From assembly GCA_937992195.1 (NCBI GenBank), contig CALKKV010000007.1, positions 21,581-85,580 on the forward strand: a stretch of 64,000 nucleotides of DNA, written 5' to 3'. Each line of letters begins with the position of its first letter. Within the stretch, counting starts at the first letter, position 1. This document shows positions 1-64,000 of the stretch, one piece after another. The notes beneath the pieces were generated by a model. It had not been told where the DNA came from. It saw nothing but the letters and a program-made list of their open reading frames with translations, and searched no databases. The position numbers and the translations under genes are program-made. Origin of the DNA: an uncultured Gammaproteobacteria bacterium. Its GTDB lineage: Bacteria > Pseudomonadota > Gammaproteobacteria > Arenicellales > Poriferihabitantaceae.

Positions 1-921
1 TTTCTTTCAAGGGTAACTCCAGAACTTGGCATCATTATGGAGACGGAACTATGGCCGAACTTGATTCAAGGTTGCCATAACCAGGGTGTGCCGATGATCT
101 ATGCCAACGTTAGACTGTCAGAGCGTTCCTTTAAAGGGTACTGGCGCGTTCGTTGGCTATTCATTCCTCTGCTTGCAAAAGTACATCGGTTTGCGGTTCA
201 GGCGGGAGCTGATGCCGAACGTTTGATGCAGCTTGGAGCACCAAAGGAGGCAGTTGAGATTACCGGTAGCTTAAAATTTGATATCAATATGCCGGCAAGC
301 GTTATCGAGGCTGGACAATCAATTCGACGACAAATAGGAGGGCATAGACAAGTTATTGTCGCCGCTAGTACCCATGAAGGAGAAGAGCTTGCACTATTAG
401 AAATGTATCAACGTCTCAAAACGTCTGTCGATAACCTTCTCCTTATTTTAGTGCCTCGACACCCTGAACGTTTTGATGGCGTTTATCGATTGTGTCAAAA
501 AAAGTCTGTAACAGTAATTAGGCAGTCGCAAAATAGTAGCTCTGTTGCGACCGAAACAGAAGTGGTTCTTGTCGACTCAATGGGACTATTGCCACAGTAT
601 TTGTACGCCTCAGATGTGACGTTTATGGGTGGGAGTCTGGTGCCTACAGGAGGACATAATTTGCTCGAGCCGGCGGCGTTGGGAAGGGTGGTTGTATTTG
701 GTCCTTATATGTTTAATTTTGCAGAAATCGCCGGGTTATTTGTTGAGCTGGAAGCAGGGCTGCAGGTTAGCGATGCCAGCGAGCTCGACGATGTGATGAT
801 TAAACTGTTAGATGACTCGGCACTGCGCAATCGGTATGCCGGAGCCAGTGAGAAATTAATCAGAAATAATCGCGGCGCTCTTGACAAGGTTATTAGAATA
901 ATAGAATCATCTGTAACCTAG
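1..921 (+). CDS. waaA: 3-deoxy-D-manno-octulosonic acid (Kdo) transferase, C-terminal part; 5' end lies outside the window
   Basis: Frame 1 is open from nt 1 (FLSRVTPELGII precedes the first Met at 37). IIMETELWPNLI, ANVRLSERS, GSLKFD, LVPRHPERF and GGSLVPTGGHNLLEP match my recollection of E. coli WaaA/KdtA almost block for block. Confidence 0.9.
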   Translation, partial: FLSRVTPELGIIMETELWPNLIQGCHNQGVPMIYANVRLSERSFKGYWRVRWLFIPLLAKVHRFAVQAGADAERLMQLGAPKEAVEITGSLKFDINMPASVIEAGQSIRRQIGGHRQVIVAASTHEGEELALLEMYQRLKTSVDNLLLILVPRHPERFDGVYRLCQKKSVTVIRQSQNSSSVATETEVVLVDSMGLLPQYLYASDVTFMGGSLVPTGGHNLLEPAALGRVVVFGPYMFNFAEIAGLFVELEAGLQVSDASELDDVMIKLLDDSALRNRYAGASEKLIRNNRGALDKVIRIIESSVT

Positions 922-979
922 AAATAAAAAAAAGACCTACCCAGAATTGTCTAGCGCTAACGAAAACTAGGTGTTTCCT

Positions 980-3628
980 CTAGACGAGTGCCCGGTTAAC
1001 GATTTCGGAAACATTGTTTGAAAGAGGCTGTTTCTCCTGAACAGCAATGAGTGCAGCGCGCATACGATCACCAATTTCCGGGATCATGTCCTGCCATTGA
1101 TTAAAGCCGGATGCGAGCCGTGCGGCAATTTGTGGATTGATTGAATCCAGCTTCAATATCCAATTTGCCAAAAACTGATACCCGTCCCCGTTTTTTTGGT
1201 GAAAGGCAATAGGGTTTCCATGCGTAGCGCCAAGAATTAGCGCGTAAACTTTGTTTGGGTTTGAAGGGTCGAATGCATTATGTGACGTCAATGCTTTAAC
1301 TTGATCGAGTGTATCCGGCATTCTTGACGTCGCCTGAATTCGTAGCCACTTATCCAACACGAGCGGATGCTCTTTCCATTCTTCATAGAAGGCGGCGATT
1401 AATTCTCCGCGATTTGCACTGGAAGAATTAACAATACATTGAAAGGCCGCAGCACGATCGGTCATGTTTTTTGCTGTAGACAGCTGCTGCTCTGCGAGCA
1501 GGTGAGTCTCGTTAGTATCTAACGTGCAGATCAAAGATAACAGAACATCTCTTAAGTCTCGAATGCCCATTTGAACACCGCTAATACTGCCATCATTGAT
1601 TGCTGATAGTGATTTATACAGAACCATGATCGATTGATAGTGATCGCTGGCGATTTTTTCGGAAAGCTCATGATGTGCTGTTGCTATGGCGTGGGGGTCT
1701 ATCGGTTTAGATTGTTGTGCTATCCAGGACTGCCCGGGAAGGGTGAGTAACTTAGCGGTCAACGCATAGTCAAGTTCGGCAGTGTCTTCGGCTTGGAGAT
1801 GAAGGATAGTTTTATCAATAATTGATCCGACTGTGTCGATTAAAGATCTGTCATATTGACATGGTTTACTATTTTGTAGGCGTTTAACGTTGCCCAGAAT
1901 GGCTTGTTGTAGAAGTTGCTGTCCCGCTTCCCAGCGGTTAAACGGATCATCGTCATATAAGAAAAGAGTCTTTAGGCCATCATTGTCTAAATTTTGTTTG
2001 AGAATAACGGGACTGGTAAATTCTCGGAGGACTGAAGGGACTGGCTCAATGTCAATATCGTTAATCACCAGCTGCTCCGTTTGTTCTTTCAATTGAAAGA
2101 TTATTTCAGTGCTTTTGTTTTCAAGCTCGAGCTTTTCCCCTGTTTGATCAAAGAGAGCGATCTTTATGGGAATATGAAAAGGCTCTTTCTCTTCGCCGTC
2201 CGGCGTTTGCGGGCAACTTTGGGTGAGCGCTATCTTGAAGCTTTTTGTTGCGGCATCATATTGATATTCGACGTTTACTCGAGGTGTTCCTGCCTGACTA
2301 TACCAATTTTGAAACTGATCCATATTTTCACCGCTCGCATCACTTATGGCTTTAACAAACTCGTCCGTCGTCACCGCTTGACCATCATGGCGATCAAAAT
2401 ATAGATCTGTACCCTGACGAAACGGTTTAGCGCCAACCAGAGTGCGCAGCATTCTGACTACCTCTGCACCTTTTTCGTATATTGTTACAGTATAAAAATT
2501 ATTGATTTCTTGATAATAGGCTGGTCTGACCGGATGCGCCATTGGACCAGAGTCCTCAGGAAACTGATGGTTTCTCAGCACGTTAACATCGCCAATTCTT
2601 TGTACCCCGCGAGAGTGCATATCGGCGCTAAACTCCTGATCACGAAAAACTGTGAATCCTTCCTTCAGGCTCAGCTGAAACCAGTCCCTGCAAGTAACAC
2701 GGTTGCCGGACCAGTTATGAAAGTATTCATGGGCCACAACTCGCTCAACATTCATAAAATCGGTATCAGTTGCCTGGTTTGGGTCCGCCAGTACGTATTT
2801 CGTGTTGAAGATATTCAGGCTCTTATTTTCCATTGCCCCCATATTAAAATCTCCAACCGCAACGATATTGAATAGATCGAGGTCGTATTCGCGGCCGTAT
2901 ACTTCTTCGTCCCATTTCATTGAGCGCTTAAGTGCGCCCATAGCAAATTCACATTTCTCAATATCTTCATCCCTTGCATAGAACCGGAGGCTAACCTCTC
3001 TGCCGCTTTGCGTCGCGAACGTATCGCGCATTTCGGAAAGTACGCCGGCAACAATGGCAAATAAATAGGTAGGTTTGGGAAATGGATCATGCCAGACGAC
3101 AGTCTGGTGGTTTCCTGAGTTTTCGGACTTTTCCAAATTGCCATTGCTTAACATGATTGGAAAGCGCTCACGATCCCCTTGCAATTTCACTCGGTAAGTT
3201 GCCAAGTTATCCGGGCGATCAATCGAAGGAGTAATACGTCTAAATCCTTCCGCCTCACACTGCGTACACAGCATGTCTGTGGATTTATACAAACCACTGA
3301 GTTCAGTATTTTTGTCTGGATGGATGATGTTTACAATACGTAACTTGCAGGATTGCGGCACTGAGGAAATTACTAGGTTTTTTTCTGATTGAAAATAACG
3401 TGTTGCGTCAAGCTTCTGCTCGTTAATCTCTATTGAGATGATTTCCATATTTTCGCAGTCGAGTTCTAACGGAGTTTCATTAGCAATACCTTCTCGACGA
3501 TCTATTTGATGCGTGGTGGTTACCTCAGTTCGCCCCGGATCTAAAACAAAGCCGATATCACTGTGGGATATTCGGTACGGATGCGGTTGATAGTCTTTTA
3601 AATAGATGACGTCTTGTTCTGTTTTCAT
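980..3628 (-). CDS. pepN: aminopeptidase N (M1 family zinc metallopeptidase)
   Basis: 882 aa. GAMEN exopeptidase motif (FNMGAMENKSLN). HEYFHNWSGNRVTCRDWFQLSLKEG is the HExxH-x18-E zinc site. Length and C-terminal ERAP-like domain are typical of PepN. Confidence 0.95.
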   Translation of the reverse strand: MKTEQDVIYLKDYQPHPYRISHSDIGFVLDPGRTEVTTTHQIDRREGIANETPLELDCENMEIISIEINEQKLDATRYFQSEKNLVISSVPQSCKLRIVNIIHPDKNTELSGLYKSTDMLCTQCEAEGFRRITPSIDRPDNLATYRVKLQGDRERFPIMLSNGNLEKSENSGNHQTVVWHDPFPKPTYLFAIVAGVLSEMRDTFATQSGREVSLRFYARDEDIEKCEFAMGALKRSMKWDEEVYGREYDLDLFNIVAVGDFNMGAMENKSLNIFNTKYVLADPNQATDTDFMNVERVVAHEYFHNWSGNRVTCRDWFQLSLKEGFTVFRDQEFSADMHSRGVQRIGDVNVLRNHQFPEDSGPMAHPVRPAYYQEINNFYTVTIYEKGAEVVRMLRTLVGAKPFRQGTDLYFDRHDGQAVTTDEFVKAISDASGENMDQFQNWYSQAGTPRVNVEYQYDAATKSFKIALTQSCPQTPDGEEKEPFHIPIKIALFDQTGEKLELENKSTEIIFQLKEQTEQLVINDIDIEPVPSVLREFTSPVILKQNLDNDGLKTLFLYDDDPFNRWEAGQQLLQQAILGNVKRLQNSKPCQYDRSLIDTVGSIIDKTILHLQAEDTAELDYALTAKLLTLPGQSWIAQQSKPIDPHAIATAHHELSEKIASDHYQSIMVLYKSLSAINDGSISGVQMGIRDLRDVLLSLICTLDTNETHLLAEQQLSTAKNMTDRAAAFQCIVNSSSANRGELIAAFYEEWKEHPLVLDKWLRIQATSRMPDTLDQVKALTSHNAFDPSNPNKVYALILGATHGNPIAFHQKNGDGYQFLANWILKLDSINPQIAARLASGFNQWQDMIPEIGDRMRAALIAVQEKQPLSNNVSEIVNRALV

Positions 3629-3735
3629 GTTGCTGTTTTGTAGGACGGGTTAATCCAAGATTGCCACGGCTATATGTGGTACGCAATGGTCATTACTGCG
3701 AGATCCAGTAAAATTGATCCGATATAAATCAAGTA

Positions 3736-4137
3736 ATGCGGATAATGCACATTCAATCGATTGATCACCTTGTTTTGACCGTGAATAATATTTCCGATAC
3801 CGTCGATTTTTATACCGAAGTTTTGGGTATGACAGTTGAAAAATTCTCTTCTGACAGAGTGATGAGAACTGCGCTTCGCTTTGGAAGTCAGAAGATCAAT
3901 TTACACCAGACAACAGATCAATTTTTGCCTCGAGCATACCATCCGGTAGCTGGCTCAGGTGATCTATGTTTTCTGACGGATGTCGACATCCAACAGGTAA
4001 TGCAGCACTTAGAGCAGCGCAACGTCGAGGTTCTGGAAGGTCCGGTCGAACGAACAGGAGCAGTAGGAAAGCTGATTTCTGTCTATATCCGAGATCCGGA
4101 TCAAAACCTTATTGAAATCTCAAATCAAATAGACTGA
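3736..4137 (+). CDS. VOC/glyoxalase-bleomycin resistance family protein
   Basis: 133 aa. IDHLVLTVNNISDTVDFYTEVLGM and IRDPDQNLIE are typical beta-alpha-beta-beta-beta VOC modules. An alternative ATG at 3745 is possible. Confidence 0.75.
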   Translation: MRIMHIQSIDHLVLTVNNISDTVDFYTEVLGMTVEKFSSDRVMRTALRFGSQKINLHQTTDQFLPRAYHPVAGSGDLCFLTDVDIQQVMQHLEQRNVEVLEGPVERTGAVGKLISVYIRDPDQNLIEISNQID

Positions 4138-4166
4138 GTTTATTCTACGGACACGAACCGCAAGTT

Positions 4167-4490
4167 CTAACGTTCCAGATATTTAAGCTTGTCTTTAACT
4201 GCTGCCCATTCTTCCGCATCTTCTGGCGCAGGCTTCATTTCTGTAATTACCGGCCACTTCTGGCTAAGCTCAGTATTGAGTTCAAGAAAATGCTGCTGAT
4301 CCTCAGGTAGCTCATCTTCAGCGAAAATAGCATCCACCGGGCACTCCGGCTCGCACAGACTGCAGTCAATACATTCTTCGGGGTCTATAACTAAAAAGTT
4401 GGGACCTTCATGGAAGCAGTCGACAGGGCACACTTCAACACAATCGGTGTGTTTACATTTAATACAGGATTCAACAACAACGTAAGTCAT
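4167..4490 (-). CDS. fdxA: 7Fe ferredoxin ([3Fe-4S][4Fe-4S], Azotobacter FdI type)
   Basis: 107 aa. [18 protein letters not shown] and [16 protein letters not shown] cysteine clusters. Located next to mutS as in pseudomonads. Confidence 0.92.
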
Positions 4491-4526
4491 GAGCGCTTGG
4501 TAGCATAAAAGGGTTTCAGGATTATA

Positions 4527-7130
4527 CTATCTTCGAAACTTTTTCCCCAGCATCTTGTTAAGGTCGAACAGCAGATCAAGAGCTTGCCTCGGTGTAATGT
4601 CATTGGGCGATGTGCTTTTGAGTCGAGCGATTACTGCCTGCTCCTCGGGCCGGCTTTCGGGGAAAAGACTAGATTGTGGGGTGGGTTTTTTTTCTAACTC
4701 CTTACCCGCAACGACATAATGATCCTCAAGAGAAAGAAGTTTTTGTTGGGATTCGTTTATTACCGATTCAGGGACACCTGCCAATCGGGCTACCTGTAAG
4801 CCATAACTTTGACTCGCTGGCCCTTGTTTAACACTGTAGAGAAAAACAATTCGATCTCCGTGTTCGACCGCGTCTAAATGCACGTTTGAGACGCCTTTCA
4901 GTTGATCGGCTAATGCAGTTAATTCAAAATAGTGAGTTGAGAACAGGGTGTATGCGCCGATTCGTTTCGCCAGATCAACGGCGCATGCCCACGCCAGAGA
5001 CAGGCCATCGAATGTGCTGGTGCCTCGACCAATTTCATCAACTAGCACCAGGCTTTGCTCTGTAGCGTTCCTCAGAATTTGTGCCATCTCAGTCATTTCC
5101 ACCATAAAAGTAGATCTGCCACCAGCGAGGTCATCAGCAGCCCCAATCCGGGTGAATATTCTATCCACGAGCCCAATCGATGCATTCTTTGCGGGTACGA
5201 AGCTGCCGCTATGCGCTAGCAAAACAATTACCGCGACCTGTCTCATATAAGTGCTTTTACCGCCCATATTCGGTCCGGTAATCATTTGCATTCGGGTTTG
5301 TCCGCCTAACTTTGTGGAATTCGCGATGAATCCGCTTTCGAGAATCGATTCAACGACCGGATGCCGTCCTTCCTCTATGTGTAAAGTTTGCTGATCGGTC
5401 AGCTCCGGGCGATTCCATCTTAACGTGATGGCACGCTCCGACAAGTTTTGCAGGGCGTCAATGGTCGCAAGGCAGCGCGCTCTCTCCATAAGAAGCGAAA
5501 GAGACTCGTTAAGCTTTTCTAAGAGCTGGTCATAAAGCCATTTTTCGCGGGCGAGGGCTTTTCCTTTGGCGCTCAGTATTTGATCTTCAAACTCTTTTAG
5601 TTCTTCAGTAATAAATCGCTCAGCGTTTTTAACTGTTTGTCTACGGATGTAATGGGCAGGCACAGACTCTGACTGCGATCTTGGCATTTCAATAAAGTAG
5701 CCGTGTACCTTGTTGAATTTAACTCTTAAATTTGTAACCCCAGTTTCCCGCTTTTCTTTTTCTTCGAGTGCCAGTAAAAACTCACTGGAATCTCTTTGTA
5801 AGTGCCGCAGCTTGCCTAGCTCTTCGTCGTATTGGTCACGGAGAACGCCGCCATCACGAATCACGCTCGGTGGCTCGTCGAGCACAGCATCGGTTAAGAG
5901 CGAATGTATTTCAGGAAGAGGTTCAAGCCCCGGACGCAGTTGTTCAACCAGTTTTGATGATGTTTGATTTAATAAGGCAGATAATGCAGGTAGAGCAGAC
6001 AAACCAGCACGTAATCTTACTAAGTCTCTGGGGCGCGCACTTTTCATCGCTACCCGAGCCAGAATACGCTCCATATCCCCGACCAAACGCAATGGCTCAG
6101 GAAAATCACTGAAGCGTTGATTGTCTATTAACCAGTCGATAGCATCGTGTCTTCCTCGAAGTAACTCATGGTTACGGGTTGGGCTTGTCAGCCAGCGCCG
6201 AATCATGCGCGCTCCCATCGGCGTTGCACACTGATCAATTAATCCAATCAGGGTATGTACCCCTGACTTGTTCCTCGGTTGTAAAGCGTTATAGGGATGC
6301 TCAATTTCCAGATTTGCACGGGTTACAGGATCCAGAACAAGAAGATCTTCGTCACGTTGAAATCGAATACCCGAAAGATGCGGCGCCGACATACCGTGTA
6401 AATCTTTGATGTACTGGATCAGGGCGCCGCCGGCCCTTGTGGCAAGTGGAAACTGGTCGCATTCAAATGCACTGAGGTCTTTAGTTGAAAACTGTTCGCT
6501 CAAGCAGGTATTGGCGCGTGCAGGATCAAAATACCAGTCCGGAATCACGTTAGAACCTTCCAGTGCAGACAGTTGTATCTGCTCCATTTGATGTTCTCCA
6601 ACCAGTATCTCAGCTGCACCAATTCGCGCTAGTTCTGCACTTAGCTGGTCGAGAGAAGATAGTTCTAGACCTTCAAATCGTCCGCTGGAAATCTCAAGAG
6701 TCGCGATACCAACCCGTTGGTTGTGTATCAATACAGCTGCTGAGAGATTTTGTTGTCGATCATCAAGCAGGTTTTCTTCGGTCAGTGTGCCGGGCGTGAT
6801 TACTCTAACAACTTTACGTTCCACTGGGCCTTTGGAAGTAGCTGGGTCTCCAATTTGCTCACAAATTGCGACCGGTAAATTCGCCCTGACTATCTTGGCG
6901 AGGTATTGATCGGCGCTATGAAAAGGTATGCCGGCCATAGGAATGGGGGAGCCTGCAGATTTCCCCCTTGCTGTCAGAGTGATATCCAATATTTTAGAAG
7001 CACGTTCAGCATCTTCGTAGAACAGCTCGTAAAAATCGCCCATGCGGTAGAAAATCATAGTATCCGGGTAGTCTGCTTTGATCGCCAAATACTGGCGCAT
7101 CATCGGGGTATGATTTTCGGTTTGACTCAT
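4527..7130 (-). CDS. mutS: DNA mismatch repair protein MutS
   Basis: 867 aa. N-terminal [31 protein letters not shown], Walker [26 protein letters not shown]. Confidence 0.97.
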
Positions 7131-7182
7131 CGCTTCTATACAATTGGCCGCACTAGATCATCAAAGTGATGCCACGTTTGAA

Positions 7183-7977
7183 TTATTTCTCATTTCGGCT
7201 TTTAACAATGGACATTAATTCATTAAACATTGGCTGGTTCGCAGCGACAATGTCTCCGGAGTCGAGAAAGTTTTGTTCACCCTGATAGTCTGCGGATAAT
7301 CCGCCTGCTTCTCGGACCAACAGGCTGCCAGCGGCAATATCCCATGCTTTCAGTCCGCTTTCCCAATAACCGTCCAGTCGACCGCAGGCGACATATGCCA
7401 GATCGAGGGCAGCAGATCCGCTCACTTTGATATCGCTTACTTTTGGCAGCACCGCGCGCAGTATTCTCATGCTGGGGTCCAGTTTGGTCAGATCGCGCAA
7501 TGGAAAGCCAGATGCCACCAGGGCTTCGTCCAAACTGGATTTTCCACTGGTACGCATTCTCCGGCCGTTAAGTTGTGCTCCTTTTGACCTTGTTGCGGTA
7601 AATAGCTCGTCTCGCAGAGGGTCAAATATTATTGCGTGATGTACAACACCTTTTTTACGTACCCCTAATGAAACACAAAAGTGCGGATGACCATGAAGGA
7701 AATTGGTGGTGCCATCCAATGGGTCAATCACCCATTCAAATTCTTCTTCGGTCTCTCCATTTGTTGAGCCACTCTCTTCAGCGAGGATGCCGTGACCTGG
7801 ATAGGCATGATGGATTGTGTCGATGATGTCCTGTTCGGCCATCCGGTCGATTTCACTGACAAAGTCACGGCGCCCCTTTTTTTCTACTGAGACTTGTTCA
7901 AGCCGATCAAGGTAACGAACTATAAACTGGCCGGCACGGCGAGCCGCTTTAATGCCAATATTTACGATAGGGTCCAT
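7183..7977 (-). CDS. suhB: inositol monophosphatase family protein (SuhB)
   Basis: 264 aa. WVIDPLDGTTNF, ILAEESG and KAWDIAAG motifs of the IMPase fold. Divergent from trmJ, as in E. coli. Confidence 0.9.
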   Translation of the reverse strand: MDPIVNIGIKAARRAGQFIVRYLDRLEQVSVEKKGRRDFVSEIDRMAEQDIIDTIHHAYPGHGILAEESGSTNGETEEEFEWVIDPLDGTTNFLHGHPHFCVSLGVRKKGVVHHAIIFDPLRDELFTATRSKGAQLNGRRMRTSGKSSLDEALVASGFPLRDLTKLDPSMRILRAVLPKVSDIKVSGSAALDLAYVACGRLDGYWESGLKAWDIAAGSLLVREAGGLSADYQGEQNFLDSGDIVAANQPMFNELMSIVKSRNEK

Positions 7978-8094
7978 GGAGAGTGCGCGACGGGTAGGTG
8001 TAAGTAGCAGATATAACGATTAGCCGACTAAATTGCAGCCAAGATGAGTCAATCATCATTTCTTTTACTACGGGGTTATTGCAAAATCGGGTTG

Positions 8095-8829
8095 ATGAGC
8101 AAGCTGGATTATATCCGAGTCGTCCTGATTCAACCTAGTCACCCTGGAAATATTGGTGCAACCGCTCGTGCGATGGGTAATATGGGAATATCAAATCTTA
8201 TTTTGGTGAATCCGGCAGATTTTCCCAGTCCGATTGCGAATGCGCGAGCAGCTGGTGCGGATCGGATTTTAGAGAATGCAAAGGTGGTTGGCAGCCTAGA
8301 TGAAGCAATTGCAGATTGTGAACTCGTTATTGGGACGACAGCGCGATCGCGCTCAATTCAATGGCCGGAGGTTTCTCCATCAGGTGCTGCGGAGCGGGTT
8401 ATCGCCTCTGTATCGCGCCATACTGCGTTTCTTTTTGGTCGGGAAAGCAGTGGAATGACCAATGAAGAGCTGGAGCGCTGCCAGTTTCTAATCCGAATAC
8501 CAGTGGACGAAGCGTTTTCTTCATTGAATCTAGGATCTGCGGTAACGGTTATCTTGTATGAAATACGTAAACAGTTTCTTGAGGTTGAAGAGATCGTAGC
8601 AGTTGCCAAGGGTAAAAGTGACCGCTTAGCAACAGCTGAAGAGTTGAGACACTTTTACGAGCATTTACAGCAGTTTATTGAGAAGGTGGAGTTTAGCGAC
8701 GGTCGGTCAACCAAATTGCAACGCAAGATGGCGAGACTGTTTAATCGTTCAGAGATGAATGCGCAAGAGGTTAGGATGCTGAGAGGACTATTTACCTCGG
8801 TTTCAGACAAGCTCGATGGCAAGTACTGA
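8095..8829 (+). CDS. trmJ: tRNA (cytidine/uridine-2'-O)-methyltransferase TrmJ (SpoU/TrmH family)
   Basis: IRVVLIQPSHPGNIGATARAMGNMG, LFGRESSGMTNEEL and SLNLGSAVTVILYE match SPOUT class motifs and align with E. coli TrmJ from the Met at 8095. The track ORF start at 8044 adds 17 aa with no counterpart. Confidence 0.85.
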   Translation: MSKLDYIRVVLIQPSHPGNIGATARAMGNMGISNLILVNPADFPSPIANARAAGADRILENAKVVGSLDEAIADCELVIGTTARSRSIQWPEVSPSGAAERVIASVSRHTAFLFGRESSGMTNEELERCQFLIRIPVDEAFSSLNLGSAVTVILYEIRKQFLEVEEIVAVAKGKSDRLATAEELRHFYEHLQQFIEKVEFSDGRSTKLQRKMARLFNRSEMNAQEVRMLRGLFTSVSDKLDGKY

Positions 8830-8848
8830 CGATTTTACCTATTGGCTC

Positions 8849-9307
8849 TCAGGTAATGTCCAATTGATAGGTGTTCCACATTGTTTTGTTTGAAAGTTTG
8901 TCGTACAAATTTCTCGCGCGATAGTTATCGTCTGCAGTAATCCAGCGTATTAGTGGCCATCCCTTGAGTCGTGCGTGACTCTCTAGTTTGTCGAATAGTG
9001 CCTGAGCTGCGCCACCACCGCGATACTCAGGATCGACAAAGAGATCATCCAGGAATCCGACCTCAGCGCCGCGCAATGGACTGGGCATCGATCTAATATG
9101 TGCAAAGCCAATTAGATTTTCTTTTTCGTCGAGTGCTACAAAACAATCGATCACATGGTGTTCATCGTGAATCCAGCTCCACAATCTTTCCTTTATCTGA
9201 TCGTCCATATAAACTTTGTAGAAAGCGGCGTACCCATCGTAAAGCTTCGACCAACTTCCGTGATCGTCTTTTTTCACTTTTCTTGTTTGAATTGAAAGCA
9301 TTGTCAT
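8849..9307 (-). CDS. GNAT family N-acetyltransferase
   Basis: 152 aa. The acetyl-CoA site LFVDPEYRGGGAAQALF (Q/RxxGxG/A) is present. Its start abuts the stop of the upstream GNAT gene at 9308. Confidence 0.8.
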   Translation of the reverse strand: MTMLSIQTRKVKKDDHGSWSKLYDGYAAFYKVYMDDQIKERLWSWIHDEHHVIDCFVALDEKENLIGFAHIRSMPSPLRGAEVGFLDDLFVDPEYRGGGAAQALFDKLESHARLKGWPLIRWITADDNYRARNLYDKLSNKTMWNTYQLDIT

Positions 9308-10045
9308 TTATAAAATTAGAGTTCTCCCAGGTAAGGCAATATTTGTTAAATCCGAGAGCGAAGCGATTTGTTGTCCATCGGATTTAAAGTTACCCGGGTC
9401 TAGCCATTGGTTAAAAACTCGGGAAAGCACCGGCCACTCACTATCAATAATCGAAAACCAGCTGGTATCTCTGTTATGACCTTTTACCACGGTTGCCTGT
9501 CGAAACTCGCCTTCGTAAGAAAACCCCAATCGCAAAGCTGCATTTCGAGATCGTTTATTCAGGGAATCGCATTTCCACTCGTATCGACGGTAGCCAAGTG
9601 CAAAAACCGTCTCCATCATTAGATACATCGCTTCGGTTGCGGCAACGGTATTTTGCAGGGCAGGAGAATAATTGATATGGCCGACTTCGATAGATCCACT
9701 CTCTGGCTGCAATCGCAGGTAGCTCGCTACTCCGATAGCGCTATTAGATGCTTCATCCACGATAGCGTAGAACATCGGGTCGCGTTTATCTTCAAATTCT
9801 TTGATCCATTGTAAATACGCTTGTTCGCCTGCAAAAGGCCCATAAGGTAGATAATTCCAGATCAAACCTTCAGCATCAGAGGCGTTTGCCAAATATAAAT
9901 CGGTGCCATGTGCGGAAGCTGAAAGTCTTTCCAAACGGCAGGTTCTTCCTGCCATCAACGTTTTATCCGGAATCGCAGGAGGTATCCAACCTTCAACTGG
10001 AGCGCCAACAGGCAGAGTGTTTCTTCGGTAGCTGGTTGCTGACAT
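9308..10045 (-). CDS. GNAT family N-acetyltransferase (RimJ/RimL-like)
   Basis: 245 aa. GSIEVGHINYSPALQNTVAATEAMYLMM, RYEWKCDSLNKRSRNAALRLGFSYEGEFRQ and KGHNRDTSWFS are typical of the RimJ/L-like Acetyltransf_3 group. Confidence 0.8.
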   Translation of the reverse strand: MSATSYRRNTLPVGAPVEGWIPPAIPDKTLMAGRTCRLERLSASAHGTDLYLANASDAEGLIWNYLPYGPFAGEQAYLQWIKEFEDKRDPMFYAIVDEASNSAIGVASYLRLQPESGSIEVGHINYSPALQNTVAATEAMYLMMETVFALGYRRYEWKCDSLNKRSRNAALRLGFSYEGEFRQATVVKGHNRDTSWFSIIDSEWPVLSRVFNQWLDPGNFKSDGQQIASLSDLTNIALPGRTLIL

Positions 10046-10186
10046 GACTTGGGGTTTTGTCTAGAGGGGAAGAAATAAACCACTATCCCGTCGTGTTGAG
10101 CAAAAGACTTACAACTGCAAGATATAGATTCACTGTCGTGTAATAATACTACTTCATAATATGACACAAAAATAGGAAGAACGACT

Positions 10187-11611
10187 ATGCGAAGACGTCG
10201 TAAAGCGAAAATTGTTGCGACCCTCGGGCCGGCTAGTTCAACGAAAGAAGTGATTCGAGAGTTGTTTGATACCGGGGTAGATGTTTTTCGATTGAATTTT
10301 AGTCACGGCACCCACGAAGAACATGAAGCTCGACATAAAGCGATACGAGATATAGAGAAAGAGACCGGTAGGCCAATTGGGATTTTGATGGATATTCAGG
10401 GGCCAAAATTAAGGCTCGGAAAGTTCAGTCAAAAGAAGGTCTGGCTTGCAGAGGGCAGTCGATATCGTCTCGATATGGATCCGGCTCCCGGTGATGAAAC
10501 GCGTGCTGAATTGCCACATCCTGAAATCTTCGCGGCCCTTGGTGTAGGCAATGAGCTGTTGATTAACGATGGACGAGTAAAATTAAAGGTAATTGAGCAT
10601 CACAAGGAATACGCAATTACCGAAGTTGTTGTTGAAGGCGAAGTGAGCAGTCATAAGGGGGTTAATGTTCCAGACGTCATACTGCCGATATCGGTGATTA
10701 CGGAGAAAGACCGAGAAGATATTACCTATGGCCTCTCTCTTGGGGTCGACTGGGTCGCTCAATCTTTCGTGCAACAGGCGAGTGACGTCGCCGAACTTCG
10801 TAGTCTGGTGGGCGATGATATTTATATTATGGTGAAGCTAGAAAAACCTTCTGCGCTCGACAATCTAGACGACATTTTGGCTTTAAGCGATGGTGCGATG
10901 GTGGCAAGAGGTGATCTTGGCGTTGAGCTGCCTCCAGAACAGGTGCCGGTAGCACAAAAAGAAATTATCCGACGTTGTCGTAAAGTAGGTAAGCCGGTTG
11001 TTATCGCAACCCATATGTTGGATTCCATGGTTAGTGTTCCAGTGCCGACAAGAGCGGAGGCATCCGACGTCGCTACCGCAATTTATGATGGTGCAGATGC
11101 GGTGATGCTGTCTGCAGAATCTGCTGCTGGAAATTATCCAGTGGAATCGGTGCAAATGATGGATAACATTATTCATGCCGTTGAGCAGGATTCGCTTTAC
11201 ATGAATATTTTGGACGCCCAAAGGCCAAGACCCGACAGCACGGTTGCAGATGCAATTTGTAATTCTTTGCAGAGTATTACCGGTATTTTGTCTTCTTCTG
11301 CAACGGTGACTTATACCACTTCGGGTAGTACCAGTTTGCGTGCAGCAAGAGAACGACCGGGCGCGCCGATTTTAAGTATTACTCCTGAGGTGTCTACGGC
11401 GCGTTATTTGGCATTGGCTTGGGGTGTACATGCCGTGGTGCTCGATGTGGCCAATGAAGACGCCGATTTGCTTGGGGTGATAGAGGCAGCAAAAGATATC
11501 GCTGTAGAGCAGGAATTTGCGAGCTCCGGGCAGGCGATTATTGTTGCTGCTGGTATCCCTTTCGGTATCTCTGGTACCACTAATTCGCTCCATGTCGGAA
11601 CGATTGATTAG
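10187..11611 (+). CDS. pyk: pyruvate kinase
   Basis: 474 aa. RRKAKIVATLGPAS, FRLNFSHG, MVARGDLGVELP and ATHMLDSM signature blocks. Confidence 0.95.
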   Translation: MRRRRKAKIVATLGPASSTKEVIRELFDTGVDVFRLNFSHGTHEEHEARHKAIRDIEKETGRPIGILMDIQGPKLRLGKFSQKKVWLAEGSRYRLDMDPAPGDETRAELPHPEIFAALGVGNELLINDGRVKLKVIEHHKEYAITEVVVEGEVSSHKGVNVPDVILPISVITEKDREDITYGLSLGVDWVAQSFVQQASDVAELRSLVGDDIYIMVKLEKPSALDNLDDILALSDGAMVARGDLGVELPPEQVPVAQKEIIRRCRKVGKPVVIATHMLDSMVSVPVPTRAEASDVATAIYDGADAVMLSAESAAGNYPVESVQMMDNIIHAVEQDSLYMNILDAQRPRPDSTVADAICNSLQSITGILSSSATVTYTTSGSTSLRAARERPGAPILSITPEVSTARYLALAWGVHAVVLDVANEDADLLGVIEAAKDIAVEQEFASSGQAIIVAAGIPFGISGTTNSLHVGTID

Positions 11612-11655
11612 TTATAGGGTGCTGTTGTTTAAAATAGATTTTTTGGAGAGAAGTT

Positions 11656-12642
11656 TTGAAGGCAGTTTTACTTAAGAATTTTGGTGGCCCAGAAAACATG
11701 TTTCTGGGGGAGGCAGAAAAGCCGCAAGCGAAGACCGATGAAATATTAATACGCGTGTACGCAAGTTCGGTGAATCGCCCGGATATCGTGCAGCGCCAGG
11801 GTAACTATCAACCGCCGCCAGGGGACTCGGAGATTCTCGGATTAGAGGTTGCCGGTGTTGTTGAAGCATTGGGGGAGGGTGCTACCCGGTGGCAGGTGGG
11901 AGATCGTGTGATGGCGCTGATTGGTGGTGGTGGCTATGCCGAATACGCGACCGCACATCAAGACCACGCGATGGGTATTCCAATCGAAATGTCATTTGAG
12001 GAGGCGGCATGTATTTGCGAGACATATCTCACCGCCTTTTTGAATGTGTTTATGCTCGGCAAGCTCACGAATGGACAAACGGCGCTGCTGCATGGTGGAG
12101 GTGGTGGGGTTAATAGCGCAGCAATTCAGCTGTGTCAGTATCTTGTGCCTGATACGAAATTAATTGTTACTTGTTCGAGTGGAAAAGTTGAACGCATGCA
12201 GTCGATGGGGGTAGATCATGTTATTGACTACCAGAACAGTTCGTTTGTAGAAGAAGTTGCAAAGATAACCGATAAAAAAGGGGTGAACGTAATTCTGGAT
12301 CACCTTGGTGCGGACTACCTTGCTGGGAATATGCGTTCTCTCTCTGTTTATGGCAGGTTGTTACAAATTGGTGTCATGAGCGGGGCGAAAGCCGAATTGA
12401 ACCTGGCCGTGATGATGGTAAAGCGTCAGCAGATTATCGGCTCTGTTTTGCGTGCAAGGTCAGTTGAGGAAAAAGCCCATATCATCAGTACATTCGATCA
12501 AAAGGTAGGCGGAGCGCTAAGCAATGGAAAGATTGCTCCAGAGATTTCACACGTTTTTCAATTTTCAGAGGCGGCGGATGCGCATCGAATGATGGAGTCC
12601 AGTCAGCATTTCGGTAAGATCGTGTTAAAACTCATTGATTAA
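11656..12642 (+). CDS. NAD(P)H:quinone oxidoreductase, zeta-crystallin/MDR family
   Basis: 328 aa with a TTG start. VNRPDIVQRQGNYQPPPG, the GGGGGV nucleotide loop, and HFGKIVL at the C-terminus. Confidence 0.85.
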   Translation: MKAVLLKNFGGPENMFLGEAEKPQAKTDEILIRVYASSVNRPDIVQRQGNYQPPPGDSEILGLEVAGVVEALGEGATRWQVGDRVMALIGGGGYAEYATAHQDHAMGIPIEMSFEEAACICETYLTAFLNVFMLGKLTNGQTALLHGGGGGVNSAAIQLCQYLVPDTKLIVTCSSGKVERMQSMGVDHVIDYQNSSFVEEVAKITDKKGVNVILDHLGADYLAGNMRSLSVYGRLLQIGVMSGAKAELNLAVMMVKRQQIIGSVLRARSVEEKAHIISTFDQKVGGALSNGKIAPEISHVFQFSEAADAHRMMESSQHFGKIVLKLID

Positions 12643-12719
12643 TTGGATTAAAGTTAATCTTTTTGATTGTTTGTCGGCAGGCTTTACAAGTGGATACCAG
12701 CGCAGTATGCTTCTTCTGG

Positions 12720-12737
12720 TATTTGGTATACCAAATA
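12720..12737. promoter_or_regulatory. 18-bp perfect palindrome TATTTGGTATACCAAATA; candidate GntR/FCD operator upstream of tctC
   Basis: Read directly from the sequence, 40 bp upstream of the tctC ATG. The core GGTATACC/TGGTATACCA fits the GT-Nx-AC type palindrome used by GntR-family regulators. It is related to the sites at 16154 and 27857. A degenerate copy, TGGATACCA, lies at 12691-12699. Confidence 0.55.
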
Positions 12738-12776
12738 TCAATATTCTAAAAATTAACCTCCAAAGGAGAGTAGAAC

Positions 12777-13784
12777 ATGAAGCTCGTACTAGAATCACTT
12801 AAGAAAGCTGCAATTCCTGCAGTGGTAGCCGCTGCGACAACGTTGGGATTGTCAGCACCTGCTATGGCAGAATGGTCTCCAAAGAAACCAGTGGAACTCA
12901 TCATCATGGCTGGAGCCGGTGGTGGTGCTGATCAGATTGCACGTTTACTACAAGGTTTGATTGAAACCAAAAAACTTTCTCCGCGACCTATTATTCCAAT
13001 AAACAAAGCTGGTGGTTCCGGTGCTGAAGCATTGCGATATATCCAGGATAAGAAAGGCGATGACCATACTATTCTTGTTACGCTCAATAGCTTTTATACC
13101 ACCCCGGTAATTCAAAAGGGTATCGGTGTGGATGTCAGTAACTTCACTCCTATTGGCCGGATGGCAGTTGATAACTTCCTGCTTTGGGTAAACAGTGAAA
13201 TGACAGATATCACTGATCTCGATAGCTACGTTGCGGCAGTAAAAGCTGCAGGTACAGGCTGGAAGGTTGGCGGAACGGGCACAGGTCAGGAAGACTCTAT
13301 TCTTACTGCAATGATGGAAAAAGAGTTTGGTTATGACGTAACCTATATTCCATTTCCTGGTGGCGGAACGGTAGCGAAGAATCTGGTGGGTAAGCACATT
13401 GACTCTACGGTAAACAATCCGGCTGAGCAAAGTGAGTTTTTCCGCGCTGGAAATACCAAGCCTCTAGTTCAATTCACCGCAGAGCGTTTACCTGCATACC
13501 CTGATGTTCCTACAGCGAACGAGTTAGGCGTAAACATGGAGTATTACATGCAGCGCTCTATCAATGGACCTCCAGGAATGTCTGCTGAAGCACAAGAGTG
13601 GTATATCAACCTGTTTGAGCAGCTGTTCAATTCTGAAGAATGGCAGAAGTTCTGTGTAGAAGATGGACTTGCATGCGACACCTATCTTTCAGGTGATGCA
13701 CTGGGTCAATATCACCAGGATCAAATTGCATTGCACAAAGAGCTGATTGAATCAGTGGGTGCATCTGCAATTACCGGAGAATAA
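12777..13784 (+). CDS. tctC: tripartite tricarboxylate transporter (TTT) periplasmic substrate-binding protein, TctC/Bug family
   Basis: 335 aa. Signal peptide ending PAMA-EW, then PVELIIMAGAGGGADQIARLL and NKAGGSGAEA, typical of Bug/TctC proteins. Followed by tctB and tctA. Confidence 0.9.
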   Translation: MKLVLESLKKAAIPAVVAAATTLGLSAPAMAEWSPKKPVELIIMAGAGGGADQIARLLQGLIETKKLSPRPIIPINKAGGSGAEALRYIQDKKGDDHTILVTLNSFYTTPVIQKGIGVDVSNFTPIGRMAVDNFLLWVNSEMTDITDLDSYVAAVKAAGTGWKVGGTGTGQEDSILTAMMEKEFGYDVTYIPFPGGGTVAKNLVGKHIDSTVNNPAEQSEFFRAGNTKPLVQFTAERLPAYPDVPTANELGVNMEYYMQRSINGPPGMSAEAQEWYINLFEQLFNSEEWQKFCVEDGLACDTYLSGDALGQYHQDQIALHKELIESVGASAITGE

Positions 13785-13808
13785 TTCTCCGCTATCGGTG
13801 GATTTGTT

Positions 13809-13924
13809 GTCGTCAGCAGCGGCTGAAATTTAAGGCTGCTGCTTTACGACAGCAATCATACTGATTGCTTCATACCGTTAGTCGGCATACTCGCTGCACA
13901 CAGGGAGTATGCCGCTAGCAATCA
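13809..13924 (+). other. structured intercistronic region between tctC and tctB (several stem-loops with alternative pairings)
   Basis: Stem 1 is GTCGTCAGCAGC (13809-13820) with GCTGCTG..ACGAC (13835-13850). Stem 2 is a 10-bp perfect stem, CGGCATACTC (13883-13892) with GAGTATGCCG (13905-13914). TGATTGCT (13862-13869) is complementary to both AGCAATCA copies (13851-13858 and 13917-13924). Confidence 0.5.
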
Positions 13925-14000
13925 ACATCAACCCTGCTTTTTTCGAGTGTGAGCTCGATGACAAGAAAGTTACGTCTGCATTTTGATAGAGATTGGTTAA

Positions 14001-14510
14001 ATGACTGTAAGAACTGCTGAAATCTGTATGGCCATTCTATTGGCGCTGTGTTCAATTGCCTTGATGTTCAAGAGCGCCGAGCTAAAGATTGGTTGGGTGC
14101 CTGAAAGAGGACCCGGGTCCGGAGCGTGGCCATTTTGGCTTTCAGCCGGCATGTTGCTGACGTGTCTCGCGACTATCTACCGCTGGTTCAAGGGTGTCAC
14201 TCCTGAGTCGAAGAACCTCGAGCCGTTTATGACTAAGGATACGATTTTGGTAGTGGGGGTTTCTGCGGGTTCAATTTTATTCTTGCTGGCTGCGACGCAC
14301 TTTGTGGGTATCTATATTGCGCTGTTTTTTTTCTTATTGTTCTATCTAAGATTTATTGGGCACCATAGCTGGTTGCTAACTATTGTGATGGTGATAGTTG
14401 TGCCAATTATTGTTTTTTGCTTGTTTGAATGGGCATTAAAAATTCCATTACCGAAAGCGATCACTGAAGAATGGTTTTATCCAATCTATGATTTGATGTA
14501 TTCCTACTAA
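14001..14510 (+). CDS. tctB: TTT transporter small membrane subunit TctB
   Basis: 169 aa with 4 predicted TM helices. Its position between tctC and tctA matches TctB-family size and topology. Confidence 0.8.
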   Translation: MTVRTAEICMAILLALCSIALMFKSAELKIGWVPERGPGSGAWPFWLSAGMLLTCLATIYRWFKGVTPESKNLEPFMTKDTILVVGVSAGSILFLLAATHFVGIYIALFFFLLFYLRFIGHHSWLLTIVMVIVVPIIVFCLFEWALKIPLPKAITEEWFYPIYDLMYSY

Positions 14511-14580
14511 TATTTATTCGTTGATTTACAAACACCAACGTAAAACTATTTTCCATCAACATTATTCGTAAAACAAAACA

Positions 14581-16104
14581 ATGGAAGAGATACTGATTCA
14601 TCTTGGAGGCGGACTTGCACAAGCAATGGAGCCGCTGAACTTCACCATGATTATCCTTGGCTGTATGCTGGGGCTGTTGATTGGCGCGATGCCTGGGCTT
14701 GGTTCTGTAAACGGCGTTGCGATTCTGTTGCCGATCACTTTTCTTGTGCCGCCAACAGCCGCTATTATTTTTCTCGCAGCTATTTACTATGGTGCAATGT
14801 ACGGCGGTGCGATTAGTTCGATTACGCTTGGTATACCCGGGGCTTCCACTGCGGTAGCAACGGTGTTTGACGGTAGGCCGTTAGCGCAAGCCGGCCATGC
14901 CGATCGAGCGTTAACCGCTGCTGCTGTCGCTTCATTTATTGGTGGCACGATTTCAGTTGTGTTATTCACTTTATTTGCGCCGCCGCTTGCAGCATTTGCC
15001 CTTAGGTTTGGTCCTGCGGAAGAGTTCGCGTTAATGCTTTTAGCGTTCGCGACGTTTATCGGCTTGGGCGGTGATGATATTCCAAAAACAGTGTTTTCAA
15101 TTTTGATCGGTCTGGTCCTGGCTACGGTCGGTCTGGATATTATTTCCGGACAGCCGAGATTGATTTTTGGCGATATAGATGGATTTCTCCACGGTATTAA
15201 TTTCCTTGTTTTAGCAATTGGAATTTATGGTATCGGAGAGATGCTTTGGACTTTGGAAACTACCCAGGGAAAAGTAACTGTCCACAAAGTGAAAATGTCG
15301 GTCTCTCAGATGAAAAGGAATTTGGGTGATGTAAAACAATATATCGGTACTACCTCACTTGGATCTGTACTGGGTTACTTTGTTGGTACCTTGCCTGCAG
15401 CGGGTGCAACCCCTGCATCGCTAATGTCTTACGGACTTGCGAAGACTTTTTCAAAAGATCCCGAGAGTTTTGGTAAGGGTAATATTGCTGGCGTCGCAGC
15501 ACCTGAGGCTGCAAATAATGCGGCATCAACTGGCTCGATGTTGCCGATGATTACCCTCGGTATTCCTGGATCTCCGACTACAGCTATTTTGCTTGGTGGC
15601 ATGATTATTTGGGGACTGAGACCTGGTCCACTTTTATTTACCGAAAACCCTGAGTTTGTATGGGGGTTGATTGGATCATTGTATATTGCAAATTTGGCGA
15701 CGGTTATCATAAATATTGCGTTTATACCTCTGTTTGTGAAGGTGTTAACTTGTCCGTTTACGATTCTTGCGCCAATTATTTATATCCTTTGCGTGGTAGG
15801 CGGGTATGCGCCGACACAAACTATGCACGATGTTTGGCTTATGCTGCTGTTTGGCATTGTTGGCTATCTACTGAGGAAACTTAATTATCCCGTTGCTCCG
15901 GCTGTGTTGGCGATTGTTTTAGGACCATTAGCGGAGCGTTCCCTTAGACAGTCGCTGCTATCTTCTCAAGGCGAGCTTTCTATCTTTGTTACACGCCCGA
16001 TATCAGCAACCTGTATTGTTATTGCCTTGGCTTTGGTTTTCTATCCGGTATACAAAAAGTTTTCGAATAAACGCGCTGCGGATATGCCGGCGGCGAGCGG
16101 CTAA
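14581..16104 (+). CDS. tctA: TTT transporter large permease subunit TctA
   Basis: 507 aa polytopic protein. GAMPGLGSVNGVAILLP, YYGAMYGGAISSI and GIPGSPTTAILLGG are conserved TctA blocks. Confidence 0.92.
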   Translation: MEEILIHLGGGLAQAMEPLNFTMIILGCMLGLLIGAMPGLGSVNGVAILLPITFLVPPTAAIIFLAAIYYGAMYGGAISSITLGIPGASTAVATVFDGRPLAQAGHADRALTAAAVASFIGGTISVVLFTLFAPPLAAFALRFGPAEEFALMLLAFATFIGLGGDDIPKTVFSILIGLVLATVGLDIISGQPRLIFGDIDGFLHGINFLVLAIGIYGIGEMLWTLETTQGKVTVHKVKMSVSQMKRNLGDVKQYIGTTSLGSVLGYFVGTLPAAGATPASLMSYGLAKTFSKDPESFGKGNIAGVAAPEAANNAASTGSMLPMITLGIPGSPTTAILLGGMIIWGLRPGPLLFTENPEFVWGLIGSLYIANLATVIINIAFIPLFVKVLTCPFTILAPIIYILCVVGGYAPTQTMHDVWLMLLFGIVGYLLRKLNYPVAPAVLAIVLGPLAERSLRQSLLSSQGELSIFVTRPISATCIVIALALVFYPVYKKFSNKRAADMPAASG

Positions 16105-16153
16105 CAGAAATTTTATTAATGTTGAATTCGAAACATAAATCTCGGATGCAGTC

Positions 16154-16170
16154 TTGTATACAATATACAA
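16154..16170. promoter_or_regulatory. palindromic operator TTGTATACAATATACAA in front of the GntR-ThDP enzyme-frc operon
   Basis: 7-bp inverted arms TTGTATA/TATACAA with a 3-bp spacer. TTGTATACAA is itself a perfect 10-bp palindrome. The 15-mer GTATACAATATACAA (16156-16170) recurs exactly at 27862-27876. The site lies 47 bp upstream of the likely ATG of the GntR gene. Confidence 0.6.
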
Positions 16171-16216
16171 GCCACTGGAGCTGTTGAAATTCTTTTATGG
16201 ATGCGAACAAATAAGA

Positions 16217-16918
16217 ATGTCGGAAGACAAACCAACAATCGGCAGTTTGAAACCTCTGGATCTCTATCCTGGATTAAAAGACGCGGTATACCAATCGCTA
16301 AGGGATGCGATTTCCGAGATGGATATTTACTCCGGAATTGAACCTCCGAAATTGGATGAGCGGAAGCTTGCGGAGGAGCTTGGTGTCAGTAGAACGCCAG
16401 TGCGGGAAGCCTTGAGCCGACTAGAACAGGAGGGCCTGGTTGTGACGTATCCACGTCGTGGTGCTTTTGTAGTACGGAAAACTAAAAAAGAAATTATAGA
16501 AATTGTTACGGTATGGGCCGGACTTGAAGGAATGGCTGCGAGACTGGTGACTGAGAATGCCAGTGATCAGGAAATTTCATCGATGAGGGAAATGTTCTCC
16601 ACTTTTGACGCGAGCAATGAAGCGAGAGCGCATATAGACGAGTATTCAAGCACCAATATTGCTTTTCATCAGAGACTGATTGAGTTGAGCAAATGCAAGC
16701 TGTTGATAGATATCGCTGAAAGCTTGTTTGTCCATATGCGCGCGATTCGTCGAAAGACAATTAGCGAGCGAGATCGGGCAACAGAATCGATTATTGACCA
16801 TATGCGGATCATCCAAACGCTTGAATTGCGGGATGCCACGATGGCAGAACAACTGGTTAGAGAACACGCTATGTATTTAGCGGACCATATTAAGAAGTAT
16901 GTTGATTACTTGGATTGA
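16217..16918 (+). CDS. GntR family transcriptional regulator with FCD ligand-binding domain
   Basis: The winged HTH LDERKLAEELGVSRTPVREALSRLEQEGLV is followed by an all-helical FCD-type C-terminal domain (FHQRLIELS...). The start is taken at ATG 16217 because the longer TTG-start ORF (16154) begins inside the operator palindrome. Confidence 0.85.
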   Translation: MSEDKPTIGSLKPLDLYPGLKDAVYQSLRDAISEMDIYSGIEPPKLDERKLAEELGVSRTPVREALSRLEQEGLVVTYPRRGAFVVRKTKKEIIEIVTVWAGLEGMAARLVTENASDQEISSMREMFSTFDASNEARAHIDEYSSTNIAFHQRLIELSKCKLLIDIAESLFVHMRAIRRKTISERDRATESIIDHMRIIQTLELRDATMAEQLVREHAMYLADHIKKYVDYLD

Positions 16919-16951
16919 AAACACACTGAAAACACAAATTGGACAGAACTA

Positions 16952-18688
16952 ATGACAAATAAATCAGATACCGCGCATGATACTTTGGCGCAGAAAGACA
17001 AAAGCGGCAGCGTAATTTCCGGTGGCCACCTGGTTGCCAAAGCGCTAAAGAATGAAGGGGTTGACACCGTCTTTACCCTGTGTGGTGGACATATCATCGA
17101 TATTTATGACGGCTGCATTGATGAAGGTATACGTATTGTAGATGTGCGCCACGAGCAAACCGCAGCCCATGCCGCGGATGGCTATGCGCGACAAACTGGA
17201 AAGCTGGGTTGTGTGGTAACAACTGCGGGGCCAGGATGTACCAATGCAGTGACAGGTGTTGCTACCGCATTTCGTTCAGAAAGTCCTATCTTGCATATCG
17301 GTGGTCAAAGTTCGTTGACCCAACATAAGATGGGGTCGCTACAAGACTTGCCTCATGTTGACATGATGACACCGATTACCAAGTTTGCTTCGGGTGTGTT
17401 CTCTACAGAGCGTGTTGCCGATATGGTTTCGATGGCTGCACGAGAGTGCTTTAATGGCGCTTATGGCCCGTCATATCTCGAAATTCCAAGAGATGTTCTC
17501 GATCGTGAAGTACCGATTGAGTCTGCGACTATTCCTGCGCCGGGATCGTATCGTGCTTCTGTGAAGTCGATTGGTGATCCTGCGGATATTGAAAAACTTG
17601 CCGATATATTGGTCAAAGCGGAACGTCCTGCGGTACTTTTTGGACAGCAGGTTTGGGCTTCCCAAGGACACCATGAGGCGATTCAGTTTGTCCGTGATTT
17701 GGATATTCCCGCTTATATGAACGGCGCTAGTCGGGGCATGTTGCCAAATGATGATCCGCACCATTTTGATCGCACGCGTCGTGACGCCTTCAATAATGCG
17801 GATGTCATTCTTATCGTTGGAACACCGTTCGATTTTAGAATGGGTTATGGCAAGCGAATTTCGAGCAAAGCGACTTTGGTGCAAATTGATCAAAGTTACA
17901 ACACGGTTGGAAAGAATAGAGATATCGACTTAGGAATTGCAGGTGATCCAGGTGCAATATTGGCTGCTGCAGCCCAGGCCGCCAGCGGTCGTATCGACAA
18001 TGGTGCCAAGAAAAAGCGACAGGCCTGGATGAAAGAACTTCGAGAGATCGAGGTAACCAAGCTAGAGAAACTTATGCCGATGTTTACTACCGATCAAAAT
18101 CCGATCCATCCGTATCGGTTGGCCTATGAAATTAATGAGTTTCTCGGAGACGATACAATTTATATCGGCGATGGCGGTGACATCGTAACCATCTCGGCGC
18201 AGGCGGTGAGGCCACGCAATCCTGGGCAGTGGATGGATCCTGGTGCACTGGGTTCTCTGGGTGTTGGAACTGGATTTTCCATGGCGGCAAAGCTTGCGCA
18301 TCCCGATAAAGAAGTGGTTTGCTTATACGGTGATGGCTCTTTTGGTATGACTTCTTTTGATATGGAAACGTCTCAGCGATTTGGTGCGCCGTATCTCGCG
18401 ATTGTTGGAAACAACAGTCATATGAATCAAATTCGATATGGCCAGATTGCAAAATATGGAGAAGAGCGCGGAAACATTGGAAACAAGCTCGGCGACATTC
18501 CTTTCGGTCAGTTTGGTGAAATGATCGGCGGCTATGGAGAAGAGGTAAGAGAAGCCAGCGAAATTCAGCCTGCGCTAAATCGTGCCCGTGAAGCAATTGC
18601 GAAAACAGGAAAATGTGCGGTTGTGAATGTTTGGGTAGATCCTGACGAGTATGCTCCGGGAACCAAAGCGCAAACTATGTACAAGTAA
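16952..18688 (+). CDS. thiamine-diphosphate-dependent enzyme; probable oxalyl-CoA decarboxylase or 2-hydroxyacyl-CoA lyase (specificity inferred from context only)
   Basis: 578 aa with the three-domain ThDP fold. It has an N-terminal Pyr domain (RHEQTAAHAADGYAR, TAGPGCTNAVTG) and a C-terminal PP domain with the ThDP/Mg motif GDGSFGMTSFDMETSQRFGAPYLAIVGNN. Located immediately upstream of frc. The N-terminal blocks look more acetolactate-synthase-like than the OXC sequences I recall. Confidence 0.6.
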   Translation: MTNKSDTAHDTLAQKDKSGSVISGGHLVAKALKNEGVDTVFTLCGGHIIDIYDGCIDEGIRIVDVRHEQTAAHAADGYARQTGKLGCVVTTAGPGCTNAVTGVATAFRSESPILHIGGQSSLTQHKMGSLQDLPHVDMMTPITKFASGVFSTERVADMVSMAARECFNGAYGPSYLEIPRDVLDREVPIESATIPAPGSYRASVKSIGDPADIEKLADILVKAERPAVLFGQQVWASQGHHEAIQFVRDLDIPAYMNGASRGMLPNDDPHHFDRTRRDAFNNADVILIVGTPFDFRMGYGKRISSKATLVQIDQSYNTVGKNRDIDLGIAGDPGAILAAAAQAASGRIDNGAKKKRQAWMKELREIEVTKLEKLMPMFTTDQNPIHPYRLAYEINEFLGDDTIYIGDGGDIVTISAQAVRPRNPGQWMDPGALGSLGVGTGFSMAAKLAHPDKEVVCLYGDGSFGMTSFDMETSQRFGAPYLAIVGNNSHMNQIRYGQIAKYGEERGNIGNKLGDIPFGQFGEMIGGYGEEVREASEIQPALNRAREAIAKTGKCAVVNVWVDPDEYAPGTKAQTMYK

Positions 18689-18810
18689 CGTACAGAAGTT
18701 CGTAAAGAACGGACCCGGTAACGAGATTGAGGCCGAGTCCTTCATGCAATGTGATTCCTGATTTGGAATACACACAACAGATTAACTAATTCCCATTTTG
18801 GAACGAGATT

Positions 18811-20055
18811 ATGAAAGCGTTAGACGGTATCAAGATACTTGATTTCACCCATGTGCAGTCGGGTCCAACCTGCACGCAATTGCTCGGCTGGTTCGGTGCT
18901 GACGTAATTAAGGTGGAACGTCCCGGTGTTGGTGATGCAACGAGAAAGCAGCTCATCGACAAGCCCGGTTCCGATTCACTGTATTTCACCATGTTGAATC
19001 ATAACAAACGCTCTTTGACGCTCAATACCAAGACTGATGATGGCAAAGAAGTTTTGGAACGGCTGATCAAAGAATGCGATGTCATGGTGGAAAACTTTGC
19101 ACCGGGAGCACTTGATCGAATGGGATTTACCTGGGAGCGAATTCAGGAGCTGAACCCGAAGATGATTATGGCTTCGGTAAAGGGTTTTGGACCTGGTCCT
19201 TATGAAGACTGCAAGGTGTATGAAAACGTTGCGCAATGTGCGGGTGGTGCGGCATCGACAACAGGCTTTCGTGATGGGCCGCCGCTGGTAACGGGCGCGC
19301 AAATTGGCGATTCCGGGACAGGGTTACACCTGTGCCTTGGAATCGTGACCGCTTTATTTCAAAGAGAACGGTCGGGGCGCGGACAAAAGGTATTAGCGCC
19401 AATGCAGGACAGTGTACTGAACTTATGTCGGGTCAAACTTCGCGATCAGCAGAGACTGGATGCCGGACCGTTAAAAGAATATTCGCAATTTGGTGAAGGC
19501 GTTGCTTTTGGTGAAGCAACTCCGCGGGCAGGAAACGATTCCGGCGGAGGTCAACCGGGTCGAATTTTGAAATGCCTTGGTTGGGAAAATGATCCAGATG
19601 CCTATACCTACTTCATCACCCAAGCCGCGGTGTGGAAAAATATTTGTGATGTGATTGGCAAGCCCGAGTGGAAGGACGATCCCGACTATGCGACTCCAGA
19701 TGTTAGATTAAATAAGCTCAATGAAATATTTGACACCATTGAAGCCTGGACAATGACGAAAGACAAGTTTGACGTGATGGATATTTGTAACCCGTTGAAT
19801 ATTCCAGTGGGCCCGATTTTGTCGATGAAAGAGTTGGCTGAAGAACCCGCCTTGCGTGACACCGGCACTATTGTTGAAGTGGATCATCCTGAACGCGGTA
19901 AGTATTTAACAGTGGGTTGCCCGGTTAAGCTTTCTGATTCTGAAGTGGACGTTACGCGATCGCCATTATTAGGAGAGCATTCTGAAGAAGTTTTAGCAAT
20001 GCTTGGTTATTCAGAAACCGATATTAGCGCAATGCGTGAATCAGGCGCTATTTAG
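18811..20055 (+). CDS. frc: formyl-CoA:oxalate CoA-transferase (family III CoA-transferase)
   Basis: 414 aa. Long colinear blocks match recalled Oxalobacter Frc: [107 protein letters not shown]. Confidence 0.88.
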
Positions 20056-20066
20056 GAGAATATAAA

Positions 20067-20978
20067 ATGAGAATTGTCGTACACGGCCAGCAGGCTTTCG
20101 GTGAAGCAGTGTTGCAAAAGCTGCTGGATAACAAAGAAGATATTGTTGCGGTTTGTACTGCGCCGGATAAAGAAGGAAGCCCAATAGACCCGTTGAAGCA
20201 GCTTGCATTGGATAATAATCTTCCAGTGCATCAACCCGCTTCATGGAAAACACCTGAAGCGGCAGAATTGATGCATTCTTTTGAGGCCGATGTATGCATG
20301 ATGGCTTATGTCCTGTTGTTCGTGCCATCAGAAGTATTAAACATCCCAAAACATGGGTCATTCCAGTATCATCCGTCCTTGCTGCCGATGCACAGGGGGC
20401 CATCGTCTATAAACTGGCCGATCGCCACAGGGGCTGTCAAAACAGGACTCACTATTTTTTGGCCAGATGATGGTCTTGATGAAGGTCCTATTCTGTTGCA
20501 AAAGACTTGCGACATCGGTCCGGATGAGACCCTAGGTGATGTTTACTTTAATAAGCTATTCCCAATGGGCGTAGACGCCATGATCGAGTCTCTTGATCTG
20601 GTGAAGCAGGGGACTGCGCCAAAAGTGGTCCAAGATCTGTCACAGGGCTCATATGAGTCGTGGTTTGGTAAAAACGAGGCGAAGTTAGATTGGTCACAAC
20701 CGGCGCACCAGGTTTATAACGTTATCCGAGCTGCAAATCCTCAACCTTCGGCCTGGACCACCCATGACGGCAATATTTTAAAGCTGTTCGATAGCCGTGT
20801 TGGCAATGGCAAGGGTGAGCCTGGAGAGGTGGTGAAAGCTAGCGGCAATGAGATTGAAATTGCGGCAGCAGAGGGTTCTATCATTGTAAGCAGAGTGAGG
20901 GCAGATGCCGGAAAAGTCTCTGCTGAAGACTATATAGCCGAAACTGGATTAAAAGCAGGTGCGCGACTGGGCACCTGA
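20067..20978 (+). CDS. formyltransferase-fold protein resembling the N-terminal hydrolase domain of 10-formyltetrahydrofolate dehydrogenase
   Basis: 303 aa. It aligns colinearly with recalled FDH N-terminal domain: GQQAFGEAV, PDKEGSPIDPL, the HG..YHPSLLPMHRGPSSINW catalytic His block, TIFWPDDGLDEGPILLQK with the catalytic Asp, and a C-terminal Fmt-like beta-barrel region. It has no dehydrogenase or ACP-like domains. Confidence 0.75.
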   Translation: MRIVVHGQQAFGEAVLQKLLDNKEDIVAVCTAPDKEGSPIDPLKQLALDNNLPVHQPASWKTPEAAELMHSFEADVCMMAYVLLFVPSEVLNIPKHGSFQYHPSLLPMHRGPSSINWPIATGAVKTGLTIFWPDDGLDEGPILLQKTCDIGPDETLGDVYFNKLFPMGVDAMIESLDLVKQGTAPKVVQDLSQGSYESWFGKNEAKLDWSQPAHQVYNVIRAANPQPSAWTTHDGNILKLFDSRVGNGKGEPGEVVKASGNEIEIAAAEGSIIVSRVRADAGKVSAEDYIAETGLKAGARLGT

Positions 20979-21108
20979 TAGAGAGTTCGACACAGTTACT
21001 TTGAAGATTCAAGGCAACTGCGAGAAAACGAAATGATGTTGAGGGCGTAAGATAAGTTGATGCCCTCTACATGATACTTAACTGCTGGAACTAAAAAGAG
21101 AAATACCA

Positions 21109-22776
21109 ATGAGTGATATTGAGATCGCACGAAAGGCGACGATTAAACCTATCGGTGAAATTGCCAAGCGATTGGATATTCCAAACGAAGCGTTAGCACC
21201 ATTTGGACATACCAAAGCAAAAGTAAACCTTGAGTATATTGATACCTTAAAGGATAAGCCTGATGGCAAGCTGATTCTGGTCACAGCGATTACACCAACG
21301 CCCGCTGGCGAAGGTAAAACCACGACTTCAGTTGGATTAACCGATGGCCTAAATAAAATTGGCAAAGATGCGATGGTTTGCCTACGTGAACCTTCTCTAG
21401 GACCGTGTTTCGGAATGAAAGGTGGTGCCGCCGGTGGTGGTCATGCTCAGGTAATTCCTATGGAGGATATCAACCTTCACTTTACCGGAGACTTTCACGC
21501 AATCACATCTGCGCATAGTTTATTGTCTGCGCTAATCGACAATCATATATATTGGGGTAATGAGGCAGGAATTGATACTCGTCGTGTTGCCTGGAGAAGG
21601 GTGGTCGACATGAATGACCGCTCACTTCGTCAAATCACCAGCTCCCTTGGTGGTGTATCAAATGGTTTCGCTAGAGAAGATGGTTTCGATATCACAGTAG
21701 CTTCGGAAGTAATGGCTATTTTTTGTCTGTCTAAGGATCTCGAAGATCTGCAGCAGCGGCTGAGTAAAATTGTGATCGGATATACCCGTGATAGAAAACC
21801 AATTACTGCTGATGCGGTTTCTGCGCCGGGACCAATGACCGTGTTGTTAAAAGATGCACTTGCTCCGAATCTGGTGCAAACATTGGAACACAATCCTGCG
21901 TTTATTCATGGTGGACCGTTTGCCAATATAGCCCACGGCTGTAACTCTGTGATCGCAACGAAAACTGCGTTGAAGATGGCGGATTATGTGGTGACTGAAG
22001 CCGGTTTCGGCGCTGATTTGGGTGCGGAAAAATTTCTTGATATCAAGTGTCGGAGCGCTGGTTTAGCGCCTGATGCTGTTGTGATCGTTGCCACGGTGCG
22101 TGCCTTGAAAATGCATGGCGGTGTGGGCAAAGACGATTTAGGAAACGAAAACGTTCAAGCGGTGAAAGACGGTTGCGTAAATCTACAAAGACATGTTGAA
22201 AATGTAAAGTCATTTGGGGTGCCTGTGGTCGTTGCAATCAACCGCTTTAGCGCTGACACCGACGCTGAAATGGCCGCGGTTAGAGAAGTTGCTGACGGCC
22301 TTGGCGTTAAGGCAATTGACGCAACCCATTGGGCAGATGGTGGTAATGGCACAACCGAGCTTGCCGAGCATGTTGCTGGTTTGGCTGACAGTGGCGAAGG
22401 TGACTTTTCGCATCTCTATCCATCGGAAATGCCGCTTTGGGAAAAGATTGAAACCATTGCAACCAAGATATATCGCGCAGACGGTATTGCGGCGGATCAG
22501 AAAACAAAAAATCAGATCAAAGATTTGCAGGATGGTGGCTTTGGTAATCTGCCTGTTTGTATTGCCAAGACGCAATATAGTTTTTCTGATGACCCAAGCA
22601 AAAAAGGTGCACCTACGGGACATACTTTACCGGTTCGAGAAGTCAGATTGTCAGCGGGAGCGGGTTTTATTGTTGCCGTGTGCGGCGACATTATGACAAT
22701 GCCTGGTTTACCTCGGGTGCCTGCAGCAAACAGTATTCGTATGAACGATGCTGGACAAGTTGAAGGGTTGTTCTAA
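21109..22776 (+). CDS. fhs: formate-tetrahydrofolate ligase (10-formyl-THF synthetase)
   Basis: 555 aa. [16 protein letters not shown]-loop, [34 protein letters not shown]. Confidence 0.96.
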
Positions 22777-22824
22777 ACCCCAAAACATATTAGCCTGAGC
22801 CCTCATTTATGATGAGCGGTAAAG

Positions 22825-23688
22825 ATGTCGATTCATGCTATTTTGGTCCCCACCGATGGTGGGGACTCACTTCCTAATTTACTCGAAGCGGCGCTGGTCG
22901 TAGCGCGACGTTTCGAAGCACATATCTCGGTTCTGCTGGTTTCTGAGCGGAAAATCAAAAAATCCGCGACCAAAGAGATTTCTAAAGAGCTGCGCAAGAA
23001 CCTGATCGATGAGGAAATGAGTATTCTCACCGGAGTGGCTTCCGAAACAGAGCAGCTAGTGGAAGCGTTTTCCAAACGTCGACGAATTGAATTGACAGAC
23101 CGTCCGATGAAGCAATCTGGCGTAAGTATTTCCTTTCACCATGAAAGGGGAAAGGCGACAGAAATTATGGTTCACTGGTCTAGGATGTTTGACACTACGG
23201 CGGTCATGCGACCAACCTTTAAAAGCGGTTTAGGTTGGCGCAAGGCAAGCAAGCGCTATCATGAATCTATCATGATGCAATCCGGTAGGCCGGTACTCTT
23301 GGTTCCTCCGAAATGGGACGTGCATAAAGCGCAACATGCTGTAGTTGCATGGAATCACAGTTTGGAAGCATCTCGAGCTGTTGCGATGACTTATCCTTGG
23401 CTGGTCCAAATGAAAAAAGTGACTTTAGTCGTTCCCAAAGCTTCTTTGGCCGATGGAGAAAAACTGGTTGAGAATCTGGCATGGAATGGTGCCAACGCAG
23501 AATTAATGCCACTCAACAGACGAACTTCTTCTGTTGGAAGAAGGTTGCTAAAGATCTGTGACAACATTGGTGCTGACTTTCTTGTTATGGGGGGATATAG
23601 CCATTCAAGAGTAAAAGAACGGGTTTTTGGCGGCACCACGGAATACGTGCTGCAAAACAGTCAGATTATCACTGTCATGGTGCATTGA
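22825..23688 (+). CDS. universal stress protein, tandem USP domains
   Basis: 287 aa. ILVPTDGGD at the N-terminus, a second USP repeat beginning HAVVAWNHS, and ADFLVMGGYSHSRVKERVFGGTTEYVL (USP ATP-binding G-2x-G-9x-G[ST]) at the C-terminus. Confidence 0.8.
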   Translation: MSIHAILVPTDGGDSLPNLLEAALVVARRFEAHISVLLVSERKIKKSATKEISKELRKNLIDEEMSILTGVASETEQLVEAFSKRRRIELTDRPMKQSGVSISFHHERGKATEIMVHWSRMFDTTAVMRPTFKSGLGWRKASKRYHESIMMQSGRPVLLVPPKWDVHKAQHAVVAWNHSLEASRAVAMTYPWLVQMKKVTLVVPKASLADGEKLVENLAWNGANAELMPLNRRTSSVGRRLLKICDNIGADFLVMGGYSHSRVKERVFGGTTEYVLQNSQIITVMVH

Positions 23689-23817
23689 TGCGCCAATACT
23701 GTGCCGCTGGATATAGTATTCAACTAATTAATGGTTGGTATAGTTTTTTCAGTTGGTGCGGAGGTTGTTTCGATTTCGCGCAGGATTAAAATATCGCTAT
23801 TTTATTAGGATTTCTGA

Positions 23818-24822
23818 ATGAAGATCTGTGTTGTCGGCGCCGGCGCAATCGGTGGCTTTATGGGGGCGCGTTTAGCCCAGTATGATCATGAAGTATCATT
23901 AATCGCAAGAGGACCGCATCTTGCCGCGATTAAAGCAAATGGTCTCAGGCTAGTGCAGGATGGCGAGGAGATTGTCGCTAAAAATGTTGTTGCCACCGAT
24001 GATATTGCCGAGCTGGGTGTTCAGGACGTCGTATTGATGGCGTTGAAGTCTCACCAAATACACGCTGTCTTGGACAAATTACCCAATATAATTGGCCCTG
24101 AGACCGTAATGGTAACTTTGCAAAATGGAATTCCCTGGTGGTATTTCCAAAAGCTGTCGGGCGACTACGAGAATAGAATTGTAGAGACATCGGATCCTGG
24201 TGGTGTACTTGCAAAAACGATCAATCCTGATTGTTTGATTGGCTGTATCGCCTATCCGGCGGCAACGATTTCTGAGCCCGGTGTTATCCAGCATATTGAG
24301 GGCGTACGGTTTCCCATTGGAGAGTTAGATGGTAGTCAGTCCGCTAGAGCCCAAAAAATTGCAGAAGCGTTTGTAGAAGCTGGATTCAAGTCTCCGGTAT
24401 TGGATGACATTCGTTCCGAGATCTGGCTCAAATTATGGGGCAATCTAACCTTTAACCCGATTAGTGCAATGACTCACGCAACACTGGAGGCAATCTGTCA
24501 ATTTCCACTAACTCGCGAAACCGCAGCGACCATGATGAGCGAAGCACAACAGGTCGCTGAACAGCTGGGTGCCAGCTTTCGGGTGTCATTGGAACGGCGG
24601 ATTGAGGGTGCCGAAAAAGTCGGGAAACATAAGACTTCAATGTTGCAAGACGTTGAAGCGGGTAAACCGCTGGAAATTGATGGAATGCTTGGCGTTGTGA
24701 TTGAGCTTGCTGATATGACTGCGATCCCTGTTCCAACTCTGAAGGCGGTATATGCCTGTGTATCTCTGTTAAACCATACAATGGCTGAGCAAGGTATACG
24801 CATAGAAGGCACTACTGTTTAG
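23818..24822 (+). CDS. ketopantoate reductase (PanE/ApbA) family oxidoreductase; physiological substrate uncertain
   Basis: 334 aa. N-terminal Rossmann MKICVVGAGAIGG, LQNGI, and KTSMLQD in the C-terminal ApbA domain. Only 24 bp separate it from aceK. Confidence 0.8.
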   Translation: MKICVVGAGAIGGFMGARLAQYDHEVSLIARGPHLAAIKANGLRLVQDGEEIVAKNVVATDDIAELGVQDVVLMALKSHQIHAVLDKLPNIIGPETVMVTLQNGIPWWYFQKLSGDYENRIVETSDPGGVLAKTINPDCLIGCIAYPAATISEPGVIQHIEGVRFPIGELDGSQSARAQKIAEAFVEAGFKSPVLDDIRSEIWLKLWGNLTFNPISAMTHATLEAICQFPLTRETAATMMSEAQQVAEQLGASFRVSLERRIEGAEKVGKHKTSMLQDVEAGKPLEIDGMLGVVIELADMTAIPVPTLKAVYACVSLLNHTMAEQGIRIEGTTV

Positions 24823-24846
24823 TTTGCTGTTTGTTGAAGACTCGTT

Positions 24847-26583
24847 ATGCCAAATAATGAAGTCAAAATAGCAGAGGAAGCCGGCAGCGCCGCTAAGTTG
24901 GTCCATGACCAGTTTATGCGGTTCTATCAAGAGTTTCGGCAGATACCGGATCAAGCCAAGCTCGCATTTGAAAGTCGAGATCATCAAGAATCTCTTAACC
25001 TGAGCAGCCGGCGCCTGCGTTTATATAGTATTAGCATTCGCGCAGTAGGTGAGCAAATCAAAAAGCAGCTCACTTGTCTCAGTGATTCCGAGGCCCATTG
25101 GCAGCTGGTCGAATCGCAATATCGAGATAGTGTTGCGAATGAGTACTTTGCTGACCTCTCTATGGCGTATTTACACTCGATTCGACGAAAAATCTATCAA
25201 GGAGAGTGGCGAGCCGAGGATTACACGTTATATAGAAGTAAGTACCAAACCGATAGCGATTTCCAGGATGATGTTGACCGTTATCCGGTTACGAGAACAG
25301 AGTTATCAAGTGCGACAGAAAAAATTCTTGAAGCAGCAGGATTCAATATTCCTTATGAAAACTTGCATAGAGATATTGGGAAACTTGCGGAACGCGCGCA
25401 GAGGAATCTCGGCGGCAGAGCCGACGTGGAAAGCGATTTTGAAATTGAGATGTTTCGTGCAATTTTTTTTCGCAATCGCGGTGCGTATTTAGTTGGTCGT
25501 GCAGTATTTCGTTCCGGGAGAATTCAACCCCTGATTATTGCACTGTTAAATGGTGAAGATGGAATCTACGTAGACGCTTTAATTACCAGCAGAACCTACG
25601 CTCACAATATGTTCAGCTCGACCTTGGCGAACTTCCATGTGACGAATGAACATTACCATGAGCTTTGTCGCTTCTTGCGCAGCATTATGCCTTCCAGGCC
25701 GTTGGGGTTACATTATTCTACTGTGGGGTATAACCATCTAGGGAAGGTTGCCGTGATGAACGAAATGGAAGAAGAGTGGGAGAAGTTTGGTGACACGATG
25801 TCGGTTGCTCCCGGCACTCCCGGAACCGTTGCCATAGGATTCTGCATGCCTGACTCAGCTTATGTTTTAAAAGTAGTCAGAGATAAACCTACCGAAGGAT
25901 ATAAATGGGGAGAGTTTAGTGGCGTAGAGTCTGTCTTAAGAAAGTATAACCAGGTGCATGAAATCAATCGTACGGACAGTATGTTGGATAGCATTGTCTA
26001 CTACAATTTTCGATTACGCCTTGACTGGTTTACAGATGATTTGAAAGAGCAGTTGTTGGATCAGGCTGGTGGTAGCGTTCGGGTCGACAATCAAGATCTT
26101 GTATTCAAATACTTGATCGTGCAAAGAAAGCTAACACCACTACCAATTTATCTCGAGACGGCGAGTGAAAAACAACAGCAAACAGTAATGGTGAATCTTG
26201 GATACTGCATTCGCAATAATGCGGCAGGAAATATTTTTAACCGAGATCTTGATGCGCGGAACTATGGCGTGTCGTCCATGAGTAAAGTGTATCTATTTGA
26301 CTATGATGCAATCGAACCATTGACCGAGATAAAAGTCAGAACCAACCTTGATCGTATTGATGGTGAAGAAGATATACCTGACTGGTATTTCGAAGATGGC
26401 GTCATTTTTCTTCCAGAAGAGCTGACTACTGGACTCTGTTTGCCGTTTCGTGAGTTACGAAGATTGTTTTCGGACGAACACAAGCAGTTACATACCGTGG
26501 ATTATTGGGAATCTATCCAGAAAGACTTGAATAATAATATTGTGCCATCGGTGAGTGTTTATCCCGATAGCGAAAGGCTGTGA
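24847..26583 (+). CDS. aceK: isocitrate dehydrogenase kinase/phosphatase
   Basis: 578 aa, colinear with E. coli AceK. Examples: FFRNRGAYLVGR vs FYRNKAAWLVGK, the kinase region VLKVVRDK, NIFNRDLDARNYGV, and VYLFDYDAI vs VVFYDYDEI. Confidence 0.92.
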   Translation: MPNNEVKIAEEAGSAAKLVHDQFMRFYQEFRQIPDQAKLAFESRDHQESLNLSSRRLRLYSISIRAVGEQIKKQLTCLSDSEAHWQLVESQYRDSVANEYFADLSMAYLHSIRRKIYQGEWRAEDYTLYRSKYQTDSDFQDDVDRYPVTRTELSSATEKILEAAGFNIPYENLHRDIGKLAERAQRNLGGRADVESDFEIEMFRAIFFRNRGAYLVGRAVFRSGRIQPLIIALLNGEDGIYVDALITSRTYAHNMFSSTLANFHVTNEHYHELCRFLRSIMPSRPLGLHYSTVGYNHLGKVAVMNEMEEEWEKFGDTMSVAPGTPGTVAIGFCMPDSAYVLKVVRDKPTEGYKWGEFSGVESVLRKYNQVHEINRTDSMLDSIVYYNFRLRLDWFTDDLKEQLLDQAGGSVRVDNQDLVFKYLIVQRKLTPLPIYLETASEKQQQTVMVNLGYCIRNNAAGNIFNRDLDARNYGVSSMSKVYLFDYDAIEPLTEIKVRTNLDRIDGEEDIPDWYFEDGVIFLPEELTTGLCLPFRELRRLFSDEHKQLHTVDYWESIQKDLNNNIVPSVSVYPDSERL

Positions 26584-26621
26584 GAGGCTGAAATAAAATA
26601 CTGCTTATGCGTTTTTTCAGT

Positions 26622-26993
26622 TTACAGAGATGCCGTCACGACCGGCCACTCAAAAAATACTTTTTGCGTCAAAAAATAAACAACTAAAACCTGAGCAAGC
26701 ATTAACGTGGTTCCAGAAAAACGTATGATTTGCATCGTGCTCTCATTCATCTCGCTATTATTCTTTGCCAGCAAACGATAACAGAATACTTGATGTATCT
26801 TCGCTAGTAGCCAGCCAAATAAATTTGAAATAACTAGGCCTAAGGCGATAAAAGTAATTCCCCTAGACGAGAGGATTAACGAGAGTTGTTGTTCGCTCCA
26901 AAAAAGGAATGCCGAGCAGCCAATAAATATCATGCCTGAAAAGTTAATGCGCAACCCCTTGGGAATAGGGAGCCTTGCTTTAAGTGGATTCAT
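26622..26993 (-). CDS. hypothetical small membrane protein (3-4 TM)
   Basis: 123 aa, hydrophobic. Its start codon directly abuts the stop of the upstream FAH-family gene (26994), which suggests translational coupling. I recognise no family. Confidence 0.5.
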   Translation of the reverse strand: MNPLKARLPIPKGLRINFSGMIFIGCSAFLFWSEQQLSLILSSRGITFIALGLVISNLFGWLLAKIHQVFCYRLLAKNNSEMNESTMQIIRFSGTTLMLAQVLVVYFLTQKVFFEWPVVTASL

Positions 26994-27779
26994 TTAGCTG
27001 TCGATGAAAACATTCTCTAAAGTACCAACGCCATCTATCTCTATGCGCACAGTCCAACCGTCTTTCATTGCGCCAGCGCCCACAGAAGTGCCGCAAGCAA
27101 TCACGTCGCCAGGATAGAGCGTCATATCATGAGAAATCTTACTGACGATTTCATAGGGTTTGAAAAACATATCGCTGACAGGATAATTTTGTCTTTCTTG
27201 TTCCTGATCATTTCCACACATATAGGTGCGTATAGATAGTGCATCTGGCTCGATATCGGTTGTAATGCCCGGTCCAAATACCCCAAATCCATCAAACCCC
27301 TTTGCTCTGGTCCAATGGGCAAAGTCATCTTCGTTGAACAAGTACTCGAGTGCGGTGACATCGTTGATGCAGGTGTATCCGAAAATAGAGTCGGCCACGT
27401 TGTCTAAACTCATGTTTTTACATTCCTTGCCAATGACAATACCAAGCTCTCCCTCGAAAAGAATTTTGCCTTCGCAAATTTCGGGTTTATAGATGTTGCT
27501 GTTTGCAGGTGCGTAGCTATTTGGCGTTTTCACGAAATACCAAGGGTGTTCCGGTTTTGGCAAACCTGATTTTTCAGCAGTCGCAGTAAAGTTATTCCAG
27601 AGTGCAAGGAACTTAGAAGGCGAACACGGGGTAAGTAGCGTCACGTCCGCGTAGTTAACAGATTCATTGGTAGCTTGATTTTCACCGAAGATATCACCTT
27701 CATAAATCTCGATAACATCTTGATTTAGAATACCTATTTTTGTTTTTCTGTTGTGCTCAAATCGAATCCAGGTGCGCAT
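26994..27779 (-). CDS. fumarylacetoacetate hydrolase (FAH) family protein
   Basis: 261 aa. EGELGIVIGK, YTCINDVTA, AKGFDGF and PGDVIACGT are FAH-fold metal and substrate blocks. Confidence 0.8.
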   Translation of the reverse strand: MRTWIRFEHNRKTKIGILNQDVIEIYEGDIFGENQATNESVNYADVTLLTPCSPSKFLALWNNFTATAEKSGLPKPEHPWYFVKTPNSYAPANSNIYKPEICEGKILFEGELGIVIGKECKNMSLDNVADSIFGYTCINDVTALEYLFNEDDFAHWTRAKGFDGFGVFGPGITTDIEPDALSIRTYMCGNDQEQERQNYPVSDMFFKPYEIVSKISHDMTLYPGDVIACGTSVGAGAMKDGWTVRIEIDGVGTLENVFIDS

Positions 27780-27856
27780 TTTCTATTGCCTTTGTAGTTC
27801 AAATAATAGGGAAGAGGCTACCAGCTGCTCTCGCTGGTTAACAGCCATATTATCAA

Positions 27857-27878
27857 TTTTGGTATACAATATACAAAA
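27857..27878. promoter_or_regulatory. operator-like element TTTTGGTATACAATATACAAAA in the FAH/sucC divergent intergenic region
   Basis: It contains the same 15-mer, GTATACAATATACAA, as the site at 16156-16170. The imperfect inverted arms are TTTTGGTATA/TATACAAAA. It lies 78 bp upstream of the FAH gene start and 185 bp upstream of sucC. Confidence 0.55.
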
Positions 27879-28062
27879 TTCTAAACACAGGCCTTCCTGG
27901 TTCTTCGTAATCAAATTTATAAAAACTGTAATCACGATAAAACCGACTCTATAGCAACTCTTGCTGTGATATCTTCCATCCGCAGCAAGGCGTTTTGACC
28001 CAACAAATAATTGAGTTTGAGCCGTCTTTTGAGCGTAATAAATAGTTAAAAATTGGAAATCT

Positions 28063-29232
28063 ATGAATATTCATGAATATCAAGCCAAGCAGCTATTAGG
28101 CGAGTTTGGTGTAGCAGTTCCTCGGGGCAAGGTAGCCTTTAGCGTCGATGATGCAGTTTCTGCCGCAGAGGAGCTAGGTGGCTCAATTTGGGTTGTCAAA
28201 GCACAAATACACGCCGGTGGTCGGGGCAAGGGCGGTGGCGTAAAAGTGGTGGACTCAATGGATAAATTGAAATCTACCGCTGAGGAGATCTTAGGTATGC
28301 AGCTAGTGACCCACCAGACGGGTCCAGCTGGGCAGGAAGTTAAGCGTATCTATATTGAAGAGGGGTGCGATATCGCGAGAGAGCTATATCTTGGTTTATT
28401 GATTGATCGAGCGACCAGTCGTGTAACGATTATTGCTTCTACAGAAGGCGGTATGGATATCGAGGAAGTTGCGGCGAATACCCCTGAGAAAATCATTACC
28501 GTAGTGATTGATCCGGCAATAGGTCTTCAGTCTTTCCATGCAAGGCGACTTGCCTTCGGTCTGGGTCTTGAGGGCGCACAGGTGAAGTCAGCAGTAAAGT
28601 TTTTAACGGCGATGTATAGGTCATTTATGGATCTAGATGCCAGTATGGTAGAGATCAATCCGTTGGTTGTGAAAGGTGACGGTGACCTGATTGCACTGGA
28701 TGCAAAAATGAACTTCGATAGCAATGCGCTTTACCGTCATCCGAATGTCGAAGAATTACGAGATGAGGACGAAGAAGATCCAGCGGAATTAGAAGCGGCG
28801 AGTCATGAGCTGAATTATATAAAGCTGGATGGTTCAATTGGTTGCATGGTCAACGGTGCTGGCCTTGCGATGGCAACTATGGACATTATTCAGCTTTATG
28901 GAAGTTCTCCGGCAAACTTCCTAGACGTCGGTGGTGGAGCAACCACAGAACGAGTGACTGCGGCATTCAAAATTATTCTTTCTGATGACAATGTTAAAGG
29001 TATTTTGGTAAACATATTTGGCGGTATTATGAAATGTGATGTCATCGCTGAGGGCATTGTCGCAGCGGCAAAACAGGTTGAGCTGGATGTGCCGTTGGTT
29101 GTGCGTTTAGAAGGAACCAATGTCGATCTTGGTAAGAAGATTCTGGCGGATTCGGGGCTTCCGATTCTGTCCGCAGATAATCTGGCAGATGCTGCCGAAA
29201 AGGCAGTAAAAGCTGTCAAGGAGGCTGCGTAA
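28063..29232 (+). CDS. sucC: succinate-CoA ligase (ADP-forming) beta subunit
   Basis: 389 aa. [72 protein letters not shown]. Confidence 0.9.
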
Positions 29233-30104
29233 TGGCTGTTTTAATCGATAAAAATACCAAGGTAATCTGCCAGGGTTTCACTGGTTCAACCGCGACTTTT
29301 CACAGCGAACAAGCGATTGAATACGGTACCAAGATGGTGGGTGGGGTTGTTCCCGGAAAGGGGGGCATGACCCATCTTGGTCTTCCAGTTTTTGACACAG
29401 TGGTAGGGGCTAAAGAAAAAACAGAAGCAAATGCTTCGGTCATTTATGTGCCGCCGCCATTCGCGACAGACGCGATCATGGAAGCCATCGATGCAGAAAT
29501 TGAGCTGATCGTTTGCATTACAGAAGGCGTTCCGGTTCTGGATATGGTGAAGGTAAAACGGATGCTTGAAGGTAGCAACAGTCGTCTGGTTGGACCCAAC
29601 TGTCCCGGTGTGATTACGCCAGACGCCTGCAAGATTGGAATTATGCCTGGGCATATCCACAAGAAAGGTAACGTAGGGATCGTTTCTCGGTCCGGCACCC
29701 TTACATACGAAGCAGTAGCGCAAACTACCGCGGCCGGAATGGGTCAAAGTACTTGTATTGGCATTGGTGGTGACCCGGTCAATGGCACCAACTTTATTGA
29801 CTGTCTTGAGATGTTTTTGGGAGACGATGAAACCGAGTCCATCATTATGATTGGTGAAATCGGCGGCACTGCAGAAGAAGAAGCTGCGGAATTCATCAAA
29901 CAAAACAAAGTAAAGAAACCGATGTGTGGTTTTATTGCCGGTGTGACCGCGCCTCCGGGGCGGCGTATGGGGCACGCTGGTGCAATTATTGCAGGCGGCA
30001 AGGGAAGCGCAGGCGATAAAATCGAGGCGATGCAGTCTGCCGGCATTCAGGTTGCGGATTCACCTGCTTCTTTAGGAACTACACTAAAGAAGGCATTGTC
30101 GTAA
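29232..30104 (+). CDS. sucD: succinate-CoA ligase alpha subunit
   Basis: 290 aa. [34 protein letters not shown] and the phosphohistidine loop MGHAGAII. The ATG overlaps the sucC stop. Confidence 0.92.
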
Positions 30105-30124
30105 GTTTGAAAAGTTAAATGGCG

Positions 30125-30158
30125 AAGGCAATCTCGGGTGTCTAACAGGGATTGCCTT
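30125..30158 (+). terminator. stem-loop after sucD (weak intrinsic terminator candidate)
   Basis: AAGGCAATC (30125-30133) pairs with GATTGCCTT (30150-30158) around a 16-nt loop. Only a short T run follows. Confidence 0.35.
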
Positions 30159-30329
30159 TGTCCGTTAATGATGACGCTTTTTCATGTACTTTGAGTTCCG
30201 TCGGTAGAACGACAATTCAAGACGTATAGAAAAGCGAACAAGGTCGATTCGTGGGTTAAAACGTGTCGTCTAATACCCCCCGCTTGTTTGTTAGCGGGGA
30301 AATAACTAATCGTTACAGGATATCTCTCA

Positions 30330-32027
30330 ATGGGCATCGTTTCCAATATCGCACAAAAGCGTGGTCACCCCGGTAGTGGGCGGAAAAAAACACGGGGGCA
30401 GCCAAAAGGACGTCAAGTTAACCCTCAGGCGCTCGAGCAAATGTCAGCATTGATCGGCACGCCAACCAGACGCGATCTGTTGATCGAATATCTACATCAA
30501 ATTCAGGATAAATTCGGACATCTTTCGTCAGATAATCTGACTGCTCTGGCAACCCACATGAAGCTGGCGTTGACCGAAGTTTACGAAGTGGCAACTTTTT
30601 ACGCCCACTTCGATGTCGTGCGAGATGAAGAGGTTCCTCCTCCAGCGGTAACAATTCGCGTTTGTGACAGCATTTCCTGTCAGCTGGCGGGTGCGGAACA
30701 ATTGATCACTGAGCTTGAAGCTGATGCAGGTAAGGATATCCGGGTTGTGCGCGCTCCCTGCATGGGGCGGTGTGATTTGGCACCAGTGGCTGAAGTGGGC
30801 CATAACCATGTTGAGCAGGTTACTGCTGAGAAAGCGCTTGCTGTGGCTAAGGCCGGTGATCTACATCCAACTATTCCCGATTACAAAAACTTGGAAGCTT
30901 ACGTGGCCGATGGCGGCTATGGCCTGCTTAAAGAATGTCTGGCTGGAAAAAGAACCCCCGAAGAAATTATCGAAGTACTGAATAATTCGTCACTTCAAGG
31001 TCTCGGAGGAGCGGGTTTTCCAACCGGTCGGAAATGGAGCATTGTGCGTGGATTTGATGGTCCTAGACTGATGGCGGTGAACGGCGATGAAGGTGAGCCC
31101 GGCACGTTTAAAGATCGGTTTTATATGGAGTCTGATCCACATCGATTTATTGAAGGAATGTTGATTGCAGCTTGGGTAGTTGGTATTGAAACTAGCTATG
31201 TATATATGCGTGACGAGTATCCAGCGGTTATTAAAATTCTCAAAACTGAGATTGATAAGGTGCAGGCTGCGGGCTTGGCCGACCATCTGAACATTGAGAT
31301 TCGACGTGGTGCCGGCGCCTATATCTGCGGTGAAGAATCTTCCATGATTGAGTCCATTGAAGGTAAGCGTGGTTTGCCGCGTAATAGACCGCCGTATGTA
31401 GCTGAAGTCGGTATATTTGGTAAGCCGACGTTGGTGAATAACCTGGAGACTTTGTTTTGGGTGCGAGATATCGTTGAAAAAGGCGCCGACTGGTTTGCAA
31501 ATTCTGGTTCCAACGGCCGCAAAGGTCTGCGCTCTTATTCGGTTTCAGGCAGAGTCAATAAGCCGGGTATGATCCTCGCTCCAGCGGGAACCACGGTCAA
31601 TGAACTAATAGAGAAGTACTGCGGCGGCATGGTTGGTGGTCATAGCTTTAAAGGCTATCTCCCGGGTGGTGCTTCCGGTGGAATTCTGCCGGCTCGGTTG
31701 GGTGACGTTCCGCTGGACTTTGGCACTTTGCAGGAGCACGGCTGTTTTATCGGTTCTGCAGCAGTGGTTATATTCAGCGATCAGGACAATATGAAAGACG
31801 TTGCGCTGAATCTAATGCGATTCTTCGAGGATGAAAGCTGCGGTCAATGTACGCCATGTCGCGTCGGAACGGAAAAAGCGGTGAAACTGATGGTGAAACC
31901 GGATTGGGATACCGGCTTGTTGACGGAACTCAGTCAGGTAATGACAGACGCATCGATTTGCGGTCTGGGGCAGGCGGCAGGGAATCCGATAAATTGTGTT
32001 CTGAAGTATTTTCCGGAGGATCTGTAA
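30330..32027 (+). CDS. NAD-dependent formate dehydrogenase diaphorase subunit (fused NuoE-like 2Fe-2S plus NuoF-like FMN/NAD/4Fe-4S modules)
   Basis: 565 aa. The NuoE-like part carries C..SC...C.GRC cysteines. The NuoF-like part has GLGGAGFPTGRKW, GDEGEPGTFKDR, YICGEESSMIESIEG and ESCGQCTPCR. The basic N-terminal extension is RGHPGSGRKKTRGQPKGRQ. The stop abuts the ATG of the catalytic subunit. Confidence 0.85.
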   Translation: MGIVSNIAQKRGHPGSGRKKTRGQPKGRQVNPQALEQMSALIGTPTRRDLLIEYLHQIQDKFGHLSSDNLTALATHMKLALTEVYEVATFYAHFDVVRDEEVPPPAVTIRVCDSISCQLAGAEQLITELEADAGKDIRVVRAPCMGRCDLAPVAEVGHNHVEQVTAEKALAVAKAGDLHPTIPDYKNLEAYVADGGYGLLKECLAGKRTPEEIIEVLNNSSLQGLGGAGFPTGRKWSIVRGFDGPRLMAVNGDEGEPGTFKDRFYMESDPHRFIEGMLIAAWVVGIETSYVYMRDEYPAVIKILKTEIDKVQAAGLADHLNIEIRRGAGAYICGEESSMIESIEGKRGLPRNRPPYVAEVGIFGKPTLVNNLETLFWVRDIVEKGADWFANSGSNGRKGLRSYSVSGRVNKPGMILAPAGTTVNELIEKYCGGMVGGHSFKGYLPGGASGGILPARLGDVPLDFGTLQEHGCFIGSAAVVIFSDQDNMKDVALNLMRFFEDESCGQCTPCRVGTEKAVKLMVKPDWDTGLLTELSQVMTDASICGLGQAAGNPINCVLKYFPEDL

Positions 32028-34772
32028 ATGAGCGACATGATTAAATTTACGCTTAATGGTAGCGAAGTCGAGGCAGCTCCAGGTCAAACCATTTGGCAGG
32101 TTGCCAAAGAGCATGAGGTGGAAATTCCCCATCTTTGTTACGCGCCAAAACCAGATTATCGTCCCGACGGTAACTGCAGAGCATGTATGGTGGAAATCGA
32201 AGGAGAGCGAGTTTTAGCCGCATCCTGTTTGCGCACTCCAACCGAAGGCATGAAAGTCACTACCGATAATCATCGGGCAAAGACAGCGCAAAAGATGGTG
32301 ATGGAGCTGCTAGTAGCAGATCAGCCGAAACGCGAAGTCGCTCATGAAAAGACATCGACACTTTGGCATTGGTCCGATCATCTTGAGGTAGACAGTAGCC
32401 GCTTTGAACCGCGGGTTGCTCACGCCAGCGATACCAGCCATCCTGCGATGCATGTTGCGCTGGATGCATGTATCCAATGTAACCTTTGTGTCCGTGCCTG
32501 CCGTGAGGTTCAGGTAAACGATGTGATTGGTATGGCCCATCGAGGTGCCGAAGCAAAAATCGTATTCGATTTTGATGATGCCATGGGAGCAAGTACGTGT
32601 GTCGCCTGTGGTGAATGCGTCCAGGCTTGTCCAACCGGCGCTTTGATGGAAGCAACGCGGGTTGATGAGAAGGGCGTGGACCGTGGTTTGGAAACAGAAA
32701 AAACCAATAGCGTTTGCCCATATTGCGGCGTTGGATGCCAGCTGACTTATGAAACCAAAGATAATTTGATCGTATCGGTGCAAGGAAGGGAAGGGCCAGC
32801 GAATAAAAACCGGCTTTGCGTTAAAGGCCGATTTGGATTTGACTATGTTAAGCATCCGCATCGTTTGACCAAGCCGTTAATTCGTCTTGAAAATGTTGAT
32901 AAGAAGGGTGATATAGACCTTGATCCCTCCAATCCGTTTACCCACTTTCGTGAAGCAACTTGGGAAGAGGCTTTGGATTTTGCTGGTGGAGGACTCAAGG
33001 AAATTCGTGATACCAAAGGCAGTTCAGCGTTGGCTGGATTTGGTTCAGCCAAGTGCTCTAACGAAGAAGCCTATATGTTCCAGAAACTGGTTCGGACCGG
33101 CTTTGGCACCAACAACGTCGATCACTGTACGCGACTTTGTCATGCGTCATCGGTAGCTGCTCTATTGGAAGGCGTCGGATCTGGTGCGGTATCTGCGCCA
33201 TTTAACGCGGTGAAAGACGCTGATTGCGTTATTGTAATTGGTGCTAACCCAGTCGAAAACCATCCTGTCGCCGCAACATTTTTTAAGCAGGCGGCTAAAG
33301 ACGGAACCTTGATTGTGATGGATCCGCGGGGTACTGCCCTGAAACGGCACGCAACCCATATGTTGCAATTTAAGCCTGGTGCTGATGTATCAATGCTCAA
33401 TGCGATCTTAAATGTGATTGTTACCGAGAACCTGGTTGATCAAGATTATGTTGCCAAGCATACAGAAGGCTATGAGAACCTGAAGTCGCATATCGCAGAA
33501 TTTACACCGGAAGCAATGGCGCCAATTTGTGGGATTGATGCAGATACACTGCGCACCGTCGCCCGCACCTTTGCGACATCCAAAGCCTCGATTATTTTTT
33601 GGGGAATGGGTGTTTCTCAGCATATTCACGGTACCGACAATGCAAGATGTTTAATCGCTCTTTCATTGATTACCGGACAGGTAGGCAGACCGGGAACCGG
33701 CTTGCATCCTCTTCGAGGGCAAAACAATGTGCAGGGTGCATCGGACGCCGGTTTGATTCCAATGATGCTGCCAGACTATCGTTTAGTGGATGTTGATAAT
33801 CTACGATCTAATTTTGAAGATGCATGGGGCACCAAGCTGGACCCAAATCGCGGTTTAACGGTGGTTGAGATCATGCATGCAATTCATGATGATGAAATCA
33901 GCGGTATGTATATCATGGGAGAAAATCCCGCGATGTCTGATCCGGATGTGCAGCACGCACGAGACGCTCTGGCTAAGCTGGAACATTTGGTGGTTCAGGA
34001 TTTGTTTCTAACCGAAACTGCTTTTTATGCTGACGTAATTTTGCCGGCATCTGCATGGCCTGAGAAAGATGGCACGGTGACCAATACCAATCGTCAGGTG
34101 CAGATGGGGAGAGCCGCTTTGGATTTACCCGGTGATGCAAGACAGGACTGGTGGATCACTCAGGAGCTCGCTCGAAGGTTGGATCTTGATTGGCATTACA
34201 ATCATCCTTCCGATGTGTTTGCCGAGATGAGCACTGTAATGCCCTCGCTGAATAATATTACCTGGGAGCGTTTGCAGCAAGAGAGCGCCGTTACCTATCC
34301 CTGTGACGCCATTGATCAGCCGGGTAATGATATTGTCTTTACTGATGGGTTTCCGACCGCTAGTAAAAAGGCCAAACTGGTTCCTGCGAAACTGATATCC
34401 CCTGATGAAGTACCAGACGATGAATATCCCTTGATACTCACGACAGGGCGTCAGCTAGAGCACTGGCACACTGGATCAATGACGCGTCGAAGCGATGTGC
34501 TGGATCAAATAGAGCCTGAGGCTGTTGCTGCGATATCTCCTGTAGCACTGCACAAATTGAATATTGCCGCCGGAGACAAAGTGAGAATATCAACGCGCAG
34601 AGGGGTGATTGAGTTAAAAGCCCGCGCCGATGGTGCGGTCCCTGAAGGCGTGGTGTTCATTCCGTTTTGCTATGCAGAAGCTGCAGCAAATACACTGACT
34701 AACTCGGCGTTGGATCCGGTTGGGAAAATACCGGAATTCAAGTTTTGTGCGGCGAAACTCGAAGCGGTTTAA
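32028..34772 (+). CDS. formate dehydrogenase catalytic (alpha) subunit, molybdopterin type, Cys variant
   Basis: 914 aa. It has an N-terminal 2Fe-2S (CRACMVEIEG), two 4Fe-4S ferredoxin motifs (CIQCNLCVRAC, CVACGECVQACP) and the MopB 4Fe-4S motif CPYCGVGCQL. The active-site region is DHCTRLCHASS with Cys at 33138-33140, not UGA. Confidence 0.92.
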   Translation: MSDMIKFTLNGSEVEAAPGQTIWQVAKEHEVEIPHLCYAPKPDYRPDGNCRACMVEIEGERVLAASCLRTPTEGMKVTTDNHRAKTAQKMVMELLVADQPKREVAHEKTSTLWHWSDHLEVDSSRFEPRVAHASDTSHPAMHVALDACIQCNLCVRACREVQVNDVIGMAHRGAEAKIVFDFDDAMGASTCVACGECVQACPTGALMEATRVDEKGVDRGLETEKTNSVCPYCGVGCQLTYETKDNLIVSVQGREGPANKNRLCVKGRFGFDYVKHPHRLTKPLIRLENVDKKGDIDLDPSNPFTHFREATWEEALDFAGGGLKEIRDTKGSSALAGFGSAKCSNEEAYMFQKLVRTGFGTNNVDHCTRLCHASSVAALLEGVGSGAVSAPFNAVKDADCVIVIGANPVENHPVAATFFKQAAKDGTLIVMDPRGTALKRHATHMLQFKPGADVSMLNAILNVIVTENLVDQDYVAKHTEGYENLKSHIAEFTPEAMAPICGIDADTLRTVARTFATSKASIIFWGMGVSQHIHGTDNARCLIALSLITGQVGRPGTGLHPLRGQNNVQGASDAGLIPMMLPDYRLVDVDNLRSNFEDAWGTKLDPNRGLTVVEIMHAIHDDEISGMYIMGENPAMSDPDVQHARDALAKLEHLVVQDLFLTETAFYADVILPASAWPEKDGTVTNTNRQVQMGRAALDLPGDARQDWWITQELARRLDLDWHYNHPSDVFAEMSTVMPSLNNITWERLQQESAVTYPCDAIDQPGNDIVFTDGFPTASKKAKLVPAKLISPDEVPDDEYPLILTTGRQLEHWHTGSMTRRSDVLDQIEPEAVAAISPVALHKLNIAAGDKVRISTRRGVIELKARADGAVPEGVVFIPFCYAEAAANTLTNSALDPVGKIPEFKFCAAKLEAV

Positions 34773-34794
34773 CGTTCGTTTGAAAATGGGAAAG

Positions 34795-34821
34795 AGCGCG
34801 ACAATGTTCGCGCTTTTTTTT
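34795..34821 (+). terminator. rho-independent terminator after the formate dehydrogenase operon
   Basis: AGCGCGA (34795-34801) pairs with TCGCGCT (34808-34814) around a 6-nt loop, followed by a T8 run. An A-rich run precedes it, so it may also serve the convergent gene ending at 34857. Confidence 0.8.
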
Positions 34822-34856
34822 GGTCTAAAGACCGTATTCTGCTTTGTTTGCAAGTT

Positions 34857-36077
34857 TTAGGGTGATATCTCGGTTGTTTTGATTACCAACTTCCCGTGCA
34901 ATGTGCGATGAACGGGGCAACGATCAGCAATCGTTAATAGTTTCTGACGTTGTTGTTCATCCATATCACCGCGTAAGGTGATTTCTCTTTCAATTATATC
35001 TACTTGAGAATGGGTTTCATCGCATTCGGAACAGTCGTCACCATGTTGTCGGTAGTGCTTCAGTTTCACGCTTGCCTGTTTTAATGGAATTTTCTTTCTT
35101 TCAGCATACATTCGTAACGTCATCGTAGTGCAACTGCCTAATGCGGCTAACAGTTGCTCATAGGGATCGGGGCCGAGATCGTTACCGCCAACAGAAAGCG
35201 GTTCATCAGCGAGCCAAAAATGGTGATCGGTGACAACGTTTTGCGTGAAGTTTTTGTTTTTCTCTGTAACCAGCACCTCGCCACTATTTACCCTTTCGCT
35301 TAATGGAGTGGTTTGATCGAGATTGGTCATAAGTCTGCTTGACCATGCGGAGATCACCTCTCCAACATATTGCGCATCATTTTTATTGGATAACAGATGA
35401 TCTGCTTGATCGAGACTGACGAAGCTCTTCGGGTGTTTCGCCGCACGATAGATTTTTTCAGCCTGATCGATAGAAACTACGGTGTCGACAGGGGAGTGCA
35501 TTACCAATAGTGCTTTATTCAAAAGCGGGATGTGATCGATAGACTGAGATTGAATATCGTCGAGGAACTGTTTTTTTATGGTGAACGGTCGCCCGGCCAG
35601 GTTGACCTTGGCTTCGCCACTTTTCTTGATCGTATCAATCTCGCAAAAAAACTGCTTGGCGACATGATCCGCTTCAGCCGGCGATCCTAGTGTAACGACA
35701 CCTTTGACCGATGAAATTTTTTCCGCAGCTTTCAATACAGCAGTGCCACCAAGACTATGGCCAATCAGAAGGCTAGGTGGTAACCAGTCGCTCTCCAAGT
35801 ACGCGGCTGCAGAAACAAGATCTTCCACATTGGAAGAAAAGTTAGTGTTTTCAAAGTCACCATCGCTGCTACCAAGTCCTGTGAAATCAAAACGCATAAC
35901 GGCAAAACCCTTTTGTACCAGAGCACGCGATATGCGAGAGGCGGAGGCAATATCTTTGCCGCAGGTGAAGCAGTGTGCAAAAAGTGCAAAGGCGGTTGGT
36001 TTTCCCAGTGGCAATTCGAGTAATCCCGCTAAGCGCGTACTGTGATGGCCTTGGAATTCGACTTTTTGTTTATTCAT
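34857..36077 (-). CDS. alpha/beta hydrolase - OsmC family fusion protein
   Basis: 406 aa. The N-terminal half has the nucleophile elbow GHSLGG and a late DH pair. The C-terminal roughly 140 aa carry OsmC/Ohr-like [13 protein letters not shown] and CPVHRTL. Confidence 0.8.
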
Positions 36078-36134
36078 GGTCTGTTTTGAGAGCGATACAT
36101 TAAAATCAGGTTTATATGAGAGTAATTCTAGTTA

Positions 36135-38969
36135 TCAGGTCTTTAATAATGGTTTTAAGTATTTGGCAGTATGCGAATTTTTCACTTTAGCAACTGCTTC
36201 GGGAGTGCCTGAAGCAACGACTTCACCACCGCCGTCACCGCCTTCCGGACCAATATCAATGATCCAGTCCGCGGTTTTTATAACGTCCAGATTGTGTTCA
36301 ATAACAATAATCGTGTTGCCATGGTCTCTTAACCGATGGAGAACCTTAAGCAGCTGACGAATATCATGGAAATGTAGGCCGGTAGTGGGTTCGTCAAGAA
36401 CATACAGGGTGCGACCAGTATCTCGCTTTGATAGTTCCCTGGCGAGCTTGATTCGCTGCGCTTCACCTCCGCTTAATGTGATCGCACTTTGCCCAAGGGT
36501 GATATAACCGAGGCCCACGTCTATTAAAGTATCGAGCTTTTTCTTTAGCACAGGAATCGCATCAAAAAATTGCACGGCTTCCTCGATTGTCATTCTTAAC
36601 ACATCGCTTATATTCTTCCCTTTAAACCGAACTTCCAGGGTTTCTCTGTTATAACGCTCTCCTTTACAAACATCACAAGCGACGTATACATCCGGTAGAA
36701 AATGCATCTCCACCCGTATCATGCCATCTCCCTGACAGGCTTCACAACGACCGCCCTTGACATTAAAAGAAAACCGACCGGGTTTGTATCCTCTGGCTCT
36801 CGCTTCCTGGGTATTGGTAAACAGTTCCCGTAAATGCGTGAACAAGCCAGTATAGGTGGCTGGATTCGAGCGAGGGGTTCGGCCAATGGGGCTCTGATCA
36901 ATCATAATGACTTTATCAAAGTGATCCAGGCCTTCGATATTCTCATAAGGCATCGGCTGCGCGCGCACAAGATTCAGTGCACGGGATACAGCAGGATATA
37001 GTGTTCCATTCACCAGGGTCGACTTGCCCGAGCCTGAAACACCTGTGACACAAGTTAACAGCCCAACCGGAATTTGCGCCTCGATCGATTTTAGGTTGTT
37101 GCCGGTAGCCCCAGTGATTGACATCATGCGATCAATATCTGCAGGTGTTCGTTTTTTCGGAACCAAGATCGATTCCTTACCGTTCAGATACTGAGCGGTT
37201 AGTGAGGTTTTATGCTTTAGTAGTTGTTTTGGAGTGCCCTCCGCTACGATTTTTCCACCGTGCTTGCCGGCTCCGGGCCCGATGTCAACAACGTAATCTG
37301 CATTGCGAATGGCGTCTTCGTCGTGCTCTACAACGATCACAGTATTACCGAGGTCGCGTAAATGAAAAAGGGTCTTTAATAACCTTTCATTATCTCTTTG
37401 ATGCAACCCAATAGAGGGTTCATCAAGAACATACATTACTCCTACCAGTCCGGAGCCAATTTGTGACGCTAGTCGAATTCGCTGTGCTTCGCCCCCTGAT
37501 AACGTTTCTGCCGCACGAGAGAGAGAAAGATAGTTCAGTCCAACGTTGATTAAAAAACCGAGTCTGGCATTGATCTCCATCAGGATCTTTTGCGCAATTT
37601 TGGCTCGCCAGCCCTTTAGTTTCATCTCTTCAAAAAACGCCATGGCACGTCCCACCGGCAGTGAAGTGATGTATTGAATTGGCTGCCCATCGATAAATAC
37701 GTTACGGGCAGCACGTCGCAGTCTGCTGCCTTCGCATGTCGAGCAAGTTGCGGTGTTCATACATTTGGCGAGTTCTTCTCTTGCAGAGCTCGATTCTGTT
37801 TCCCTATATCGGCGTTCGTAGTTATGGATTACACCCTCGAACGCGTGCTTTTTCTCGAACTTTCGGCCGGGTCTCACATAGACAAAGGAAATCTCTTCTT
37901 TTCCGCTACCGTACAACACAATGTTTTGTTGTTTCTTTGTGAGAGAGCTAAACGGAGTATCGACGTTAAAATTATAGTGATCAGCAAGACTTGTGAGCTG
38001 AGAAAAATAATAGGCGCTACGTCTGTCCCATCCGCGAATTGCGCCTGCCGCCAGGGAGCTGTCGGCATCCACAACAATGCGATTGGGGTCAAAGAACTGT
38101 CTAACCCCTAAACCATCACAATCGCTGCAAGCACCAGCGGGGTTGTTGAACGAAAATAAGCGTGGTTCCAGCTCGTTTAGGCTGTAACCACATTGTGAGC
38201 AGGCAAATTTACTTGAGAAAAGTACGGATTCAGTAATGTTCCGTTGATCGTCGAGAAATGCTATCTTTGCCGTTCCATCGGTGAGCGCCAACGCGGTCTC
38301 AAAGGATTCGGCCAATCGCTGTTGGTTATCTGGTTTTACCACTACGCGATCAATAATGACCTCTATGGAATGCTTGTAGCGTTTGTCCAGTTTGGGAGGG
38401 GTATCCAGTTCGACAGTTTTGCCATCTATCTGGGCACGGATATAACCCTGAGAGTGTAATTCTCCCAGCAGCTGCTGAAACTCGCCTTTCCTGTCATTTA
38501 CCACGGGTGCCAGGAGCATTAATCTGGTTCCCTCCGGCTGTTCCATCACCAAATCTACCATTTGGCTGACGGTTTGTGCTTCTAAAATGGTGCCATGATC
38601 TGGACAGCGAGGTTCGCCTATCCGAGCATAAAGTAGTCGAAGATAATCGTATATTTCGGTTACCGTTCCCACTGTCGACCGGGGATTATGAGAAGAGGAT
38701 TTCTGTTCTATGCTGATAGCGGGGGAAAGGCCTTCAATCAGATCAACCTCCGGCTTCTCCATCATGGAGAGAAATTGCCGCGCATAAGTTGACAAGGATT
38801 CAACATATCGTCTCTGACCTTCGGCATAAATCGTGTCGAAAGCCAATGATGATTTTCCGGAGCCCGATAGACCGGTAATAACAATCAGTTTATCTCTTGG
38901 AAGTTCGAGGTTAACGTCTTTCAGATTGTGGGTGCGGGCGCCCCGTATGAGAATATTTTCAGTGCTCAC
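36135..38969 (-). CDS. uvrA: excinuclease ABC subunit UvrA
   Basis: 944 aa. [10 protein letters not shown], two ABC modules ([23 protein letters not shown]), LSGGEAQRI twice, and zinc-finger cysteines. Confidence 0.98.
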
Positions 38970-39044
38970 GTAAGATTTGGAGAAGGCAAAACAAAACCTG
39001 ATACTATACGCGCCACTTCAGTTTAGAGCCAATATTTATTCCCC

Positions 39045-40442
39045 TTGTCTATCTCCTCGAATAAGATGAATAGTGCCGAGCGTCGCGCTGTTCTAGCACT
39101 TAGTACAATTTCGTCGTTAAGGATATTTGGCCTGTTTTTGCTGTTACCTGTGCTGTCGATTTATGCGGCGCGTTATCCTGACAGTACACCATTCACGATT
39201 GGACTGGCGATGGGGATTTATGGCCTAACCCAAGCAGTATTGCAGATACCCTTTGGGCTACTTTCTGATCGCATCGGGCGGAAACCAGTAATTACCGCTG
39301 GGCTGGTTATATTTGCGATAGGAAGCGTGATCGCGGCGCTTTCAACCAGTCTTGAATGGTTGATTGTAGGTCGAGCAATACAGGGTGGGGGTGCCGTATC
39401 GGCCGCTGTTCTCGCACTGGTAGCGGATCTGACCCGGGAAGAACAACGCGGTAAATCAATGGCCATCATTGGAATGGGGATTGGGTCGATGTTTTTACTC
39501 TCAATTTCCGTGGCTACCCCGTTGGCAAACGTTTTCGGTGTAGAAGGGTTGTTTTGGCTAACTGCGATTAGCGCTGTGCTTGCAATTGCTATTTTGCATC
39601 TTGCTGTACCAACACCTGATTCGACACTACTCCATCGTGACGTGGCTCCCGTGTGGAACCAAGTGAAAGATGTTCTTTTGGACAAACAATTGCTTCGTCT
39701 GGATCTAGGGATATTTGTATTACATTTCACAATGACCGCGGTCTTTGTGGTTTTACCCGCGGAGCTTGTTCGAATTGGCGAGTTACCACTGGTCGCACAC
39801 TGGAAAGTGTATTTGCCTGTTGTTTTGTTGTCTGTAATTGGAATGTCACCGCTCGTGATGCTCACTTCGAGGACCCATTTTAACTATCGTATTTTGAAGG
39901 TTGCCAGTTTGATTGTGCTGCTTTCGCTAATTGGATTAGCCATCGCCACCGCAGGGGAGGGGCGATATGGTGTTTTGTTGTTTGCCTTGTGGTTATATTT
40001 TGTTGGCTTTAACGTGTTGGAAGCGATGTTTCCGTCTCTTGTTTCCAGAGTTGCTCCGGCGGCGAGTAAGGGTAGTGCCAGTGGTGTCTATAACAGTATC
40101 CAGTTTTTTGGAATTTTTACCGGTGGTGTCGGAGGCGGTCTTGTTGCCCAATATTTTGGATCTTCAGGGCTATTTTGGTTTGTGGGAACTGTCATGTTCG
40201 GCTGGCTGGTATCCTGCCAATTGCTGACACCCTTTAAATTAGCTTCTTCCAGAGTGATTAATCTGGGGTCAGAGAGCGGAGAAATACTATCAGATTCGCA
40301 TAGAGCGTCTCTGATTGATAAACTACGCAATGTCAGAGGTGTACAGGAAGTCACCGTCCTTGATGGTGAGCAGATTGCTTACTTAAAGGTAGACGACAAG
40401 GAACTGGACACTGATGCACTTTTTCAACTTAAAACGACCTAA
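39045..40442 (+). CDS. MFS transporter with a small C-terminal cytoplasmic extension
   Basis: 465 aa with 12 predicted TM helices and the MFS loop motif GLLSDRIGRKP. It sits between uvrA and ssb, as I recall for pseudomonads. The track uses a TTG start; ATG at 39066 is an alternative. Confidence 0.85.
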   Translation: MSISSNKMNSAERRAVLALSTISSLRIFGLFLLLPVLSIYAARYPDSTPFTIGLAMGIYGLTQAVLQIPFGLLSDRIGRKPVITAGLVIFAIGSVIAALSTSLEWLIVGRAIQGGGAVSAAVLALVADLTREEQRGKSMAIIGMGIGSMFLLSISVATPLANVFGVEGLFWLTAISAVLAIAILHLAVPTPDSTLLHRDVAPVWNQVKDVLLDKQLLRLDLGIFVLHFTMTAVFVVLPAELVRIGELPLVAHWKVYLPVVLLSVIGMSPLVMLTSRTHFNYRILKVASLIVLLSLIGLAIATAGEGRYGVLLFALWLYFVGFNVLEAMFPSLVSRVAPAASKGSASGVYNSIQFFGIFTGGVGGGLVAQYFGSSGLFWFVGTVMFGWLVSCQLLTPFKLASSRVINLGSESGEILSDSHRASLIDKLRNVRGVQEVTVLDGEQIAYLKVDDKELDTDALFQLKTT

Positions 40443-40454
40443 GGAGGTCAAATA

Positions 40455-40943
40455 ATGGCTCGAGGTATCAATAAGGTTATCTTGGTGGGTAACCTTGGAC
40501 GTGATCCAGAAATGCGTTACACCCCTAGCGGTTCCGCCGTGGCAAATCTCGCATTAGCAACCAGTGAATCATGGAAAGACAAGCAGACTGGTGAAAATCA
40601 AGAACGCACAGAATGGCATCGAATTGTGATGTTTAATCGGCTAGCCGAAATTGCCGGGGAGTATCTGAAGAAAGGCTCCAAGGTGTATATTGAAGGCAAA
40701 CTGCAGACGCGCAAGTGGCAAGACAAAGAAGGTCAGGACCGCTACACCACCGAGATTGTTGGCAATGAAATGCAAATGTTAGACAGTCGCGGCGGTGGCG
40801 GAGGAATGAGCGGTGGAATGGATAATTTTGATCAATCTGCACCTACTCAGCAGCGTCAGCAAGCATCAACGGCGGCAGCGACACCCCAGGTCGCGCAACA
40901 AAAAGGTGCTTTTGATGATTTTGATGATGATATTCCGTTCTAG
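40455..40943 (+). CDS. ssb: single-stranded DNA-binding protein
   Basis: 162 aa. [32 protein letters not shown], a Gly/Gln-rich linker and the acidic tail DFDDDIPF. Confidence 0.97.
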
Positions 40944-40974
40944 ATCTGGTTCATATTTATTCCTGAATACTTGC

Positions 40975-40996
40975 AGGGGCTGCAATAAGCCCCTTT
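40975..40996 (+). terminator. stem-loop after ssb
   Basis: AGGGGC (40975-40980) pairs with GCCCCT (40989-40994) around an 8-nt loop, followed by TTTAAT. Confidence 0.45.
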
Positions 40997-40998
40997 AA

Positions 40999-41026
40999 TC
41001 AGGAGTTTAGTCAGGAGTTTAGTCAC
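40999..41026. repeat. 12-bp tandem duplication TCAGGAGTTTAG x2 plus a partial third copy
   Basis: Read directly: tcaggagtttag tcaggagtttag tcac. Confidence 0.8.
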
Positions 41027-41323
41027 TCGGTATCTACTTAACTTACCTTGACTTGGTTGTTTTATATTTTTACGAAATTTTCAAAAATATAATAAAAAAC
41101 AATGGGTAAGGTTTTTTGAAATAGCTATTTATATCTTGTACTCCACCATTGTAGAGTGATGTGGGTGGTTTGATAAGTTAAATCGCAAGCGGCGAATCCT
41201 CCTGCTTCACGATGAACTTTAAGTGGGCACATTACTCTACAGCCTACTAACCAAACCTTTCTGGTTTTCAACAGATTGGGCACATATTTATTGCATTGCT
41301 AACTGCTTCCGGAACCCTAAATA

Positions 41324-41770
41324 ATGACAAATTCTAAACTTGAGCCTAACCTGATCGTCGGCGCGATGGTGATTGTTGGTTTTGCGGTAGGTAGATTACC
41401 GAGTGAATTGACTTTAGGAAGGCTTGTTTTATGGTTATCGGTTTTATTTTTAGTCCATACGTTGGTGCGAGATTTGTATCTTTACATGCGTTTAAAAAAT
41501 CAAACCAAGCCTGCGGAGCGAAGAGATGCCCAATGTTTTTGCGTTGAATCCGGGGTAGGAATTCTTATTTTGATATTGGGTCTAGCATTACTAACGGCAA
41601 ATATTGGCGGTAACGTCACAATGACTAATGTCAGCTGGTTTTTTTCAATAACTATCTGTCTTTGGCTCAATTTTTGGATGAAAGATTTTGTCTTTAGCTG
41701 GAACCCTTGGCGTGTTTATCGAGATCCAGATCATCTAAATATCGTTCCACGTTTTAAAGTAAAACCATAG
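41324..41770 (+). CDS. hypothetical membrane protein (about 4 TM)
   Basis: 148 aa, hydrophobic, with a 380-bp AT-rich upstream region. I recognise no family. Confidence 0.5.
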   Translation: MTNSKLEPNLIVGAMVIVGFAVGRLPSELTLGRLVLWLSVLFLVHTLVRDLYLYMRLKNQTKPAERRDAQCFCVESGVGILILILGLALLTANIGGNVTMTNVSWFFSITICLWLNFWMKDFVFSWNPWRVYRDPDHLNIVPRFKVKP

Positions 41771-41996
41771 CAATTGAACGGAAATTTCACAAATAACTGT
41801 TCAAAAACTCGTTGCTAAACCCGTTTATATCGCGCTCAATTTCAACCGCGTATTATCTGATTGGCGTCATATTTTCTCTGCAATACAACCTTCAACTTCA
41901 GCACCGCTAAGTCGCAGAACGCTAGGTTTGACCAAAGCAAAAACCGTCCGTCATCTGATTAGGTTTTTTCTCATTTGAGAAAACAGTTTTAGTCGA

Positions 41997-42728
41997 TTAC
42001 TTATTCGTCGACTTCTGCATCAGACGTCGGATAGCAACTTTTAAGCTGTTTTGCATTCTACCGAAGCTGTCCGCAAGCACCCCAATTTCGTCTTTTGAAT
42101 TGATGAAAACTCTCTGGTTTAAATCTCCTCTGGAAATCAGGTCTGCTGCGCTGGTCAACTTTTGAAGCGGCACGATCAACAATTTGCGTAGAACTAGCAC
42201 CATAACCAGAATAATAAATATATTTAGGACAAGAAGCGTACCCAAAACACCCTGACCAAATTGTTTTAAATCCCTCAACATGCTGGCCGGTGAAACATAT
42301 ATACCTACCTGGCCAATGGCTTGTTCATCTTTGCTTACTTCACGCTCTACGTATATTAGATCTCCGGCCACGGTACCGGATGAATCCACGACCGAGCCAT
42401 CTGACAAACGCTCTTTTGCCGCAAAAAGACCTTTACCTTCTTCGTCTTGCACTACAATTGCAGAGACTCTTCGTTCCGAGAGTTCAGCAGTCAGTAACTC
42501 GCTAACCTGTTCACGATCCAGGCTCCACATCGGTAATGAGAGGTGCTTTGAAAGCCGAGTCGCCGAAACTTCAGCCAGCTCTTGCAAATCCGCTTGCTCA
42601 GTTTTCTCCAGGTACTTGTATGCCAAGATACCAGCCAAGCCAAGAATTAAGGTGATAGTAATGATAATAGTGACAATGACCTTGGTGCGGATTGTGTTGT
42701 ACCATTTAATATCTTTTGATGAACTCAT
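41997..42728 (-). CDS. membrane sensor stub: TM - periplasmic domain - TM - HAMP, with no output domain
   Basis: 243 aa. TM1 is VIVTIIITITLILGLAGILAY. A periplasmic region of about 130 aa follows, then TM2 VLGTLLVLNIFIILVMVLVL. The canonical HAMP is RKLLIVPLQKLTSAADLISRGDLNQRV..SKDEIGVLADSFGRMQNSL. The protein ends 15 aa after the HAMP. Confidence 0.75.
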   Translation of the reverse strand: MSSSKDIKWYNTIRTKVIVTIIITITLILGLAGILAYKYLEKTEQADLQELAEVSATRLSKHLSLPMWSLDREQVSELLTAELSERRVSAIVVQDEEGKGLFAAKERLSDGSVVDSSGTVAGDLIYVEREVSKDEQAIGQVGIYVSPASMLRDLKQFGQGVLGTLLVLNIFIILVMVLVLRKLLIVPLQKLTSAADLISRGDLNQRVFINSKDEIGVLADSFGRMQNSLKVAIRRLMQKSTNK

Positions 42729-42838
42729 TTTTTTCTTCCCAGAAATTGTTGGAAGCGTTGTTTCGTAAAATCTACTAACGCGTTAAAAATTAAATATAGG
42801 CTATCAGATGCGAAAGATCTGGTAGCAATGGACCCTGC

Positions 42839-43582
42839 TTACTTAAGACTTTGTATCACCGCAGCCTCTGCCTTGGTAATCAGGCTTTCTAGCTCGCCAC
42901 TATCCTGCATTGCCACAATAGCCTCGTCCACTTGCGGTACGATGTCAGCGTGGTCTTCATGGATGTAGTTATAAAGATCAAGCACCGCAAGGGGCTGCTG
43001 AATAGGGCCGATATTTTCGTACCCTAATTTCTCCAACACCAGTATTCCATCTACAGTGTTGGTTAGTGCAACGTCCGCCCGCCCGCGCTGCAGAAACTCC
43101 ATCATCGTTTCGGTATTTTTAATGTCAAATACATTGTCCAGGCCTTGAGTGATATTGTTTGTGTGCTTTACGCCTCTCACTTTGACAACTCGGTATTTGG
43201 CTAAATCCTCTTTTGTCCGAATTTTAATTCCACTGTTCTTGCGCACAAATCCCATTGTCTCCAGGTAATAGTAAGGAGTTGGTACCCGAATGGTAGTCGG
43301 GTTTTCATTTCCATAGGTAAAGATACGCATGATCTCACCGTCTTTGGATCCGCTGGTAGCTTCTTCTTGGGCGCGTTTCCCAGGCATCGGAGAGATGTCG
43401 ACAGTGAAGCCAATCTTTTTGTAGATTTCGGGTATTAACAGTCGGCCCACTTCTTGCTCAATTAAATTCTGAATCGACACAAATTGATAATCTTGCGAGA
43501 GACTGGTTCTCGGAAACAGCATCAGTAGGGCTGCTAAAACAGCAAAAGATTTTGTAGCAATAGTAAGTAAGTTTCTTTTCAA
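42839..43582 (-). CDS. periplasmic solute-binding protein (SBP_bac_3-like), orphan
   Basis: 247 aa with a signal peptide (ALLMLFPRTSLSQ) and a type-2 periplasmic binding fold pattern (RADVALTN...). No ABC permease or ATPase genes are adjacent. Confidence 0.7.
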   Translation of the reverse strand: MKRNLLTIATKSFAVLAALLMLFPRTSLSQDYQFVSIQNLIEQEVGRLLIPEIYKKIGFTVDISPMPGKRAQEEATSGSKDGEIMRIFTYGNENPTTIRVPTPYYYLETMGFVRKNSGIKIRTKEDLAKYRVVKVRGVKHTNNITQGLDNVFDIKNTETMMEFLQRGRADVALTNTVDGILVLEKLGYENIGPIQQPLAVLDLYNYIHEDHADIVPQVDEAIVAMQDSGELESLITKAEAAVIQSLK

Positions 43583-44114
43583 AGTTTTATTCCTGTCGCG
43601 GGCCCATGGCCTAGATTAGGGGTTATTAATTCCACTAACAGCATAATTGTAGTTAAACAGTACCACTCTCAATCAGCCTTAACGGATTGATCAAAGTGCC
43701 AATACAAGCGCAGGTGAGGTGGTCAATATAAAGAAAGCATCTCAAGAATGCTTAAAACTTATAGATATATTTCAAGTCGCCGCAATATTATTGTATTTCT
43801 ACCGGCGCTACCAAAATTATACCAAAACTATCTGATCGATTACAGGCCAAAATACCCCGCATCTGATTCAGTAAGATAAGCGGTGCATTATTATGCACGA
43901 TATGTATTCCCCCAATTAATTTTTTGAGTTTTTAAAATATTTATGGGTTCGACTAAATATTGAAATATACAGCGATGTTGAGCGACTGTATTTGTAATGT
44001 GTCACTCAAGGCCAGAAATCACATCAGTGGGAACAGAGTAAATTGTATCTCTTTCTCTGAGAACAGCGGTTTGAACACCGCTGTGCTATCTTCAAAGTTT
44101 ATAAATATGCAAGC

Positions 44115-45266
44115 TTAGTAGCTGTCCCACTGCACGCGGACACCGTCTGCTCCCGTATTGAGATATAAAATCCCTAAAGCGCCGAGTAAAACAACCCCGG
44201 TGATAACGGCTAAACCTATTTTTATCGCACTCCATGGCCGATCTCCCTGTACCTCACCGGTTCGGCCATTGACGATAAACTGGAATGTTCTGTCTCTGAA
44301 TCGAAATCCGGCAATCCAGAATGGCAACAGAATGTGCTTGAATGTAATGTCACTGTAGCGTGTGTCGGCTTGATGGATACGTTGCTGGTCCCCGCCAATA
44401 TTGCGTCGAATGTCCTGACGAATAACTGGATGCATTCTTTGTTTGGCGAAGTCAAACCCCTGATCGAGCTCAACCTTATACACCTCGCTTTGAAACCCGG
44501 TGAGAAATTCTTCCTGATAGGGTTTTAACTCCCCAAGGTCCCAGGGAGCAAGTTCCTTGGCCATTGATCTTGGAAGGGAGTTCGTTCCGTAAATCAAGAC
44601 ATCATTAAAATCCCTTCTTACGTGACCGCTGACTGGCGACCATCGAATCTTGCTTACCATGCGCGTTTGGGTCTGCATCTTGCCGTTCACTCTGACCCGG
44701 ACCCGCTGTCGTACCTGATAAATATCACCGCGTTCACCCCGATATCGGGTTTCGGTTGCGCTATCGTATGTCCAGTAGGGAACATAGACACCATTTAGCT
44801 TACGGTCCGTGCGCGCAAACTTTTTGAGCTTGTTCGGCGCAAACCATAGCCGAGTCAGCCACTTTCGATACGAGTCGCCGGCCTGTTTCGCATTGATCCG
44901 AAATGGCAGCAGTGATTTCGGTTGAATCAGACGATGTTCGTGACTGTCGACGATAATCTTAGTGCTGCAAAAAGGGCATTCGTCGGCATGCAAGTTCTTG
45001 TCGAATTCAAATTCCGCAGCGCATGCTTGGCATTTGACCGTGTATTGAACAGAATTTGGCGCAGCCCCGGGCAACTGTTTTAATGTCGAGTGGAAATCGT
45101 ACTCCTCGATCGGTACGCGAGATAGCTGAATCTGATGCAGATGATCACAATGGGTGCACTGCAACGAGTCGCTGCCCTCCAAGTACTGAAGTTGGGCACC
45201 ACACTGTTCACAGGGAAAAGTATGCTGCCGCGATGCGAGAAATTCAGTGGTGCTTGGGTTTTGCAA
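44115..45266 (-). CDS. double zinc-ribbon protein with a C-terminal TM anchor (unknown function)
   Basis: 383 aa. It has two CxxC-x(n)-CxxC ribbons (CEQCGAQLQY..LQCTHCDH; CQACAAEFEF..ECPFCS), a large beta-rich middle region and a C-terminal TM helix, IGLAVITGVVLLGALGILYL. Only a TTG start is available and there is no clear SD, so the start is uncertain. Confidence 0.6.
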   Translation of the reverse strand: MQNPSTTEFLASRQHTFPCEQCGAQLQYLEGSDSLQCTHCDHLHQIQLSRVPIEEYDFHSTLKQLPGAAPNSVQYTVKCQACAAEFEFDKNLHADECPFCSTKIIVDSHEHRLIQPKSLLPFRINAKQAGDSYRKWLTRLWFAPNKLKKFARTDRKLNGVYVPYWTYDSATETRYRGERGDIYQVRQRVRVRVNGKMQTQTRMVSKIRWSPVSGHVRRDFNDVLIYGTNSLPRSMAKELAPWDLGELKPYQEEFLTGFQSEVYKVELDQGFDFAKQRMHPVIRQDIRRNIGGDQQRIHQADTRYSDITFKHILLPFWIAGFRFRDRTFQFIVNGRTGEVQGDRPWSAIKIGLAVITGVVLLGALGILYLNTGADGVRVQWDSY

Positions 45267-45350
45267 AACCGGTTTACTGCTAAATTCTTAATTTAAAAGA
45301 CAATGAAAACCACTTGTTCAAAGGTTTTAAGACATTGCTCAATGATACGA

Positions 45351-46448
45351 TTAAACAGGAATATCTGGCGGTATGTGCTTGAGTACCTCTGTAACTTCTT
45401 TAACTTCCGAAGCAATTGTCCACTCCGTCATACCGTTTCTCCAAACCAGCGAATCCCGCTGAAGTGAGCCGTTCTCAGCTTGTTCCTTCAGCTCTTCTAA
45501 CTCATACGGTCCCGCGCGCTTACCGTCTACAACGATATAATACATTGCCTCTTCGGGTACCGGCGGTGGACCACTTTGATTGGTATTTTCTGGAGGTGCA
45601 TTCAGAGTCGCACCGAGCTTATTTGCCATCGCAAAACCCATACCCATCGCAATTGCTTCTCCACCACCACCCGGATTGTCGGCCGCACGGGTTAGCGCAT
45701 CCGCAGCTTGATAGTCAGTGTATTTCTTCAGGTCGCCGATTACACCCATAGAGGTGCGCTTGTCGAGGGCTTTCTCAACTTCTGGAGGAAGAGAAATATT
45801 CTCGACCAAGAGAGTAGTGAGCGATAAGCCATAGTCGGCAAATTCGGGGTTAATTTTGTCTTGAAGGAAATTGCCCAAATCGTCGTAGTTAGCAGCAAGG
45901 TCAAGCACTGGAATACCAGCAGACGCTGTAATCTCAGCGAAGCGAGAGACCACTAAGTTACGCAGCTGATCAGTGATTTCGTCAGTGGTAAAGTAATCAT
46001 CAGTTCCGGCCACTTCTTTGAGAAATTTTGCCGGATCTTCAACCCGAATCGCATAGGTTCCAAAACCACGTAAGCGGACAGCGCCAAACTCTTCATCCCG
46101 CATCATGATGGGGTTTTTGGTGCCCCATTTCAAATCAATAAACTGCTTGGTTGATAAGAAATAAACTTCGGCCTTGAATGGACTCTTAAAGCCGTGAGGC
46201 CAAGACTGAAGCGTAGTTAGAATCGGAAGATTCGCTGTTTCCAGCTGGTATAGACCGGGAGAAAATACGTCAGCGATCTGTCCTTCGTTTACAAACACAG
46301 CAACCTGCGACTCTCTTACGGTTAACATCGCACCGTATTTAATTTCATTTCCCTGCCGTTCAAATCGCTTTACCATCAGATCTTCGTCGTCGCTCATCCA
46401 TTCGATGACGTCGATAAACTGGCCGGTAATGATGTCCCATAGTCCCAT
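45351..46448 (-). CDS. SPFH/Band-7 superfamily protein of the YdjI type with a C-terminal GYF_2 domain
   Basis: 365 aa. The N-terminal FIDVIEW...VKRF...GAMLTVRESQVAVFVNEG and the WGTK block resemble my recollection of B. subtilis YdjI. A Gly/Met-rich linker (GGGGEAIAMGMGFAMAN) follows. The C-terminal YYIVVDGKRAGPYELEELKEQAENGSLQRDSLVWRNGMTEW fits the GYF_2 pattern. Confidence 0.75.
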   Translation of the reverse strand: MGLWDIITGQFIDVIEWMSDDEDLMVKRFERQGNEIKYGAMLTVRESQVAVFVNEGQIADVFSPGLYQLETANLPILTTLQSWPHGFKSPFKAEVYFLSTKQFIDLKWGTKNPIMMRDEEFGAVRLRGFGTYAIRVEDPAKFLKEVAGTDDYFTTDEITDQLRNLVVSRFAEITASAGIPVLDLAANYDDLGNFLQDKINPEFADYGLSLTTLLVENISLPPEVEKALDKRTSMGVIGDLKKYTDYQAADALTRAADNPGGGGEAIAMGMGFAMANKLGATLNAPPENTNQSGPPPVPEEAMYYIVVDGKRAGPYELEELKEQAENGSLQRDSLVWRNGMTEWTIASEVKEVTEVLKHIPPDIPV

Positions 46449-46449
46449 G

Positions 46450-47607
46450 CTATACCTCCGCGGTGGCTGCAGGGGCGTCAGCGCGCGCGCTAGCTGCCGT
46501 TAACGCAGATCGAAGCTCTCGCTCACATTTTTCAAGTTCAACTACCGCTTCCGCACGCTGTTTTTTTCCTTTGTCGGCGATTTCGAGGCTTTCATTGATC
46601 GTCTCGATCAATTTCGCATTAGCGACTTTGACAGATTCGAGATCAAACACTCCACGTTCAATTTGCTCCCGGACTTCGCGATTCGCCTGTTGCAGGTTTT
46701 CAGCATTCTTTTCCAGCAGTTCATTGGTCAGGTCGGTAGCCGCTTTTACCGTGCTCGCAGCTTGTTGTGAGCGATAGATCGTTACCGCCTGCGCCAGCTG
46801 TTGCCGCCATAGCGGAACGGTGTTGGCTATTGTCGATTGAATCTTGCGAATTAAACCTTTATCGTTTTCCTGGACAAGTCGAATCGACGGCAGGGCTTGC
46901 ATAGTGACCGTGCGGGTCAGGCGTAAATCATGCACCCGCCTTTCCAAATCGTCTCTAGCAGTGCGAATATCTCTGAGCTCTTGGGCCTTCAATACATCGT
47001 CGCTTTGTTCGGTAACTGACACCATTTCAGGTATCACTACTTTATCTAGCTGTTCCAGCTTTTCATCGCCAGCGTGTATATAGTTTTCGAGATCACCAAA
47101 GTAGTCCAGACTCGCATCGTATAGTCGATCCAGTGAAGCGATATCGGTTAACAGCGTGGTCTTGTGTCCTTCTAGTTTGTCGGTCACCGTATCAAGTTGC
47201 TTTCGTATTTCTTCATATTCTTGTAGAAACTTGACTACAGGCTTAGCACCACGGAACAAGCGAGCAAACCAGCTAGGATTAACCGCGAGATCTTCAGCGC
47301 CAAATCCTCTCAGCGTGGCCACCATGTCATTGAGAGAGTCTGAGGCAGGGCCGATATCTTTATTTCGGACTCCCTCAAGCATGTTGTCGGAGACAGTGGT
47401 TAATTGTTGCTGTGCTTTTGTACCAAAGAAGATAATTGAGTTACTGTCGTCCATATCGATTTCGGCCATCATACGATCTATGTCGACTTTGTCGGCTTCG
47501 GTAAGAGCGACCTTGTCTTTAATTTGTTCTTCAACAACTGGAAGCATCTTTTCGGTGACTGCTGCCACTTCGCTGTCTGCGACTAAGGTTTGAGTTTCTT
47601 CGTTCAT
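46450..47607 (-). CDS. TelA-like toxic anion resistance family protein
   Basis: All-helical and coiled-coil rich. IIFFGTKAQQQLTTVSDNMLEGVRNKDIGPASDSLNDMV resembles the conserved TelA/YaaN N-terminal block. The start is taken at ATG 47607, preceded by GGAGAAAAT. The track ORF begins 13 codons earlier. The stop is 1 bp from the next gene's start. Confidence 0.75.
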   Translation of the reverse strand: MNEETQTLVADSEVAAVTEKMLPVVEEQIKDKVALTEADKVDIDRMMAEIDMDDSNSIIFFGTKAQQQLTTVSDNMLEGVRNKDIGPASDSLNDMVATLRGFGAEDLAVNPSWFARLFRGAKPVVKFLQEYEEIRKQLDTVTDKLEGHKTTLLTDIASLDRLYDASLDYFGDLENYIHAGDEKLEQLDKVVIPEMVSVTEQSDDVLKAQELRDIRTARDDLERRVHDLRLTRTVTMQALPSIRLVQENDKGLIRKIQSTIANTVPLWRQQLAQAVTIYRSQQAASTVKAATDLTNELLEKNAENLQQANREVREQIERGVFDLESVKVANAKLIETINESLEIADKGKKQRAEAVVELEKCERELRSALTAASARADAPAATAEV

Positions 47608-47694
47608 ATTTTCTCCGTTGCGTGTTCCCGGTGAACAATTTTTCAATTGCTTGGGTATTAATTTATTTTCTATGTATAACTATTAAATTTTGAT

Positions 47695-48534
47695 TTAGAT
47701 GATTCCCTCATGCTTCAGCTGCGCCTCAAGTACTTCGATTTTGACATCTAAATCCAGGGCGTCATTTTCTAGAAGTTTTCCGTGCTGTTCCTCGATAACT
47801 GATTCGATACTTTCTAAGACATTGCGAAAATTTTGTTCTAGAGTTTCATTATCTTGAAGCTGATGCGTTCTCGCATATTGACTGGACACATTTTTGGCCC
47901 CGGTTAGATACACCTTTAAAAACTTGCGGGCGCGTCGCAAATCTTTTGGATCATCTTCAATAATTGAGAGAATGCTGCGAGTCTTACTGACGATTCGTCC
48001 GAGCCTTATTTTGAGTTCATTGTTACCAATCTGTTTGGAGGAGGCTTCAATTTGAACAAGATGTGCTTCAGCCTCATCTAGCGCCTCAACCACTTCTTCT
48101 GTGGTCACGCCAAATCGGGAAACATCTTGATTGCTATCGTACTGCGGGTCGAAGCCATAGCGCAGCGCGACCCCTGCAAAGCCCATGCCCGCTGAAATTA
48201 CCCCAACAAGAAAGGGTAGTCCCGCTAACATCTTGGTGATAATAAACGCCGCCGTAGCGACAAACACCGCTGCGGAAAAACGCCAGGGAACACGAGTTGC
48301 ACGAGCCCACTTACGCTTACCAGCTATCCATTCGTATTTTGCGCCTTGGCGTAGAAACCATGCAGCAAGCCAGGTTAATCCCAATGCTGCTCCGCTATAT
48401 ATCAGTTTGCTGATATTGCCTGAGAGCAGAGAGGCGATAGCCACTAGCAGCAGCGGAAGCGGCAAGAAATACAGCAGCAGTGGACCGATGCCTGGTCCTT
48501 CCTTTTTGTTTAGTTGACGATAAGGTGTTGGCAT
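47695..48534 (-). CDS. XpaC-like (5-bromo-4-chloroindolyl phosphate hydrolysis protein family) membrane protein
   Basis: 279 aa. The N-terminal half has 4 TM helices. The C-terminal half is a helical domain with RRARKFLKVYLTGAKNVSSQY, resembling the XpaC family block. It is paired with a TelA-like gene, as xpaC-yaaN is in Bacillus. Confidence 0.65.
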   Translation of the reverse strand: MPTPYRQLNKKEGPGIGPLLLYFLPLPLLLVAIASLLSGNISKLIYSGAALGLTWLAAWFLRQGAKYEWIAGKRKWARATRVPWRFSAAVFVATAAFIITKMLAGLPFLVGVISAGMGFAGVALRYGFDPQYDSNQDVSRFGVTTEEVVEALDEAEAHLVQIEASSKQIGNNELKIRLGRIVSKTRSILSIIEDDPKDLRRARKFLKVYLTGAKNVSSQYARTHQLQDNETLEQNFRNVLESIESVIEEQHGKLLENDALDLDVKIEVLEAQLKHEGII

Positions 48535-48611
48535 AGGCGCGCTAGTTTCCTCGGGAAATTCAATGAACCTGAGAAGGGCAGTTGTGAGATGAGTAACATG
48601 GATACAATTGT

Positions 48612-48749
48612 CTACAGTGCGTTGACAGCAAGAGAGATCGCCGCTTTACAGCTTGTGAGATGAATACAGATAAATAGCAGTAAAGTGCCAAGAAGCTTTC
48701 GCCATCCACCCAAAATCGGCTTTGGATTGTCTTTGACCAAAGTGTTCAT
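48612..48749 (-). CDS. possible 45-aa small membrane or lipoprotein-like ORF (below the ORF-track cutoff)
   Basis: My own translation is MNTLVKDNPKPILGGWRKLLGTLLLFICIHLTSCKAAISLAVNAL. GGAG lies 3 nt before the ATG, followed by a hydrophobic stretch and a lipobox-like LTSC. It sits between the YdjM-like gene and the XpaC-like gene. Confidence 0.3.
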   Translation of the reverse strand: MNTLVKDNPKPILGGWRKLLGTLLLFICIHLTSCKAAISLAVNAL

Positions 48750-48771
48750 TTTCTCCATAAATCGTTGTTTT

Positions 48772-49860
48772 TCATGATTTTACCGCATTATTACTGAATT
48801 TGGTTGGGTCTTGGTCGACATTCCGCTCGCTTTCCAGTGACGCTAAGTCACGACCGAGCAAACGCTGGCCAAGCCAGCCAAAGAACTTGATTATTTCAAT
48901 CTTCATTGGCGCCTCGTTGGGGATAGAAGCTACAGGGAAACCTTTCCCTTCGGTGATACCCTTCTTTGCCTTGGGATAGTGGCCAAATTCAAACTGAAAA
49001 AAGTAATAGGGTTCTCCCCCCATACGTAAATCTTGTCCCAATATTCTGTCTCCATCCTCTGAAAAAGCGTGAAAATTGTGATTAAACCTCGCAAATTGAT
49101 CTAGCGCTTTCTTGTCCCGAATGTCGGCGACATATTCGATCCCTCTATTGTAAGTTGAGAAATTGATACCTTCGTCAGGCTTCAGATAACTAAAATATCC
49201 TTCGTGAAAATATTGATCATCTATCGCTATCACTCTCCACAATATCGAGTTAAATGGGGTTGGTGTTGCCACTAACGCCTGAGGGCTTATTTTTGCTTTT
49301 GCTAAGGTGTTTATCGCTAATTCTTCAATATTGTTCTTTGCATACAGACCCCAGCAAAGATAGAGACTGCTAATGACGAGTCCCGCTAAAGAAACGGTTA
49401 AAACATGCTGTTGTAATGGTCTGCGCCAAATCCAGATCGCCGCCATGAGCAGTGGCAAAGAAAAAAGCGGGTCGATGATAAAAGTACTGCCGCCCATTAT
49501 TGGTTCTGTACCAAAAGGCCAAAATAGCCACGTTCCGTATATCGTTAACGCATCAAGGCCGCTATGGGTTACAAAAATTAAAAAGCATGTCAGAAAACGA
49601 TTCAAGAAACCCCAGCTTCTATCAATGTATCCGAGTAAAAATGCAAAAACCGGAGCAATTATTAAGTGCATGAGCCACGAGTGTGACCAGCTACGATGTT
49701 TGGTCATTGCATCCAAATCATTTTCGAATGGAACCAATACATCTAGATCAGGGAGTGTTCCTAACAGTGCGCCGATTACAATTGCACGGCGAGGCTGTCT
49801 GCCTCTAGTTGCGACCAAGGCAACTGCACTCCCCAGCATCGCCTGACTAAGGCTATCCAT
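48772..49860 (-). CDS. membrane-bound metal-dependent hydrolase, YdjM/YbcI (DUF457) family, with a C-terminal extracytoplasmic domain
   Basis: 362 aa. MDSLSQAMLGSAV, LLGTLPDLDVL, HRSWSHSW and THSGLDALT are His/Asp-rich blocks typical of DUF457. Confidence 0.7.
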   Translation of the reverse strand: MDSLSQAMLGSAVALVATRGRQPRRAIVIGALLGTLPDLDVLVPFENDLDAMTKHRSWSHSWLMHLIIAPVFAFLLGYIDRSWGFLNRFLTCFLIFVTHSGLDALTIYGTWLFWPFGTEPIMGGSTFIIDPLFSLPLLMAAIWIWRRPLQQHVLTVSLAGLVISSLYLCWGLYAKNNIEELAINTLAKAKISPQALVATPTPFNSILWRVIAIDDQYFHEGYFSYLKPDEGINFSTYNRGIEYVADIRDKKALDQFARFNHNFHAFSEDGDRILGQDLRMGGEPYYFFQFEFGHYPKAKKGITEGKGFPVASIPNEAPMKIEIIKFFGWLGQRLLGRDLASLESERNVDQDPTKFSNNAVKS

Positions 49861-50028
49861 TTTTCTTGAGACTGAGTAGTGGGATTGGGTGTAACATATT
49901 CAGTATGAGATACAGCAACTTATATCTCAAAACAGCTGCTTACATTCGCATATATTTTTTCTAATATTTTTACCATTAGCCTGTTATATGCGGCCTTTTT
50001 ACGAAATTTGAAGAGCTTGCCTTACGCA

Positions 50029-50679
50029 ATGTTGCAAAAAGAGATCGAAACTTTAAGAAATGATTACTCGAATGAGGGTATTAACTTTGAAAGTTTACCC
50101 GACGAGCCTCATCCGCTTTTCTCTACATGGTTAGACCAGGCTGTTTCAGCGGGTATTCCTGAGCCGAATGCGATGATCGTTGCCACCAACGATACAAAGT
50201 CTGAACCGAGTTTGCGTACGGTTTTGATGAAATCTCTTGATCAGTCTGGCTTATGTTTTTATACAAACTATACAAGCAGGAAATCGATTCAGCTCAACCA
50301 AAATCCGGCTATCAGCTGTTTATTTCCATGGCTTGCTTTACATCGGCAAGTGAGTTTCCAAGGTAAAGTAAGGATTGTTTCTGCCGAGCAATCTAAAGCA
50401 TATTTTCACAGCCGGCCGAGAGCGAGTCAGATTGGTGCATGGGCTTCAAGACAGAGCGAGCCGTTAACATCACGAGATGAATTAGAGAAGCGTTTTCAAA
50501 AGCTCGAAAAGCGTTTTGAAGGTCGGGAAGTGCCTTATCCAGAGTTTTGGGGAGGGTTCCAAGTTCTGCCGACTCGTGTCGAATTTTGGCAGGGTAGAAA
50601 TAGCCGACTGCATGATAGAGTTGTCTATTCTCGACCATCCCAGGACCAAGACTGGGATGTCAGATTGTTAAATCCTTGA
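50029..50679 (+). CDS. pdxH: pyridoxamine 5'-phosphate oxidase
   Basis: Colinear with E. coli PdxH: LRNDY, PNAMIVAT, FYTNYTSRK, FPW..L.RQV, YFHSRPRASQIGAWAS, FWGGF, EFWQGR..RLHDR. The track ORF starts at TTG 50008; ATG 50029 is preferred. Confidence 0.93.
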   Translation: MLQKEIETLRNDYSNEGINFESLPDEPHPLFSTWLDQAVSAGIPEPNAMIVATNDTKSEPSLRTVLMKSLDQSGLCFYTNYTSRKSIQLNQNPAISCLFPWLALHRQVSFQGKVRIVSAEQSKAYFHSRPRASQIGAWASRQSEPLTSRDELEKRFQKLEKRFEGREVPYPEFWGGFQVLPTRVEFWQGRNSRLHDRVVYSRPSQDQDWDVRLLNP

Positions 50680-50693
50680 CTAAGAGCATTCCG

Positions 50694-52430
50694 CTATTTG
50701 ACACCCAGAATACTTAGGTTCTCATTCGCAACCCGGTCACCTTGAGCACCTGCTCTTTTCAACCATTCTACGGCCTTAGAGCGATTGTAGGGAACGCCAT
50801 CTCCTTGTGCATACAAGACGCCAAGATTTGTTTGCGCTCCTGCATATCCCTGATTCGCCGCTTTTTGATACCAAAAAGCGGCGCGCTCAAAGTCCTGTTG
50901 CAGTGATATGCCAAATTCGTACGCAGTACCGAGATCCGTTTGCGCCCAAGCTACGCCTTTTTGCGATTGTCGTAACAATTCAGGGAGTGCATCAGTGAAC
51001 CATTTTTCTGCAAGATCCGGGTTTTTTGCAACGCTTCTGCCGAATTGATACATGATACCAATTCGAAATTGTGCTCGGGTTACGCCCTCTTGAGCGAGCG
51101 GGTAGAGCAGTTCGAAGGATTTTGCATATTCGCCATCATAGTATGCTTTGATGCCACTAATCAGAACAGCTGAATTTGCTCCAATATTGGCTTTCGCCGT
51201 GCGGTTTAGACCAATAACACCACTAACAATGTTTGGTTCTTTGGGGGTGACGTTGTTTGAAGGTGCGAGTGCGTCTGTGATGGTCGGTAATGTTTCTGTT
51301 GAGGCGATTTGTGTCTTACTGTTACTTGGTTCGATCTTTTGCGGCTTTTTCTGTTGTTTAGGTTCCTTTGGTTTTGTCGCCTGCGCTTTCGCTGTTGCTG
51401 CCGCTTCTGCCTTCGCTTTTGCTTCTTTTTCCTTTTGAATGATTTCTTCTTCTTTAGCGCGCTCTTGTTTTAGGCTGGCATCCAGCGCCAGTTGAAGGCT
51501 TCCGATACGTTTGCTGGAAGGGTAGATGTCCTTTGCTTTTTTGAGCTCGCTGCTCGCAGTCGTAAAATCACCGTTCCGAAGGGCGTCTTCCACTTCGTCC
51601 AGTTTTCTATCGGATAAGGCAGCCAGACCCTGCTGAGCTTCAATATTATCCGGCTCGAGTTCAGCAACTAAACCGTAAAGATCCCTGATTTTATTGAAAT
51701 TCGGTTCGTTGGTCGAAAGCTCAGTGTCAGCTTGATTCAATGCGGTTTGAATTTTTTCCAGTTTTTCTTCTTCAGCTTGCTCTAGCAGTTTCTGTTCGGC
51801 ATCAAGCTCAATCAGTTCACTTATTTCTCCCCTTAAACTTATCTGAAGCGAATCATCTGGTTGTATTAAATCTAGCTGTCCCAACCAGTTTTCCGCTTCT
51901 TCATAATTGCCGGAATCAATGGCAGTTTCAGCATTGCTGATCAGTCGAGATTTAATCTTGGTTTTGCCGGCAACAGCGATACTTTCTTCAGGTTCTATTT
52001 GCAGAATGGCGTTATAGCTTTCCCAAGCGTTATTGCCAGCCGGTGTAACAAACTGTTGGTTTTCAAATTGCACATCTGCTGCATCCAACAGCGGTAAGAT
52101 TTGTTGTTCAATAGATTCATAAGCCAGATATTCGGCAGCCCGATCCTGATCATCTTGTCGTGTGATCGACATTTCCGGCTCTTTCTTGACCACCTCGTCA
52201 GCGACAATATTTTGAGCCTCTTCAGGATTGAGTTTTTTTACAGTAGCAGTTGCTACGCTTGCGTTAGCGCCTCCAGCAAAGATGGAGAGCCAAATATAGC
52301 CAACTATAAGAAAGCCAATTGTTATGCCGAGCCAGACAAACGGATGCCCTAAGGAAAACCCATTTCTGGCGCTTGCCAAATAAGAGTTATCAACATCAAT
52401 AGAAATAGAGTCTGGATTATGATCGTTCAT
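50694..52430 (-). CDS. membrane-anchored Sel1-repeat (TPR-like) protein with coiled-coil and Lys/Ala/Glu-rich linker
   Basis: 578 aa from ATG 52430. It has an N-terminal TM helix (FVWLGITIGFLIVGYIWLSIF), long helical repeats and a KEKEAKAKAEAAATAKAQATKPKEPKQQKKPQK linker. The C-terminal SEL1 repeats are AQFRIGIMYQFG, AQTDLGTAYEFG and AQTNLGVLYAQGDGV. The 699-aa track ORF reads on through the tRNA-Ser gene and is rejected upstream of 52430. Confidence 0.75.
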   Translation of the reverse strand: MNDHNPDSISIDVDNSYLASARNGFSLGHPFVWLGITIGFLIVGYIWLSIFAGGANASVATATVKKLNPEEAQNIVADEVVKKEPEMSITRQDDQDRAAEYLAYESIEQQILPLLDAADVQFENQQFVTPAGNNAWESYNAILQIEPEESIAVAGKTKIKSRLISNAETAIDSGNYEEAENWLGQLDLIQPDDSLQISLRGEISELIELDAEQKLLEQAEEEKLEKIQTALNQADTELSTNEPNFNKIRDLYGLVAELEPDNIEAQQGLAALSDRKLDEVEDALRNGDFTTASSELKKAKDIYPSSKRIGSLQLALDASLKQERAKEEEIIQKEKEAKAKAEAAATAKAQATKPKEPKQQKKPQKIEPSNSKTQIASTETLPTITDALAPSNNVTPKEPNIVSGVIGLNRTAKANIGANSAVLISGIKAYYDGEYAKSFELLYPLAQEGVTRAQFRIGIMYQFGRSVAKNPDLAEKWFTDALPELLRQSQKGVAWAQTDLGTAYEFGISLQQDFERAAFWYQKAANQGYAGAQTNLGVLYAQGDGVPYNRSKAVEWLKRAGAQGDRVANENLSILGVK

Positions 52431-52624
52431 CTTGGTTCTTTTGAAACTCGCAGAATCGTCTAGTTTGCCGGGAATAATCGGTATTTTATCCCATGGATGG
52501 GAAAACGGGCCATTAGAATTGACAGAAACCACCAAAACCCCATTTGCACGCTTGTTCGTTAAACTCTGTTGCGTTAATCTCCGGCCTCCCTCGCGGTGTG
52601 CAATGCGCCGCAGTTTTGGGGCGC

Positions 52625-52714
52625 GGAGAGGTGTCTGAGTGGTCGAAAGAGCACGCCTGGAAAGTGTGTGTACGTTCACGCGTACCGAGGGTTCGAATCC
52701 CTCTCTCTCCGCCA
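52625..52714 (+). tRNA. tRNA-Ser (anticodon GGA), CCA encoded
   Basis: GGAGAGG acceptor pairs with TCTCTCC. T arm is GAGGG-TTCGAAT-CCCTC. Anticodon stem-loop is CACGC-CTGGAAA-GTGTG, giving anticodon GGA. It has a long class II variable arm and ends GCCA. Confidence 0.93.
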
Positions 52715-52895
52715 ATTCCATTAAGAAATATAAAGAAATTGTTATTTGTTGATGCCGGATAGCTTTGCATTGCGCATCACGGTATTTCTCCAATGCGCAC
52801 TAAAGGTGTAGGTGTTCAGCAACAGTTCAGGAGGGGTTCATTATCCGGTAGTAAGGTGATTTCCTGCTCAAATTCGCTTTCGACAAAGCATTATT

Positions 52896-53282
52896 ATGAT
52901 TAAGAAATTTCTGATAACAGGTTTTTTATCTGCGTTACTAACCTTTGGCAGCTTCACTCCGGCTATGGCGGGAGGAAAGTATAGGACTACCCTTAGTCTT
53001 GGGTATTTGGTTGGATCATTGTTCCACTATGGTCATCACCATAGATCTTATCGCCGTTCCTATCATCGTGGTTATCGTCATCAAGGTTACGGTTATCGTG
53101 GCGGCTATCATGGGTATAGCGGAGGCCGTTCTTATCATCGCCCACAGCGCCACTATGGAAATCGATCTTACTCCCATTCGGGTCGAAAGTATTACCACGG
53201 TTATCGAGGCGGGCATTCATACGGTGGCAAACGTTATGGTAACAGAGGTTATCGTCATCGCGCCGCTCGATACCATCATTAA
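52896..53282 (+). CDS. secreted Gly/Tyr/His/Arg-rich low-complexity protein
   Basis: 128 aa. The signal peptide is MIKKFLITGFLSALLTFGSFTPAMA. The mature part consists almost entirely of G, Y, H, R and S in short irregular repeats (HRGYRHQGYGYRGGYHGYSGGRSYHRPQRHYGNRSY...). This is the only one of four overlapping open frames that has a signal peptide. Confidence 0.6.
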   Translation: MIKKFLITGFLSALLTFGSFTPAMAGGKYRTTLSLGYLVGSLFHYGHHHRSYRRSYHRGYRHQGYGYRGGYHGYSGGRSYHRPQRHYGNRSYSHSGRKYYHGYRGGHSYGGKRYGNRGYRHRAARYHH

Positions 53283-53312
53283 GCGATTGGATTTAATGAT
53301 TCACTAGAAAGT

Positions 53313-53339
53313 TGGTTTTCAGGGTTTTCAGGGTTTTCA
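53313..53339. repeat. 3 x 9-bp tandem repeat (T/G)GGTTTTCA
   Basis: Read directly: tggttttca gggttttca gggttttca. Confidence 0.8.
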
Positions 53340-53364
53340 TCTATTGTCTATCATTTCTATTTTT

Positions 53365-53396
53365 GCTTTGATATATGCAAGAGCGTATATCAAAGC
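53365..53396. repeat. 11-bp perfect inverted repeat GCTTTGATATA / TATATCAAAGC with a 10-nt spacer
   Basis: Read directly. It lies in the non-coding-looking stretch of the tRNA-Ser islet. Confidence 0.8.
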
Positions 53397-54099
53397 AGAT
53401 GTTAATAACCCGATGACCAGGCCACATAAAACAGAATTGATCGCCAGTAAAACCAATATCGATTGCTTTCCCTTCTCCACTTTTAGCATTCAGTACGCAA
53501 GCGGGGCGATTGCCAGAATAAAACGTCGCTTATAACAGCTCGGTTAAGCCCCCAGGCAGCTCCATATGTCTGTAACTTCTGGATTATTGACTTTTTATGA
53601 CCTTTTGACTGAGAACAAAGGGGAATGCGAATGTCGCTGTCCGTAAGCCTATCCACACTTTTCCTCAGTGCGATGGGTGTTCCAATATTTCGGATATATA
53701 AGTATCCAATCAGCGGTTGATCAGGATGCAGGAGAGCGTTATACCGAGCAACACAATTTTTACAGCGTCTCCATAATAGATTATCCAGCAGAGCCCTTGT
53801 GAGTAGCTATTCCTGTGGGGTGACCTTGCATCGACGGAGAGGCTGATAGCCAAGATTTCGCTCAAGAAAATCGCAATAATTACAAATAGTTGGCGTAATC
53901 TAGGTACTTCTATTTGAATAACCGATTCATTTATAAAGAGAGAAGGGAATTATGATGCCTGAATGCTGTTTACAAGCGTCAATGAGCAAGAAGATTCAGA
54001 TTCTATTTAAGGGAAATACAGGTTTATGCTAAAATGACCCGCAAACGCTAGGTATAACTTACAAGAAGCCAAAAAAATTAGGCTCGGAGAGAAGATAGA

Positions 54100-55338
54100 G
54101 TGGGAAAATCCGTTCGAAGTAAAAGTGAAGGAATCTTAGGGGCGATCAAAACGGTCACGAATAAACCCGCTAATGCTGGTGGAGAGGTAAGATCGTCAAC
54201 CGGACCGCTTCCCAATGTACCAAAATTTCAGAAACTCGTTGGGTCGACCGGTGAGTCGACTTCATCTGCCGTTACGAGATCACAGGCGACAGATAGTTCG
54301 TCGGTTACTGGACCGGCTAAGACAAAAGCAAGTACTGTTTCCTCCGGTCGAGTTCAGGCTTCAAAAGAAGTTACTTCTGGAAGAGACGTCAAATCTCGCG
54401 AAAATGATTTACCTCCCCGGTATCAAAACCCTATTGAAGAAAATAACGCAAAGATTGAAGCGCGAAAGAAAAATATTGCTGCACTAACCAAAAAAATCGA
54501 AGCCAGAACCAAAAATATTGAGGCGAAAGCGAAAAAACCTGAACCTCAATCTAAACCTCAATCTGAACCCCAAACTGCTAAGTTAAACAAACCAAACGCA
54601 GCTGAATCGGACGATCAAGAAAATTCAGCAAGATTGGCCGCAGAACCTTCGTCACTTGTCTCGGGTAACGATGCGTTAGTCATGCTTGATTCGATTGATT
54701 TAGAGGCGAAGGCAAGAAACTTCATAACTGACAAAATAGGTCAGCAAGTATCTGATAATTTAGCGGATGTCGACCTGGTAGATATTTGTCAGCCGAATCT
54801 ATCGGTGGTCGGTCCAGCATTTAATGCTTTGAAGTACTCTTATCATCAACCTCAAATCGTAAAGTTGTATGGAAACTTAATTTCAACTGCTATGAGCGCT
54901 AAAACCGCACGCTTCGCTCATCCGGGATTTGTCGATCTAATTAGAAATATCACGGAAGATGAGGCGAGGGTGCTTTCCTGGTTTTTTAAACAGAAAGTGC
55001 TTCCAGTGATTGATATTAAAAAAGTGATCAATAAAACTCAGAGTGAGATGCGACTTAACACTCTTGTGTCGACGATTGCGCAAGATGCCGGTTGCGAATA
55101 TGATGATTTAGCTGAGAGCTATCTGGCAAACCTAGAACGCATTGGATTGCTCGAGATTCCTCGGTCAGTTTGTCTTACGGATGACAGCTTATATATCAGG
55201 GTGTTATCTCTTCCGGCTGTCCGAGAACGTATTGATGCTTTAAATAGCTCTAGTAAGGATTATTTTGGTGAAATCGTTCGCTATTATGCCAAGCTCTCAG
55301 TCTTCGGAATTAGGTTTTGTCACGCCTGTATACGTTAG
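54100..55338 (+). CDS. DUF4393/Abi_alpha-like protein with a long disordered Ser/Thr/Lys-rich N-terminal extension
   Basis: 412 aa with a GTG start 8 nt after GGAGAG. Residues 1-190 are low complexity, with the repeat KIEARKKNIAALTKKIEARTKNIEAKAKK. In the C-terminal 200 aa, VGPAFNALKYSYHQPQIVKLYGNLISTAMSAKTARFAHPGFVDLIRNITEDEARVLSWF and LANLERIGLLEIP fit my recollection of the Abi_alpha (PF14337) profile: ...L.elyanLLa.a.d......HPaFveii.qLtpdEAkiL ... nL.rLGLi. Confidence 0.6.
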   Translation: MGKSVRSKSEGILGAIKTVTNKPANAGGEVRSSTGPLPNVPKFQKLVGSTGESTSSAVTRSQATDSSSVTGPAKTKASTVSSGRVQASKEVTSGRDVKSRENDLPPRYQNPIEENNAKIEARKKNIAALTKKIEARTKNIEAKAKKPEPQSKPQSEPQTAKLNKPNAAESDDQENSARLAAEPSSLVSGNDALVMLDSIDLEAKARNFITDKIGQQVSDNLADVDLVDICQPNLSVVGPAFNALKYSYHQPQIVKLYGNLISTAMSAKTARFAHPGFVDLIRNITEDEARVLSWFFKQKVLPVIDIKKVINKTQSEMRLNTLVSTIAQDAGCEYDDLAESYLANLERIGLLEIPRSVCLTDDSLYIRVLSLPAVRERIDALNSSSKDYFGEIVRYYAKLSVFGIRFCHACIR

Positions 55339-55938
55339 CCTGTAAGAACCCATAGCCTGCCTCAAGGGGTTTGAAGCAGCGAAAATTAAAAAAAGAACAC
55401 CTGCTGGTTCGGAAAAAAGAATTAGTTTGTCAAAATTCGATCCGCTCTGCACAGCGCCTTGAAAATGATGAATTGCTGAGGCTCGATAGGCTATGTATAT
55501 CAATATCAATGTCAAGCCGAGCAATCCCAATCGTATCGTACTCCCACACTTGTTCGCCAATGAGCTAAACACTAGATATGTGTAACCAGCACTAGCTGTA
55601 ACAAGTAGAAAAAAGCTTATAGCGCCAGTTCGACTCGCATTTTCTACCAGACTGTTTCCGCTTTTCTCCTGTAAGAGCTCGATAAGTAGCGTTTGAAAAT
55701 CTAATTGCTTGTTTAATCCCATGGCTAGCGTAAATATCCCGCAAGCGAGCCAAAATAATCGAGAATCGAGTTGAATCGACAAGTATGAGTTTCCAATCAC
55801 TATTTCGATTTCTTTCTCACAGAAAAATATCCTAGTGCACATTGCACTGGATACTATGTACCCGATGGTGACCAGCCACGCCCCGAACGTTGGATCACCA
55901 ACTTGAAACATCCATCCTACATCAGTCTGTATATTCAT
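55297..55938 (-). CDS. hypothetical polytopic membrane protein (5-6 TM)
   Basis: 213 aa, hydrophobic, no family recognised. Its 3' end overlaps the convergent Abi_alpha-like gene by 42 bp (55297-55338). Confidence 0.5.
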   Translation of the reverse strand: MNIQTDVGWMFQVGDPTFGAWLVTIGYIVSSAMCTRIFFCEKEIEIVIGNSYLSIQLDSRLFWLACGIFTLAMGLNKQLDFQTLLIELLQEKSGNSLVENASRTGAISFFLLVTASAGYTYLVFSSLANKCGSTIRLGLLGLTLILIYIAYRASAIHHFQGAVQSGSNFDKLILFSEPAGVLFLIFAASNPLRQAMGSYRLTYTGVTKPNSED

Positions 55939-56166
55939 TGATTTGTTCTAAAACTAAGGATACGAGCTCTCAGTTAAGTAAATTGGTTTAATACGGTGTA
56001 CAGGCAGGGAGATGACAAACGATGTTCTTTGAGTGTATGTGACAAACCAAGTTTATGTAACTTAAGTTTCGTAGTCAGGTTAATTTAAGTAAGGTTTTAT
56101 AGAGATTCGAATATGGTGCTTTATACTCACTATTTTTAATTCAGGCGTTGATGGGTAAATACTTCG

Positions 56167-57582
56167 ATGACATTTTATTGGCACGATTACGAGACATTTG
56201 GCGTTAATCCTTCCAAGGACAGGCCGTCTCAGTTCGCCGGTATTAGAACCGATGATGAATTTAATATTTTAGGAGAGCCGCTTGTTCTGTTTTGTAAGCC
56301 GTCATTCGATACTTTACCGTCTCCTATGGCGTGTATTATTACAGGCATAACGCCGCAACAGGCGCTAGAAAAAGGGGTTAGAGAGTCAGAGTTTATCGCG
56401 AAAATTCACGGTGAGATGTCCCTTAGCGATACTTGTTCTGTTGGCTACAACTCCTTACGCTTCGATGATGAAGTCACCAGATACGCTTTGTACCGAAATT
56501 TCTATGATCCTTACGCCAGGGAGTGGCAAAACGGTTGCTCCAGGTGGGACATTATTGATTTAGTGAGAATGACCTATGCACTTAGACCTGATGGAATGGA
56601 GTGGCCATGCAATGAAAACGGACACCCTAGCTTTCGCCTAGAGCTACTGACTAAAGCAAACAATATTGCCCATGAGGCGGCGCATGATGCGTTATCTGAT
56701 GTTTACGCAACCATCGAGCTGGCAAAGTTGATAAAGCAAAAGCAACCGAAATTATTCACATGGCTGTTTGACCATCGTGGAAAAAATCAGATTTTGAACC
56801 TGATTGATGTGCGTGGAAAGAAGCCTTTTTTGCATACGACAAGAATGTATCCAGCTGAGAACGGGTGTACTTCATTGGTAGCTCCTTTGATTTTTGAGCG
56901 CAGAAACAAATCGAGTTTGCTTGTTTACGATCTAAGATACTCTCCTGAAGAGTTTCTTAACCTGGAGGCCGCTGAGTTAAAAAACCGGCTGTTTACACCT
57001 CTCGAAGAGCTACCGGAAGGTGTTAATCGATTGCCTGTGAAATCACTCAAGATTAACAAATGCCCAGCGATTGCGCCTGTCTCAATTTTGACTGGTGATG
57101 TCGCGACGAGAATCCATATAAATCCAGATATATGCGCTAAAAATAGAGAGTGCCTGATTTCAAATCCCGCGTTTTCTGAGCGCGTAAGGGAGGCTTATGA
57201 ATCTCAAGAATTTCAGTCTTCAGGAGATGTTGACTCGGCGCTCTATGATGGGTTCTTCGGAGCAGGAGATAAAAAACAAATAGAGCGGGTGCGTCAGTCA
57301 AGTGGCGCTGAATTAAGCGGTGCGGTATTCAATTTCTCTGATAGTAGGCTGGAGGAGTTGCTGTTCCGGTACAGAGCTAGAAACTGGCCAGAATCTCTCT
57401 CTGAAGATGAGAGGGGTCGCTGGATTGCTCATTGTGAAAATCGTTATCAAAACGAAGAAACTGGTCTGGAAAGGTATTTTGCGGAGTTAGCTTCCCTCAG
57501 AATCAAATATGGCGAAGATCATAGAACCACTGAAGTGATTGACGCGCTCGAGGATTGGGGAGACAGCTTACTCGGTTCATAG
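56167..57582 (+). CDS. sbcB: exodeoxyribonuclease I
   Basis: 471 aa. FYWHDYETFG (DEDDh ExoI motif), SVGYNSLRFDDEVTR and AHDALSDVYATIELAK. Confidence 0.95.
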   Translation: MTFYWHDYETFGVNPSKDRPSQFAGIRTDDEFNILGEPLVLFCKPSFDTLPSPMACIITGITPQQALEKGVRESEFIAKIHGEMSLSDTCSVGYNSLRFDDEVTRYALYRNFYDPYAREWQNGCSRWDIIDLVRMTYALRPDGMEWPCNENGHPSFRLELLTKANNIAHEAAHDALSDVYATIELAKLIKQKQPKLFTWLFDHRGKNQILNLIDVRGKKPFLHTTRMYPAENGCTSLVAPLIFERRNKSSLLVYDLRYSPEEFLNLEAAELKNRLFTPLEELPEGVNRLPVKSLKINKCPAIAPVSILTGDVATRIHINPDICAKNRECLISNPAFSERVREAYESQEFQSSGDVDSALYDGFFGAGDKKQIERVRQSSGAELSGAVFNFSDSRLEELLFRYRARNWPESLSEDERGRWIAHCENRYQNEETGLERYFAELASLRIKYGEDHRTTEVIDALEDWGDSLLGS

Positions 57583-57921
57583 CTGTAGATTTACGGATAT
57601 TGTTTAGTAACTAAGAGCATTAAAAATCAAATGTAAATAATTGTTTTTATTATTAAAATTTAAACTTTTGGAATTGCTTGGGATTGATGGAAGAAAAATT
57701 GAGTGAGCTGCGATTTGACATAGTTAGTCAGTTAATCAATCTGAAGTGCCACATTGCGCATCAGATTTACTCTAGAGCAGGGTATCTGTTGAAGCAAATG
57801 TTTACGTTGTAGCCACATATGTATCAAAGTGCGACAGTCTTAAATCAGTGCAACTTTAAAGAATAATTAAAGTCTTGATACTGTTAACAAGAAGCCGATA
57901 ATTCAGCTTACAGTCGTGTTC

Positions 57922-57950
57922 TTGACTTTGTCAGAGTTGAAAAATAAATT
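57922..57950 (+). promoter_or_regulatory. candidate sigma70 promoter for the moxR-bat operon
   Basis: -35 TTGACT (57922-57927), a 17-bp spacer, and -10 TAAATT (57945-57950), about 67 bp upstream of the moxR ATG. The predicted leader contains the hairpin ACCGGG-n12-CCCGGT. Confidence 0.4.
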
Positions 57951-58016
57951 ACCGACCGGGTTGACCCTTGAGCCCGGTTATTCCGATAAAAAATAAGTGG
58001 GAGAATTCGAATTTTC

Positions 58017-59039
58017 ATGACAGAACAGGCGAGTGTAATGCAAGCTGCCGATGCAAAAACGAGTGAGATCTGGGCATCGTTTAATCAGGCGCAGATCTCT
58101 CTCAATAACCTAGTGTTAGGGCAAGAGCAGTTGGTCTCGAGACTGCTGACTTCATTGCTAGCCGACGGTCACTTGCTTGTGGAGGGTGCGCCCGGCTTAG
58201 CGAAAACCAGAGCAGTTAAATCTCTGGCCTCGGTAGTAGACGGTTCATTCCACCGCATTCAGTTTACGCCCGATTTATTGCCTTCTGATCTCACGGGAAC
58301 TGATATATATCAACCTACGGATGGAAGTTTTCATTTCCAAAGGGGTCCGCTATTTCATAACATTGTCCTCGCTGATGAAATCAATCGAGCTCCAGCTAAA
58401 GTGCAATCAGCACTTCTTGAGGCAATGGCGGAAAGACAGATTACTGTAGGTAAAACCAGCCATCCTCTACCACCATTGTTTTTAGTGATGGCCACGCAGA
58501 ATCCGATTGAGCAAGAAGGAACCTACCCATTACCTGAAGCTCAAATGGATCGTTTCCTGTTCCATGTCAAAGTCGACTATCCGAGTGAGTCTGTAGAGAG
58601 GCAGGTTTTGTCTCTCGCTCGAGAAGAAGCGCTTGACGGGTTGGATGATAGTCGCGTGCTCAAAAAAGTGCAGAGTTTACTTACGCCCGATATCGTGAAT
58701 CAAGCTAGAAAAGAGGTGTTGGCTTTGCACCTGGCGCCAAGTATAGAAGAATATATCGTGCAATTGGTTTTAGCGACTCGTGATCCCGGCGCATACGACT
58801 ATACATTGCAAGATATGATTGAGTTTGGTTCTAGTCCGCGCGGGACGATTAGTCTTGAGAGAGCTGCGAGATCTAACGCTTGGCTTTCGGGTCGAGATTT
58901 CGTGTCGCCAGATGATGTTCAAGCTGTTGTGCATGATGTTTTACGACACAGAATTATTGTTTCTTTTAGTGCCGAGGCAGAGGGAATTGATAGTGATATG
59001 TGTATCAACCGCCTTTTATCTCAGGTTCCGGTGTCCTAA
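58017..59039 (+). CDS. MoxR-family AAA+ ATPase
   Basis: 340 aa. Walker A is LVEGAPGLAKT and Walker B is VLADEINRAPAKVQSALLEAMAERQ. Also ATQNPIEQEGTYPLPEAQMDRF and SPRG. Confidence 0.93.
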   Translation: MTEQASVMQAADAKTSEIWASFNQAQISLNNLVLGQEQLVSRLLTSLLADGHLLVEGAPGLAKTRAVKSLASVVDGSFHRIQFTPDLLPSDLTGTDIYQPTDGSFHFQRGPLFHNIVLADEINRAPAKVQSALLEAMAERQITVGKTSHPLPPLFLVMATQNPIEQEGTYPLPEAQMDRFLFHVKVDYPSESVERQVLSLAREEALDGLDDSRVLKKVQSLLTPDIVNQARKEVLALHLAPSIEEYIVQLVLATRDPGAYDYTLQDMIEFGSSPRGTISLERAARSNAWLSGRDFVSPDDVQAVVHDVLRHRIIVSFSAEAEGIDSDMCINRLLSQVPVS

Positions 59040-59121
59040 GTTCTGCTGTCAATATTTTGCATCCTTGTAATTCTTAGCAAGAGAGATAGGAATCGGTACT
59101 TTCGATTCGATTAAAGCGATC

Positions 59122-60063
59122 ATGAATAAAGAACACGTCGATGCAGGCATTTCAATAGACATAAAGAGCTTGGTTGCAATCGGTGGCCAGACTAGAGTGA
59201 GTCATGCGCAGCTTTTAAAGAATGCGAAAGCGATCTTATCCGGGGCACATATTTCCACGTTTCGAGGCCGAGGAATGGATTTTGCTGAATCTCGTGAATA
59301 CTTGCCGGGAGATGATCGTAGACATATCGATTGGCGAGTTACCGCTAGAACCGGAAAGGCGCATACCAAGCTCTACACAGAGGAAAAGGAGCGGCCGGTG
59401 TTTTTACTGGTGGATTTGAGTCCATCAATGTTTTTTGGAACGCAAGGCGGGTTCAAATCTGTCACCGCTGCTCGATTATCTGCATATCTAGCTTGGTGTA
59501 CGGTAGGTGCTGGTGACCGGGTAGGTGGTGTTATCGGGGTCGACGAACACTTTGTTGATCTTCGACCAACGTCAGGCCGCAGGGGCGCACTGAAAATGAT
59601 TAACGCGCTTTCGTCCGCTACTGAATACGATCCTGATCTTACGTATGGTGGTAATCATATGTTGAATGGTCTCTTGGAGCAGGCTGGGCGCTTGGTTCAT
59701 CCCGGGAGTCAGATTTTTGTGATTAGCGATTTCTACCTTATTGATGAACTCACCCGACGTTTTGTGAGCCGGCTAGTCAAACACAATGATTTAATGTTTT
59801 GTCATATCGTTGACGATCTTGAGGTTGCTCCACCAGAACCTGGTAGTTATCGTTTTACGGATGGTCAGAATAGTCGTTCTGTAGGATTGCGAAATCAAAC
59901 AGGGAGAAAACAATACCAACATATGTTCAATCACAGAGTGAAGATTCTCTCCGAGCTGAGTCGATCTTTTAGTGCTCCAGTGGTTACGATGTCAGCCCAG
60001 GATTCTTTTTCCACTGTGTTTTCTGAAAATGCCCCAAGCAGACTTAATAAAAGTGGCAAATGA
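59122..60063 (+). CDS. DUF58 domain protein (MoxR-associated, degenerate VWA-like)
   Basis: 313 aa. FRGRGMDFAESREYLPGDDRRHIDWRVTARTGKAHTKLYTEEKE is the DUF58 signature block. It follows moxR. Confidence 0.88.
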   Translation: MNKEHVDAGISIDIKSLVAIGGQTRVSHAQLLKNAKAILSGAHISTFRGRGMDFAESREYLPGDDRRHIDWRVTARTGKAHTKLYTEEKERPVFLLVDLSPSMFFGTQGGFKSVTAARLSAYLAWCTVGAGDRVGGVIGVDEHFVDLRPTSGRRGALKMINALSSATEYDPDLTYGGNHMLNGLLEQAGRLVHPGSQIFVISDFYLIDELTRRFVSRLVKHNDLMFCHIVDDLEVAPPEPGSYRFTDGQNSRSVGLRNQTGRKQYQHMFNHRVKILSELSRSFSAPVVTMSAQDSFSTVFSENAPSRLNKSGK

Positions 60064-60578
60064 ACACTTCTTTTGACCCATTAGATAATTTACGCGATAT
60101 ACATCTGCCTGATGATCCCGGGTTCTGGCCGCTAGCGTTTGGCTGGTGGCTTGTTGGTTTTTTATCGTTGCTAGCGCTTGTTTTGCTTTTTTTTGCAATC
60201 AAACGATGGTACCTCAGGAGGGTGCCGTTGAAGGAGTTTAAAAGGCAGATGTTATCGATACCTTTAGATAACTTAGATACTGATAGAGAAAGACAAACGG
60301 CCGTTGCAGCAATGTCTTCTACTGTCAGACAGTTGTGTGTTTATTTGCTTGGCCGGGAAACGGTGGCATCGGTTAGCGGATCAGCACTATTGACACTGTT
60401 AGATAAGCTGAGTGCAAGCACGGCTTTTTCTCTTGGACCGGGAAAGATACTTGCTACCGGTTCCTATGAGCCATCTATAAGAGGAGACCTTGTTGAGCTG
60501 AGGCATGTAGTTTTGGAGCAGTTGACAAAGTGGTCAGTTCTTAGAAACGCAAAAAAGATAACTTCTTATGAACGGTGA
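60060..60578 (+). CDS. DUF4381-like small membrane protein of Bat operons
   Basis: 172 aa. LRDIHLPDDPGFWPLAFGWW is followed by a single TM helix. Its position between the DUF58 and BatA genes is typical. Its start and stop overlap the neighbouring genes. Confidence 0.65.
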   Translation: MNTSFDPLDNLRDIHLPDDPGFWPLAFGWWLVGFLSLLALVLLFFAIKRWYLRRVPLKEFKRQMLSIPLDNLDTDRERQTAVAAMSSTVRQLCVYLLGRETVASVSGSALLTLLDKLSASTAFSLGPGKILATGSYEPSIRGDLVELRHVVLEQLTKWSVLRNAKKITSYER

Positions 60579-61599
60579 GTTCCATTTTGAAGCTGCATGG
60601 GTATTCTTCCTGTTACCGCTGCCTTTTTTTGTTTATCGGTTTCTTCCAAAGGCGCATAGCAGTGCAGCAGCGTTACGGGTTCCCTTCTACGATTCTTTGG
60701 GTGATCTGGATCAAAGTAAAGTTAACGTAAGAACGCCACGATTGTGGTTTATGTTGATATGCTGGGTGCTGCTGCTCATCGCAGCAGCTAGACCGCAATG
60801 GATTGGTGACAATGCTTCTGTTCCGCTTAGTGGGAGAGATCTAATGATGGCTGTAGATATATCAGGCAGCATGAAGGCGAGAGATATGTATGTTAACGGC
60901 ATCCCTGAGAATCGACTGCTCGCGGTTAAACGTGTTGCGGGGGATTTTATAGAAGGCCGTAGAGGAGACCGTATTGGTTTGATTCTTTTTGGAACAAATG
61001 CTTACCTGCAAGCACCCTTAAGTCTTGATCGGGTCACGGTGAATCAATTATTACAAGAATCTGCAATTGGACTGGCTGGGGAAAAAACAGCGATTGGGGA
61101 CGCTATAGGTCTAGCTGTCAAAAGATTAAATGATCGACCCGGGACAGAGAAGGTTTTAGTTTTGTTAACGGACGGGACAAATACCGCAGGTAGCACTGAT
61201 CCGATTGAAGCTGCCAGGCTTGCCGCGATTGCAGGACTCCGCATATATACTATTGGATTTGGTAGTGAAGGTTCTAATCAACGAAGTTTTTTTGGGCAAA
61301 GTTTCTTCAATCGTAGGAATTCTGTTGATATTGCGGTACTGAAAGAGGTGGCTGCAGTCACTGAAGGAAGATTTTTTAGGGCTAAGGATACAGAGACCTT
61401 GAAAGAAATCTATCGAATTATTGATCAGTTTGAACCAGTAGAAGAAGATTTAGATGAGCTTAAGCCAATATTAGAATTGTTCTATATTCCTTTAGGGTTG
61501 GTTTTGTTGCTTACGCTTGGGTTTGCCGGCTTTGCTTTAATGCGGATATTTATTTCATCTAGCCACCAAAGTAATCTATCCAGGAAGGCGACACAATGA
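60568..61599 (+). CDS. batA: VWA domain membrane protein BatA
   Basis: 343 aa. It has two N-terminal TM helices and a VWA domain with MIDAS DISGSM...TAIGDA...LLTDG. A C-terminal TM helix follows. Confidence 0.85.
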   Translation: MNGEFHFEAAWVFFLLPLPFFVYRFLPKAHSSAAALRVPFYDSLGDLDQSKVNVRTPRLWFMLICWVLLLIAAARPQWIGDNASVPLSGRDLMMAVDISGSMKARDMYVNGIPENRLLAVKRVAGDFIEGRRGDRIGLILFGTNAYLQAPLSLDRVTVNQLLQESAIGLAGEKTAIGDAIGLAVKRLNDRPGTEKVLVLLTDGTNTAGSTDPIEAARLAAIAGLRIYTIGFGSEGSNQRSFFGQSFFNRRNSVDIAVLKEVAAVTEGRFFRAKDTETLKEIYRIIDQFEPVEEDLDELKPILELFYIPLGLVLLLTLGFAGFALMRIFISSSHQSNLSRKATQ

Positions 61600-63431
61600 A
61601 CTTTGCTGAGTTTCATTTTTTGAGACCTGTTTGGCTTTTGTTAATACCGTTATGCATAATTCTCTCATACGCGGTTTGGCGGTTGCTCGGTAAGAAGAGC
61701 GCCTGGGGAAAAATTGTATCTTCGAAATTACTCGCGGTTTTGACAACAGACAGAAGACGAGGCAAGAGTTGGCCCGCTTATATTCTGCTTTGCCTTGGCT
61801 GGTTGCTTGCTGTTGTTGCTGTAGCTGGGCCGAGTTGGGAGCGGCTACCGCAACCATTGTATGAACAAAACCAGAGCCGTGTGATTGTTTTCGATTTGTC
61901 GCTTTCAATGAATAGTTCTGATTTGCAACCGAATCGTTTGCAGCAGGCAAAATTTAAGTTGATGGACCTTATCCAAACTGCTGAAAATAAACAGCAGGCT
62001 CTGATTGTGTTTGCAGGGGACGGTTTTATTGTATCGCCATTTACCAATGATGCTGAGACACTGACTAATCTTGTTCCTAGTCTGGATGTCGATACCGTCC
62101 CGGTGCAAGGCAGTCGCGCCGATAAAGGACTGGAGCAGGCGGCTTCAGTGATCGCTAACGCTGACGTTAGCGCTGTGGAAATCGTGCTCATTACTGATGG
62201 TGCAAATGATGACAGTATTCCAATAGCCAAAAAACTCTCGACCCAAGGTCATAGCTTGCAGGTTCTTGGCGTCGGGACATCTGAAGGTGCTCCGGTATTG
62301 CTTCCCAATGGGAGTTTATTAAAGGATGAGAGTGGCAATATCGTGATCCCAACCTTAAATCGCGCGCAACTCAAGGAGCTTGCTTCTGCAGGTGGCGGTT
62401 TCTATGCCGATATGGGGGTTGGGGATCAACAAATTTCAAGATTAAATTCATCCACAGAAAGTTTGCAAGATCGGTTTGCAGACGCCGAGTCAACAGCATT
62501 GTTTGGCGATAGCTGGGTTGATGCTGGTAGCTGGCTGCTACTACCACTCTTGCTGATTTCATGCCTCAGCTTTCGTAAGGGTTGGCTGTTAATCTTGGTG
62601 ATGTTGATAACCCCAGTACAACAGGAAGCTCACGCATTTGAGTGGCAGGACTTGTGGCTAACCGATGATCAACAAGCCGCGCGGGCAATGGCTGATGAAG
62701 GTGAGTTGTCGATTCCTGAAGGTGCTTCTATTGACTGGCAGGCCGCAATGGCTTTCAAAAAACAGCAATTTGACAAAGCAGTCGAATCCTATGAAGCACT
62801 GGTTTCTTCGGAAGATAGCACAGCGACTAATTATTATAACTATGGGAATGCACTTGCGAAATCAAATGCGTTACAAGACGCGCTTGATAGTTACGAGCAG
62901 GCGCTACGTTTAGATCCTGACATGCAGGATGCGATCTATAATCGTGACATAGTGAAAGAGTTGTTAAAACAACAACAACAGCAACAGCAACAGAATAACT
63001 CTGAGTCTGAGAAATCTCAGGATCAGAGCGAAAATCAAGAACAGTCCGACGATCAGCAGGGAGGTCAAGAGCAACAACAGCAGGCAAGCGAATCGTCTTC
63101 TGAGCAGAGTGATGGAGCGACTGAACCTCAGGACGAACAGGGAGAGAGTCAACCGGAGGCAGATCCACAAGATAGTGAAACAAAGAATACGTCGCGGTCT
63201 GAACAAGAATCACTGCAGGAGGATTCACTCTCTGATTCAGATCAACAGCAAGAGCTTGCCGAGTTGCAACAACCAAAAGATACTTTAGATCAGTCTCAAT
63301 CTGAGGAGCAACAGGCGTTGGAGCAGTGGCTAAAGAAGGTGCCTGATGATCCTGGTGGGCTCTTGAAAAGAAAATTTCAACATCAATATCGCCTTCGGGA
63401 ACAACCTGCGCAAGGTGTTTCGTCATGGTAA
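61596..63431 (+). CDS. BatB-BatC-like fusion: TM + VWA domain + TM + TPR repeats + Gln/Glu/Ser-rich acidic tail
   Basis: 611 aa. FHFLRPVWLL, VWA with DLSLSM...LITDG, a central TM pair, and TPR repeats (YNYGNALAKSNALQDALDSYEQALRLDPDMQDAIYNRDI). About 130 aa of Q/E/S/D low complexity follow, then a conserved basic end, KKVPDDPGGLLKRKF. Confidence 0.85.
   Translation: MNFAEFHFLRPVWLLLIPLCIILSYAVWRLLGKKSAWGKIVSSKLLAVLTTDRRRGKSWPAYILLCLGWLLAVVAVAGPSWERLPQPLYEQNQSRVIVFDLSLSMNSSDLQPNRLQQAKFKLMDLIQTAENKQQALIVFAGDGFIVSPFTNDAETLTNLVPSLDVDTVPVQGSRADKGLEQAASVIANADVSAVEIVLITDGANDDSIPIAKKLSTQGHSLQVLGVGTSEGAPVLLPNGSLLKDESGNIVIPTLNRAQLKELASAGGGFYADMGVGDQQISRLNSSTESLQDRFADAESTALFGDSWVDAGSWLLLPLLLISCLSFRKGWLLILVMLITPVQQEAHAFEWQDLWLTDDQQAARAMADEGELSIPEGASIDWQAAMAFKKQQFDKAVESYEALVSSEDSTATNYYNYGNALAKSNALQDALDSYEQALRLDPDMQDAIYNRDIVKELLKQQQQQQQQNNSESEKSQDQSENQEQSDDQQGGQEQQQQASESSSEQSDGATEPQDEQGESQPEADPQDSETKNTSRSEQESLQEDSLSDSDQQQELAELQQPKDTLDQSQSEEQQALEQWLKKVPDDPGGLLKRKFQHQYRLREQPAQGVSSW
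62970..62993 (+). repeat. CAA/CAG trinucleotide tract encoding Q8 inside the BatB/C gene
   Basis: caa caa caa cag caa cag caa cag, read directly. Confidence 0.9.
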
Positions 63432-64000
63432 ATGCAATTTCCATTTTGCTCTTGGGTGTATTGTTTGTATCCTCCATTGCAAGCGCAACAACTACTGCTC
63501 GTTTTAATCGCGATACGATTCGTCAAAATGAGACGGTTGAATTGATTATTGAATCTGATCAACCTTCTATTAAGGAGGGTGCGGAGTTAGATGTTCTTGA
63601 AAAAGACTTCCGTATTATTAGTCGCCGCCGAGATACCAATGTCACTGTAATCAATGGGAAAAGTCAGCTTGTTCATCGTTGGAGAGCGCAGCTCTCTCCC
63701 TTATCCGTAGGATCATTTGGCGTAGGACCGATCAAGGTGGATAGTGAGGAATCGAATCGGCTACGACTAACGGTTTTGCCTGAAGCAGAGCAGCCCGATG
63801 GAGGTGAGGAGGTTTTTATTGAATTAGAAATTGATAAGGAATCTGTGTATGTTCAACAGCAGATCCTGTTAACCGCCAATCTATTTATTTCCGTCCGACT
63901 GATTGATGGCAGCTTAGCTGATCCCAATCCCGCTAATGCCATTGTGCGTCGTCTTGGTAAAGACGTTAGATATGAGGCAATGAGAGGCGGGAGATCTTAT
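63425..64000 (+). CDS. batD: BatD-like protein, N-terminal part (3' end outside the window)
   Basis: My own translation from ATG 63425, which overlaps the batB/C stop, is MVNAISILLLGVLFVSSIASATTTARFNRDTIRQNETVELIIE... The frame stays open to nt 64000. A signal peptide is followed by beta-rich repeats (VYVQQQILLTANLFISV), as in BatD/oxygen tolerance proteins. Confidence 0.75.
   Translation, partial: MVNAISILLLGVLFVSSIASATTTARFNRDTIRQNETVELIIESDQPSIKEGAELDVLEKDFRIISRRRDTNVTVINGKSQLVHRWRAQLSPLSVGSFGVGPIKVDSEESNRLRLTVLPEAEQPDGGEEVFIELEIDKESVYVQQQILLTANLFISVRLIDGSLADPNPANAIVRRLGKDVRYEAMRGGRSY

What the first reader, a model, noticed from the sequence alone, without database searches (positions are those of the whole stretch)
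54100..55938. Abi_alpha (DUF4393)-like protein with a 190-aa disordered N-terminal extension, convergently overlapping an unknown membrane protein
The C-terminal 200 residues fit my recollection of the Abi_alpha/DUF4393 family, which is named for abortive-infection proteins (HPGFVDLIRNITEDEARVLSWF; LANLERIGLLEIP).

The N-terminal half is a Ser/Thr/Lys-rich, repeat-containing disordered region (KIEARKKNIAALTKKIEARTKNIEAKAKK; PQSKPQSEPQ). I do not associate this with that family.

The gene's last 42 bp overlap, tail to tail, the end of a 213-aa polytopic membrane protein gene on the other strand. Convergent transcription could therefore couple their expression.

A single-gene or two-gene abortive-infection or toxin-like module in a tRNA-linked islet is a reasonable hypothesis.
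Basis: partly seen in the sequence, partly recalled or inferred. Interest (0 to 1): 0.6.

Follow-up and report, generated by a model that had tools for sequence, protein, structure and literature searches.

The report
Long-linker Abi_alpha protein beside dead exosortase
The gene does encode an Abi_alpha (DUF4393) protein with a long flexible N-terminal half, but it is a rare, vertically inherited chromosomal variant sitting beside exosortase or polysaccharide-export genes (the exosortase is a pseudogene here), not a mobile phage-defence islet.

Summary
**Observation: confirmed.** ORF 54100-55338(+) encodes 412 aa. Residues 211-410 match Pfam PF14337 Abi_alpha (133 bits against a cut-off of 29). 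Its last 42 bp overlap, tail to tail, a 213-aa ~5-TM protein gene (55297-55938, -).

**The N-terminal half is translated.**
- Nine homologues of 375-445 aa keep the frame open.
- They share a 25-aa N-terminal motif (SEGILGAIKxVT; dN/dS 0.07).
- Between motif and domain lies a fast-evolving linker (32% identity, dN/dS 0.40).
- The nearest 274-aa relatives have the same plan with a ~40-aa linker.
- So this is a linker expansion, not a new domain.
- It is rare: 4 full-length long-form clusters among ~3,200 family clusters.

**Interpretation: only partly supported.**
- There is no integrase, att repeat or defence gene.
- Synteny and evolutionary rate match the flanking core genes.
- Relatives sit next to an XrtE exosortase/CPBP protease, a VPEIS-CTERM cargo, a PEP-CTERM-type ATPase and EPS operons, or a GT4 glycosyltransferase.
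- In the window xrtE survives only as a pseudogene (53408-53928, -).
- PADLOC PDC-S47 is an untested candidate and is matched only at domain level.
- The fold matches only uncharacterised proteins.

**Best reading (inference):** an envelope-associated Abi_alpha variant. A defence role is not excluded.

The parts
54100..55338 (+). Gene for a 412-aa long-linker Abi_alpha (PF14337/DUF4393) family protein. GTG start, TAG stop at 55336-55338.
   Evidence: ORF. Pfam 133 bits. PADLOC PDC-S47 123 bits, domain part only. phrog_2232, unknown function. Nine homologues of 375-445 aa.
54086..54089 (+). GGAG Shine-Dalgarno-like element, with 10 nt between it and the GTG start.
   Evidence: Read from the sequence. 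The start position aligns with ATG in L003 and L005.
54100..54174 (+). Conserved N-terminal motif, aa 1-25 (MGKSVRSKSEGILGAIKTVTNKPAN). Short predicted helix at residues 12-20, with hydrophobic positions 12/13/16/19.
   Evidence: L13 and K17 are invariant in the long forms. 88% identity to L003. dN/dS 0.07. Helix in the AF2 model. Hydrophobic moment about 0.45. An analogous xEGxFVxxLK motif is present in the 274-aa relatives.
54175..54714 (+). Fast-evolving, Ser/Ala/Lys/Glu/Pro/Thr-rich linker, aa 26-205. Mostly disordered, net basic up to residue 150.
   Evidence: Composition and charge. pLDDT below 50 for residues 1-110 and 146-203. 32% identity with 26 gap columns against L003. dN/dS 0.40. 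Hypervariable in length and sequence among homologues.
54450..54525 (+). 21-nt (7-aa) tandem repeat, 3.6 copies, encoding KIEARKKNIAALTKKIEARTKNIEAKA. Lies within the predicted long helix at residues 111-144.
   Evidence: TRF. AF2 helix 111-144 with pLDDT 65-75.
54542..54573 (+). 12-nt tandem repeat, 2.7 copies (PQSK/PQSE). Copy number differs in a 99%-identical strain.
   Evidence: TRF. P0001 lacks one 4-aa unit. Single gap in the blastn alignment of window against L001.
54715..55335 (+). Abi_alpha globular domain, aa 206-412. Mixed alpha/beta fold.
   Evidence: Pfam match at residues 211-410. AF2 model of residues 197-412: pLDDT 91.2, pTM 0.86. Only solved relative is 3H35, uncharacterised. 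83% identity to L003. dN/dS 0.06.
55297..55938 (-). Gene for a 213-aa polytopic (~5-TM) membrane protein of an undescribed family. Convergent partner of the Abi_alpha gene in this lineage.
   Evidence: ORF. Hydropathy. No Pfam, NCBIfam, PADLOC or PHROG hit. Homologues down to 20% identity keep invariant GLNKQLDxQ, RA(S/A) and E177.
55297..55338 (.). 42-bp tail-to-tail overlap of the two coding regions.
   Evidence: Coordinates. Orthologous overlaps of 29 bp (L003), 42 bp (L005) and 42 bp (L018). No terminator-like site between the genes.
53408..53928 (-). Pseudogene remnant of xrtE, the exosortase E / CPBP protease of the VPEID-CTERM system. Divergent from the Abi_alpha gene.
   Evidence: tblastn with the intact L003 orthologue (TIGR04162, 257 bits against a cut-off of 150). 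Residues 2-115, 113-167 and 524-535 are detected, with at least 4 in-frame stops, a frameshift and loss of residues 168-523.
52896..53282 (+). 128-aa exported protein: signal peptide followed by a tail that makes the protein 60% Gly/Tyr/Arg/His. Conserved neighbour in L003.
   Evidence: ORF. Composition. 62% identity to the L003 137-aa protein. No family hit.
52625..52714 (+). tRNA-Ser(GGA), left border of the segment.
   Evidence: ARAGORN. Rfam tRNA, 53 bits. No repeat of its 3' end downstream.

Best explanation
**What it is.** The 412-aa ORF is a genuine, selected gene for a rare linker-expanded member of the Abi_alpha (PF14337/DUF4393) family. It has three parts:
- a conserved 25-aa N-terminal peptide;
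- a ~180-aa linker that evolves fast and is mostly disordered and basic;
- a conserved C-terminal Abi_alpha globular domain.

**Where it sits.** It is a vertically inherited core-chromosome gene, not a mobile defence islet. In its clade the locus sits at the edge of PEP-CTERM/exosortase-type surface-assembly loci. The order is tyrosine kinase, TIGR03015-like ATPase, [VPEIS-CTERM cargo, xrtE], Abi_alpha-long, then a ~5-TM protein. In this window xrtE has decayed to a pseudogene. The Abi_alpha gene stays under purifying selection, and the ~5-TM gene remains intact.

**Proposed mechanism (inferred, not shown).**
- The protein works at the cytoplasmic face of the inner membrane.
- The N-terminal peptide is a docking element, for the membrane or for a conserved protein surface, possibly its own domain.
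- The linker is a flexible tether.
- The Abi_alpha domain binds an envelope-associated target and so modulates envelope or membrane state.
- This fits the only phenotype known for the family: premature lysis caused by Abi-alpha of Enterococcus faecalis.
- The convergent 3' overlap with the ~5-TM gene probably reflects tight lineage-specific packing and may allow antisense coupling. The two genes are not an obligate pair.
For: **Family and fold.**
- Pfam 133 bits.
- AF2 domain model with pLDDT 91 matches only 3H35. That is the same solved relative cited for Abi-alpha.

**The extension is real.**
- Open frame against 6 and 20 stops in the other frames.
- Nine long homologues.
- ATG at the aligned start in orthologues.
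- N-motif dN/dS 0.07, linker 0.40, domain 0.06.
- The 274-aa relatives have the same motif-linker-domain plan.

**Rarity.** 4 full-length long-form representatives plus 1 fragment among 3,199 family hits.

**Vertical inheritance, not mobile.**
- Synteny pdxH, Sel1, tRNA, small protein, xrtE, AbiL, partner, sbcB, MoxR is shared with L003.
- Flanking proteins are 72-91% identical, the domain 83%.
- No att repeats.
- Core genes uvrA and ssb lie nearby.
- The best phage and plasmid relatives are only 22-32% identical. They sit in an integron-like region or as a prophage moron.

**Exosortase/EPS link.**
- Intact TIGR04162 xrtE is divergent from the gene in L003 and L005.
- A VPEIS-TM-RDRRRKR cargo lies next to xrtE in L005.
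- TIGR03015-like ATPase and tyrosine kinase lie upstream in L005 and L009.
- A GT4 glycosyltransferase lies directly upstream in the short relatives.

**xrtE pseudogene in the window:**

**Partner is not obligate:**
Against: - No biochemical function is known for the Abi_alpha fold. The mechanism is therefore inference from architecture and neighbourhood only.
- The exosortase/EPS contexts (window/L003, L005, L009) may all descend from one ancestral arrangement. The L005 and L009 ATPases are 79% identical. The association therefore rests on few independent observations.
- Two long-form contexts show no glycan or exosortase genes: L006-8 and L010.
- The gene persists after xrtE loss, so it cannot strictly depend on XrtE.
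- The mainstream family is prophage- or cassette-borne and includes a proven abortive-infection protein. It is also enriched among programmed-inversion targets.
- The full-length AF2 model did not dock the N-terminal peptide anywhere.
- The source organism is unknown, and all relatives come from metagenomes.
Confidence: 0.45

Rival explanations
1. First reader's view. The gene, alone or with the convergent membrane protein, is an Abi-alpha-type abortive-infection or toxin-like phage-defence module. The Abi_alpha domain would sense infection. Cell death would follow through membrane damage or premature lysis, possibly executed by the ~5-TM partner.
For: - PF14337 membership.
- PADLOC PDC-S47 domain-level hit.
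- The family founder EF2833 confers abortive infection with premature lysis.
- DUF4393 genes are enriched among programmed-inversion targets alongside R-M and BREX genes.
- Relatives occur in prophages and near an integron integrase.
- The membrane partner is conserved in four related loci with a conserved convergent overlap.
- The hypervariable linker could reflect an arms race.
Against: - No defence genes, integrase or att sites are nearby.
- Synteny is stable, and the domain evolves at a housekeeping-like rate. That is unusual for defence genes.
- PDC-S47 is untested. It is matched at 123 bits, against about 340 bits for true members.
- Abi_alpha-long and the partner each occur without the other, unlike obligate two-gene systems.
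- The partner has no PADLOC or PHROG hit.
- The variable part is a low-complexity linker, not a recognition domain.
Confidence: 0.3
2. The N-terminal ~200 codons are not translated. The real product would be a canonical-size Abi_alpha protein starting at the internal Met just upstream of the domain (Met-195). The upstream open frame would be accidental.
For: - The start codon is GTG.
- The only internal in-frame ATG lies just before the domain.
- Canonical family members are 250-300 aa.
Against: - 205 codons are stop-free, against 6 and 20 stops in the other frames.
- The frame is maintained in nine homologues despite 32% identity and many indels, all in frame.
- The N-terminal 25-aa motif has dN/dS 0.07.
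- ATG sits at the aligned start in L003 and L005, and GGAG lies upstream.
- Starting at that internal Met would leave only about 16 residues ahead of the Pfam domain. The 274-aa relatives have about 75 residues there, including the shared N-terminal motif.
Confidence: 0.03
3. The whole segment is a decaying remnant of a former exosortase locus. The Abi_alpha and membrane genes would be functionless leftovers that have simply not been disrupted yet.
For: - xrtE is a pseudogene here and in the 99%-identical strain.
- No VPEID-CTERM cargo is found in the 64-kb window.
- One related contig (L018) shows an Abi_alpha copy with an internal deletion and frameshift.
Against: - Strong purifying selection on the N-motif and the domain since the split from L003.
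- Both ORFs are intact in two strains.
- Long forms persist in lineages without xrtE.
- The L018 lesion lies on a 1.5-kb metagenomic contig and may be an assembly artefact. A near-identical intact protein, P0002, exists.
Confidence: 0.07

Closest known systems
Abi-alpha (EF2833) of Enterococcus faecalis V583 prophage 6, founder of Pfam PF14337 (Abi_alpha, formerly DUF4393)
   Same: - The same Pfam domain, matched well above threshold.
- The same solved structural relative, 3H35.
- A cytoplasmic protein with no enzymatic motif.
   Different: EF2833:
- is 272 aa;
- is prophage-encoded and acts as a single gene;
- has a shown abortive-infection phenotype.

The window protein:
- is 412 aa, with a ~180-aa linker between an N-terminal motif and the domain;
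- is chromosomal and syntenic;
- lies next to exosortase or EPS genes;
- has no phenotype data.

Phage and plasmid relatives are only 22-32% identical.
PADLOC PDC-S47 (untested phage defence candidate, single gene)
   Same: All three PDC-S47 HMMs match the C-terminal domain.
   Different: - The match is 123 bits, over model positions 49-261 only.
- Bacteroides members score about 340 bits over the full model.
- PDC systems were defined by embedding within BREX, DISARM or type I R-M loci and are untested.
- No such genes were seen near any member of this subclade.
274-275-aa short relatives (P0015-P0020; Ca. Poriferihabitaceae MAG and other metagenomic bacteria)
   Same: - 42-48% identity over the domain.
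- The same plan: N-terminal xEGxhhxxhK motif, acidic linker, Abi_alpha domain.
- Chromosomal, non-defence neighbourhoods.
   Different: - The linker is about 40 aa instead of about 180.
- Neighbours are ATP-sulfurylase and a GT4 glycosyltransferase, or an acyltransferase and methyltransferases, rather than xrtE.
- There is no ~5-TM partner.
Exosortase E / VPEID-CTERM protein-sorting system (TIGR04162 XrtE-CPBP fusion plus cargo) and XrtA-type PEP-CTERM EPS loci
   Same: - Physical linkage: xrtE is divergent from the gene in L003 and L005, and is a pseudogene in the window.
- Cargo carrying a VPEIS-TM-basic tail in L005.
- TIGR03015-, TIGR03018- and TIGR03007-like genes upstream in L005 and L009.
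   Different: - In the curated libraries searched here (Pfam, NCBIfam), Abi_alpha proteins and the ~5-TM family carry no exosortase-system model or name.
- The gene persists without xrtE.
- The association is seen in only a few related lineages.
PDB 3H35 (ABO_0056, Alcanivorax borkumensis, uncharacterised)
   Same: The only significant solved structural match to the modelled domain: Foldseek E = 4e-6, TM-score 0.63 on the target.
   Different: - 144 aa, covering only part of the domain, at 16-19% identity.
- No known function, so it adds nothing on mechanism.

Membership tests
Pfam PF14337 Abi_alpha (DUF4393) | Whole-protein HMM score above the curated gathering threshold | tested here: met
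   133 bits against a cut-off of 29, E = 1.8e-38, residues 211-410 on model positions 7-196/196. Also phrog_2232 at 104 bits.
Pfam PF14337 Abi_alpha (DUF4393) | Family fold (the 3H35-like fold cited for Abi-alpha) | tested here: met
   AF2 domain model with pLDDT 91.2. Foldseek top hits are 3H35 chains at E = 4e-6 to 2e-5. The Abi-alpha paper cites the same entry.
Pfam PF14337 Abi_alpha (DUF4393) | Typical single-domain size of about 250-300 aa | tested here: not met
   The protein is 412 aa. Among the best 150 of 3,199 hits, only 4 full-length long-linker forms were found, plus one N-terminal fragment. The extra length is a linker expansion.
Abi-alpha abortive-infection system (EF2833 type) | Confers phage resistance with premature lysis or death of infected cells | not testable with these tools
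   Needs plaque, ECOI and lysis-curve assays as in PMC6356687.
Abi-alpha abortive-infection system (EF2833 type) | Carried by a prophage, another mobile element or a defence island | tested here: not met
   - No integrase, att repeat or defence gene.
- Conserved core-genome synteny.
- No close relative in the phage or plasmid collections: at most 32% identity.
PADLOC PDC-S47 | Full-length match to a PDC-S47 model | tested here: inconclusive
   123 bits over model positions 49-261/263 only. Bona fide members score 338-347 bits over positions 1-261. PADLOC gives no cut-off in this tool.
PADLOC PDC-S47 | Embedding in, or proximity to, BREX, DISARM or type I R-M loci (the basis of the PDC definition) | tested here: not met
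   PDC definition. No such neighbours in the window or in any fetched locus of the subclade.
Accessory component of an exosortase E (XrtE / VPEID-CTERM) or PEP-CTERM EPS system | Adjacent to an intact exosortase gene | tested here: inconclusive
   Met in L003 and L005 (TIGR04162 at 257 and 250 bits). In the window only a pseudogene remains. Absent in L006, L009 and L010.
Accessory component of an exosortase E (XrtE / VPEID-CTERM) or PEP-CTERM EPS system | Cognate cargo with a C-terminal sorting signal in the locus or genome | tested here: inconclusive
   A VPEIS-TM-RDRRRKR cargo is present in L005. None was found in the 64-kb window or in L003. The rest of the genome is not available.
Accessory component of an exosortase E (XrtE / VPEID-CTERM) or PEP-CTERM EPS system | Statistically significant co-occurrence across independent lineages | not tested
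The available contexts are few and partly related.

The most novel reading that the evidence does not exclude
The long-linker Abi_alpha protein, with or without the ~5-TM protein, could be an unrecognised cytoplasmic or membrane accessory of exosortase-type surface-assembly systems (XrtE/VPEID-CTERM and PEP-CTERM EPS loci).

This would be the first non-defence, envelope-related role for the DUF4393 fold. It would also suggest that prophage Abi-alpha proteins were recruited from an envelope-control module, which would explain their premature-lysis phenotype.

A hybrid version is also possible: the protein would be a resident sentinel that couples the state of the surface-polysaccharide machinery, a common phage receptor, to abortive lysis.
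Probability: 0.18. Interest if true: 0.7.

Novelty: new variant of a known kind. Interest (0 to 1): 0.4.

Why it matters
Abi_alpha/DUF4393 is a widespread family (about 3,200 clusters at 50% identity) with one proven anti-phage member. Its mechanism was still unknown in 2025.

This clade is vertically inherited and under purifying selection. It sits beside exosortase or EPS genes instead of on mobile elements. That offers an independent handle on what the fold does, pointing to an envelope or membrane target.

It is also a caution: a PF14337 or PDC-S47 hit should not be scored as a defence system without looking at context.

The locus additionally documents three things:
- an XrtE exosortase caught in the act of decay;
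- a VPEIS-CTERM cargo in a relative;
- an undescribed ~5-TM protein family with invariant GLNKQLDxQ, RA(S/A) and Glu motifs.

Tried and rejected
**Structure.**
- The full-length AF2 model from a 9-sequence alignment was poor (pLDDT 48). It was used only for disorder and helix calls.
- Foldseek against BFVD gave one uncharacterised phage protein and a non-significant winged-helix hit. I therefore dropped my initial idea that the DEARVL...YLANLERxGLL segment is a winged-helix DNA-binding motif.
- PDB sequence searches with two profiles found nothing.

**Collection scans.**
- The genome and metagenome scans returned only one new locus each. No statistical neighbourhood test was possible.
- The exact-protein look-up of the window product failed. 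It translates with a leading V at the GTG start, which may be why. An identical-length 412-aa member, P0270, exists on a 197,895-bp contig.

**Partner protein.**
- The 215-aa convergent protein in L006 was tested as a partner homologue and rejected (E = 28).
- The L009 tail holds no convergent ORF.
- The gene convergent to the partner homologue in L013 is MFS-like, not Abi_alpha.
- Weak Pfam hits of the partner (DUF6328, DUF2304, E about 0.1) were not reproduced in other family members and were rejected.

**Other.**
- The literature search for XrtE/VPEID-CTERM returned only unrelated stem-cell papers.
- Promoter and terminator consensus scans were at or below shuffle expectation and were not used.
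- The divergent promoter region shows only modest conservation and no clear operator.
Full report
**1. Observation**

The two ORFs are as described. ORF 54100..55338 (+) encodes 412 aa from a GTG start. ORF 55297..55938 (-) encodes 213 aa. They overlap tail to tail by 42 bp. A GGAG lies upstream of the GTG, with 10 nt between them. In the orthologues L003 and L005 the aligned start codon is ATG.

Residues 211-410 match Pfam PF14337 Abi_alpha at 133 bits, against a gathering cut-off of 29. All three PADLOC PDC-S47 models match the same part of the protein, and so does phrog_2232, a family of unknown function. The membrane protein matches nothing in Pfam, NCBIfam, PADLOC or PHROGs. It has four clear hydrophobic segments and a fifth, weaker one.

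**2. Is the N-terminal half real?**

Yes. The first 205 codons have no stop, against 6 and 20 stops in the other two frames.

A homology search found nine proteins of 375-445 aa with the same layout. Their alignment shows three zones:
- a conserved N-terminal motif (M..SV.N.SEGILGAIK.VT..P), with L13 and K17 invariant;
- a linker that varies greatly in length and sequence;
- a well conserved Abi_alpha domain.

| Comparison with the L003 orthologue | Identity | dN/dS |
|---|---|---|
| N-terminal motif | 88% | 0.07 |
| Linker | 32%, with 26 gap columns | 0.40 |
| Abi_alpha domain | 83% | 0.06 |
| pdxH (flanking core gene) | 81% | 0.06 |
| MoxR (flanking core gene) | 91% | 0.02 |

The linker contains a 21-nt repeat (3.6 copies) and a 12-nt repeat (2.7 copies). 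A 99%-identical strain differs by one in-frame 12-nt unit.

AF2 on the full protein was poor (pLDDT 48). It agrees that residues 1-110 and 146-203 are disordered, with a short helix at 12-20 and a long helix at 111-144.

The nearest non-long relatives are 274-275 aa and 42-48% identical over the domain. They have an analogous N-terminal motif (xAEGRFVxxLKS) and a ~40-aa acidic linker. The window protein is therefore a linker-expanded version of an existing plan, not a fusion with a new domain.

An exhaustive HMMER scan of 1.84 billion cluster representatives found 3,199 family members. Only four are full-length long forms, plus one fragment.

**3. Fold**

With a 76-sequence alignment, the domain (aa 197-412) is modelled confidently: pLDDT 91.2, pTM 0.86. 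Foldseek against the PDB finds only 3H35, an uncharacterised Alcanivorax protein (E = 4e-6). This is the same entry cited in the Abi-alpha paper. The viral structure library gives one uncharacterised siphovirus protein. Profile searches of PDB sequences find nothing. The fold therefore carries no transferable biochemistry.

**4. Genomic context**

The tRNA-Ser(GGA) to sbcB segment is not a recognisable island. It has no integrase ORF and no repeat of the tRNA 3' end. The surrounding genes are core chromosome: uvrA, ssb, pdxH, sbcB and the MoxR/Bat operon.

The same gene order is present in L001 (99.4% identical DNA) and in L003, whose flanking proteins are 72-91% identical.

In L003 and L005 a 522-540-aa gene lies divergently upstream of the Abi_alpha gene. 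It matches TIGR04162, exosortase E/protease of the VPEID-CTERM system, at 250-257 bits against a cut-off of 150. In the window that slot (53408-53928, minus strand) holds only a remnant. Residues 2-167 and 524-535 are detectable, with at least four in-frame stops, a frameshift and loss of residues 168-523.

In L005 the gene between the ATPase and xrtE encodes a secreted 243-aa protein. It ends in YSVPEIS-TSSAVHSILLLMGLGALV-RDRRRKRLLVQP, the layout of a VPEID-CTERM sorting signal. No such protein is encoded in the window.

L005 and L009 share the order tyrosine autokinase, TIGR03015-like PEP-CTERM ATPase..., Abi_alpha-long. L009 carries the rest of an XrtA-type EPS operon upstream: WcaJ, Poly_export, a TIGR03016-like outer membrane protein and a TIGR03007-like chain-length determinant. 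Their ATPases are 79% identical, so these two contexts are related and are not independent.

The short relatives P0018, P0019 and P0020 all lie directly downstream of a GT4 glycosyltransferase. P0018 and P0020 also have an ATP-sulfurylase further upstream. P0018 and P0019 have an AsnB-type amidotransferase and an epimerase nearby. P0015 lies among an Acyl_transf_3 acyltransferase, a homocysteine S-methyltransferase and a TylF-type methyltransferase.

Two long-form contexts show no such genes. L006-8/L012 have Slp lipoproteins, a 2OG oxygenase and UbiA. L010 is metabolic.

No fetched context contains a recognisable defence gene.

By contrast, the best phage and plasmid relatives are only 22-32% identical. 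They sit as a prophage moron or a few kb from an integron integrase.

**5. The membrane partner**

The convergent overlapping arrangement recurs in L001/L002, L003/L004, L005 and L018, with overlaps of 42, 29, 42 and 42 bp.

The partner belongs to a real family. GLNKQLDxQ, RA(S/A) and a glutamate in the last helix are invariant down to 20% identity.

The pairing is not obligate:
- The convergent 215-aa protein in L006 is unrelated.
- L009 has no convergent ORF.
- A 34%-identical partner homologue in L013 lies between a 480-aa polytopic membrane protein and an MFS-like gene, with no Abi_alpha.

The overlap is in different frames in different loci (29 against 42 bp), and the partner's C-terminal tail is not conserved. 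The overlap therefore looks like tight packing rather than a conserved coding feature. Antisense coupling remains possible but untested. No terminator-like site was found there.

**6. What is known**

Abi-alpha (EF2833, 272 aa) is a single prophage gene. It aborts infection by phage Idefix with premature lysis, and its mechanism is unknown. The mechanism was still unknown in late 2025. DUF4393 genes are enriched among programmed-inversion targets. DUF2806 ('Belisama') is a distant relative found in integron cassettes.

PADLOC PDC systems are 145 untested candidates defined by embedding in BREX, DISARM or type I R-M loci. The window clade matches PDC-S47 only at 108-136 bits over the domain part of the model. 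Bacteroides members score about 340 bits over the whole model.

**7. Interpretation**

Shown:
- family membership;
- the reality and three-part architecture of the protein;
- the rarity of the long form;
- vertical inheritance under purifying selection;
- the xrtE pseudogene;
- the recurrence of exosortase, EPS or glycosyltransferase neighbours;
- the absence of defence or mobile-element signatures.

Inferred: the protein acts at the inner face of the envelope. The N-terminal peptide would be a docking element, the linker a tether, and the Abi_alpha domain the binding head. This would fit the lysis-timing phenotype of Abi-alpha. Because the gene outlives xrtE, and the long form occurs without xrtE, it cannot be a strict XrtE subunit.

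I give this envelope-associated reading 0.45 and a genuine Abi-type defence role 0.30. The alternatives 'N-terminus untranslated' and 'decaying remnant' are unlikely (0.03 and 0.07).

**8. Verdict**

This is a new variant of a known kind. Interest is moderate (0.4). The evidence base is a handful of metagenomic contigs from an unidentified organism, and no mechanism can be demonstrated. The locus does give a non-mobile, context-rich entry point into a family whose function is unknown.

Noticed in passing
window 53408-53928 (-): Pseudogene of an XrtE-type exosortase/CPBP protease (TIGR04162). The N-terminal ~167 codons carry at least 4 stops and a frameshift, residues 168-523 are deleted, and the last ~12 codons are retained. 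The gene is intact in L003 and L005.
   Followed up: yes
window 52896-53282 (+): A 128-aa exported protein: signal peptide followed by a tail that makes the protein 60% Gly/Tyr/Arg/His (HRSY/YRGGY-type repeats). It has a 62%-identical orthologue in L003 and no family hit. Function unknown.
   Followed up: partly
L007 1123-1686 (+), also L012 185-748 (+): An exported lipoprotein (lipobox signal peptide; no Pfam family on record) two genes upstream of another long-form Abi_alpha gene, just before an Slp-family lipoprotein. It ends in a His/Tyr/Arg/Pro/Trp-rich tail (HYHRRDPWYDPWYDPWYDPWYRPWPRRHYRHSPYHYPY). This resembles the composition of the window's small protein. It could be coincidence or a recurring neighbour.
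   Followed up: no
L005 1473-2204 (+): A 243-aa secreted protein with a C-terminal VPEIS motif, a hydrophobic helix and an RDRRRKR cluster. It is a likely cognate VPEID-CTERM cargo of the adjacent xrtE. It was not recognised by NCBIfam at E <= 0.001.
   Followed up: partly
L018 957-1486 (-): On this 1.5-kb metagenomic contig the Abi_alpha copy convergent with a 54%-identical partner lacks about 60 codons (roughly aa 214-276) and is frameshifted. This is either a second decay event or an assembly artefact. A near-identical intact protein, P0002, exists.
   Followed up: partly
L013 4346-5788 (+): A 480-aa polytopic membrane protein with no Pfam hit lies directly upstream of the distant partner homologue P0013. 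By eye it looks like an O-antigen-polymerase or ligase-type protein. This was not tested.
   Followed up: no
L003 11916-13318 (+), 1244-2122 (-): In L003, sbcB is split into two ORFs and TelA is shorter than in L001. These are either sequencing or assembly errors or real lesions. This is relevant when using L003 as a reference.
   Followed up: no
L019 (Pseudoalteromonas donghaensis plasmid NZ_CP032092.1) 7800-8648 (+): The closest mobile-element relative (32% identity) is a DUF4393 gene about 2.8 kb from an integron integrase on a 244-kb plasmid. This fits the cassette-borne defence context of the mainstream family.
   Followed up: partly
window 41000-44000: A low-GC stretch (0.38-0.41) containing a 148-aa ORF with no family hit, a HAMP-domain protein and a solute-binding-like protein. 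It is unrelated to the finding.
   Followed up: partly
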